Shown here: one piece after another, positions 1 through 64,000 of the stretch
Position numbering within the stretch: the first letter of the stretch is position 1
How the letters are laid out: the number at the start of each line of letters is the position of its first letter
Origin: the human T2T-CHM13v2.0 reference genome, Homo sapiens
Reading direction: 5' to 3' (one strand)
DNA: 64,000 nucleotides
Assembly (NCBI RefSeq): GCF_009914755.1
Contig: NC_060930.1
Made by a program: the position numbers and the translations under genes
The notes under the pieces: model-generated
Seen by the model: the letters and a program-made list of their open reading frames with translations, nothing else
The model's database searches: none
Told to the model about the DNA's origin: nothing

Positions 1-260
1 AGGATGAAAGGAGTAAATCAATAATAATAAATGATGGGTGAAAATAAACACAAAAGAATGTTAGAAAGCATGAACTGATGATGAAGCATCTTATGAAGGG
101 ATGAGTATGGCCAACCCAATCCTCTAAGTCTAAGGACCTCTGCCTGAAAAAAGCAGCAAAATTAAAGGACATCCCCAGATCAGCACAACCCACTACTTTA
201 CTGGCTCTCACTCTATGAAAAATGTGCAACTACCTAGAGAAACAGGTCACAGAAACAATC

Positions 261-712
261 TGTCAGGCCTCTGAGCCCAAGCTAAGCCACCGTAACCCCT
301 GTGACCTGCACGTATACATCCAGATGGCCTGAAGTAACTGAAGAATCACAAAAGAAGTGAAATGTAAATGGCCTGTTCCTGCCTTAACTGATGACATTCC
401 ACCACAAAAGAAGTGAAAATGGCCGGTCCCTGCCTTAACTGATAACCTTGTGAAATTCCTTCTCCTGGCTCATCCTGGCTCAAAAGCTCCCCCACTGAGC
501 ACCTTGTGACCCCACCCCGCCCGCCAGAGAACAACCCCCCTTTGACTGTAACTTTCCTTTACCTACCCAAATCTTATAAAAACGGCCCCACCCCTATCTC
601 CCTTTGCTGACTCTCTTTTCGGACTTAGCCCGCCTGCACCCAGGTGAAATAAACAGCCTTGTTGCTCACACAAAGCCTGTTTGATGGTCTCTTCACATGG
701 ACGCAAGTGAAA
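261..712 (+). mobile_element. Solo HERV-H LTR (LTR7 family, LTR7B/LTR7Y-like)
   Basis: Starts TGTCAGGCCTCTGAGCCCAAGC; contains CACAAAAGAAGTGAAA repeats, TATAAAA and AATAAA; ends GTGAAA; perfect 5-bp TSD CAATC at 256-260 and 713-717. Confidence 0.93.
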
Positions 713-1316
713 CAATCCTTTGCTGATGAATTCCATTTAGAGAAGTATGGGGTAAGTATAGTAGATTGTGAAATAAAATGATTTTTAATGAACATTTTAA
801 TTCTCAGATGAAGATACTTTCTAAGTTTGCTCTAATATTTCATTCAGAAGCCTTCAAACTGTCAATAAGGCTATACTCCATTCTCTCAAGAATCAACAAA
901 CTTTATCATGCATCATTAAATATACATTGTTTTTATTATATTTGTATAAGTGTATAATAGAAAATTACTAGTATTATTTTAATTTCAATACTTAATTTTA
1001 TTAAGTTAATATTCAATAATCAAAATAGTTAATAAGTCATACATCATATCAATTATTGAATAAACAAGGTAAATATGATAGTTATTAAGTAACTATTTTA
1101 TGCCAGAGAGACAGTGTAAGATTTTTAAAATATGAAGGAGACACACAGCATGCATCATGATCTGAGGAGAAAAACTCAACTTATGGAAGGCATTTAGAAA
1201 ATAATCAGTTAGACAATTTCATAATTAACTAAAATTTCAACAGGAATTCAGAAAAGGATAAGAAAAGGTTTTATGAAAAATGGAGCTGAAGCTAACTCAG
1301 GAAAAAGGCAATATAT

Positions 1317-1904
<588 letters not shown>

Positions 1905-2759
1905 TTTTTTTTTTTAAAGCAATATGTGAAAAAGTAAGGAAAAATAGAAAAATATGCACAAGAATATGCTACACATTTACAGAAATGTAAAAAACACAAA
2001 ATGAGACTTGAAAATCTAATAACATAATTTTTAAAAATTTGTGATCACAGCCAGGTCAAAGGAAGTAAAAGCCAATGATGCAGTGAAGAAACCAAAATCT
2101 TCAGCTCTTTTTTCTTTTTCTAGTTAAGGATACAGATCTTTAGACTGAAAGGGGAAACTAAAGATTGAAAAGAAAGAATTGAAGTCTGGTGTCTCAAAAG
2201 ACTATATATTAATATTTAGCTGCTTCAAATCAGTAATATCTTCTGGGTCTGAGCAATTGGGATTCTAGCCTAATGAGAATTTGAATATCAATCTATCAAA
2301 TGTAGGTTTAGAAAATCAGAGCAACTCGGAAACTTTTTATTTTAAAAATGAAATTGATTTCTAAAATTTAATATAAGTATTTGCCATCAATCCTAATGGG
2401 TTTTAGAATGAGTTTTTAAATAAATGACTTAAGGGGTATTCAAGAATGAACACTATTTTTCAGATGCATTTTGGGAACCTGTATTATTTCAATACAGCAA
2501 ATCATGTCATGCTAAAGCAATTTTCTTATTAAAATACGCCTAGGCCGTAGGACCCCTACTATAAACTATGCTCATATGAGCTAAGTCAAATATTCATATG
2601 AGTGAGGGAAAATCAGTGAAGCATCACTACTCACCCAGCCGTAGTGAATTATTCAGGCCCTACCAGGTGGCTTCCTGCTGTGGCTTGCATGTTTGCCCCC
2701 TCCAAAACTCATGTTGAAAATTAATTGTCATTGTAACAGTATTAAGAAATGGAACCTTT

Positions 2760-3054
2760 GGGTCCGGGCGCGGTGGCTCACGCCTGTAATCCCAGCACTT
2801 TGGGAGGCTGAGGCGGGCGGATCACGAGGTCAGGAGATCGAGACCACGGTGAAACCCCGTCTCTACTAAAAAAACATACAAAAAATTAGCTGGGCGCGGT
2901 GGCGGGTGCCTGTAGTCCCAGCTACTCAGGAGGCTGAGGCAGGAGAATGGAGTGAACCCGGGAGACGGGGCTTGCAGTGAGCCAAGATTGCGCCACTGCA
3001 CTCCAGCCTGGGCGACAGAGCGAGACTCCGTCTCAAAAAAGAAAGAAAGAAAGA
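2760..3054 (+). mobile_element. AluY with 12-bp left-arm deletion (AluYd-type)
   Basis: GAGACCACGGTGAAACCCC lacks TCCTGGCTAACA; CpG-rich; (GAAA)n tail; 16-bp TSD AAGAAATGGAACCTTT at 2744-2759 and 3055-3070. Confidence 0.88.
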
Positions 3055-3178
3055 AAGAAATGGAACCTTTAAGCATTAATGAGGTCACGAGGGTTCTGCC
3101 CTCATGAATGGGATTAATGCTATAAAAGGGCAAGTTCACTCCCCTCTTTCACTCTTGCCCTTCTACCTTCTGCCATGT

Positions 3179-3766
3179 TGAGATGGGATTATTCCCTTGA
3201 CCCTGACCCCCTTCGTGGGCAGGAACTAGAGAGGCTCATTTCACTCAGCTGGCCGCTGACCACTCCCCTTTAGAGGGAGCTTGAAAGTAAGCAAGTACCG
3301 AACCTGAGGGAACGCTGGAACCTGCGGGTCGCTCCTCTCTGGCGGAAGCAGGCTCTGAGCAGGCCCCGCAGAAGCACCCAAGCCCCTGCCCTCTAGACAC
3401 CCGGGTTCCTGTCTAGCATCCAGGAAGAATCAGATTACATGAATGGATTGAAGGGTGGTGTATGTGGAGGATTTTATTGGGTGATGGAAGTGGCTCTCGG
3501 TGGGACGGGAGTTGGAAAGGGGATGGTACGGGAAGAAGGTGATCTTTCCCTGAAGCTGCACCATCTGAAGTCAGCCACTTGTATCCCCACCGCTCAGCAG
3601 CTTGTGCTGCTTTGCCAGCTGAAGTCTTTTCATGGGCACAGGATAGGGGTGTGGCCGGCCAAAAGGGCAACATTTGGGCAGAAAAATGGGGTCAGCTGTT
3701 TTCACTTAGTTCCAGGCTTATGTGTTGGGGGGGGGGGTTAGCTGGGAGCACAGCAGTTCTTTATCA
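3179..3766 (-). mobile_element. ERV1 solo LTR (LTR1/LTR27/LTR28/MER52-like)
   Basis: TG...CA termini; 4-bp TSD ATGT at 3175-3178 and 3767-3770; minus-strand AATAAAATCCTCC poly(A) region. Confidence 0.75.
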
Positions 3767-5169
3767 ATGTGATGATATAGGAAGAAAGCTTTTGCCACAT
3801 GGCGATGCTTTTTGATCTTGGATTTAGCCTCTAGAATTCTGAGCCAATAAAATTCTGTTCATTATTTATTACCCAGGCTCAGGTGTTCTGTTATAGCAGC
3901 ACAAAACATACCACAACAGTCTCAATGCCTGTCCCATCACCATGAGTGCCAGATCATCTCCTCTCCCCGAATTTGGTTATAGTTTGAGGACATGCAAAGG
4001 AAATATTGAACAGTCTATTTGATGCAGTTATTGGGCAAACCCAAGCAATGAATGAACTCTTGAACTCAACCATGAAAGAGCTCTTAAACTCATGCAGACA
4101 TATGGAGTAAACTTTGATGCAAACTTTAATATTTGCATCAAAATGTTAAGTAGTTGGATATTGATTAATTTACCTTTGCATTTCATTTAAGTTATAAATA
4201 AATTTTTTTTCACTTTTTCTATAAATATTTCATAAAAAACTGTAACTCACATTTGTGGCAGATCAGTGTATGGTGGATATGGACCTAAATATTTTTATAT
4301 GTGATAACTCATTTAAACCCTTACAGCAATCTTATAATCAGTAAAGATACTTGCTTAAAGGTGAGGGAACAGAGGTACACAGAGACAAACTTAACTTGTT
4401 CAAGGTCATACAAAAGAAGTGGCAGGGCTGTGATTCAAATCTGCACAGGGATCACACTCTTAACCGCTATACTAGATTAAATCTGTAATATAGTATCCAT
4501 AGGTTGAAAAAACATGTTACTTTAAAGAAAAAAAAAAAAGCTTTCTTCAGACATAGTAGATAAAAATTTTAATTTCCAAAATCTGTTTATCTTCAAATTT
4601 TATTTTTTATAATAAAGACATTTTAATTGATTTTTTAGATATTTCCCTCCCAAATTTTCAAATCTATTCTAAACAGTTTTGAATGTTTCTTCATTTCTTT
4701 CAAGTGACAGTAAATGAAGTAACACTTTTATTTTTAAGTCAAACAAGAGTATCTAGAGTTTCATTTCCAAGCACTTTATAATAAATTCTTTATTACTTAC
4801 TTAGCAAGTGATCTATACACTTTAAATTTGAGGTAACTGTAAATAGCAAATCAATGACAGCAAACAACTCAGTGCACATGCATGTTTGAATAGCCTTTGA
4901 ATATTTCCCCAATTTGATAATTTTTTGTTCAGTATGGCTTCGACTCTTGTTTTGAATATACAATCCATCAAAGTTTTACATATTATGGTGATATCATCAT
5001 ATCTATCACATAAAAGCTTGGTTTGCTAAGATAAGTTACTTCTATAAATTCTGTATTATCCAGTCCATTGTTAAGCACCAGTAAATATTATGGTAGGGCA
5101 GATATAGTTTTGCTTACTGTGACACAGAACCCAAATAATAGTGGTTTAAAGAAGATAATAGTATTTCTT

Positions 5170-5463
<294 letters not shown>

Positions 5464-6545
5464 AAGAAGATAATAGTATTTCTTACTATTATTTATTACT
5501 ATGTAATGGCATTGGTAGGAGATCCAGACTGGATGGCACCTCCAATTATCAGGAACCGGAGCCCCCTTCTTTTGGTTCTACCATTCTCAACTTGTTGCTA
5601 TCATTTCATGGTCCTAGATGGCTGCCCAGCAACTTCCACATCATATGCATTCCAGCAAGAAGAAATGAAAAATGCAGGGAGAGGGGTTATTTATCCTAAC
5701 GTTAAGTCAGGACCAGGAAGTGGCCCTTGGCACTTCCGTTTATGTCTGATTGGCCAGCACTTAATTGCCTGCTGCGCCTGGTTCTGTGGGATACTGGAAC
5801 GTTAGGCTTTAGCTGGGAGGCTATGCAAGAGTTAAAATTCCATTTTCCGGGATACGAAGAGAATGCTTTTTGGAGGTACAATGAGCAATTGAACCTCATG
5901 AACTAATAATGCATCACATTTTCTTTTTAAAGATAATAACTCAAGGTACACATTAAAATTTATTTGTAAAAGGTGTTAAAGTAAAAATCCCCCTTAACAT
6001 TCCACTCCATATCCATTTTCCTCCACAGACTTAATCACTGTTAACATTTTGATGCTTTCTTCTTTGTATTTTCATGTAATAACATATCATATTTACTACG
6101 CACCTATTCAACTGCCTTTTTTAACCAAATAAAAATGTTATTACATAGTCTGGTTTTTCATTTAACTATATGTCTTAGAGATTGTCCTATTTTGTTTTGT
6201 ATGGTTTTATCTAAATCTACTAAGCTGATGCATAGAATTTGACAGTGTAGTCATACCATATATGATTTAACTGGTCCCCATTAATAGACATTTAGGCTGT
6301 TTCTAATTTGTTTGCAATTCAAAAATTTATTTCACAAAGATACTGAATTTTATGACCAGAGCCTGTGTTATAGTAAACTGTGGGTATATTTCTATGGAAT
6401 AGATCTATTGAGAGCAGTTTATGCATCAAAGTATATATTCATTTAAACATTCTTGCATATTTACTTTTTCATGAGAACTTTGGAAACATCAAATCCAATA
6501 AAATACATTTTCTTAACAAAACCTTTGTAAATTAATCTTTGGTAT

Positions 6546-7118
6546 TTTTGAAGGCTGATGTAATACCTCGGTTCTTGTCTTTTTAGTTTAAAAGGATTCA
6601 AACAAGAGACACACAGCAAAAGAAGTGTAGCATAATTTATTGCAAAAGAAAACAGTATTTTGAAAGCTGAGTGCGGAATAGGTAGCGCACCCTGAGAGAG
6701 AGAGAATTCAGGGCAGGAAGCTCATAAGGATGGGACAGCAAAGACTGGCACTAGGGATAGCCATGATTATTCATAAGGAGGTGGAAAGAGGTGTGACTAG
6801 AAAGCATGTTCTAGGTGGTCCTCGGGGTGCACATGTGCAGTAGCTGTACATGTTTCTTCATATGTAGCATGTCTCATCAGCATCTTAAATCTCCACCCAA
6901 GGGTGTCTTTTTTACTATTAAAATGAGCAAAAGGTCAGTTTGAGGACAGATAAAATCAAAATGAGCATCCTCTCTAGAGGGGAAAGTTCCTACTGAAGAT
7001 AACTGTTCTTGAATGAGCTCAATTACAATGTGAATGCTGAGACTTATTGTGTTGACTGCACGGTCACCACAGTGACCTGAGAATATGGTCACTTCCTTGA
7101 CGGACCTATCCTGCCTCA
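6546..7118 (-). mobile_element. ERV1-type solo LTR (subfamily not assigned)
   Basis: Minus strand begins TGAGGCAGGATAGGTCCGTCAAGGAAGTGACCAT and has AATAAA near its 3' end; GTAT flanks both sides. Confidence 0.65.
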
Positions 7119-7339
7119 GTATTACTTTGAATATAATGGAAGAAACATATCTTTATGTGATTTTCCCATTCCAAGAGCATAGTGTCTTTTTTTTATAAAT
7201 TTAAGTTTTCTTTCATGAACAATTTCAATTTTGTCATTTTCTTGATATAGGTATTATACAATAAAAATTAAGTATCTCCTTAAGCATTTGATTGTTTTTC
7301 TTATTACGATGACTATATTCTATTACACTTTCAGAAGCC

Positions 7340-7862
7340 ACAGCGTGGCTTAGCTGATTTTTCTGCTCCAGGTCTCATAAGACTAAAATCAAGAGGTCAG
7401 CAGAGCTGTACCCACTACTCAAGGTGCTGGAGAAGAATCTGTTTCCAAGCTCATTCAGGTTGCTGTCTAAGTTCAGGTCCTTGTGACTGCAGGACTAATA
7501 TACCCATTTCTTTGCTGGCTGTCAGTTGAGGGCTGCCCTTGGCTCCTATAAGCCTTTTTCTGGTCTTTGCACATTTTGGAACCAGCCAGGGCATGCTGGG
7601 AATCATCTCTCTGCCTTCCATGTGGCGCTCTCTCATGCTCATTCTCTCTCTCTTCTCTTCCACCACATCTCTCTGACTCCAAGCAGAGGAAGTTCTTTGC
7701 TTCTAAGAGTTTATGTGATTAACTTGAGCCCCTCCTGCCCCAGATAATCCAGGATAATCTCCCTTAATTACATCTGCAAAGTCCCTTTTCCATGTAATGT
7801 GACATTCACAGGTTCCAGAAATTAGGGAATGAACATCTTTGGGAAGTCATTCTGCCTAGTAC
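7340..7862 (-). mobile_element. MLT1 MaLR LTR (MLT1D/E-like)
   Basis: AAAATCAAGAGGTCAGCAGAGCTG, CATCTGCAAAGTCCCTTTT and TTCACAGGTTCCAG motifs. Confidence 0.7.
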
Positions 7863-7955
7863 GTGTGCATACTGACTTTTTTTCCAATTTTAAGTTCATG
7901 TTTCTTAGAATTTATCTCTGGGAATTCTTTGATACCTTGATTTAAAGTGTGCTTC

Positions 7956-8245
7956 TTTTTTTTTTTTAGACACAGTCTCACTCTGTCGACCAGGCTGGAG
8001 TGCAGTGGCACCATCTCGGCTCACTGCAACCTCCACCTCCGAGTTCTAGCGATTCTCCTGCCTCAGCCTCCTGAGTAGCTGGGATTATAGGCACACGCCA
8101 CCATCCCCAGCTAAGTTTTGTATTTTTAGTAGAGATGGGATTTCACCACATTGGTCAGGCTGATCTCAAACTCCTGACCTGATGATCTCTCCGCCTCGGC
8201 CTCCCAAAGTGCTTGGATTACAGGCATGAGCCACTGCAACCAGCC
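7956..8245 (-). mobile_element. AluS
   Basis: Full Alu with TSD TAAAGTGTG(C/T)TTCTTT. Confidence 0.9.
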
Positions 8246-8369
8246 TAAAGTGTGTTTCTTTAGAAAGTTTATTTCTCAAGGCATGTTGGTCACTGCTAAT
8301 GCCACTGACTAAACTATAGTTGCAGCCTGAAGTCTCACAGCCGTCCTCAGGGTAAATATCACCTCAAAC

Positions 8370-10702
<2,333 letters not shown>

Positions 10703-11398
10703 CAAACATTCAAAGAATAACAATTGTCCTACATTCTCACAAAAAAACAGAAGAGAGGGAATGCTTCTAAACTCATTTTATGAGGCCACCACCCTAATAC
10801 CAAAGCCAGACAAACCTACCACAAAAAAAAGAAAAATATAGGCCAATATCCCTGGTGAAAATACATGCAAAAATCCTCAGTAAATGCTAGCAAACCAAAT
10901 TCAAGAGTGCATTAAAGGGATTATACACCATGATCAAGTGGGATTTATCTCTGGGATGAAAGAGAATTCAACATATGAAAATTAATCAATGTGACACATT
11001 GCATTAAGAAAATGAAGCTTCAAAACCATACACGATTTTCTCAATAGATGAAGAAAAAGCATTTGAGAAAATTCAACATGAATTCATGATAAAGCCCCTC
11101 AGAGAAACAGATATAGAAAGAATAATAAAAGCCATATATGAAAAGCCCACAGCTAACATAATAATCAATGGGAAAAAAACTTAAAACTTTTCCTTTAAGA
11201 CCGGGAACAAGGCAAGAATGCCCACTTTTCCACCTCTATTTAACGTAGTACTGGACGTCTAGCCAGAGACTAGAGAAGAAAATGTAATCAAAGCATACAC
11301 ATCAGAAAAGAAGAAGTAAAAATATTTTTATTTGCAGATGATTTAGCCGTATATGTAGAAAACCCTGAAGACTCAGCCAAAAAACTATCAGAACTGAT
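10703..11398 (+). mobile_element. Inverted 5' segment of the same old L1 (ORF2 RT region)
   Basis: Plus-strand ORF2 RT motifs (CATTTTATGAGGCC, CATGATCAAGTGGGATTTATC, TTTGCAGATGAT) abutting the minus-strand L1. Confidence 0.8.
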
Positions 11399-12321
11399 TT
11401 CAGCACTTTCTCCCTGTGCCTCTAGCTCTGACTCTCATTGTTCAGATTTAAGTCAATTTCCCTCTCAGATCTGATCATCACTTTCCATAGCCACAATCAG
11501 ACATTCATGAAGACTTATTTACTGAGAAAAAAATTAATGACACTGACCTTGGGAAATTATCTTTACTTCCACTGTAGTTTGTAAAATCTTAAAACTTAAC
11601 AGCTAGATTTTCACCTGACCTCTATTTTAATGTTGTCATCATCACCTCTATTTTTAATTTTGTCATTCTCCCTACCAAAGTGAATGAATTTAAAGAGAAA
11701 GAAAAAGAAGACCAACATTTATACCATGTAAACAAAGAAGAAAAAAGGCATAACTCTGTTAAAATGACATGTTCATATTTTTAGTCATCCTCCTAGTTAC
11801 TTTCTAAAAACTTGAATTAAAAAACAGATTTAAAATTTTAATTTTTTGTGGGGAGTTCTTATAGGTTTTGACAGTACTCCCAGTTTACTGAAACTGTTTG
11901 GGTCAATTTAATATTGGGAAGATAAAACCTATTATAGTTTTAAAATATAAAGCTAAAAAAGGAAATTCAATGTCAAATATGTACCTTCTCTTAAATGTGA
12001 TGATGTTCTTTTGTATCATTTGATATTGTTATAAGTTAAAATGTAAAACTATTAAAATGCATGTGAATAGAGATTTTTAACTTGTTTTTTAGGGTCCAGT
12101 GACACTTTTATTAACTTGGAGTGTCCAAAATACTTTCATCTTGAGATCCCTTCAAATTATTTCATTTCCCTATTTAATAAATATTTATGAAGAGCCTATT
12201 GCATGCCAGGCACTATTTCAGCCACTGGAGTTCAGTTTGTGAACAAAATCAATAAAGCTCCTATCCTCATGAAACTTATTGCTGGTGGAAGAGACAAAAC
12301 ACAACCAAAAAAGCAAAGCAT

Positions 12322-12677
12322 TTTTATGTACCCTGAATGCTTACGTTCCCCCAAAATTAATATGTTGAAATCCTCCCCGCCAAGGTGATGGTAGGAAGAG
12401 GTGGGAACTTTGGGAGTGATTTGGGTTATCCAACCCTCATGAATGGGATTAGTGTCCTTATAAAAGAGGCTGAAAGTGACCCTTCACTCCTTGCACAGTG
12501 TGGGATCACAACGAGAAGATGACTGTCAACGAGACAGCGAGCCCTCAACAGACACTGACCTGCCAACCCCTTGATCTTAAACTTCCCAGCCTCTAGAATT
12601 GAGAAATAAATTTCTGTTGTTTTAAAGCCACCCAGTTTAGGATATTTTGTTATAGCAGCTGGAACAGACTAAGACAC
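12322..12677 (+). mobile_element. MLT1A-like MaLR LTR within L2 remnants
   Basis: CCCTCATGAATGGGATTAGTG, AATAAATTTCTGTTGTTTTAAAGCCACCCAG, ends ACAGACTAAGACA. Confidence 0.8.
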
Positions 12678-14502
12678 ATATATAGCATAATGTCAGGGTA
12701 TGATAAATAACATAGGGTCAGGAGACAGAGCATGGTTTAAGTGGGAACACTTTAGACAGGGTGGTTAGCGAGTGCCTGTTGAAGAGTGACTTCTGGCCAG
12801 AGACGTGAATGAGGAGAGTGAGGAAGTCATGTGAATATCTGAGGCAAGAACAAACTTCTCAATGTACTTTATGACCACTGGAGAACCCAGACCTAAAGAC
12901 CCAGGTTATGAAATAATGAGCAGTAGAAAAGCAAACCTAACAGTTTTGTAAAGATAAAAATCAAGTTCCTGTTGTGGCATGACAAGTCATGGGACTCAAA
13001 AATCACGTAGACATAAACATTCACTTAGATAGATCCATGCCAGGGAAAGGTATGAACCCTTACCAAGCAAATTACATACACAGACAAGAGCCAGTGCTGT
13101 CCACAAGCAAGCTATTCCTAGGTCATAAACTGATTTAAGAAACACATTTTCTTTAGAGTTTTGACTGGGTTGTGGCCATCTGCAAAAATGAAAACCCATT
13201 GGGAGAAAATCTGCATAGTTCAACATAGAACAATGAAAGGAAGTGTCAGCCTGTATCCCAGCCCTGAAATGGAATGAGCTCTGTTTCTGCACAGAAGGCA
13301 GTTGAGACAATGTCAGTTACCCATTCCACTCATTTTGGTTTATTTTAAGGAAAATGCAATCTATGCAGTGTTTAGGAAATTATATACACCTTTGAAATTA
13401 GGATTTATTGCAATCAGGTAACCTTTAATAATGCAAAATGTGTATTTAAAAATACATTTAGTAATTAAGAATCGTACTCGATGCTTTTAGAACAGTAAAG
13501 TGATTAGTATTTCAATATACTTTCATCCAGATTACATTTTCTTCAGAAATAACATGTTCTTTTAATTTTCTATTTTTATGAACTTTGTTAACAATATTGA
13601 AAAGTAAAGACAACTGTTGAAATGTAAGCCCTTTTTGTCTGTTAAGTAATAGTAGGAGCTTTTATTTACTGGATTATTTGAAAATAAACTTTAGCAAGAA
13701 TATTATAGAGGTGAGTCTTTATATTTGCTCAGTGAATTCTCTAAATTTTCTATGACGTTTTATAATTCTCTTAGATGATTTATATTTTAATTTCTAATAA
13801 ATTTATACTTAAATTCACAAAAAAATGAGACTGATCAGAAACAACCTCATTTTGGAAGAAGCAGGACTGCAAAAATTAATATAACTGTCTTTTTTTGTTG
13901 TTTTCTTAGAACTACTCAGGAATATATTACAGACTTCACAAAGAGGAATACTACTTTGCACTAAGTCATATTCTAATGACTAATAAGTTAGAATATGATT
14001 AATACAAGATATATGCAAGAGTTCAGGCTAGAGTTACTCAAAGATTGATGAAGCCAGATCATGGAATGCAGTTTAGCGCAGTTACTAGGTGCAGTTTGAC
14101 ACGTTATTCACAATTTCCAGTGCCTCCAAAGTCCTCAGAGGATCCAGTCTAAACAAGCAAAGCTTGAGGAAAGACTCTTGAAATGTTAACTAACTTGTGT
14201 TTCTCAAAATGTTTCATGTAACTCTTTCCTATATCAGTTCTCAAACTTCTCTATAAAAAACAAATTCCTGAGATCGTTGTACCCTTTGTTATAGCACTTA
14301 ACAAACTTTGTAATGAAAAATTTTGCATTTATGTTTTCCCTCCTTGATTTTAAATATATTTCTTCAATGTAGAAACTGTTTTTTCATACTAAATACTAAG
14401 TAAAGAGTAACACAAATTTTATATAAATTACACTTAGATATTTATGAAATGAATTAAATAACTTTCAAAATTTGTATACCAAATAGAGAAACAGACATGT
14501 TA

Positions 14503-14868
<366 letters not shown>

Positions 14869-14984
14869 TTACTATATAAATTTAATTTTCAAGCATTGGA
14901 ACGTGGTCTATTTCTCAATTCTGTATACATTTAATTCAAGGTGCTGTAGCTGAGAGTTTGGAGTCTTCCTTTCCATGTCAGTAG

Positions 14985-14997
14985 GGGATGAGGAAAC

Positions 14998-15032
<35 letters not shown>

Positions 15033-15218
15033 CACAACCCTGTTATCCTAAAAGCAGTTTTGGAGGTGGCTGAGAGGAGAGAACTTAGGAACTTAGCTGA
15101 GGAAATGATGAAAAGGACATTGTTTTGTGTCTCAGGAACCATGTGGAATTCCAAGATAAGAAAAACAGTTGCTAATTTGAGTATAAAAGCAGGAAACATG
15201 ATACACTTATTTCCTTTT
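14985..15218 (+). promoter_or_regulatory. MYCT1: MYCT1 promoter region: TATA box and clustered ETS (GGAA) cores
   Basis: TATAAAAG at 15182-15189; GAGGAAAC, GAGGAAAT, CAGGAACC and CAGGAAAC nearby; CpG-poor. Endothelial/haematopoietic ETS control of MYCT1 is prior knowledge. Confidence 0.6.
14996..15035. repeat. (CA)n microsatellite in the MYCT1 proximal promoter
   Basis: About 20 CA units with one interruption, ~150 bp upstream of the TATA box. Confidence 0.95.
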
Positions 15219-15414
15219 ATGCGAACACAAGTATATGAGGGGTTGTGTAAAAATTATTTTTCTCTTGCTGTACTACAAAGAGATAGAATCAAACTGCTTT
15301 TTTTCGACATACTGGTTTTTCTTTCTGTTTTTCTTCTCTTTCTTCTATTTCTTGTGGATATTATGGCTAATAACACAACAAGTTTAGGGAGTCCATGGCC
15401 AGAAAACTTTTGGG
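15219..15414 (+). CDS. MYCT1: MYCT1 (MYC target 1) coding exon 1
   Basis: Encodes MRTQVYEGLCKNYF...DIMANNTTSLGSPWPENFW plus one base; donor G|GTAAGG at 15415; alternative start Met49 at 15363. Confidence 0.95.
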
Positions 15415-18400
15415 GTAAGGTATTTTCTTTTACTGTTTAAAATTTAAAATTAGGATGTAAGAAATGCACTGCGTGATTATTAAAACAGTGAAAATCTCTG
15501 AGACATTTTGTTTACTATAATGTGATTACTTAAAGTTTTCATGTTTATTAACAGAAATCTATTTCATACGTTTATTAGCAGAAATATATTTATAGATATA
15601 AATATATACTTATATATTTATTTGTCTTTATAGTGTTCTATGAAGATATTCAAGAAGAATCTGGGTATTAAGTACAGATTTTGGCTGGTGTTACAAAATA
15701 TAATTAGGAAATAGTGAGGATAAAAATAAAAAACATAAGGTGGAGGTAATTCCTGCTTAGAATATGGCATGTAGATTTTGTTGGAAAAATTAACTTTCAT
15801 TTGTTTGAAGGTTATAGATTATATATTTTATTTTATGAAACTGAGATTTTCCATAGAGGCTATTTTCACTTATGTTGTGAATGTTATATGCTTTAATTTC
15901 CAAAGTGAATCCTAATAACATCTGTACTTAAATGAGTGAATTTAAAGTGCAATAACACAGGTAAAATAAATGAATGACTTTAGAGTATAACAAATAAAAC
16001 ATGGAATAATATGAAATTTGAGAAAACTATAGTAGAAAAGATTAAGTGGAAATAACATCACGTGTAACATTCAATGGAATCCTATCACAGGGGTTGGGGG
16101 GAAAGAACAATACAAAAGTATTTTTTGGAGAATTTTTTGTCTGAGTCCAGCCACAGCTAACAGTCCAGTGTTCCCTGATGTTGACAATGGGACTGTGCTG
16201 AGGTCAAAACTCAGTTGCTCCAGGTTAGAGGTACAAAGAAGATGGGCTCACATGGGGAGTTGACATGTACTCTTGGGTTCAGGGAAATTTTTATATTAAA
16301 GGAGGCAATTTAAATTAAATTCAGAAAAACACTTTAATGAAGAAAATAGTATATATGGACAGATCTGTTTATATGGCCAGAACAAGTTTTTAATCCTCTC
16401 AGTGTACAATTCAGACTTTCTGCTGTGATTCAAGGTGGGGTTTTGGGAACTTTCACATAAACAGTGAGCAGTAGTGGCCGACTTTTCCCAGCAATCTATA
16501 TGTCTACCATCACAGAAATTTGCATGAAAAGAATTCACTCCAGTCCTTTAACCTATGTACTTTCTTAGATGAAAAATGTGGGGACAAATATTTATTGGTT
16601 TTAAAAGATATTAAAATTCAGCATAAGAAAAAAAAGAATTAACTCATTCTTTTTTTCTCACCTACATTTATGTTTGCTGGAAGACTGAAAAGGAAGGATA
16701 TTGGTGAGCTCCTAATAAATTTATGTAACAGAATTAAGAAGAAGAAAAAAGATTATTCTAGTACATTGTAAAGAAAGGCTTTGGTAATAGGTTATTTTAG
16801 GTAGCTAGCACTAGACAGAAGCCTTTGAATTGTAGATGTCTGATTATATGCTTGTTAAAATATTATTTGCTGTCCTCACTTATAGAGAAAATAAGTGCTA
16901 AATGCACACTGAAAAAGAGCTAGAGTCTGTCTAAATCAAATTCATCATTATAAAAGTGTTCTGTATAAATTATTCAAAAGTAAAGTAGTTTTTGCAAAAA
17001 TTAATATGTAGAAGTCAATCTATTTTTTTCAAACCATTCAAAATTAAATTTCAGGTTTACTTAAAAAAACAAATCATTATTCACTGACTAAAAGATTAAA
17101 ATAAACTTGATATTAATAAGAGAATGTTTAGTTGGAGTTCACCTATTGATTCTAAAAATTTAGATATTTTTAATATGGAAATCTGTGCTTAAGAGGGAAT
17201 TAAAACCTGTTATTTCAAAGCCAAATACTAGTTTTTCCTTTCTCTTGTTATGTGACTGTAATGAAAATTAGATGAAAATAATGAAAACCAGAAAGGGGAG
17301 TGTTACATTGATAAACATTAACAAAGCCAATGGAAACATGGAGAGCAGATATAATGTTTGATGATTTTAGGAAAATATATAAAAGATTGTATTATTGCCT
17401 CTGGGGTAAAAATATGAAGTATAAAATGTGAATAAAAATATAAACATATAAAATGTATACATTTCCTGAAATATAAATGTCAATCTTTTAAATTTCCATT
17501 GCTTTTGTGTATCTAAATTGATGTCTATTTTGACCACTGACTCCTCAAAAATATTATTTTGAGAATCTTGTACAATGCAGTGTAATGCATTGTTATTGCT
17601 TCCAAAATCAGTCATCTGCTTGGCACATTGAATTTGGAAAATAAAGAAAAACAGCTTAGAAAAGGAAAACTTGTACATTGAACCATATAAATTGCTCAGA
17701 CGTAGCACACTTTAAGGTACAGAAAAAGTTGTTTTCCCAATATAACTTTTCTGGTTTACTTTAATGAGCGCTAAATGATGGCATAATAATATCGGGTTAT
17801 TACCAAAAACAATAGCTTGCATTTTCATAGCTATCACCCACTAAAACTTCCTAAAGGTGTGCAAGCATTTAAGTGCAAGGGTTGGCAACAAAGTTAGCCT
17901 GAAAGTGACAACACAGATGCAGACTATCACCTTCCACTCCCTATTTTTGCTTTCTTTAACGCACTTCCTTTCTCTATAAACATTCCCATGAAAGCTGCAG
18001 GAAACATGGCCCGTGAAAATTTGCCATGTCCTCCTCTAAGGCAATAGGAGACAAATACTGAACTCAGTTATTCTCTCAGTACTTGAGAGTCCTGTAGAAG
18101 ACGTAGTTTTGGTTGTTTCTGCTGTCTTGCTTTGCATTTTTTTCCTTATGGCTAGCTTTGTGAAAAGTTGGGGGAAGATGTGGTTGCAGGAGTTTGCATT
18201 TATTCACTTAATTCAATTCTCACCAAAAGTACAATGTCTGTCTCAAAAGGATTATGCTCTTGGAGGCAATTATGCGTCTATACATATGCTACATATGCAC
18301 ATACAAACCTATATAGTTGTGGAATAATACAAGATAACATATGATAAAATAGCAATGGTTGATAATATGAGTTAAAACAATATATGGCAGAAATAATCCC

Positions 18401-21240
18401 TAAATCTTTCTCAGAAAAAAAATGAGGTGCTATCTGTTCCTAGAAAGATAAATTTCAGACAGGGAGATAATTCTAAGAAGGACATTCTAGTCATTCATTT
18501 TTTTCCCTCACCAACTCATTCTCATCCAGTTCATTAGTTCACTCAGAAGCGTTCGCTGACCATATTAGGCAATGTGTTAGGAGTCAGTGACACAAATAAG
18601 GCATTTCAAGAGGTTTGGGGAGCTCAGGAAAAATGTCACCAGCAAATATGCAGAAGTAAAAACACCCAGGCATGTTTGTGGAGAAAAGAACGTCTTGGCT
18701 AGAGATTCTGTGTGTGGTCGTTTCAGGGACATAGTTTGTAAGGCAGGTTGGAGGCAGATTTCTGCAAGATTTGAATGTCAGCGTGAAAGTTTGATCTAAT
18801 TAAGCCTGATCACTTGCAATCCAGTGATTTATAATCTCTCCATATTCCTCCCTCTGGGAATTTTCTTTAAGGTTGGAGAGGGTGTGTGGATGGGTGGAGG
18901 GGTGGAGGGGTTATATATTCTGTGTATTGGAGAGGGGGGACCTTTGTGCTTGATCAAGTTCTGGCCTCTGCTGACATCTACTGACATGTATTTCTCATCA
19001 GCTTTTGAGACATTGCCCTTTCTCTGATTTTCACTGCCGAAATCTCCTACTATAAAATCTGGCTCACATGATCTGTGTAATATTAGCTAACAGCATGGCT
19101 TTTCCTTTCTGTAAATCCCTCTGGTCTACTGGCCCTTATTCGGGTACTTCTCCATCTGTCTCAATGGCACAGAATAATTTTCAATATTGTCCCGTAACCC
19201 TAGAGCTGCAGGAGCCTTCCTTAGGAGGTTGGGCTACATCAGGTGCCCTTGGCCTGGATGCAGTAACACTATGTCCCCTGCTCCCTACCTCACTTCCTTA
19301 TCTGCCCTTCAGATACCCAAGGGTTCTCAGAGCGGCTTGCCATCTTTCCCAGGAAGCTGGAAATAAGTACCAGTTCCTCTGGGATTCCCTAATCAATCTG
19401 TAGCTCATCACAGGGAGGGCTGGAGAGTGATGCTTCCCTTCTCCAAAACCCTTACAGGTCGTATTCTATATAGCTCTTCTCTTTGTCTCCCCAAAGCTCC
19501 TCCTCTTTAGATGCATGGAAATTGACTCATAGGCCATGGTTTATTCTTTCCTATACTGTTTATGATAAAAAGTTATGTTCTTAAGTCCTTTAGGCTGTTA
19601 GCTTTTAGAAACTGAACCAAACAAAGAAACTCAAAGCACTCTTTTCTATTTCGAAATATCCAACTATTGCAGTAAAAATGTTGGCTTTCAAACAATTATT
19701 TATTCTATATGTTTAAAAAATTATTTAGTAATTTAAATGTGAAGTATTGACTTTTCCTTTTTCTATGCATCCTTGCTAACAGACTTAATTCTCTCTAAGG
19801 TAATTGATGAGATGCAGGGTTGTGAACTGATTTGTTGGGGATCAAGTGCTGTCAAGAGGAGGGATCCCTGGCTACTAGCAGCAAATACTGTTCTTTAGCC
19901 TGTAGAAAAATATGGCCCTTAGGGACCACCCCAGCAGATGGGCATAGGATGTTCCCCAAGAAGTTAAGAGGGGAACAGGTTTATGGCCTGGGCATATGTC
20001 CCAAGAATTTCCACTATATCTTCCCCAAATTTGGAAACAAATACTATGTCTCAAATTCGTTTTTTCAATTTGTATTTTAAAAAGAAATGTCTGTGTTGCA
20101 TATTAATAGTCTATTCATTAGTTCCCCTATCTCAGTTACCTAGAAAGTTTGAAAAACAAACATTTACAAATGCTTGTCTTCAAAATGCATCAGAATTACT
20201 AAGAATTATGAAAACTCATCTCACTGGACTCCATGCTCAGAGATTATGATTCAACAGATGTGAGATGGAACCCATAAGACTGGACTTTTTAATACATCCC
20301 TGACCTCAAACTTCTGCATCTAAATTCATGAGAGAAAGTGGCCTATAACTGTCCTTTCTCTGATAGCTTTGTCAGGTATCAATGTTATGCAAGCCTTGTA
20401 AAACAAATTGGGACGTTTTCCCTACTTTTCTATTACTGGGAAAGGTTTGTATAAGAGGGCATTGTTTATTGTTTAAGTGCTTGGGAAAATTCCCTATTGT
20501 AACTATATGTAGTATTTTCAATTGGAGGGTTTTAAATGGCACATTCCATTTCTTTAACAATGGTGAACTACTCAGATTTTCTATCAATTCTGTTAGTGAA
20601 GGGAGTTTGTGTTTTCCAGGAATTTGACCATTTGAATTAAATTTCAAAATATATTGCTTAAATGTTGTTTATGCCATTCTCATTAGTTTTTCAACATTTT
20701 ATTATGAAAATGTTCAAACATACATAAATATTTGAAGAATTCTACAGTGAACATCCATATACCTTACCATCTGAATTCTATCTGTAACATTTTTATAATA
20801 CTCATTTTCTTTGTCATTCTATTAGTCAATATATTTCAAAGTAAACTAAAGGCATCAATACAGTTCCCCCTAATTACTTTAGTATGCATATCATTAACAG
20901 GAATTCAATTGTTTTGCAACTCTTTTCCCTTTAAAGTCAAGTTTACATACAATGAAACATATAAGGTGCATAAAAATGAAGTGTACAAATCATAACAGAA
21001 CCTTTGTAGAATTTTGACACACACACTTGAGTAACCCAAAGCCCAATCAAGATACATAATCACTGGCCCAAAAAGTTTCCAAATGCCCCCTCCCAGTCTA
21101 AAGGCTTTAAGACTTTAAGATTTTAGCTTTCATATTTAGGATCCATAACTGTCCACTTCCAATTAAATTTTTGCATATAGTGTAGAAATTGAGGGATTGT
21201 TTTCATATTGATATCCAGCTTTTTCTGCACAATTTCTTGA

Positions 21241-21622
<382 letters not shown>

Positions 21623-22415
21623 AAGACTTTCTCTATTCAAGTCCTTTGGCACCTTTGTTGAAAATCAAATGGTCATGTAAGTGTAAGGCTATTGCTGAGA
21701 TCTCCATTCTGTGTCATTTGTTGATTTTTATAGTAAGTCTTGAAGTTACGTAAATCTTCCAACTTTATTCTCCTTTTTATTTTTTAAACAATTTTTATCA
21801 CATAATTGTACATACTTATGGGGTACAGAGTGAAACACCAAAACAAGTATACAATGTGTAATGATCAAATCAGGGTAATCAGCACATCCATCACTGCAAA
21901 CATTTATTATTTCTTTGTGCAAGAACATTCAAAATATCTTCTAGATATTTGAAACTATACAATATATTATTAACTGTTTTTCTCTTTCAGGATTACTTTG
22001 GCTTTTCGTGACTTTTTGTATTTTCTCACTCCCAGGCTTTATTGAGGTATAATTGGCAAATAAAAACAATATATTTAAGGTGTCCAACATGATATTTTGA
22101 TATACATATATATTATAAAATGATTACCACAATCAAGCTAATTAATACAACCATCACCTGAGGTAGTTAGCTTTATTTTTGGTGGTAAGAACATCTAAGA
22201 CCTACTTTTTTGGCCAATTTCAAGTATAAGAAATAATTTCATAACTACAGTCACTATATTGTATGTTAGGGCTCCAAGCTCCTGCGCAACTGAAACTGCA
22301 TTTTTCTCTCAGCATCTCCCTTTTTCCCTCACCCCCAAATCACTGGCAATCATCATTCTCTGCTTTTATAACTTCTTCTTTTTTACATTCCACAAATAAG
22401 TGCAGTCATGCAGTA

Positions 22416-22782
22416 CAGATGCTCGTCCATTTACGATGGGGTTATATCCAGACAAACTCCTTGTAAGTTGAAAATATCAGGTTGAAACTGTATTTACTAG
22501 AGCTAAGCTACTGAACATCATAGCTTAGCATAGCCTAACTTAAATGTGCTCAGAACACTTACATTAGCCTACAGTTGAGCAAAATCATCTAACACCAAGC
22601 CTATTTTATTAAAAAATGTTAAATAGCTCATGTAGTTTGTTGAACGCTATACTGAAAGTGAAAAGCGAAATGGTCATATGGGTACTGGAAGTACAGTTTC
22701 TACTGAATGCTTATGGCTTTTGCACCATCGTAGCCAAAAAATCCCAAATCTAACCATGGTAAGTTAGATTAGAGGCTGGCTG
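22416..22782 (+). mobile_element. MER47A (TcMar-Tigger MITE)
   Basis: CAGATGCTCGTCCATTTACGATGGGGTTA...CTG with TA target duplication (22414-15, 22783-84). Confidence 0.85.
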
Positions 22783-22903
22783 TATTTGTCCTTCTGTGCC
22801 TGGTTTATTTCACTTAGCATAATGTCCTCCAGGTTCATCTAGGTTGCTGAAAATGACAGGATTTTTTTTTTAATGCTGAGTAATAACATTCCCTTATTAT
22901 ATA

Positions 22904-24136
22904 CAGATGGTCCCTGACTTATGATAGTTCAACTTACAATTTTTTTGACTTTAAGATGATATGAAAATGATACACATTCAGTAGAAACTATATTTTGAAT
23001 TTTGATCTTTAATGTTTATTATTTTAATTTATTATTATTATTATAAAATTTTCCCCTTCTTTGGTGTATTCCAGCCTTGGACTCATAGACTCCAGCTGAC
23101 TGAGATAAAAAAACTGGTATGGAAATTATTAAAAGAACACTCAAAATTCCAGCAATGACCATTGCTAAGAATGCAAGTGTTGAAAGATCTTTGATTGTTG
23201 AGAAAATTATGCAAAGTTCCTCAGAAGTTGGTTACGATGCTATGGTCAGAGATTTTGTGAATATGGTGGAAAAAGCAATTATTGACCCAACAAAGATTGT
23301 GAGAGCTGCTTTATCGGATGCTGCTGGTGTGGCCTCTCCATTAACTACAGCAGAAATTGTAGTCACAAAAATTCCTAAAAAAAGAGAAGGACCCTGGAAT
23401 GGGTGCAATGGGTGGAATGGGAGGTGGTATGAGAGGTGGCATGTTCTAACTCCTAGAATAGTGCTTTACCTTTATTAATGAACTGTGACAGGAAGCCCAA
23501 GGCAGAGTTCCTCACCAATAACTTCAGAGAAGTCAGTTGGAGAAAATGAAGGAAAGGCTGGCTGATGTTTAAGAAATCACTGTAACCATCAGTTACTGGT
23601 TTCAGTTGACAAACTGTATAATGGTTTACTGCTGTCATTGTTCATGCCTACAGATAATTTATTTTGTATTTTTGAATAAAAAGACATTTGTATATTCCTG
23701 ATACTGAGTACAAGAGCCACGTACAATGTACTGCTTTCAACTTAAATCGCTGAGGTATTTTTACTACTATTTTCTTAAAATCAGGATTTTGGTGCTTGCC
23801 ACCACCAGATGAGAAGTTAAGCAGCCTTTCTGTGGAGAGTGAGAATAATCGTGTACAAAGTAGACAAATATCCAATTATGTGACAACTTTTGTGTAATAA
23901 AAGTTTGTTTAAAGTTAAAAATACTACCTTTTATTATTATAAAGCTGGATGTTGTTAGATGATTTTGCCTAATTTTAGGCTAATGTAAGTATTGTGTGCA
24001 TATTTAAGGTAGGCTAAGCTAAGCTATGAAGTTTGGTTAAAAGTTAGGGGTATTAAATGCATTTTTGACTTATGGTATTTTCAATGTACGATGGATTTAT
24101 CTAAATCCAACCTCATCATAAGTCTAAGAGCATCTG
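22904..24136 (-). mobile_element. Second MER47-type MITE, opposite orientation, split by HSPD1 retrocopy
   Basis: CAGATGGTCCCTGACTTATGAT at left and AAGTCTAAGAGCATCTG at right; 23945-24136 is reverse-complementary to ~22416-22605. Confidence 0.8.
23053..23920 (+). pseudogene. HSPD1P16: 5'-truncated processed pseudogene of HSPD1 (HSP60/chaperonin 60); locus symbol recalled, not verified
   Basis: [18 protein letters not shown]...[17 protein letters not shown]; intronless; frameshifted GGM tail with original stop at 23447-23449; full 3'UTR with AATAAA at 23675 and 23896. Confidence 0.9.
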
Positions 24137-24163
24137 AAATATAACATTTCCATTATAGAAACC

Positions 24164-24168
<5 letters not shown>

Positions 24169-24195
<27 letters not shown>
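24169..24195. repeat. (TG)n microsatellite
   Basis: About 13 TG units. Confidence 0.95.
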
Positions 24196-25718
24196 ATGCA
24201 TATATATGTCACCATATTTATCCATTCATCTGATGATGGACACTTAGGTGGATTATGTATTTTGGCCATTGTGACAATGCTGCAATGAACATGGAAGTGC
24301 AGATATCTCTTAGAGATTCTGATCTCATTTCCTTTTAATGTACACCTGGAGGGATTGCTGAATTCTATGGTAGTTCTATTTTTAATTTTTGAGGAACCTT
24401 CATACTATTTTCCACAATGGCTGCATCAATTTACATTTTCATCAACACTGTACAGTTTCCTTTTCTCCACATCCTCACCAGCACTCATTATCTTTTGTCT
24501 TTTTGATAATAGGCATTTTGGCATGTGTGAGATGATATTCCATTGTGGCTTTGATTTGCGTTTCCCTGATGAGTAGTTATGTTGAGCATTTTTTCATCTA
24601 CCTATTGGTCATTTGTGGGGCTTCTTTTGAGAGATGTCTATTCAGGTCCTTTGCTCATTTTGTAAACAGATTATTTGTTTTCTTGCTTTTGTGTTGTGTG
24701 AGCTTCTTATATACTTTAGATGTTAACTTCTCATCAGATATACGGTTTGCAAATATTTTCTCTCATTCTGTAGGCGTCTCTTCTCTCTGTTGATTATTTC
24801 CTTTACTGTGCAGAAGCTTTGTAGTTTGACACAATTCTACTTGTCTATTTTTGCTTTTTTCCTGTGCTGTCATATGCAAAAATATAATTGCCCAGATCAA
24901 TATCAAGCTTTTTCCCTATGTTGTCCTCTAGTAGTTTTTTGGGTTTCTGGTCTTAGGTTTGTATCTTTAATCCAGTTTGACTTGATTTTTCTATATAGTA
25001 TGAGATAAGGGTCCAGTTTTATTCTTCTGCATGTGGATATGCAGTTTTCCCATTACCTCTTATTGAAGAGGCAATAATTTCCCCATTGTGCATTTTTGAT
25101 ACTGTTGTCAAATACCAATTGTCACAAATGCATGGATTTATTACTGGGCTTCCTCCCTATTATGTTTCATTAATCTAAATGTCTATGTAAATGCCAGTAC
25201 CTTGCTGTTTTGACTATTATAGCTTTGTAGTATATTTTAAAATCAAGTGGTGTGATGCTTCCAGCTTTGCTTTTATTGTTCCTTTGTATTGTCATCATAT
25301 ACAACTTAGGGTCATTTGTAAAATAATACAAACAGCCTGTTTATTGGACTTTTAGTTGATTTAGTTATATAAATTTATTTATATAAATAAATTTAAGGGC
25401 AGTTGGCATCTTAATAATATTGAGGCTTGTAATTCACAAATATAGTATATCTCTCCACTTTTTAGACCTTTAATTTATTTCAGTAGTATTTCAAAATTTG
25501 TGGTGCAGACATCTTGCATACATTTTGTAAAAAAAGATGCCTAGGTATGTTATGCTTAATGATGCTATTGTAATGGTGTAATTATACTTTCCAGTTGTTT
25601 GCTGCTAGTATATAAACGTATTTTTATATATAAGTCTTACATTCTGCAGTCTTGCTTAATATAATTTGTAGTTATATTTTAGAATACATAAGATTTTCAA
25701 TATAAAAAACAAGCTAAT

Positions 25719-25833
25719 AGCTGAGTGCATTGGTGTGTGCCTGTAGTCTCAGTTACTTGGAGACTGAGGTGGGAGGGTCATTTGAGCCCAAAACTTTGAG
25801 ACCAGCCTGGATGATATAGTAAGTCCCTGTCTC
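25719..25833 (+). mobile_element. Alu monomer (FLAM-like)
   Basis: Single 7SL-derived arm flanked by AAGCTAATAG on both sides. Confidence 0.75.
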
Positions 25834-26176
25834 TAAAATCTCTTAAAAACTAAATCAATCAATCAAGCTAATAGATTTATTTATATCCTGTCCCAATTCT
25901 TTGTATTATAATTATTACATATTAAATCTATATAAACTATACATTTCATATGAAAATATTTTAATTTTTGCTCTAGCTAGAAAAATATATTTTAAAGAAA
26001 TTGATGGAAAAGAGTCTTCTATATTTACTCTGATACTATTTCTGATGGTCTCAATTTCTTCTTAAAGATCCCAGTTTTCATTATCCCCAGACTAAGGATT
26101 TTCTTCAGCACATGTTTTAGTGTAGGTGTGCTGGTGATTAATTTGAATTCTGTTTCACCTGAAAGAGTATTTATTT

Positions 26177-29977
<3,801 letters not shown>

Positions 29978-29994
29978 TGAAAGAGTATTTATTT

Positions 29995-31330
29995 CACTAC
30001 TATACTTAAGGGATACTTTTGCTGGATATAAAATTCTGAGTTGACAGCTTTTTTAAAATCACTTTAAAATATCACCGTGTCTTATTAAAAGTGAGTATTT
30101 AAATAATTGTCTTTTATGAATGTAATGTTATTATTATTTGTAATTTGGCTGTGTTCAAGTTTTTTTTGTTAACCTTTGATCTTCAGCTGTTTGACTATGA
30201 CGTGCATAGTTCTTTATATATATTCTGCTTGATGTTACTGAGACTCTTGATTTGTAGATTAATTTGTTTCACTAATTTTGAAAAATTTCAGCCTCATTTA
30301 TTCAAAATGTTTTTAGCTCCATCCACCCTTTCCTCTGTTTGGGGGATTATAATTGCACATTTGTTAAATATTTTTATATAGTTCCACAAGGCCTAGAGGC
30401 TTGCTTTTTCCCCCCAATATTTTTCTCCATTTTTCAAATTGGATAAGTTCTATTAATACACCTTTAAGTTGGCCGATTCTTTTCTCTCTCATTTTAATTT
30501 CACTGTTAAGCTCATGGTATAAATTTTTTAGTTCTCATTTTTTTAGTTTTAGAATATCCATTTTGTTATTTCTTATAGTTTCTATTTCTTTGCTGAAATT
30601 TCCTATCATTTTATTCATTGTGAGTGTTTTACTTGAAATCATTGAATATGGACATATGAGTTGCTTTAAAATTTTTGTCTGCTAATTATGTCTGGATCAT
30701 CTTAAAGTTTGTTTTTGTTGACTGTCTTTTCTCTTAAGAATGGATCACATTTTCCTGTTTCTTCATGTGCCCAGTAATTTCATATTGTATCTTGAACATT
30801 TTGAATGGATTCTGCTATATTACCCTGAAGAGTGTTATGATGTATGTTTTCCCCCTAGTTTATTTTCACAGGCAAATAACTCTGTGGAACTACAACTACA
30901 GAAACCTATAAAGCCTGTCCCTTGGGCAGCAGCTTAAATCTCACTTTAGTTTATTTTTTTTTCTCTAGTGCTGTTTGGAATACATCCCACGTATGTGTGA
31001 TTCAGGAGTCAACCAAAGATATGTGAAATGTTTATAAATAAAATTTGGGGATTCTCCTCTCTGGCTTTCTCTTCTCCAGGATTTCCCTCTCACATTCTCA
31101 GCAGCTCTTGTTTCCACAATCTCTGTCCTTTGTTTCTCAAGATCAGAAACAGTGCAGGTTTTCGACTGTAGCTTTACCTGTCCCAGACTGGAAGCTTCCC
31201 TCAGGTTAAAAGGTTTGAAAACTGGAGCTTGACTAGTACTTGCTGTTCTTTTCTTCCAGGTCTCAACTCCTCTCCAGTAGCTACAAGCATTTGGTCATTC
31301 TTAAGGCCTTTAGGTAGAATTTTTTTTTAT
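29995..31330 (-). mobile_element. Ancient L1ME remnants (host of the L1HS; also ~25870-26157)
   Basis: TTTTGCTGGATATAAAATTCTGAGTTGACAG and GTTTTAGAATATCCATTTTG motifs typical of L1ME. Confidence 0.6.
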
Positions 31331-32959
31331 ATTGTTTTCAGTGTTCATAGTCATTATTACTTGAAAGGGTCAGTTCATAAAAGCTGATTTGGAATCCTAG
31401 CTTGATGTTTTTATTGCCTGTATCTGTTCTAATGTCACATTTCTTACTCTTGATATTGGTGATTTTCTCTTTCTCTCTGTCTCTTTCTCTTGCTCCTGCC
31501 CACTCTTTTTCCCTCTTTCTCTTTCTCTCCTCTTTCCATCCTTGTCGTTCCAATTAGTATTTTATTCATTTTTATTAGATTTTTTTCATATCTGGCTTTG
31601 ATAATTTCCTCTATTTTTTCTTTTTCTTTTTTTTTTTTTTTTGCCCCTGTTTCATTAAGTTCTGCTTTCTCTTATTTACTGTATGCTACTTTACTTATGT
31701 TTCAGCTAGTGATCTTTTCCTAGCTTCTTAATATGGAAACTGAAATAATTGTTTTTGTAGGCTTTCTTATTTTAAAATGTATACCTATAAAGCTATAAAT
31801 GTTCTTATGAATGTGGCTTTAGGCACATCTCACATGTTTCGATATTTCACAATTTTATCAGAATTCAGTTAAAATATTTTATAATTTTCATTAGGTATTT
31901 TATTTAATTTTCTTTATAGATCCTCAATCTCTGCTGAAAATTTTTAACTTGTTAATTTTTTAAACACATTAATCAAGTTATTTTAATATTTTTGTCTGAT
32001 AATTCAAATATTTTCATAACTTACAGATATTTTTCCATTTTCTATTTGTTCTTTTAGTTTTTGTTTACTTTGTCTTGCCTCTTAGGATGACTTGTAATTT
32101 ATTATTTATAACACATATATATATAACATTATTAGGTATATATAAATTTATTTAAGTATATAACTTTCTATTTCATATATATGTATAAAACTTTCCTTCT
32201 GGCAGTTAGGGGAAGATCACCTCAGTCCAACTTGGGATTGATCTATATTTTTATCTTTGTGAGGTCTGGTCTTTCTCCTGTTTACCATTAAGCTTAGGGA
32301 GTAGATCCTAGGGGGCCTAATTCCAGATTCTGGGATGTTTCCTAGGGTCCAACTTCCTTGGCAGCCCCTGAACACCAACTTATGTTTTCTAAGCTTACTT
32401 ATAGTGCACAGCATTCTACTCAGATATTTTTGTTTCTTTTTACAGATTATTGTGATGAAAGATTTTCTTTTCTCCTGGAATTTGCTCCTTTGATTTAATA
32501 GTTTTGATAAGTCTCTGATGGCTTCAAACAAATTTAAGAAAATATTTTATTCTCCATTGTACGCTTGCTCTCATTGGTTTGATACATGTTAGTCTATCAT
32601 ATACAGAAAGGGGTGTGCTACCTTGATACTTTTGAATTTGCCCTCACCTCTAGCAATACTGTTAACTAATTATATTCAGAATATGGCTTGTGCTTTATAA
32701 TTTTGATCAAAACTACTTTCAAATCTCCAAGCCTTTTGTTTATTTGACCACTACCATTCACAAAAAGGCATCTACAATTTATTTTTTCCATGAAGCTTTT
32801 TTAAACCTTCCAGATATATGTTATCCTCCTATCTTTCAAACATAATGACATTTTCAGCTCATAATGGTTATGCGTCTCATTCACATTTTCTTAGAGTATA
32901 AATTAATGAATGTAGTTTCCATTAACCAGGAAGGAAAAAAGAAAAACAAGAATTCCATT

Positions 32960-33540
32960 TAGGCTTCAGAGGTGGGACAGGGTGTCATTTTAGGTGGAGC
33001 AGCCAGGGTAGACCTCAATGAGAAACTTACATATAAGCAAAAGACCTGAAATTAACCATACAGATAGCTGAGGAAATAATTTTAGGAATAGATTACAACC
33101 AGGGATGGGCCCTAAGTCAGGAGCCAGCCCATCTGATGTACTTAAGGAATGGTGAGGGGGGAAGTGCAGACAGAGCTCAGTGACCCAAAGGAAGAGTAGA
33201 GGAGATGGGCTCAGATAATTGGGAGCCTATCAAGTAGGGACTTTTAGGATATTCTTAGGCATTTGTTTTTACTCTGGGAGAAGTGGAGGATTTAGAACAG
33301 AAGATTGATATGATTTGACTTACATTTTATAATGTTCTCTCTGACTACTGCATTGAGCACATTGTTGGGGTGTGAGGGATATGGCAAGGACAGAAGCAGG
33401 AAGACCATATTCCAGGTCACAGATGTGGGAATGTGGCCACTTGGATCAGTGAAGTCGCAGAGTGGGTAGTGAGAAGTTGAATTCTGGATTTCTTTTTGTT
33501 TGTGAAAACAGACCCAATAAGATGTTCTGGCACATGAGAT
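32960..33540 (+). mobile_element. L2 remnants
   Basis: Purine-rich degenerate L2 3' motifs (GATTTGACTTACATTTTA, GAAGCAGGAAGACCA). Confidence 0.55.
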
Positions 33541-34724
33541 ATAATGGAAAATACTCCTCGGCTGTTTAAATTATTATAATCAATCAAATTTCTATGCCCT
33601 AAATATTATTCTCCCTAAAAGCCCTTTTCGTCAAAAGTAGTTCTATTGCCTGAACCATTCTCCTATACACTCTATGATACCAAGGACTTCATGGCCTGCT
33701 TTGGTGAACATTGAACTTATGATTCTTAACAACTGCAAAGGGTTTTTGAATGTTTTAAACAATGTTACATTCTGCCATCACTGATAAATCACTTTCAGAG
33801 TTGGAATGCTTCAACTCAAGGCCACTAGATGGTGACCTCTACTAAATTTTAATACCAGTGGATGGAATTTGAGGTATTGATTATATTTACTAAAAATCAT
33901 ATTCAATATTACAATATTAAAATTGGAAGACACGAACGTGGCTGTTATTATCAGGCCAAGAAGGGTCAAATGACTTGAGGAAATTACACAACTATTAGCA
34001 GTAAGAGCCAGTGTTCGTTGAGGGCTTGTTATGTGCCATCTACTTGCTAGTTTTGTAGGTACGTATTACAAATTAGGATGACATATATTTAATTTATATG
34101 GCATAGCTGACCAATGTTAGAGTTTTTTCCTTCTGCTTTCAAAAGGAAAGTTAACATTTTTAAAAGTAATCATTTGGTCTCATAAGTTGCATTATATTGC
34201 AATTATTAAGAAGAAAGATTATGGCTCATTTTTCTTCTCCTTAGATTGTTGAGAAGTAAGAAGGCATATCATTTTTTAAAAAGTAATATCTTTGCCAATG
34301 TCTTTTTTTTCAGTTACATTTTCTTCTACACTAGGTTTTAAAAAAGGCTCCCAAAATACATTGTCAAAAGTCTGCCAGAATGGAATTACATATATGAAAA
34401 TTTAAAGCTGTATGACCAGTAGATGCTGCTTTCATCACACAGTTTCTAAATTCTAGTTTGGGCAGGTCAGAAAAATCATCAACTATAATTAAATGAAAAA
34501 AAAATGTGTATGAAAACCACCCCTGTTATTTGACTCAGCATCTCTTTCTTATTGCCTTTCTGCATTTCTACATTTGCCTTTGCTGTTTGGACTTAAGGGA
34601 GCTTAAGAAGATAGATAAGTATTTTACCATATACCTCAGGAAGTCTTAGAAATTCTTCTGTCAGCAGTATTATTTGTAGGTGTTTTAATATTCTGCAAGG
34701 TATAAGAATTAGTGCAATGATTTC

Positions 34725-35078
34725 TGATATGGTTTGGCTGTGTCCCCACCCAAATCTCATTTTGAATTCCCACATGTTGTGGGAGGGACCCGGTGGAAGG
34801 TAATTGAATCATGGGGGCAGGAATTTCCTGTGCTGTTCTTGTGATACTGAGTAAGTCTCACGAGATCTGATGGTTATTATGAGGGGGAGTTTTCCTGCAC
34901 AAGCTCTCTTCGTCTGCTGCCATCCATGCAAGATGTGGCTTGCTCCTGCTTGTCTTCCACCAGGATTGTGAGGCCTCCCCAGCCATGTGGAAATGTAAGT
35001 CCAATTAAACCTCTTTCTTTTGTAAATTGCCCAGTCTCAGGTATGTCTTTATCAGCAGCATGAAAACAGACTAATGCA
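34725..35078 (+). mobile_element. THE1 (A/B-like) solo LTR
   Basis: TGATATGGTTTGGCTGTGTCCCCACCCAAATCTC...GAAAACAGACTAATGCA; perfect 5-bp TSD ATTTC. Confidence 0.93.
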
Positions 35079-35734
35079 ATTTCTAAAGTGTGTATTTTAC
35101 TGACTTTATGGATTAAGAAGTCGTTTTCATGATGCGTGTACTCTACTGAGCAAAAATTAAACAAATCCATATCAAAAGCAATTTTTTTGTAATTTGTATA
35201 ATTTCCGTTGCACCCCCATCTTATCCTACTTTATATTCATTCAAAATTTAAATAGCCTATTATTGTGTGTATATATTATTATTATGATTCTCACGTACAT
35301 TTTAAATTCATTATTTAATCCTTTTTGGATATCTATATAACCCAATATTTGATGACATTTTAAGTCATTTCCCCAAATTTTGGGCATAGACAATAGGTTT
35401 ACCATATCAAATCAAAGTATTACCAAGCCACAGAGAATGATCATTTTAAATAGGTTTGTTGTCAAATTCCTCTCATGGAAATATTGTTATAGTTTTAGTG
35501 CCACAAAAATAATCTTTTTAGTTCCCAAACTGAAACTTGTCATTTAAGAAAATTGTGATGGTCCAATATATTCTATAATAACTTGCCCATTAGAGTTTGG
35601 ATATTATCCTAGTTTTCTTACATCAGAACAATAATGTATTTTGGAAATAAAACAGTCATCTGAAATATAAATATATTTCTCACTCCATGTATTTTTGTTG
35701 TTTTTGCTAATATACTCAATTGCTGTATTTTATT

Positions 35735-35866
35735 TAATTAATTTATTTTTACTTTTTGTAGAGACAGGTCCCATTATGTTGCCCAGGCTGGTCTGGGCTC
35801 AAGCGACCCTCTCACCTCGGCCTCGCAAAGTGCTGGGATTATAGGCATGAGCCACTGCACCTGGCC
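35735..35866 (-). mobile_element. Alu left monomer (FLAM_C-like)
   Basis: Single arm GTAGAGACAGG...CACTGCACCTGGCC. Confidence 0.75.
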
Positions 35867-37254
35867 TCAATCACAATAATAGACAAGAAATTATTTTTCA
35901 TTGATTGTGTATTTAAATAGTTTCTATTTTTTTCTCGAATCTAAAGTTTGCTATTATTCCACTATAAATAACATTTATATTGGGAATATCTGATTTGTCA
36001 GAAGATGAGAGGCTCAAAGGGCGTACACAGAGACCATGTACAAGGACTCTTGTAATCTTTAAATACTTTCATTGAGTAACTGAATATATTTTCTCCTTTC
36101 AGATTCTGGTTTTAACTCCATTTTGCTGAAATCAAGGAAACATCTCTTTTTACATTTTATCTATTATGCCTGCTTATATACTGAGATATTTAGAGTCTTC
36201 AGTCAGACTCTAGTAGTGGTTAGGTACATTTACACATAGGAAGGACATATACTTTGTAAATTTGAGTATTTGTCTTCTCATTTGTATCATACACTAGTGT
36301 AACTAATAGTTCCCTAACCACCGATACTTGCCAATCAATTATTACAATAAATCAAGTGTTAATTCTACCACATGAACCTTAGCTTCTGTTTCAATATCTA
36401 TAAAATGAGGAATTTATGTCCAACACATTTTCAAAAGCTTGTTTTAGCTGAAACTCCATTTCTATGAGTCCATAGCTGAGCTTGTTGATATTTAAAAGTC
36501 TCCACTAAAGGCTATTGATTCATGGAAATATATCTGTAGAACACACAATATTATTTAACCACCATTCTCTCAAGTATTTCTGTTCATAACAGGCTGCAAG
36601 ATACTCTGGTATTGAATCGACCAATTTTTATGCAATTTATATTGCTCATTTTCATTTTAGATTAATATTTTCTTACCTTACACTTAGAAAATAAATAAGC
36701 AATTAACTATGAATTAAGATGCTTTGGTCTCAGATCCTTACTTGACCTTCACCAGGTGTGGGACTATGGGCTTGTTACTTACCTCTCAGTAGCCACAACT
36801 ATTAAATGGGAATAACGCTAGCATTTCCTTTATTGGGATGTTTGAGGATTAAGTGATATAATACACTAAAAAATGTGCCTGGGAACTTTGCATAAAGCCA
36901 TTGCTTTAGAGAATGTTGATATAATTATTTGTACAGATAATTGTGAAAGTAGGACACAATAAATGTAGCTTTTCCACAGGAGATAAATGTGACAATATAT
37001 GGTGGAAGGACACTGAACTATATCCTAAAATTAGACAGCAGTGATTATTCCTTTGTAGTTATTAACATTAGTTTGTTTTGTTATTTCTGCATTCTAGGTA
37101 GTCTACATATTATAGATTACAATATGCTAAAAAGAACCTTGGCAATCATAAAATCTAACTCCTTTATATATATGTATAATGAAATCAGTGGGTCTAAACA
37201 AATTCCCTAAAAATCACAAAACATATTAGGAACAGAGCTGAGTTTGGAACCCTT

Positions 37255-37745
37255 TATCAGAGAGCTTTTGCCATGTAACAATCCACCCCCAAACATAGTA
37301 GCTTAAACTAATAATAATTTGCTTAGCTCACAATCCTGTGGATTGGTAATTTGAGATGAAATCAGCTTGGTGGATTTTCTGCTGGTCTTTGCTCATGTGT
37401 CACAGTCATTTGGTGAGTTGACTAGCATCTGAATTATCTAGGATGACACCATTCATATGTCCAGGTTAGCAGGCTCTTGGCTAGGGCAGTAGGGGTTCCT
37501 GGGCCATGTGTCTCTCATCATCTGGCAGGCTAGTCTGGCCTTATTTATATGCTGACAATGGCAGGGGTCCCAAGAGAAGGAAGGGTGGATGCTGAGCCTC
37601 TTGTAGCTTAGGCTTGAACTTGTATAGCTTCAATTCCATTGCATCCTACCGTCAAAGCAAGTCATGAAGCCTGCCCAGATTCAAGGGGTGGGGAAATAGA
37701 CTCTATCTCTTGATGGGAGGAACAGCAAAACGTTTGTGGCTATTT
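37255..37745 (-). mobile_element. MLT1 MaLR LTR (old subfamily)
   Basis: GTAACAATCCACCCCCAAACATAGTAGCTTAAAC and CAAAGCAAGTCATGAAGCCTGCCCAGATTCAAGGGG motifs. Confidence 0.7.
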
Positions 37746-39062
37746 TCTCCTCCTCTTCCCCAGTCTCACAACACCCATCAGCTAATTTTCAGGCTATGGC
37801 TCTCTCAATACAGACTACCTACATAAGCAATTAGATATGATAGCTTACCTTTCTACTTAGCAGTAACTTATTTTTGTCTAGGAAATGTAGGAGTCTTTAC
37901 TGAAGATGTGATACTTGAAGGTAGAGCTTGAAGAATGAGTTTTCCAGACAGAAGCTTAAAAAATTGAATTCAGATAAAAGGACAAATATGTGGAAAAGCT
38001 CAGAGTTTTAGAGAGAATGACAGGCTTTGGTACAGTGAGAAACGAGCATGACTTGTGGGTTAGATCATGGAGGGGAAACGTTGGGGACAAGGGGTTTGAT
38101 CATGGAGGGGAAATGTGGGGGACCAACAGGCTGGAGGAGTCTTCTAATACCCAGAATTTTTCTTTGCAAAGTGGTGTGGTGAGGGGAGACTCAGTTACCT
38201 AGTTTCATTCAAGAATATGTATTTAGTTTACAAGAGGCAGTAAGGTAGCATTTCCATTAGGAAAAGGCATTTTTCTCCCCAGAAAGGGAAATCTGAACAA
38301 ATTACAAGTTCTACAAATTACAGAATACTGGTACGTAGCCGAGGCTCTATGGAGGTTCAGGTGACAGGAATTTCATCATCACAAGGGCGTAACAGAAGCA
38401 TGAGCTGGAACCTGGGAAACAAGAAAGAGCCCAGTAGTCTGCACAGGTCAAGTCATCAAAGAGTCAGAGATATAGGTGACTGTCTGGGAGTTCAGGAAAT
38501 ATGACATAAATCAGTCAGCTGGCCAGATGGTTCTATCCCAGCACTTCCTGTCTCAGAAAGAGCAAAGGAAGTGAGGCATCATGAAGACTGCAGGTGGCAG
38601 AAATCAATGTGATTGATGAAAGCAGACAGAGGAAAAGGCAACATCAAAGTGATGACAAAATTCTTTATCAATCTGGCACATTAGTTACTACTATAACTCA
38701 AAAGGAAATCAACTTTGGGCTACATTTGCAGCTCTGTAAAAAATGGATGAACTAAATGCCATAAATTAATGACATCAAGTAAGACTACTTTTATCTTTTA
38801 TTTCTTAAAGATGATAAAACAGGTTAAGTGACCTGGAATGCCGCAGCTGAAAGTGTTATTTTGTATCTTTCTGCTTGAATAAATGGAAGCATTATCAGCT
38901 TCCATTTGTTCATATCCACCTAACACTGTCTTCTATTTCCCTAATTCAAAGTATGTTTAAATTAATCATGTATTCTTTGAATTACAGTATATATGCTGAC
39001 CCTTGTTTTTAGTTGAAAACCTATTTAAAAATTGATTTAGCAATTTGTTTTCTTTGTTTCAG

Positions 39063-39574
39063 AGGACCTTATCATGTCCTTCACTGTATCCATGGCAATC
39101 GGGCTGGTACTTGGAGGATTTATTTGGGCTGTGTTCATTTGTCTGTCTCGAAGAAGAAGAGCCAGTGCTCCCATCTCACAGTGGAGTTCAAGCAGGAGAT
39201 CTAGGTCTTCTTACACCCACGGCCTCAACAGAACTGGATTTTACCGCCACAGTGGCTGTGAACGTCGAAGCAACCTCAGCCTGGCCAGTCTCACCTTCCA
39301 GCGACAAGCTTCCCTGGAACAAGCAAATTCCTTTCCAAGAAAATCAAGTTTCAGAGCTTCTACTTTCCATCCCTTTCTGCAATGTCCACCACTTCCTGTG
39401 GAAACTGAGAGTCAGCTGGTGACTCTCCCTTCTTCCAATATCTCTCCCACCATCAGCACTTCCCACAGTCTGAGCCGTCCTGACTACTGGTCCAGTAACA
39501 GTCTTCGAGTGGGCCTTTCAACACCGCCCCCACCTGCCTATGAGTCCATCATCAAGGCATTCCCAGATTCCTGA
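39063..39574 (+). CDS. MYCT1: MYCT1 coding exon 2 (TM helix, basic RRRR, Ser-rich tail, PPPAY)
   Basis: Polypyrimidine tract plus CAG acceptor ending at 39062; G+AG restores Glu; 196+512=708 nt = 235 aa plus stop; ends AYESIIKAFPDS. Confidence 0.97.
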
Positions 39575-40061
39575 GTAGGGTGGCTTTTGGTTTTTGTTTC
39601 TTTCTTGTCTTGTCTTTTATTGAAAGGAAATCAAAAATAGGCTAAACAGAATTTTGAGGGCATGGCCCAAATAACTCATGAGTTCCAAGTTGAAACATGG
39701 TTGTGCAAGTTGGACATTACAATGTAAAACACATTTTCTTCAAACACGTTTTCCCTTTTGTTTCAAAAAATGTAATATTTTCCCCCAAGCATTTTATATT
39801 TATGTATTTTGTATTCAATGTGAGGCTTATTAAAAATAGTGATTCTAATGTAAGAATCAGCTAAGATGCATTATATATATTTTAATTAAAATTAAAACTT
39901 CAGATATTTGTGGATTACAATCCTCATTTACTTCCAATGTGACTAAAAAGAGAAAAAAAATCACTGTGTCACTTTAAAGAAAAATCTTCTAAGGGATTTG
40001 GATTTTACTTTCTTTAGAATGACAAGTGAATCATATTGACATTTTACAATCTTAGATTTTT

Positions 40062-40345
40062 CTTTTTTTTTCTTTTGAGACAGGGTCTTGATCCGTCGCC
40101 CAGGCGGGAGTTGCAGTAGCATGATCAGGACTCACTGCAGCCTCTATCTCCCAGGCTCAAGTAATCCTCCCATCTTAGTGCCCCAAGTAGCTGGGACTAC
40201 AGGGGTGCACTACCACACCGGGTTGAATTTTTTTTTAATTTTAGTAGAGATGAAGTGTCACTATGTTACCAAGGCTGGTCTCAAACTCCTAAACTCAGAT
40301 GATCCTCCTGCCTCGGCCTCCCAAAGTGCTGGAATTAGCCTGGCC
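40062..40345 (-). mobile_element. AluJ, antisense within MYCT1 3'UTR
   Basis: Alu body with TSD CAATCTT(A/G)GATTTTT. Confidence 0.88.
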
Positions 40346-41868
40346 AATCTTGGATTTTTAATGGAATATGTGGGCACAAAATGACAGAACATAGGACATT
40401 CTAAAGTTCCTTGATTTGATCATTATAAGAAGTGTGGGACTCAAGCACAGGAAACTGAACTCTTTTGGTGTCATTGGATGTTTCATTTTTGACACTAATT
40501 TTTTCTGGACAAACTCTTTATGTGTTTTTCCCAAGAATAGTTATCTACTTCCTGGAGGCAAAATCCTTGGATTTACTAACATGATGATTTACCTTTTCTT
40601 CACCGTTGTCGTTACATTGTTAGAAAAGCAACAGGAAAAAATCCAATTCATTTGACCTAAAAACAAGCCTCAAGTTTAAAACCAAGCTCACGTTTTTCTT
40701 AAGGGAAAAATTTTCTTTCTTAAACTTACATCTAGCAACTTGGAAAGCACTTTCTCTGGGGATCTTCTTTTGTAACTTTGCAGACAAATAAGTATGAGTC
40801 ACTGGGGAGAGAGTTTGTTATTGAAATAGATGTTGCCCATGAAGAATTCTCCTTCCTGGATTGACTCTTAATCATCAGGCATCATTCCTGGTTTGCTTCT
40901 CTACGAATCTCAATTCCAACTTCTCTGCAGAGTCTGTACAGTGATTAAGCCATGCCAGATGGTCTTTGGTGCACACAGTTATTTAAGAATCCACTTCCAC
41001 AGGTGGCTGCCCTTGTAAGGAAGAATGCATCCCTAAATGTGGCCACCAGAGAGTTCCAGTGGGCAGATGTCTGTGGCTGCCCTTCTCATTTAAGGACATG
41101 AGTTCACTGGAGTATTACTCAAAAAGTCTGTGGTTCATTTCCAGTATTGTGAATATTTAGTTTATGTGGCCGTTTCTTTGTTTCTTTGAACAGTGGGATT
41201 TTCAGTGAAAAAGTACCCTCTTTTTCATTTCCTATTGCAGTGGTCACAGCTAATAGTGTCTGAACATGGTTCAAGAATAAGAGATTCCATGTAGCATTTT
41301 CTTTATTATTTTCATTTCCCTTATATTATCCATCATTCCTTAAGGACAATTATTCTTAATAATGCTTATAGAAAATGTTCTCTAATTAAACATGCCAAAA
41401 GGAAAAAGTAAGAGAAAGAGGGAGCAAGAAGAAAATGGAAGAAAAAGGGAAAAAAGCTAACCGGATAACCAATTTGTTATAAGTTGGTTTTCAACAAAGA
41501 AATTTAGCAGCCAAGTAAGGTTTCAAGGGAATATTAACTTGGTATCAGGGCTACTTTTTTTTTTTTTTTTTTACTTGCATGTCATCCTTAATGTCTAACA
41601 TGAAAAATCAGCAAAGAGTATGGTTTTTATCAAGAATTTGTGTTGGGAGTAAAAACTGCTTTATAGCTCCCAAATTAGGAAGAGAAGAGCAGAAATCCTC
41701 TGGGGCATTTAACCATCTGGCAGAATTGTTGCTGCACCCTTATCCCAGTTATAAGACAGTCAAAATGACTATTTCCTAAATATTGTGAGTGTATGAAATG
41801 TGAAATTAAAGCAAAAACTGGAGACTTTTAATGTATTTCTTTAATTTGAAATGTTTTGTGGATTGTGA

Positions 41869-41880
41869 AATAAAAATAAA
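41869..41880 (+). terminator. MYCT1: Tandem polyadenylation signals AATAAAAATAAA
   Basis: AATAAA at 41869-41874 and 41875-41880 with upstream TGTA elements. Confidence 0.8.
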
Positions 41881-42769
41881 TTTATGTCAAGTTTTATTCA
41901 AAATTCATTTATGAAATAATGCCAACACTGTTCTAAAAAGCAAGGAGTCAAGAAATTATAAAATTCAGATTAAATCAGGAAAACACATTAGATGGAAAAT
42001 TATACTATAGAATTTGAGCTTATTAAAATTTATTGCATAAGAAAAGTCTCCTTTTTACTTTGGTATTTAAACCTAACCTAGACTATTTGTAAATGAATAG
42101 ACTGAGACACAAATCCTTTTTCATATAAAAATGTATAATGGAGAAAGGGAACATCACAAATAAATTTTACAAGATTTTTAAAATTAATGCAGATGGAAGA
42201 ATTAGTAAATTATTTATTTAAAACATGAACTTAGAGTCTTATCTCATTAGCTAAATACATAATTACAGAATTATTTAATTATTTTATTTAGGGAATAAGC
42301 ATTTTAAATAATGGCTATCTAAAAAAATAGAGGAAATTTGAAATAAATGTTTAGCAAATCTATGAAATAGGAAAGGGGTACTTTTTAAGAGCCAAAGGGA
42401 TGAAATAAATTACAAAGGAAAATATTAACAGTTTTGATTATTTAAAAAAATTTAAAATTCTGTTCATTAAAAGATAAATTTATCCAAAATCTAAAACAAG
42501 CAAAAACAAAAAAAGAAGAAAGAAGTTAAGTTAATATAAATATGGCAAAAATGGCCAATATCTTGAAGTCATGATTAGCACACATAAATACATATGGAAA
42601 ATACTCAGTTGTAAATAGATAAATTAGTAATGGACCAAAACAAGCAATTCACCAAAGAGAAAAATTAATTGATTTACAAGTTTGTGGTAAAATACTGCAT
42701 GTTACTACTAAGAAAGTGCCCATGTACATTTAAACAACACTCTAGTAGTTTTTTCTATCACATTAGCTA

Positions 42770-42925
<156 letters not shown>

Positions 42926-43435
42926 TGAAATAATGAATCTCCTCACTGCTGGCAAATGTACTAAGAAGGGAGTGCTCCTACATATTTCTGGTGGCAAGGT
43001 AAACTGGCATTGCCCTTTTGGAAGGCAGTTTGATGAAATGTATCAGGAGTCTTGCACTAGGCAGACCACGAAGTCTCCTAGCACCTGCCAGGTACACGGT
43101 TTTCTCTGAGAAAAGTGGCGATGAACTTGTATGGAGACCAAGCCTGCTATACTAGCCATGTGGGACTGGATCAGAGCATTCCGTATCAGATGTGAGTAAC
43201 CGACCGAACTAGATCTTCCCTGCTTTGTGTGAGAGGGTGGGGATGAAGGGAGAGAATGGGAGAACTGCCACTGAGAGACCTCGAAGGGAAAGGAGAGACG
43301 AAAATAACAAAGACCTGGAGTAAAATGGCTGCAGTATCTTTTGAATAAACTTCCATTACTTAAGATTACTCATATCTTTTTACAATGTTACAACTTGAAA
43401 TAAATTCACCCGAGTACCAGTTCAAAGAAAGTGAT

Positions 43436-43767
<332 letters not shown>

Positions 43768-44236
43768 CTAGACACTGGGATAGTTCTACCCTCACCCAGG
43801 CAAGTGGGACCCATGCCTCATGGGGCCCCACACTTCAGATTACCTTCTTTGAAGTTTTCTAAATCACAGTTCGGTGTGTAGAACTGGCCAGGACTGGCAA
43901 TGCCAACTGGACAGGGCACATGAGCCTATACACCAAGACCTGTGTGGATGCTAGTCCTTTTTTATTTTTTTCGTTCCCTTTCAGGTGATCTTTGACCCGT
44001 ATCTAGCATGTCAGGTCAACCAGCTATCTCAGAAGCTCTCCAGGACTTTTATCTATGCGGTCTCTGTGATTGAACCCCAGTTTCAGGAGGACAGCCTGGC
44101 AATCAGGTCACTGCTGCTGATGGGAGTGTATTTCTTTCACAGAATCACATGATACTGGACAGCCAGAATGGTACTGCCATGCTGATCTGGGGTGACTTTA
44201 ACTCAGAATGAAGAATCTCTGGGTAATAACTATCTA

Positions 44237-44567
<331 letters not shown>

Positions 44568-45202
44568 TCATTTGTGCCCATGAATTTTGTAAAACATTTT
44601 TAACTAATTTTTAAAATACAAGATAAGGCCCTGCAAAAAATATTTGTCCAGGGCCTCACACACTGTAGCTCTGTCCCTGTGCTGAGATGATATGGGGAGA
44701 CACAAAGTATGAGCCTAATGTGATTTGAAAAGCAAGTAGTCCATACTTTGTTGTGGTAAAATTCTGATCATCTCTCATCCTTGTGTTATAGACATTGTGT
44801 CTGTAACCACAGAAGAGCTTAGAATATTGTAGCTATAGCTTGAGAGTGGTTCTGAGAGTTGAAGCCATGCTGGAAGAACAGATTTAATGAGATCTTCATT
44901 GTGGTGTAAGTAAAATAGAGAACGGCCATGCAAGTGCACTAGCATATGTGGTGGCTTTTGTAAGGTATGTTGGGGAAAGGATAGATGCAAGTTCCAAAAT
45001 GCCTGACCAGGAGCTAGAGCTGCAGGGCCAGCAGGTGTCACTGCTGCCAGTGACAAATCCCTGCTCCCAATGGCTGTCACTCTGACACTACTGAAAAGCT
45101 ACAGCAGAAATGGACACCTTTATGAACTGTGGGATTCTCAGAGTGCCAGGGACTCAGGGACTTCAAGACTGGGGAGAGTCTTTATTGAAAAATCAGGCTT
45201 CA

Positions 45203-45535
<333 letters not shown>

Positions 45536-45834
45536 CTAAAATAGAGAACAAGAGGGCTGAAACTTAAATTAGATTACTGACTACAGTTGGGCAGGAAGAA
45601 TGGGCAATGGGTGCCATTAAGTAACAGAAGTCAAACAGCCAAATGGTCAATGAGAATCTGAGAGTATAGGACTGTAGGGTATGATGGGAGTAGCCTAAGG
45701 TATTTGTTCAAAGCTGAGGAGCAAATTGAGGGAAAAAAATTCACAAAATGCATGACAAGGAGTTAATCCTTTTACATAAAGAGCTCACAGGATCAATGGG
45801 AAAAATCGTTGTAAGAAAGAAATTAAGAAATTCA

Positions 45835-46253
<419 letters not shown>

Positions 46254-47367
46254 AAGAATTCACAAAGAATAGCAACAGAATACAGTCAAATTTTGATGAT
46301 TGACAAGGATATCAAGAATCAAGAACAACATGTGCTTTCCAGCTTAGGGACACGGTGTGATTTGTGGAGAATGAGTTAAGTGGACAAAACTGTCATCTCT
46401 CTGAATATCCAGTTTGGAGAAACACTCATGTTTTGAAGCAATTAGGAATAGAATTTTTCAAATTAAGGAAAAGAACTCTAACAATATCTGAAAACCGCTA
46501 TAAAAATTCTATGCAAAGCTATAAGTATTGACTCACACTGATGCTAGGCGCGAATGTTCTTTGGAATTTTAACTACACTAATATTATTACTAGGATTGTT
46601 AGTTTTGGTTAGTGCTCCAGTGACAAATTTCCACAGGTTTTTTTTTTTAAGTGGTTTGTCTTTAACCTTATTTTTCTATAAGCCCTGCTATTTTTAGCTC
46701 TTGGTTTTGTACAACCTGAGGAATACATATACAGTGTCACAACAAAAACATAAACACCTAAGTCTGTATACATAAGTATGAAAAATTTCAAAAGTTAAAT
46801 GATTGCTCTTACATATGAATGTCTTATCACCAAAGTAGCTTGCTGAATGTCTTATCACCAAATCATCGAAGTATAATGCAAAGAACCAAGCTGAAATCCA
46901 AGGTACAGCTGCCACACAATTCAGGAACATTTCGTGGTAGGATGAAATTGGCCGCAGTTAGAAAAACACAAATTAAGGAAGAAACTGCAGAGTCAAAACT
47001 CAGACTGCAGACTCCCCCTGCTTTATCCAGTTGGTGTGCTGAATATTCAAGCCTACATATTTAAACCTTGTGATCTGCTGAGCAGCTACACCACAGGTGC
47101 TCAACAGACCAAAAGGGTCTGAGGGAAACAAGGGATTCCACCACATTCTAACTGGGCAAATGGCAGACTTGGGTAGATCCAGTGGCCTTTGCAAAGTGTT
47201 TTGGGGTAGGGATCCAGACAGAGTCAGGCAAATATCTTCCAGATGGCTCAAACTATAAAAAGTAAAATTTAAAAGCCCCTTTCTTCAACATGGAAAGAAA
47301 GGAATTAAACTAACCCTCAGAGAGAGGCAGTAAAATGTAGATGTGCCAATCACATTGAAATTCTTAA

Positions 47368-47959
47368 TGTAACCAGGCAGCTTAACTTCAAAATGCATTT
47401 TAAAACTTGTATTTTTCTTTTTCTTGGATTTCAAGATATAACCTTGCAGCAAACTGCAGAAGCATTTTCCTTAGCCTTAAAATAGATTCCATGTTCTACC
47501 CTTTCTCACCATATATACTCCCTTCACATTTATCTAACTGTATGCTAGCATCTAATTATGTGCCATCTTAGAAGTTCCAAGGGCCAATCTTCAGACGGAA
47601 AGTCCAAATCTGGACCCAGGTGCAAAATTCCAGAGATTACTTCAAAGTGGCTAGTCAACAACTTGGCCATTGTCGAAATGACACCAGCCCATGCTCCCCG
47701 GTGGATTGAAACCCAAGATAGCCACTGGAACAAGATACACAGACATTGTACTCCGCACAATTTTTGCGTGCCATCCATTATCAAGTTTTCCCTTTTTAAG
47801 CCCTTGGCTTGCCCCTCAAAATTGAAGTGGTTGCTTTGGATGGGAATCTGGCCATGTCTCCATTACTACTTTTGTTTAATAAAATGACTTTCTACCAGAC
47901 CTTACTCTTGTTAATTGGATTTTGCGAGTGGGAAGCAACCAGACTTGCATTTGGTTACA
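47368..47959 (+). mobile_element. ERV1-type solo LTR (subfamily not assigned)
   Basis: Inverted termini TGTAACCA...TGGTTACA, 592 bp, AATAAA at ~47878. Confidence 0.75.
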
Positions 47960-48601
47960 TTGGTCCCTGCAGTCCCTGAAGCCTAGCTATTGAATATCTC
48001 TCTTTCCTTCATAGGTAATGAAATCTTTATTGGAATCTACTAGATACCACAATCACCTTTTATAAAATTTTCATTTTTATATAAACAACATTAGATTAGG
48101 TCACAATAACTTGCTGAAAAGATTTCTAACCAATACAGGGATTCAATATATACTGCTTTATTTCTGAAGCTGATAAATTGAGAAATATGTGTCTAAGCAT
48201 ATTATCTGAAATTATATTAGCAACTGCTGGCAAAATTAAATATAGATGATCTCTTTTGGGAAAATAGGCATGTAGACAAATAAAGCACAGGTTATACAAC
48301 AAATGGTAGAAACAGAAAATAATAATGAAAACAAAAATTTAAAGCATAAGATATCAGAATTAAAATAGATTACTGTCTTTATAAAAATAAAAATGAGACA
48401 CACACACATACACAAGACAGAAGACATCTTTTCAATCAAAAAATCCTACCTTCAAGTCAATAAATCTTGCCTAAAGTGAAGTGGCTCAGAAAATGTGAAA
48501 GTAAAAGGGCAGGCAAAAGTATGTTAGTGTGTACCTAGCGTGAAAAAAAAGTCGGGCAAGATGAAATATGTGAAATAGGACAAAGAATATTACTTTAAAT
48601 T

Positions 48602-48998
48602 TTTTGTGTGTGTTTAATTAAATTTTTATTTATTATATCATTGCTAATCTAATAGATTGTACATGGTAGCTCAAAGCGGTTTTAGTTTGCATTTCTCTAT
48701 TTTTTTTATACTTTAAGTTCTAGGGTACATGTGCACAACATGCAGGTTTGTTACATATGTATACATGTGCCATGTTGGTGTGCTGCACCCGTTAACTCGT
48801 CATTTACATGAGGTATATCTCCTAATGCTATCCCTTCCCCCTCCCGCTATCCCACGACAGGCCCTGGTGTGTGGTGTTCCTCACCCTGTGTCCAAGTGTT
48901 CTCATTGTTCAATTCCCACCTATGAGTGAGAACATGCGGTGTTTGGTTTTCTGTCCTTGCGATAGTTTGCTCAGAATGATGGTTTCTAGCTTCATCCA
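48602..48998 (-). mobile_element. 5'-truncated L1PA 3' end (~300 bp) plus ~100 bp extra 3' sequence
   Basis: L1PA 3'UTR at 48700-48998 with the older GAG-type marker (GTTAACTCGTC); TACTTTAAATT duplicated at 48591-48601 and 48999-49009. Confidence 0.85.
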
Positions 48999-49039
48999 TA
49001 CTTTAAATTATTGAAGAGCCCACTCCCAGTGAGGTATAA

Positions 49040-49315
<276 letters not shown>

Positions 49316-50344
49316 TGAAGGATGCAAAAGAATATACAAGTAAGTTTGGAAGGCTTATTTGTGGATAAGAAGTCTAACATTTTAAGATAGTTTATACCCA
49401 AATTAATTTATAATTCAATGTGATGAAAGACAGAATTCTGACATACAGACTTTTGTTTTGTTTTTTATATTTGCTTTTGTTTGTCTTTTAACTTAGATGA
49501 AGATAAAATGTCATGTGGAAATAAAACTTAAGAAACAATGTCATCAAAATTCTGACAAAGAAAAGTAACAGAAGATCCTCGGCCTAACAGATATTAAACT
49601 GGTCTTAAAGCTAAAATAAAAATTAAAAGTCATGCAAATCAACAGAAGAAAATAAATAATACTAAAATAGAACTAGGCATATATGGGAAATTAGTTATGA
49701 TGAGAGTTGAATTTTCAACAAATTAAGACAATTGATTAATTAATGTTTGGGAGAAAATTAGCTGTAGAGAAAAGTCTCTGATTCAAAATAAGTTCAAAAT
49801 GGAAAAAGAATGTAAACAAAAAATGAAATAGCGGCATGCAATAAAAATACATAAATATGTAAAAATATTTACATGGGAAAAACTTTTCTAAACTAGTCTT
49901 TGAACAATGTAATTTCAGATTCTTTTAATTTTGAAATTAGTTTTTAAAAAACTAAAGTTTTCAAATATAGATTCAAAACAATTAGGATTTATTATAAGTG
50001 TGTAGTATTTATTTATTACAGCAAGTGGCCTTATAAGAAAGGCAGAGGAAGATTTGGCACAGACACAAAGAAGAGAAGGTGATGTGAAAATGGGACAGAA
50101 AGAGATTTCTAGAAATACTGATCTTGAATATTGGAGTGAAGCAGCCACAAGCCAAGGAATGCCAGACCCTGTCAGAACATGGAAGATGCAAGGAATGGAT
50201 GCTCTTGTGCAGAACCTTAAGGTGAGCTAAAGTTAAAACATTAGCGCCTTCTCACAGCCTTCCTGGGCATACACATGGCCCTTCACATGTATGTGGGTTT
50301 CTAGATTCCCCAGGAATATGTCAGAGCTTTTCCCTATAGACACT

Positions 50345-50723
50345 TCATTTTTTATTTTTGTGTGTTTGGTTTTGTTTTTATTTGTTTTTTATTTTGTTTT
50401 GTTTGCTTGTTCTTTTGTTTGTTTTTTTGTTTCTTTGTTTTTGAGACAGTGTCTCACTCTGTCACCCAGGTTGGAGTACAGTGGCATGATCTCAGTGCAC
50501 TGCAACCTTCACCTCCTGGGCTCAGGTGATCCTGCCACATCAGCCTCCAGAGAGGCTGGGATGACAGACGCATGCCACCATGCCTGGCTAATTTTTGTAT
50601 TTTTTGTAGACATGGGGTTTTACCATGTTGCCAGGCTGTTCTCAAACTCCTGAGCTCAAGCAATCTGCCTGCCTTGGCCTCCCAAAATGCTGGGATTACA
50701 GGCATAAGCCACCATGCCTGGCC
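50345..50723 (-). mobile_element. AluJ with long degenerate (GTTT)n tail
   Basis: Alu body at 50441-50723. Confidence 0.88.
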
Positions 50724-53120
50724 TTCCACGGTTTTCTTAAACATTTTTTGCTCAGCCTCTTTCTACTCCAACTGGTGTCTCTTTATCAGGCAGCTACAAA
50801 ATCAAACAGTTGCTGCTGACTGTTTTTAACAAGTGCCTTGGAGGAAAAAGGGAGCTTTCCACCTAGTGAGCTCTGAATGAAGTTATATAAAGACAATCCC
50901 TGTGAATGGGGTTTTCAAGAAGTTGCTAGTCAGGTCAAATAGTGACTACTGCTGAGGCATGGAGCTTTTTAAAGAAGCTCTAACCCATTTTGACTTCTCT
51001 GATGACTGTTAGGCTGTTGGTTTCTGTAAGCCTGATGATTTTCATGGCTACCTTGGAGCTGGCAAGAAGGACTTGGGAATAGGCAAGTTAAAATGTCACT
51101 AAGGTCTCTGTTCTTAACAAGATTCAGTTGCTTTTCTTGAATAAATGCTCCTCAAGTTGTCACAAGTCTTCAGTTAATTTCCAGAGTACTGAACAAGTTG
51201 CTTTTTCTTTTGCCATTTATTTCCACTGTTTTTATGGCAGAAAAAATGTTCAGAAGACCTTATCCCATCACTCCATAAGTGCTTCTGCTTGTTAACATTT
51301 TGGCATACAGACAGTCTTGCCTCTTAAAGTCTACTGGCACAAAGAGCCAGGTCTTAAAAATTAAAAACAGTCCATCAATCCTTCACCAGAATACTGTGGT
51401 GATTTCTCCTGTCTCTGCTTTTCTTATGCTGTGAAATGAAATGTGGGATTCAAGACTATCCTTTAGAGGTAGATGATTGCTTTTAAGAGCATACTCTTCC
51501 TCAATCATAAGTATCTTGTGAGACCAGATTGTGGAATTCCTACTGATGGTTAAAAGGTTCCCACATCATATCTCAGTTTTAAAACAGGAACTATATTATT
51601 CTAAGGATTTCAGTCCTCCAACTCTTCAGAATAAATCTCCGACTTCATGAAACTTATTTCTGGTTAAGCGCAAAACTTATGGTTCAAATTCCTCCCCAAA
51701 AGTTTCGGAAGTGAGGAGATGCTCATGTGTGTTAAACACCAAAGGCAACTGTGTTGCTTGGAAAAACTGCAATGTTGGTGTTTAGACACTTCCATTCACC
51801 TGCCTGGAAGGGAACATAGTCATGAGCAGTATTCTTTCTGGGTGGAAATAAGAGGTGGGAGCTGCGTGCAGTGACTCATTTGTCCTTTCTCTTTCCCTAT
51901 GTGCATGCATGCTTTTCCACAGATTATAACTCATGGAAATTCTCATTGGAAAAGACACTTCAGTAACATTTCCCACATGCTTTGACATTTTTTTTTTTAG
52001 GAAAATGTTTCATTCTATTAGGTTAATTCCACCCCAAGGTATTTGCATAAGTGGCGTGGGTCTGGCCTTTGACGTTATCTTCCTGAATGATCTCTGATTG
52101 CTCACTCAGGCATATTGTAGACTCTTGGTCTCATTGAATCTTGTGCTATCTTTACCAAATCAAATCTGTAAAGTTCACTGGCAATTTAATGTATTGTTTT
52201 TGAGTCATCTTGACATTTTGACTTCTTAAGTGTAAACTGAAAAATGCATTTACTGGAAATTTGGAAATTTGTTTTTTAAAATAAAACAACATATGCCAGA
52301 TCCCTAATCTACAGATGATTTATAAAATCAGGCAATGCTTATGAGGTAATGCTGCTGAAAGAAGGTTTCTAAAAAGGAAATTTATCTCCAATGTTTCTAA
52401 AGCACATAAAAGAACAAGACTGTTTTTAACAGGAGAATAAAACATACAAAGAAGGGTGTAAATTATTAGGATATCATCCAGTTTTTTTGTAAGGCAGGTA
52501 GAGAGGAGGCTCAAATGCTAAAAGGGTAAAAATATTTAGTTTAGCATTGTTGAAAGAACTGGAGAAGATTGTCTTTATTTCAAAGTTGTAAATATTATAA
52601 ATAGATAAACTTTTTGGTAAGTGAGCCTTTATTAAGAAATCAATGCATATTGGTTTGAATTGGTAGAACCTTTGGATATTTCATAATAAATAAGATCTTA
52701 TTTTGTAGTAATATTGAAATTTGAAATTTTCCTAGTAGATACTTTTTATTATTAACTTAAGTAGTCTAGAGTTAATTCTTGCTACCGAATTGGATCACCA
52801 TATGATGAATTCTGTCACTACATTTATATTAAACATTTAGCTATATCCATGGACATTGATGTTTAGAGGTAAACAAAATGCCTAAATAGAGGTGAAGAGG
52901 AACTCCAAATATGCTTACCTCATGCATTCTAAAGTTTAGAAGTTTTGGCAACTGAGATTTTGCAATCACCAATGGATCACAGAAATTGACAAGATAATTG
53001 TTATTACTCTTTTCTGTTTTAATATAAATTTTCTAAAGTATTATAACATTTTGAAATAGAAAGTTTAAAATATTTGTTTACTTAATTTCAGAATTAAGTA
53101 TTTAATTAATTGCTGACTTT

Positions 53121-53160
53121 GATGAGATCAGGCACACTCAGGGTGGTATAGCCATAGATG
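53121..53160 (-). pseudogene. Tailless 5S rRNA retropseudogene (5' ~39 nt only)
   Basis: Minus strand ATCTATGGCTATACCACCCTGAGTGTGCCTGATCTCATC vs 5S GTCTACGGCCATACCACCCTGAACGCGCCCGATCTCGTC; TSD AATTGCT(G/T)ACTTT; no poly(A). Confidence 0.9.
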
Positions 53161-55529
53161 AATTGCTTACTTTGAATGAAATTGAATGTAAAGGAATGTA
53201 ACAGTTAAAAGAAAAAAGCCCTTTTTTTCTTCATTTTATTCTTTCATTCCATCTTTTATTTCTTTCCTCTTTGCATTGTTATATGATATTTATAAAAGGG
53301 GTTCTAAACAAGATAACAAAAATATAAAGTAGATGATAGAGTTGGGGCCAAGGGGAAGCAAAGTGGAGCCAGTAATAAGGTTAGTGCTAAAAACCAGAGT
53401 CTTACATCGTTAAAACCAACAAAGGGCCATGGATTTAGCTCTTAGCTTTTTAGCTGTGCACTTAATGAAAGGAATAGGAACAGATATATATTCACAGAGC
53501 TCATAAGATAAAGACAAATTATTCATTCCAGAGCACAGTGAGTTCTGATTTTAGGTCCTAACAATATTTGAATTTTATCATAAAAAGGATCCTGTGTGAT
53601 GCAATGAACAAATTACTAAGTAATACCCTTAGGATAAATACAGCAAGGAATTTTATGTGGATGTGTCTTAATTTAGGGAGTTGTCATCATGACAGAAAAA
53701 AAATCAGTGAAAATAATCCTGTTGAGTCAAACCCCACCATATCAATGAGGCAGGATTCACTTCCGTGGTCCTGTGAGGGGACTATTAGAGTATCTGGAGA
53801 AAACTTCCTGACCAGGTTCAAGACCCCAAAGGGAATCGATAAATTTTGAAAGAGAGCTCTAGGAAATCCTGTAAATTGTGTACATCGGTGGGTGTATAAG
53901 GTCATGGATGCATTTTTCTGAAAACAGGGTTTGCATTTTTTAACAAAAGAAACTTTGCCTTAGAAAAGGTTGAGAGAAAAGAATAGGCTGCACATCCATT
54001 ATTAATACACTTTTTTTTAAAAAAAGAAATTCGTGAACATGCATGATCATTAGTTTTGAGAGTGTGCTCCATGCTTACTTCTCGGAATAAAAAATTTCTG
54101 TATGACACATTAAAGAATAAAAACATATGCTGTAAGAATCAGTCAACAAGGGTGGTTTGTACTTCCTCTTAAGAAAGTTGACATGCTGATTTAGTGCTAA
54201 TTGGTAGAGAACCCTGCTTCATATATGTTTGGAAGTAAGCACAGGGTATATTCCTAGGAAAGATATAGATCTTAACAGAAAATGATGTTGTGAGCCTTCC
54301 AAATGAAATTACAAAACTTTGAGTTTTTATCATGTAGTGTGTTAATAAGTTTAACACAAGTATTTTTAAAGCAGATATAACCAAAAGCTTATCTTGAACA
54401 TTACAAAAGAAAGAGTTGAATAAGACACTCATAGACTGTCTGGCTTTGAGCAATGCAATTTCCTGGAACAATATACTAAGATAAATTGCTTGCAAAATGT
54501 ACTTCTCTGTAACTGAATGAGATACCTTGCTGAATGGGGTTGTTAGCTATAAATAAATTAAAAGTTTTTTTTTTTCTGGCAATAAAGAGTTTGAAGTAGA
54601 AGCTTCTTAAGGTCTTGGCTAGATCATGAGAATAAAATTACTATGCATCTTATGTATGTGTGTGTTTATATATAAATTAAGATTTAGTATTATATATTGT
54701 ATATTAAGAAAAATATTGGAGATATCTATATCTATTTCTAAAGTCTCCCAGAGAGATTGGATAACTTGCATAAGGTCTTATACTGTATTTATGTGGTGGA
54801 GCTGGGATTCAAGCAAGGGCAGTGCAGCTCCAGAACACCTGTCTTAGCCATTACACTATGCTCCCTCTATGTACAATAATATGATCATACTATTTGCTTG
54901 TGAAGGAATGTTCACTCTCCACTGTCTGTGAAAGGGATCTAGGTGGGGAACAAGGCATCATCTATTTCATTCAAAATGCTATTAAGTCATAAAAGAACAA
55001 GTTATTGTGAATGAAAGAATAAACCCTCTTATTTACTACTAGAAATCAGTAACTGCTCTTTCAAGACCTGGTATAATGCATATGTTGTTTAAGGTTTCAC
55101 AATTAAGAGGCATCCAGAGCAGCTAATATAATAGCTGTATCTCTTCATTTAGTCAATGACTGTTGAAGTGTAGGAAGTATTGTTTCACTTGTACAAAATT
55201 AAAGAGTTTATTTAAGTGATTTATTTTCTTCTCTCAGTTTCTCCAGCCAGCTTTATGACTCTTTGCACCAGTTGACATAGCAATTCTATTTCTAGGAATT
55301 TATCCCAATCAAATAATTTAAGGAAAGCAAAAAGCCATATTCATGAAGATATCTAGAATATCTTTATTTGTAACAGAAAATAAGAAAACATTAGTGGGGA
55401 AAACCATGGGTCTTACATTAAGGGACATAAAAACAGCTATATAAACACAAATATAAATAATTATAAAAATTCTGTAAAAGCATGGAAAATGTCTGGCTAA
55501 ATGTCAAGGAAAAACAGCATTAACAACTA

Positions 55530-55628
55530 TCATAGACATATATTTAACATGTATATAGACATGCTTTGAACATATATTATAGACATATGATTAACATCTA
55601 TTATAGACATATGTTTAACATCTATTAT
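55530..55628. repeat. Degenerate ~25-bp tandem repeat (ATAGACATAT...AACAT)
   Basis: Four imperfect units. Confidence 0.7.
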
Positions 55629-57284
55629 ACTTTCAGCAAGTAAAATGTATACTTGTGAAAGGAAATATGGAGAAAATGGAAATAGTTATATTGTAATAAA
55701 CTTACAATTATTTTGTTGTTCTTTCCTTAATATTGTCGTTTTTATCTTCCAGTGAATTTTGCCAATTCCTTGACAAGTTCCTAGGTTTTCACTAGAGGTT
55801 TTCAGGATTTCACTGTCCATTAATGGAATTCCTACCTTTCAAATATTGGCTTCTCCACTCGTTAACTAAATGACACTCTGCCAGTTAATTAACTTCTTTA
55901 TACCATATTTTTTTTCCTGCTGAATATGGAGCGAATAATGCTTACTTCATAGAGTTGTTGAGATCAAATGAGATAATGCAAATTAATCCTTAAGTTTACA
56001 GCGTTTCCCAGCACATAGTATGTGCTTAAAAGAAACAAAACAACCCAAATGGATTAGCACATTTAGCTACCATTTGTTGAGTATTCAGAAGGTTGGACTA
56101 ATGTGTGAGACATTACTGTTTTAATGGTGAAAGAAAAAAATGTAATTAACATGTCAGAACAAAATTTTAGTTTTGTTTTTAAAGCCATGCTGATAAAAAA
56201 TATATAATGCATCACAGAATTTTAAATATAAGGCACCATTACAGTTTTTCTAGTCTTTTAGAAACAAAGGTATTTCAATTAAATGCAGCTCAAAATCAAT
56301 AATAAAAATTTGAAAAATAGAGAAGAGAATGAAAAAAAGAAAGTATTATCAATGGCATCATCCAAAATACAGCTCCTGTTAACATTTTGGGGGTTTATTT
56401 TTAGGATACACAAAGGATACTTTTAAAAAAATAAAATTATATTGGGAGTTTTATATTTCTCTTTACACTTAACACTAGAATTGGTTTCTTCGTTGCCAAA
56501 TAGTTTCCCTTAAAAAAAAGCCTACATTATTTTATATTGATTGGAGATTATAATTTATTAAAATATTCTACAAGTAGTTTTTAGAATATTTTAATAAATT
56601 ATAATCTGCAATCAATAGTATACCTTTTCACAATTAAAAGTAAAACTATTCTAAATATTTTTGTATTTTTTTTTGCTGTAGGATTATTTTTATTACTTCC
56701 TTAGCATAGTTTTCTAGAGATAGAATCATTGGTTTAAATTGTGAATATTTTTAATGATTTTGATATAGATTGATGTATCACATTGCCAGCAAAGAATGAA
56801 GAGAATTTAAAAATTTTGCAAGATGAGAGTTTCTATAATTTTAACTTAAGCCTCTTTCATTTTTGATCAGAGGTAATGATTTATGATGGAACATTTAACT
56901 ATGTTAATTGATCATTTTAAGTTTTTATTGCATGAATTTTCTATTCATATCGTTTCTCCTTTTTTTAGGCATTTAATATTTATTACCCATTTGCAATGAA
57001 TGCTTTAGGTTTAGAAAATATTAACTTTCTGTCATATATTCAAGTAAGCCCATAACTTCCTTTGCAATTTTTAATTTCACTTGAAATTTGAAATATTTTT
57101 TTAAAGTCATAAACTTGATATTCAATTCTATGTTTTAAAAAATACTAAGTTGTCAGGCAGTTTCATTTATTTGTATGTAACTCTTTAGTTTGGTGAAAAT
57201 TGAATCCAATTGGCTGTTCATTTCATCTATCTGAGGAAGGTGTTTATATTCACTTCCAAGATTCTTTCTCTTTAGAATTCTTAA

Positions 57285-57670
<386 letters not shown>

Positions 57671-59359
57671 GGAAATATTATAATTATTATCCCTATCAAA
57701 AAAAGCATGATAACTTCCATTTCACTTTCTAAAAGTGCTTAGAAATTTGCTTCTTTTCTTACTGTTTAACCATATAGAATTTTTGGCAAACTGACAAAAG
57801 AGCCTTAAATAACCAAAAGTAGACATTGTACAAAAATAGAAATATAAACTTGAAAAATAAGAAGTAATAAAATAGTTCTAACTTTTATGAAGTGTTGGAA
57901 ATTAAAGTATACATCTGACGTAAATGCATAATTAGTTGACACCATTTCAGTAAGTTACTCTCTTCCAAAAGAGGCTCCAGTTTGTTTTAAACAAGTACAC
58001 ATCTCCCAGATGAAATCCTTTTTAGGTGGAGCTGTCTTACAAGAAAGTGAGAACAAAAGGACGAATATTTTTTACTTTTGAAAAACTAATTTTTTTATAT
58101 AAAAATTTACAGCGTATTTAGTTATATTTGATTTATAGATATATTTTTCTTTAGCCATAAGCACATTCTTAATAAGAATAATTGTAGAAATATGAAATTA
58201 ATTTTGAAAGGTCTTTATAGGTCAAGTTTGTAAAGACAGTTAACAAAGCTGAGAGAGGAGTTTCAGGAAAACCCCAGCCACTTTTTATTTCCTGTGATAA
58301 ATGTATACGAGCTATAGAATTTAAGAAGTGTGGGATAAGTATATTAAGTTCTAAAAACAATGTGAATTTCTAAATAATTTCTCCCCAATGTGATGCATTG
58401 ACTTGAAGTTATTTCACAGAACAAAGAAAAAAAATCCCAACTTTGTCAATGTTTCCAGTCTAGGTAAAGTGACTAACACGTTTTGACATCGAATATGCCC
58501 ATTCATGCTAAGAAAAACTCTTAAACAGTCTAAATAGAACCCCCTTTGCTTTTGAGTGAAGTGAAGATTTTAGATCCTGGAATTACTATAGAGGCTTTAA
58601 AACATTAATTGGAACTCTTTTTCACATAAGAACATTTCCAGATTGTTTTCTTTTTGCTTCAGCAAAAAGGAGGAGATTCAACATTAAGATTAAGTAATAC
58701 TGGCTGCAAAAATAAACATCAAAAAAAACCTTTCCACTTTTCCACCTTGAATGTTTATTCTTATCAGCGCTCATTTGGGAGCAACTTATAATGTACCAGG
58801 TATTGGGGATATAATGATACATAAGACAGTTTCAGTAAGAGGCATAATTAAATCAATTGATTATGTAAGTGTGCTGTAGAAAATATTATCACAAAAAATA
58901 CAGATAAAATGCAATAAAAGCAAGGCTGGAAAGGCATTCTAAAGGGGTAATGAATCATAGAATTTAAAAATTGTATGATTTTTATAGAAAATATTCCCTT
59001 TTCTGTTGTGAAGTTACACTATTTTTGTTTTTAACAAGACCTGGAAAAACATTTATGCATTTAAAAATACGTCCCAATATATGAATCAAGCATTATTCAG
59101 ATGACTTAAAGGACTAAGAAAACGACTATCATCGAATGAAACTTAGCCTAGAGAAAAAAAGAAACATGGCTGAGAAATCTTTCAAAACAAAGCTGGTAGG
59201 ATTTCAGTAATAGCCATCCTGTACAAAGACTAAGTTTTATTTGAGAATAGGAAAGAAGTATTGAACATTGGACCCAAAGAACTGAAAACTAAAACAATAA
59301 AAGTTTTTTAAAAAGACTTGAGGTCCAAACCAAATAGAGTTGAAATAAGTACAATTTCA

Positions 59360-59995
59360 ATCTCATTCACTCGCTCATCTGAAATAGTTACTGAGCACCT
59401 ATTACGTGACAGCAACATGCTTTTGCATGCTAAAAGTGTCTGGCGATGGAGGAAATGTCATTGTATGTCACTGTAGTGATCCAACATGCTCAGTGTTAGG
59501 CTGGGGGAAATACGGGGTTAAACAAGGGCCCAAAATCACAGCACCTCACCCAAATTTGATGGGAGAATGGGTTACAGTCTTTCTGGAAAAAAATGTTCTA
59601 CTGTAAGCTGAGACCCGAAGGATAAAAAGAGATTGGAGTAGGTGTTTCTGAGGGAGGAAATGGTATGTGTGAAAAGCCAGAGACATGAGAGAATACGGTA
59701 CTTTTGAGAACCTGAAAGTTGTTCCACGTGGCTGAGAATAGATTGTGGGTGGATGGGGAGGGGACAATGAGGGACCATTGATGAGAATAGCGTGATCCAG
59801 GCTTGCAAGCCTGTTTCCTTCAAGAGCAATAGGGAACCACAGAAAGATTATAAACAAGGGAATGATATGATCAAAGACATTTTGGGGGAAGATCACTTTA
59901 GCAGCATTATGGAAAAGAGCTTGGAAGAAAAAAGGTTGTAACTAGTGGAACCCTATTTGAGTCTATAGAAGTTGCACAGGAGAGGGAGAATGGAG
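59360..59995 (+). mobile_element. L2 remnants
   Basis: TCATTCACTCGCTCATC...TTACTGAGCACCTA start; GATATGATCAAAG...GATCACTTTAGCAGC. Confidence 0.6.
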
Positions 59996-60374
59996 GCCGG
60001 GCCTTCTTTAGTGGATCCTCAGTTTTGTCATCCAAAGAACTTGGAATCCCACATTGATTTCCCCCATCACACATAATGTATGATTGTATATGTGTAAGTA
60101 TGATTGTCAGAGGCAGAGGTCATTGATACCTGTTTATACACATAAGTATGATTGTCAGAGGCAGAGGTCATTGATATCTGTTTCTAGAAACTCTGATGAC
60201 TGCAAAAGTGTTTCTCATTTCCTTAGTAAGAAAAATGCCAAGAATAGTCCTTGTGAATGTAGAGAAGAAAGAAGCACCCTGTGCCTTCTCTATCTAATAC
60301 TTAGGCTCAGCACTGTTTTGACAGAAAAAGCGGCTTTCTCTCTTTCCCTCCATGGCATTTCGATTATTTTGTAG

Positions 60375-60686
60375 TTGTTGTTGTTGTTGTTGTTTTGACA
60401 GAATCTCTCTCTGTCACCCAGGCTGGAGTGCAGTCACATGATCTCAGCTCACTGCAACCTCTGCCTCCTAGGTTTAAGCAATTCTGCTTAATTCTCCTGC
60501 CTCAGCCTCCCATGTAGCTGGGAACACAGGCATGCACCACCACGCCCGGCTGATTTTTGTATTTATAGTAGAGATAGGGTTATGCCATGTTGGTCAGGCT
60601 GGTTTTGAACTCCTGGCCTCAAGCAATCCACCTGCCTCAGCCTCTCAAAGTGCTGGGATTATAGGCATGAGCCACTGCGCCCGGCC
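60375..60686 (-). mobile_element. Alu (S/J) with (GTT)n tail
   Basis: Full Alu with a small internal duplication AATTCT...AATTCT. Confidence 0.88.
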
Positions 60687-62636
60687 CTTGCGTGGTATTT
60701 CTTTGAGACACCCTAAAGGCACTGCAGCCACAGAAAGGAGTGTGGACCTAGGAAGCGACTCCCCGTTAGGATGCATCTCAACAACATTTCTTTTGGTTGT
60801 CATTTGGGGTAAGAACTATTTGCAAGCAAATGTAAATCACTGGATTGAACTGCCTGTTAACATCATCACTACACATTGCTCAACCGTCCCGGTAAATCCG
60901 GAGGGTCACAGCAGCAAGGCAACCATGCCCCACTCCCCACTCTCCATGCTCTATTCTGTGGGTTTTGAATTTGCTGGCCTCACAACCCACTTGAAGAGAA
61001 AGGTGAAAGGTCCAGATCTCAGCTCCGCTACTCATTGGAAGTCACTTGCCTTTTTTCAGTTATGAAGTTGCTAAAATTTCTCAAAACAAAGTGACAGGAC
61101 TAAATTACCTTAAATTCTTTCTAGCTGAAAATGATGGTTTTATGAGTCAGAAATGAGAACATTAGTGTTCCAGACTTGGAAGTACAGGGAAGTAACTACA
61201 GATACAGGATATTAGAATATATGATTAAGAAGAATGGTGATTTTAAAAGCTTATCAAATAGCTGCAGCTCCTGCTTCCTTGACAGGGAGAGTTTCTTTCC
61301 TGAGGGCCAGGCGCCAGCAGCCCTGGAGACGCAGGGCCCAGTTTGCCTCAAGTCTCCTTCCCAAGGCTACTCTACACCTCCTCACAAAGACCCCATGAGG
61401 ATTTGGTGTCTGGCTTCTGGCAGCACATTGACCTTTTCTCTGCAATTGTGTCAGCAATGGATCCAGCTTCTTTTCCTGGAGGGGACTCGAGGAGCATCAA
61501 GGGCCTGAAAGAACTTCTAATGTATTTGTGTTTCAGCAGCAGTCTTCAGAAATCAATTGTTCACCAATTGGACAGACCGGCTCGGGGCTAGAGTGCCCTT
61601 CCTCCAAGTTCCCACATTGATTATTTTAAGAGTTCTTCCAACTCAAATGAAAAATACCAAAAATTTTAAAACATGCAGGCCTTCTGAAGCTATCCAATCC
61701 TAAAATTAAATATTGGGTGTGGGAATGGGAGTACACTAGGAAGGGTCCAGGAAGGACTCAAGGCTCTTTCCAAAGGTGAATTGAGGAGAGTTTAATAAAG
61801 AGGTAGAATTGAGGAGAGTTTAATAAAGAGGTAGAAGTAGTGAGGTAGCGAGTAATCCATGAATGAGCCTCAGCAGGGAGCCGTTGGCCCCTCTAGGGCT
61901 GCAGGAGAGAGGCCACCCTGCAGAAACTGAATCTTGCGGGAGGAATGTAGTCTCTTCCAAGCCATGGCCTAGGGGAATAAATACCCAGAACTCTCTTTCC
62001 CTCCTCTTTGGTCCTTTCATTTCCAACCAGCACGTCTCTTTTGCTGAGCCCAGCCAGCAGCCAGAGGACCAGGGTGTGGACGATGTAGTCCATAAAGGTC
62101 AGCCTTCAAGGAAATAGAAACAGTGAAGAAGAGCAGAGAGGGTTCCCAGCAGAGGCGGGAGCTGGGGGGAGAGCCTGTGGCATCAGATCTCTCCCAAGAG
62201 TAAGCCGAAACTCAGGGCTCCTGGGAGGTCCTCTAGGGCTGAGGCAAACTGAAAGAAACAGGTGTAGCTTTAGGGCCAAGGAATGGGTTGAAGAAGCCTA
62301 AGGTGAGGAACCAGGTGGCAAAGTTGGAGACCAGCTGGAACAACTGAAGAACAAAGAGAGGGAGGGAGACATGTGGCCTCCAGGGTCAGGGCAGGCCTCC
62401 ATCCTGCCCCCGTGCTCCATTCTAGGACAAATCTCAAAGTTACCAAGCTTCGGTCCCAGGGCCTCTTTGAAACTGGTTTTAACGCTAAGTAGGATATAGG
62501 GTCCCTGGCAGGCTCTTCCCAGGCAAACCATGACTATACACAATTCAAGGCCATGGTAAAGTAATGGTGAGTATATATTTTCACAGGCCACAGAGTAAAA
62601 TGAACACAAAAATTTGTTTTTAAAAATGTTTACCTC

Positions 62637-62797
62637 TGCCAGGTGCAGTGGCTCACACCTGTAATCTTGGCGGCATGGGAGGCTGAAGCAGGAGGATCAC
62701 TTGAGCTCAGGAGTTGGAGGCTGCCTTGAGCTACAGTTGTGCCACTGCCATCCAGCCTGGGTTACAGAGACAGACTCCAAGTCTAGGGGAAAAAAAG
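62637..62797 (+). mobile_element. Alu monomer (FAM/FRAM-like)
   Basis: Single ~160-bp arm with A tail. Confidence 0.75.
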
Positions 62798-63457
62798 TTT
62801 AACTTGATCATTTCTAGGTAAAGGCAATACTTTTCAGATTTAAAATTCTATCATTTCAGATTTTCTGTCATTTCAAATGTTGTCTTTCAGATTTGAAAAG
62901 AGGATTTGTCTCCTCTTTTCCCTCAGAGTAGCATCTAAGCTTCTGACAGAGCAATGTGAAATCTGGGAGGCTTCCTCTGGGCACTTTGGAGATGGTCTAG
63001 GGCTGGCTGTCATCGACTGAAATATGCAGTGACATCTGGTCCCTGGGTGTGGACACCCACGCTGGCTCTTGGTAGGTTGTTTAAAACCTGTCCGTTGCTA
63101 GGCCCTTTCCACTCTTTGTTCCTTGGATGGTATTTTGGGTTTTCCTAAGCAGGGTGTGCAACTATCATCCAGGTTTGTCTCCCGTACCATTATGCAGAGT
63201 GTTTCTCCATGATTTGCTTTGTCTTATGTCAACCAGATGTGAAATGAAGCCAAGTTAGCCTCTATTGTTCAGCCCCTACACTTGATAACACAGGGTTCTG
63301 TCATCCATCCCTTCCACTCTACCATAAACTCACACCAGCTTCCCCATCTCAGAGGCTCTTCCCTGGCCTGTGGAGAATAGATGTAGTGGTAGAGGGGCCA
63401 TGAGAACTCACTCAGAAAATATTCTTGCCAAATCTTCATTCTAACATCTAGACTGCA

Positions 63458-63882
63458 GCTTTCTTAAGGTTAAAAGCCAGAAATTAGACATGGTTGTTTT
63501 TCATTTGATCCATATAGTAAACACAGAGGGTGATTGAGTTGAAGGCTGGTTGCATGGAATGTGTACAGTCATCTCCCAACACCCCGGCAGACGCCTGAAA
63601 CCACTGACAGCACCTAACCCTACATAAACCATGTATTTTCCATCTGTCAACAAATTGGCTAAGTGACTACCTGGGAGGTAGCATAGACAGCACAGATATG
63701 CTGGACAAAGGGATGATTCACATCCCAGGCTGGACTGGGCAGGATGGCAGAAGATTTCATCATGCTATTTGGAATGGCACACAGTTTAAAGCAAATAAAT
63801 GGTTTATTTCTGGAATTTTCCATTAATGTTTTCAGACTGCTGTTGACCACAGGTAACTGAAATCATGGAAAGAGAAACTGCA
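63458..63882 (+). promoter_or_regulatory. VIP: Candidate VIP upstream tissue-specifier element (TSE) enhancer
   Basis: PstI sites at 63453-63458 and 63878-63883 release exactly 425 bp; two ATTTTCCAT (63635, 63815); AP-1-like TGATTCA (63714); position fits the recalled MYCT1-VIP spacing. VIP itself is outside the window. Confidence 0.65.
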
Positions 63883-63900
63883 GATAAGGGAGGACTACTC
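63566..63900 (-). mobile_element. MER44 (TcMar-Tigger MITE)
   Basis: CAGTCATCTCCC...GATAAGGGAGGACTACTC termini with TA at 63564-65 and 63901-02; internal GCTGGACAAAGGGATGATTCACATCC and GTTTATTTCTGGAATTTTCCAT match MER44 as I recall it. Confidence 0.82.
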
Positions 63901-64000
63901 TATGTGGTGGGGGAACATATACATAAGAGATGACATTGTGAAGTAGGTAAAATTGGTTTTAAAATCTTTAATACTCTATTTTTCAACTTCCACATCTTAG

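What the first reader, a model, noticed from the sequence alone, without database searches (positions are those of the whole stretch)
63453..63902. Probable VIP tissue-specifier enhancer is largely a MER44 DNA transposon
Seen: an exactly 425-bp PstI-PstI fragment with two identical ATTTTCCAT 9-mers (63635-63643, 63815-63823; also NFAT-like TGGAAAA) and TGATTCA. About 75% of it lies within a TA-flanked MER44 MITE (63566-63900), including all three motifs. Recalled, to be verified: VIP lies just downstream of MYCT1, and its cell-type-specific enhancer was described as a 425-bp element ~4.2-4.7 kb upstream with two AT-rich octamer-like sites. Inference: a classical neuropeptide enhancer is an exapted Tigger-family element. 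At least the second 9-mer and the AP-1-like site appear to come from the transposon consensus, so other MER44 copies may be latent POU/NFAT/AP-1 enhancers.
Basis: partly seen in the sequence, partly recalled or inferred. Interest (0 to 1): 0.8.

Follow-up and report, generated by a model that had tools for sequence, protein, structure and literature searches.

The report
VIP upstream enhancer fragment is mostly transposon
A 425-bp stretch about 4.5 kb upstream of the human VIP gene, which probably is the long-studied VIP "tissue specifier" enhancer, consists for about three quarters of an ancient cut-and-paste transposon fossil that already carried some of its protein-binding motifs when it landed.

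Summary
PstI sites at 63453 and 63878 are exactly 425 bp apart. ATTTTCCAT occurs at 63635 and 63815, and TGATTCA at 63714. The fragment lies 4665 to 4240 bp upstream of the annotated VIP start, whose TATA box and CRE-like palindrome I confirmed.

Window 63566-63900 is one copy of a dispersed, TA-flanked, Tigger-type miniature transposon. It gave more than 2000 first-look matches in the genome, and a profile of 35 other copies hits 63574-63905 at E 2.5e-83. It covers 73-75% of the fragment.

The second 9-mer and TGATTCA are the family's ancestral state. The first 9-mer and the best octamer match (AAGCAAAT, 63789) arose by substitutions special to this copy.

Three things remain unverified:
- The name MER44 was not tested, because no Dfam or Repbase library is held.
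- The published enhancer coordinates were not checked, because the primary papers are not held. They agree only with recall.
- The repeated 9-mer is not statistically unusual (768 of 2000 shuffles).

AP-1-rich enhancer activity of MER44B/C/D copies is already published. The link to VIP was not found in print. This is a new example of a known kind, of moderate interest.

The parts
63453..63883 (.). PstI-PstI fragment (425 bp site to site; cut-to-cut 63458-63882). Candidate VIP tissue specifier element, -4665 to -4240 from the annotated VIP start at window 68118.
   Evidence: Identity with the published element rests on recalled coordinates only.
63458..63565 (.). Single-copy, non-repeat quarter of the fragment.
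   Evidence: window 63400-63570 finds only itself in the genome (1 candidate, 1 scored).
63564..63565 (.). Left TA, putative target-site duplication.
   Evidence: TACAGTCATC at 63564-63573 has 2 mismatches to the family terminus; the left TA is present in 26 of 35 family copies.
63566..63900 (.). Non-autonomous Tigger-type DNA transposon copy of the short (~360 bp) architecture, probably MER44A. About 25 nt are deleted inside the left terminal repeat. It is about 21% diverged from the family majority.
   Evidence: (profile hit 63574-63905, E 2.5e-83).
63635..63643 (+). First ATTTTCCAT (minus strand ATGGAAAAT; octamer-like and NFAT-like by recalled consensus). It is a derived state of this copy.
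   Evidence: Exact in 0 of 35 other copies. The family has T at 63635 (31 of 35) and a variable base at 63641 (G 11, A 8, T 8, C 4, gap 4).
63714..63720 (.). TGATTCA, the only heptamer in the fragment within 1 mismatch of AP-1 (TGA[C/G]TCA). It is the ancestral family state.
   Evidence: 27 of 35; 38 of 50; it sits at a fixed place about 189 nt from the right end in all length classes.
63789..63796 (+). AAGCAAAT, the best octamer (ATGCAAAT) match in the fragment with 1 mismatch. It was created by three substitutions special to this copy (63791, 63793, 63794).
   Evidence: 0 of 50 other copies have it; the family columns are 45-47 of 50 conserved.
63815..63823 (+). Second ATTTTCCAT, inside GGAATTTTCC. 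It is the ancestral family state.
   Evidence: each column 80-100% in the family; exact in 12 of 35; 16 of 50.
63901..63902 (.). Right TA target-site duplication.
   Evidence: right TA in 26 of 35 copies; TAGAGTAGTC on the minus strand at 63893-63902, 1 mismatch.

Best explanation
The 425-bp PstI fragment is the distal enhancer of the human VIP gene known as the tissue specifier element (TSE). About 73-75% of it is one old copy of a non-autonomous Tigger-type DNA transposon: the short form of the family that is most probably MER44, mobilised by Tigger7 roughly 85-110 million years ago.

The transposon arrived already carrying an AP-1-like heptamer (TGATTCA) and one ATTTTCCAT / GGAATTTTCC motif. 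Later point substitutions in this copy added a second ATTTTCCAT and a near-perfect octamer (AAGCAAAT).

The likely mechanism is that AP-1 proteins and POU (Oct-1/Oct-2-like) proteins bind these sites. The element then cooperates with the promoter-proximal CRE, 4.6 kb downstream, to allow constitutive, cell-type-specific VIP transcription.

Shown here: the position, the transposon identity and boundaries, and which motifs are ancestral and which derived. From secondary literature: a TSE exists upstream of VIP, is needed for constitutive expression, and AP-1 is involved. Recalled or inferred: the exact published coordinates, the octamer-like sites, and which proteins bind which motif.
For: Position:
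- PstI sites are 425 bp apart at -4665 and -4240 from the annotated VIP start. They are the only such fragment in that zone.
- The VIP TATA box (L031 5088-5094) and the CRE-like CGTCATACTGTGACGTC (L031 5029-5045) lie where the annotation puts the promoter.

Transposon:
- 2181, 2043 and 2773 first-look candidates in the genome for three different copies used as query, 40 scored each, 72-85% identity.
- Of 35 other short copies, 26 have TA on the left, 26 on the right and 19 on both. Their termini are CAGT... and ...ACTG, and the median length is 360 bp.
- The profile gives one hit in the 64-kb window, at 63574-63905, E 2.5e-83.
- Both termini are found at 63564 and 63893.
- Longer relatives fall into classes of about 535-560 and about 700-732 bp that share both ends. 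This fits papers that name four non-autonomous Tigger7 derivatives, MER44A-D.
- Divergence is K = 0.25 for the window copy and a median of 0.20 for the others. This fits the published MER44 age of 84.9 My.

Motif origin.

Function from papers:
- A review passage states that a TSE lies upstream of the VIP CRE, that deleting it alone silences constitutive expression, and that AP-1 complexes are key (PMC9406019, passages).
- Reference lists give the titles of Hamelink et al. 2004 and Hahm & Eiden 1999, which name an upstream TSE and AP-1 binding by two cis-active elements.
- MER44B/C/D copies are AP-1-motif-rich, infection-induced open chromatin (passages). They carry JUN motifs in RELA-bound regions (passages). 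MER44 is over-represented among STARR-seq enhancers in HepG2 (passage).
Against: - No primary TSE paper could be read. The '425 bp, about -4656 to -4231, two AT-rich octamer-like sequences' is recall only. It could be wrong, or could refer to other motifs in the fragment.
- The name MER44 was not tested against any consensus library.
- The window copy is no better conserved than other copies: K non-CpG is 0.236 against a median of 0.201, and the others were picked as best-scoring. There is therefore no sign of purifying selection over the element as a whole.
- Keeping the two ancestral motifs intact is unremarkable, since both are exact in 10 of 50 other copies.
- A repeated 9-mer is expected by chance in 38% of shuffles.
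- Published enhancer enrichments concern MER44B/C/D, not the short form seen here.
- The hub's table lists no RefSeq functional element at this place.
- Reporter activity in neuroblastoma lines need not mean a role in vivo.
Confidence: 0.72

Rival explanations
1. The fragment is the published TSE, but the transposon is only raw material. The working sites are the ones made after insertion by point substitutions (the first ATTTTCCAT and AAGCAAAT at 63789), or they lie in the unique 108 bp (63458-63565). The motifs inherited from the transposon consensus contribute little.
For: - The first 9-mer is exact in 0 of 35 other copies and needs two copy-specific changes.
- AAGCAAAT, the only octamer match within 1 mismatch, is in 0 of 50 other copies. 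It rests on three substitutions in columns that are 45-47 of 50 conserved.
- Five of the twelve positions 63791-63802 differ from the family majority, against about 21% overall.
- The unique left quarter is single-copy.
Against: - The only AP-1-like heptamer in the whole fragment is the ancestral TGATTCA, and secondary sources tie AP-1 to the VIP cis-elements.
- The derived sites still lie inside the transposon, so the enhancer would still be transposon-derived sequence.
- Which sites were mutated in the published work could not be read.
Confidence: 0.15
2. The fragment has enhancer activity only in transfected reporter constructs in certain neuroblastoma lines. This would be a generic property of AP-1-like Tigger-type fossils. 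It would play no real part in VIP regulation in vivo and would evolve neutrally.
For: - The window copy is as diverged as, or more diverged than, other copies of the family (K 0.249 against a median of about 0.20-0.21).
- Retention of the ancestral motifs is within neutral expectation (10 of 50 keep both).
- No RefSeq functional element is listed here in the hub's table.
- Other MER44 copies score as enhancers in episomal STARR-seq.
Against: - A review states that deleting the TSE alone silences constitutive expression of the reporter.
- A cluster of derived changes created extra POU-like motifs. This is suggestive, though post hoc.
- No in vivo data could be examined either way.
Confidence: 0.1
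3. The PstI fragment is not the published TSE. The 425-bp spacing and the position are a coincidence with a mis-recalled description, and the real element lies elsewhere in the 5.2-kb flank.
For: No primary source could be read.
Against: An exact 425-bp PstI fragment at -4.67 to -4.24 kb is the only PstI fragment in that zone. It fits recalled figures to within a few bases once the start site is set by the CRE position. Such a match is very unlikely by chance.
Confidence: 0.03

Closest known systems
MER44A-D, non-autonomous derivatives of Tigger7 (TcMar-Tigger / pogo-like DNA transposons)
   Same: TA target duplication, CAGT... terminal inverted repeats, thousands of dispersed copies, several length classes sharing both ends, and about 20-25% divergence. 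Papers describe MER44A-D as Tigger7 derivatives about 85 My old.
   Different: The name itself was not tested, because no consensus library is held. The window copy lacks about 25 nt of the left terminal repeat. Subfamily assignment by substitutions was inconclusive. By architecture it is the short form.
MER44B/C/D and Tigger7 copies acting as AP-1-motif-rich inducible regulatory elements (Bogdan et al., bioRxiv 10.1101/707612; Genome Res 2025, PMC12212084; STARR-seq preprint 10.1101/2022.12.16.520732)
   Same: The same transposon family. An AP-1-type site sits at a fixed place in the element. One T-to-C change turns the family's TGATTCA into canonical TGACTCA, as seen in 1 of 15 long copies at the homologous site.
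   Different: Those studies concern macrophages, endothelial cells and HepG2, and the longer subfamilies. Here the copy is the short form, keeps the non-canonical TGATTCA, and sits beside a neuropeptide gene. In the passages I read they do not mention VIP.
VIP tissue specifier element (Hahm & Eiden 1996-1999; Hamelink et al. 2004)
   Same: An upstream element needed together with the proximal CRE for constitutive, cell-specific VIP transcription, with AP-1 involved (passages; titles). Position and size match recalled figures.
   Different: Its transposon origin is not mentioned in anything I could search. The exact published sequence and mutated sites were not seen.
Classic exapted transposon enhancers (for example MER41 interferon-inducible enhancers, mentioned)
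   Same: A transposon consensus brings ready-made transcription factor motifs next to a host gene.
   Different: Here a single old DNA-transposon copy is concerned, with part of its motif set acquired after insertion. No family-wide rewiring of a neuroendocrine network is shown.

Membership tests
Tigger-type (pogo/Tc1-mariner) non-autonomous DNA transposon | TA target-site duplication at both ends | tested here: met
   Family: TA on the left in 26 of 35 copies, on the right in 26 of 35, on both in 19 of 35. Window: TA at 63564-63565 and 63901-63902.
Tigger-type (pogo/Tc1-mariner) non-autonomous DNA transposon | Terminal inverted repeats starting CAGT... | tested here: met
   Family termini are CAGT (16 of 35, with single-base variants in others) and ACTG (25 of 35). 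In the window, the right terminus has 1 mismatch in 10 and the left 2 mismatches in 10, followed by a deletion of about 25 nt.
Tigger-type (pogo/Tc1-mariner) non-autonomous DNA transposon | Dispersed, multi-copy, too short to encode a transposase | tested here: met
   2043-2773 first-look candidates per query (lower bounds, 40 scored each). Median length 360 bp.
MER44 (Repbase/Dfam name) | Significant alignment to the MER44 consensus or Dfam model | not testable with these tools
No Dfam or Repbase library is held.
MER44 (Repbase/Dfam name) | Several non-autonomous subfamilies (A-D) sharing termini | tested here: met
   Length classes of about 360, about 535-560 and two kinds of about 700-732 bp share both ends. 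Papers name MER44A, B, C and D. Matching classes to letters is my inference.
MER44 (Repbase/Dfam name) | Age around 85 My | tested here: met
   K is 0.17-0.28 across 36 copies and 0.249 for the window. At a recalled neutral rate of about 2.2e-9 per site per year this gives roughly 75-125 My. The published figure is 84.9 My.
MER44 (Repbase/Dfam name) | Termini shared with the autonomous Tigger7 | not tested
No Tigger7 copy was fetched.
VIP tissue specifier element | The published 425-bp fragment about 4.2-4.7 kb upstream of the VIP start | tested here: inconclusive
   The fragment is 425 bp at -4665 to -4240. The published coordinates could not be read and agree only with recall.
VIP tissue specifier element | Contains an AP-1-binding element | tested here: inconclusive
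   There is one AP-1-like heptamer (TGATTCA, 1 mismatch), and it is the only one in the fragment. Binding is not testable here.
VIP tissue specifier element | Two AT-rich octamer-like sequences required for activity | tested here: inconclusive
   Candidates are the two ATTTTCCAT (2 mismatches to the octamer as 8-mers) and AAGCAAAT (1 mismatch). Which ones were published is unknown to me.
VIP tissue specifier element | Cell-specific enhancer activity dependent on the proximal CRE | not testable with these tools
   Needs an experiment. The CRE-like palindrome is present at L031 5029-5045.

The most novel reading that the evidence does not exclude
A functionally dissected neuropeptide enhancer was built in two steps from one Tigger-type fossil. 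The transposon delivered a proto-enhancer (an AP-1-like site plus one POU/NFAT/kB-like site). Selection then 'matured' it by a handful of substitutions that added a second ATTTTCCAT and a near-perfect octamer, giving placental mammals or primates a new neuroendocrine control of VIP. Reverting those five derived bases would then weaken the enhancer, and species lacking the insertion or the derived bases would lack this mode of VIP expression.
Probability: 0.2. Interest if true: 0.6.

Novelty: new member of a known kind. Interest (0 to 1): 0.38.

Why it matters
Few transposon-derived enhancers have classical deletion, mutation and gel-shift data behind them. If the VIP TSE is this MER44-type copy, decades-old biochemistry (AP-1 and Oct-like binding, dependence on the CRE) can be read directly onto a transposon consensus.

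That allows a clean test of which enhancer sites were inherited from the transposon and which evolved afterwards. It also links the neuroendocrine VIP locus to a transposon family already known for AP-1-dependent inducible activity in immune and endothelial cells.

It does not change the general picture. Transposon-derived enhancers and the MER44 AP-1 activity are established, and any RepeatMasker track would show the overlap.

Tried and rejected
- Primary papers were not held. I tried Hahm & Eiden 1998 JBC, 1998 Ann NY Acad Sci and 1999 JBC, Hamelink 2004, and (by PMC ids recalled from memory, which may be wrong) Smit & Riggs 1996 and Pace & Feschotte 2007.
- Full-text searches for the TSE gave only a review passage and reference-list titles.
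- The left edge of the element gave three different readings. MAFFT placed it differently in two alignments and the profile starts only at 63574. I settled on TA/CAGT at 63564/63566 with an internal deletion, because of the terminus match. A truncated left end is not excluded.
- Subfamily by diagnostic substitutions was inconclusive. The window is 82% identical to the ~540-bp class majority and 78% to the short class. Most differing columns are CpG-decay sites, and the long copies had been chosen for likeness to the window. I rejected this as a basis for assignment.
- The two identical 9-mers are not a statistically meaningful repeat.
- I found no sign of extra conservation of the copy.
- Orthologues in other mammals could not be examined, because no other vertebrate genome is held.

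Full report
**What is in the sequence.** PstI sites (CTGCAG) lie at 63453-63458 and 63878-63883, exactly 425 bp apart. ATTTTCCAT occurs at 63635-63643 and 63815-63823 on the + strand. There are 8 occurrences in the 64-kb window on both strands against 2.2 expected. TGATTCA lies at 63714-63720; there are 11 in the window against 19.9 expected, so it is not enriched.

Within the fragment the repeated 9-mer is the only repeated 9-mer. However, 768 of 2000 dinucleotide-preserving shuffles of the fragment also contain one. The repeat is therefore not remarkable in itself.

**Position relative to VIP.** The hub's annotation puts the VIP start at window 68118. I fetched window 63001-69000 as L031. 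A TATA box lies at L031 5088-5094, 30 nt upstream of that start. The palindrome-like CGTCATACTGTGACGTC lies at L031 5029-5045.

The four PstI sites in this stretch lie at -4665, -4240, -1918 and -1772. The 425-bp fragment is thus the only PstI fragment in the -4.7 to -4.2 kb zone.

From memory, and not from any call, the VIP cAMP-responsive element is numbered -86 to -70. That would put the older +1 three bases upstream of the RefSeq start and the cut-to-cut fragment at about -4657 to -4233. I recall the tissue specifier element (TSE) as 425 bp, -4656 to -4231. This is a close fit, but to recalled numbers only.

**What the literature tools gave.** None of the primary TSE papers is held.
- A review (PMC9406019, passages) says a TSE lies further upstream of the VIP CRE. 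It says deleting the TSE alone silences constitutive expression and that different AP-1 complexes serve constitutive and inducible expression.
- Reference lists give the titles of Hamelink et al. [quoted passage not shown]
- No searchable paper gave coordinates or site sequences.

**The repeat.** Window 63566-63900 used as a query against the window's own genome gave 2181 first-look candidates. The 40 that were scored (one being the window itself) were 72-82% identical, apart from that self-match, on many chromosomes. Two other copies used as queries gave 2043 and 2773 candidates. The left flank 63400-63570 finds only itself.

Homology to other copies always stops at 63900-63903.

I held 61 loci:
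- Two are the window's own region.
- L032, L038 and L052 repeat L019, L021 and L003, and L051 is a duplicate of L050.
- Five (L004, L009, L016, L025, L029) showed only the right part and were left out.
- 35 are short full-length copies. Nine of these came from the search with the window and 26 from the search with L019.
- 15 are longer copies.

In the 35 short copies the median terminus-to-terminus length is 360 bp (range 340-376). TA is present on the left in 26, on the right in 26 and on both in 19. The termini are CAGT (16 exact) and ACTG (25 exact).

A profile built from these 35 copies without the window hits the window once, at 63574-63905 (model positions 46-383 of 392, E 2.5e-83).

The family terminus with its TA (TACAGTAGTC) matches at 63893-63902 on the minus strand with 1 mismatch and at 63564-63573 on the plus strand with 2 mismatches. 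Matches this good occur 45.8 times per 128,000 positions in shuffles. One on the correct strand within about 45 nt of the expected place has a chance of about 1.6%. A truncated left end is the alternative.

The transposon covers 317 of 425 bp (74.6%) of the fragment, or 309 of 425 (72.7%) on the profile boundary.

**Family identity.** These features define a Tigger-type (pogo-like) non-autonomous DNA transposon.

The 15 longer copies share both ends with the short ones. They carry extra internal sequence inserted near the place of the first 9-mer. They fall into classes of about 535-560 bp and two kinds of about 700-732 bp. Papers state that Tigger7 mobilised four non-autonomous derivatives, MER44A-D, and that MER44 is about 84.9 My old.

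The window copy differs from the short-family majority at 68 of 327 sites (K = 0.249, non-CpG 0.236). The other 35 have a non-CpG median of 0.201.

All this fits MER44, with the window copy in the short, presumably A, architecture. The name could not be tested because no Dfam or Repbase library is held. An attempt to assign the subfamily by substitutions was inconclusive.

**Origin of the motifs.**
- *Second 9-mer.* Every column is the family majority, at 80-100%. The exact 9-mer is present at the homologous place in 12 of 35 short copies and 16 of 50 copies overall.
- *TGATTCA.* It is also ancestral: 27 of 35 and 38 of 50. It sits about 189 nt from the right end in all length classes. One long copy (L018) has canonical TGACTCA there. 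It is the only heptamer in the fragment within one mismatch of AP-1.
- *First 9-mer.* It is not ancestral and is exact in 0 of 35. The family has T at 63635 (31 of 35) where the window has A. The family has a variable base at 63641 (G 11, A 8, T 8, C 4, gap 4), probably a decayed CpG, where the window has C.
- *Best octamer match.* AAGCAAAT at 63789-63796 is present in 0 of 50 other copies. It depends on three substitutions in columns that are 45-47 of 50 conserved.

So the copy inherited two motifs and gained two POU-like motifs later.

**Mechanism and rivals.**
- The most likely reading (0.72) is that this fragment is the TSE, and that a Tigger-type fossil supplies most of it, including the AP-1-like site and at least one of the AT-rich sites. 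AP-1 and POU proteins would bind there and cooperate with the proximal CRE.
- The first rival (0.15) is that the active sites are chiefly the derived ones or the unique quarter.
- The second rival (0.10) is that the activity is a reporter-assay property without a role in vivo.
- The third rival (0.03) is that the fragment is not the TSE.

**What is known already.**
- MER44B is the subfamily most enriched in infection-induced open chromatin of macrophages, and the related MER44C and MER44D are also highly enriched. AP-1 motifs occur in 96% of accessible MER44B copies (bioRxiv 10.1101/707612, passages).
- MER44B/C/D and Tigger7 carry JUN motifs in RELA-bound regions (PMC12212084, passages).
- MER44 is over-represented among STARR-seq enhancers in HepG2 (passage).

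A link between MER44, or any transposon, and the VIP enhancer was not found. 'MER44' with 'vasoactive intestinal' gave 0 papers. 'VIP gene' with 'transpos' gave 47 papers, of which the 15 listed were irrelevant and the other 32 were not seen. Subscription papers and supplements were not searched.

**Verdict.** This is a new member of a known kind, and interest is moderate (0.38).

Noticed in passing
window 62891-64502: According to the hub's gene table, alternative MYCT1 transcripts end in an exon (62891 to 64498-64502) that contains the whole PstI fragment and the transposon. The candidate VIP enhancer is thus also transcribed as part of a neighbouring gene's alternative 3' exon.
   Followed up: no
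L031 5029-5045 and 5088-5094 (window 68029-68045, 68088-68094, outside the window): The VIP core promoter has a TATA box 30 nt upstream of the annotated start. The palindrome-like CGTCATACTGTGACGTC (the cAMP-responsive element by recall) lies 73-89 nt upstream of the start.
   Followed up: partly
L002, L008, L011, L013, L015, L023, L024 (about 535-560 bp); L010, L026, L017, L020 and L018, L030 (about 600-732 bp): Longer relatives of the element share both ends with the short form. They differ by internal segments inserted close to the place of the first 9-mer. In the short copies that junction position is unusually variable (TCTA, TTGA, TCCA, TCAA and others). This may be a decayed CpG or a mark of independent internal deletions.
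   Followed up: partly
L018 position 512 of the extracted 701-bp copy; L036 position 239 of the extracted copy: Single transitions turn family sequence into canonical AP-1 sites. TGATTCA becomes TGACTCA at the homologous site in L018. A second proto-site (family ...CTACTCAG...) reads TGACTCA in L036. This may explain why only some MER44 copies are AP-1-bound in published data.
   Followed up: partly
L050 and L051 (two places about 300 kb apart on contig C2): Two family copies gave identical alignment coordinates and scores to the same query. They probably lie in a recent segmental duplication. One was dropped from the counts.
   Followed up: no
window 63812-63821: The ancestral second 9-mer is embedded in GGAATTTTCC, which resembles a kB/Rel half-palindrome (recalled consensus). 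It is exact in 17 of 50 other copies. Published work found no RELA motif enrichment in MER44B/C/D.
   Followed up: partly
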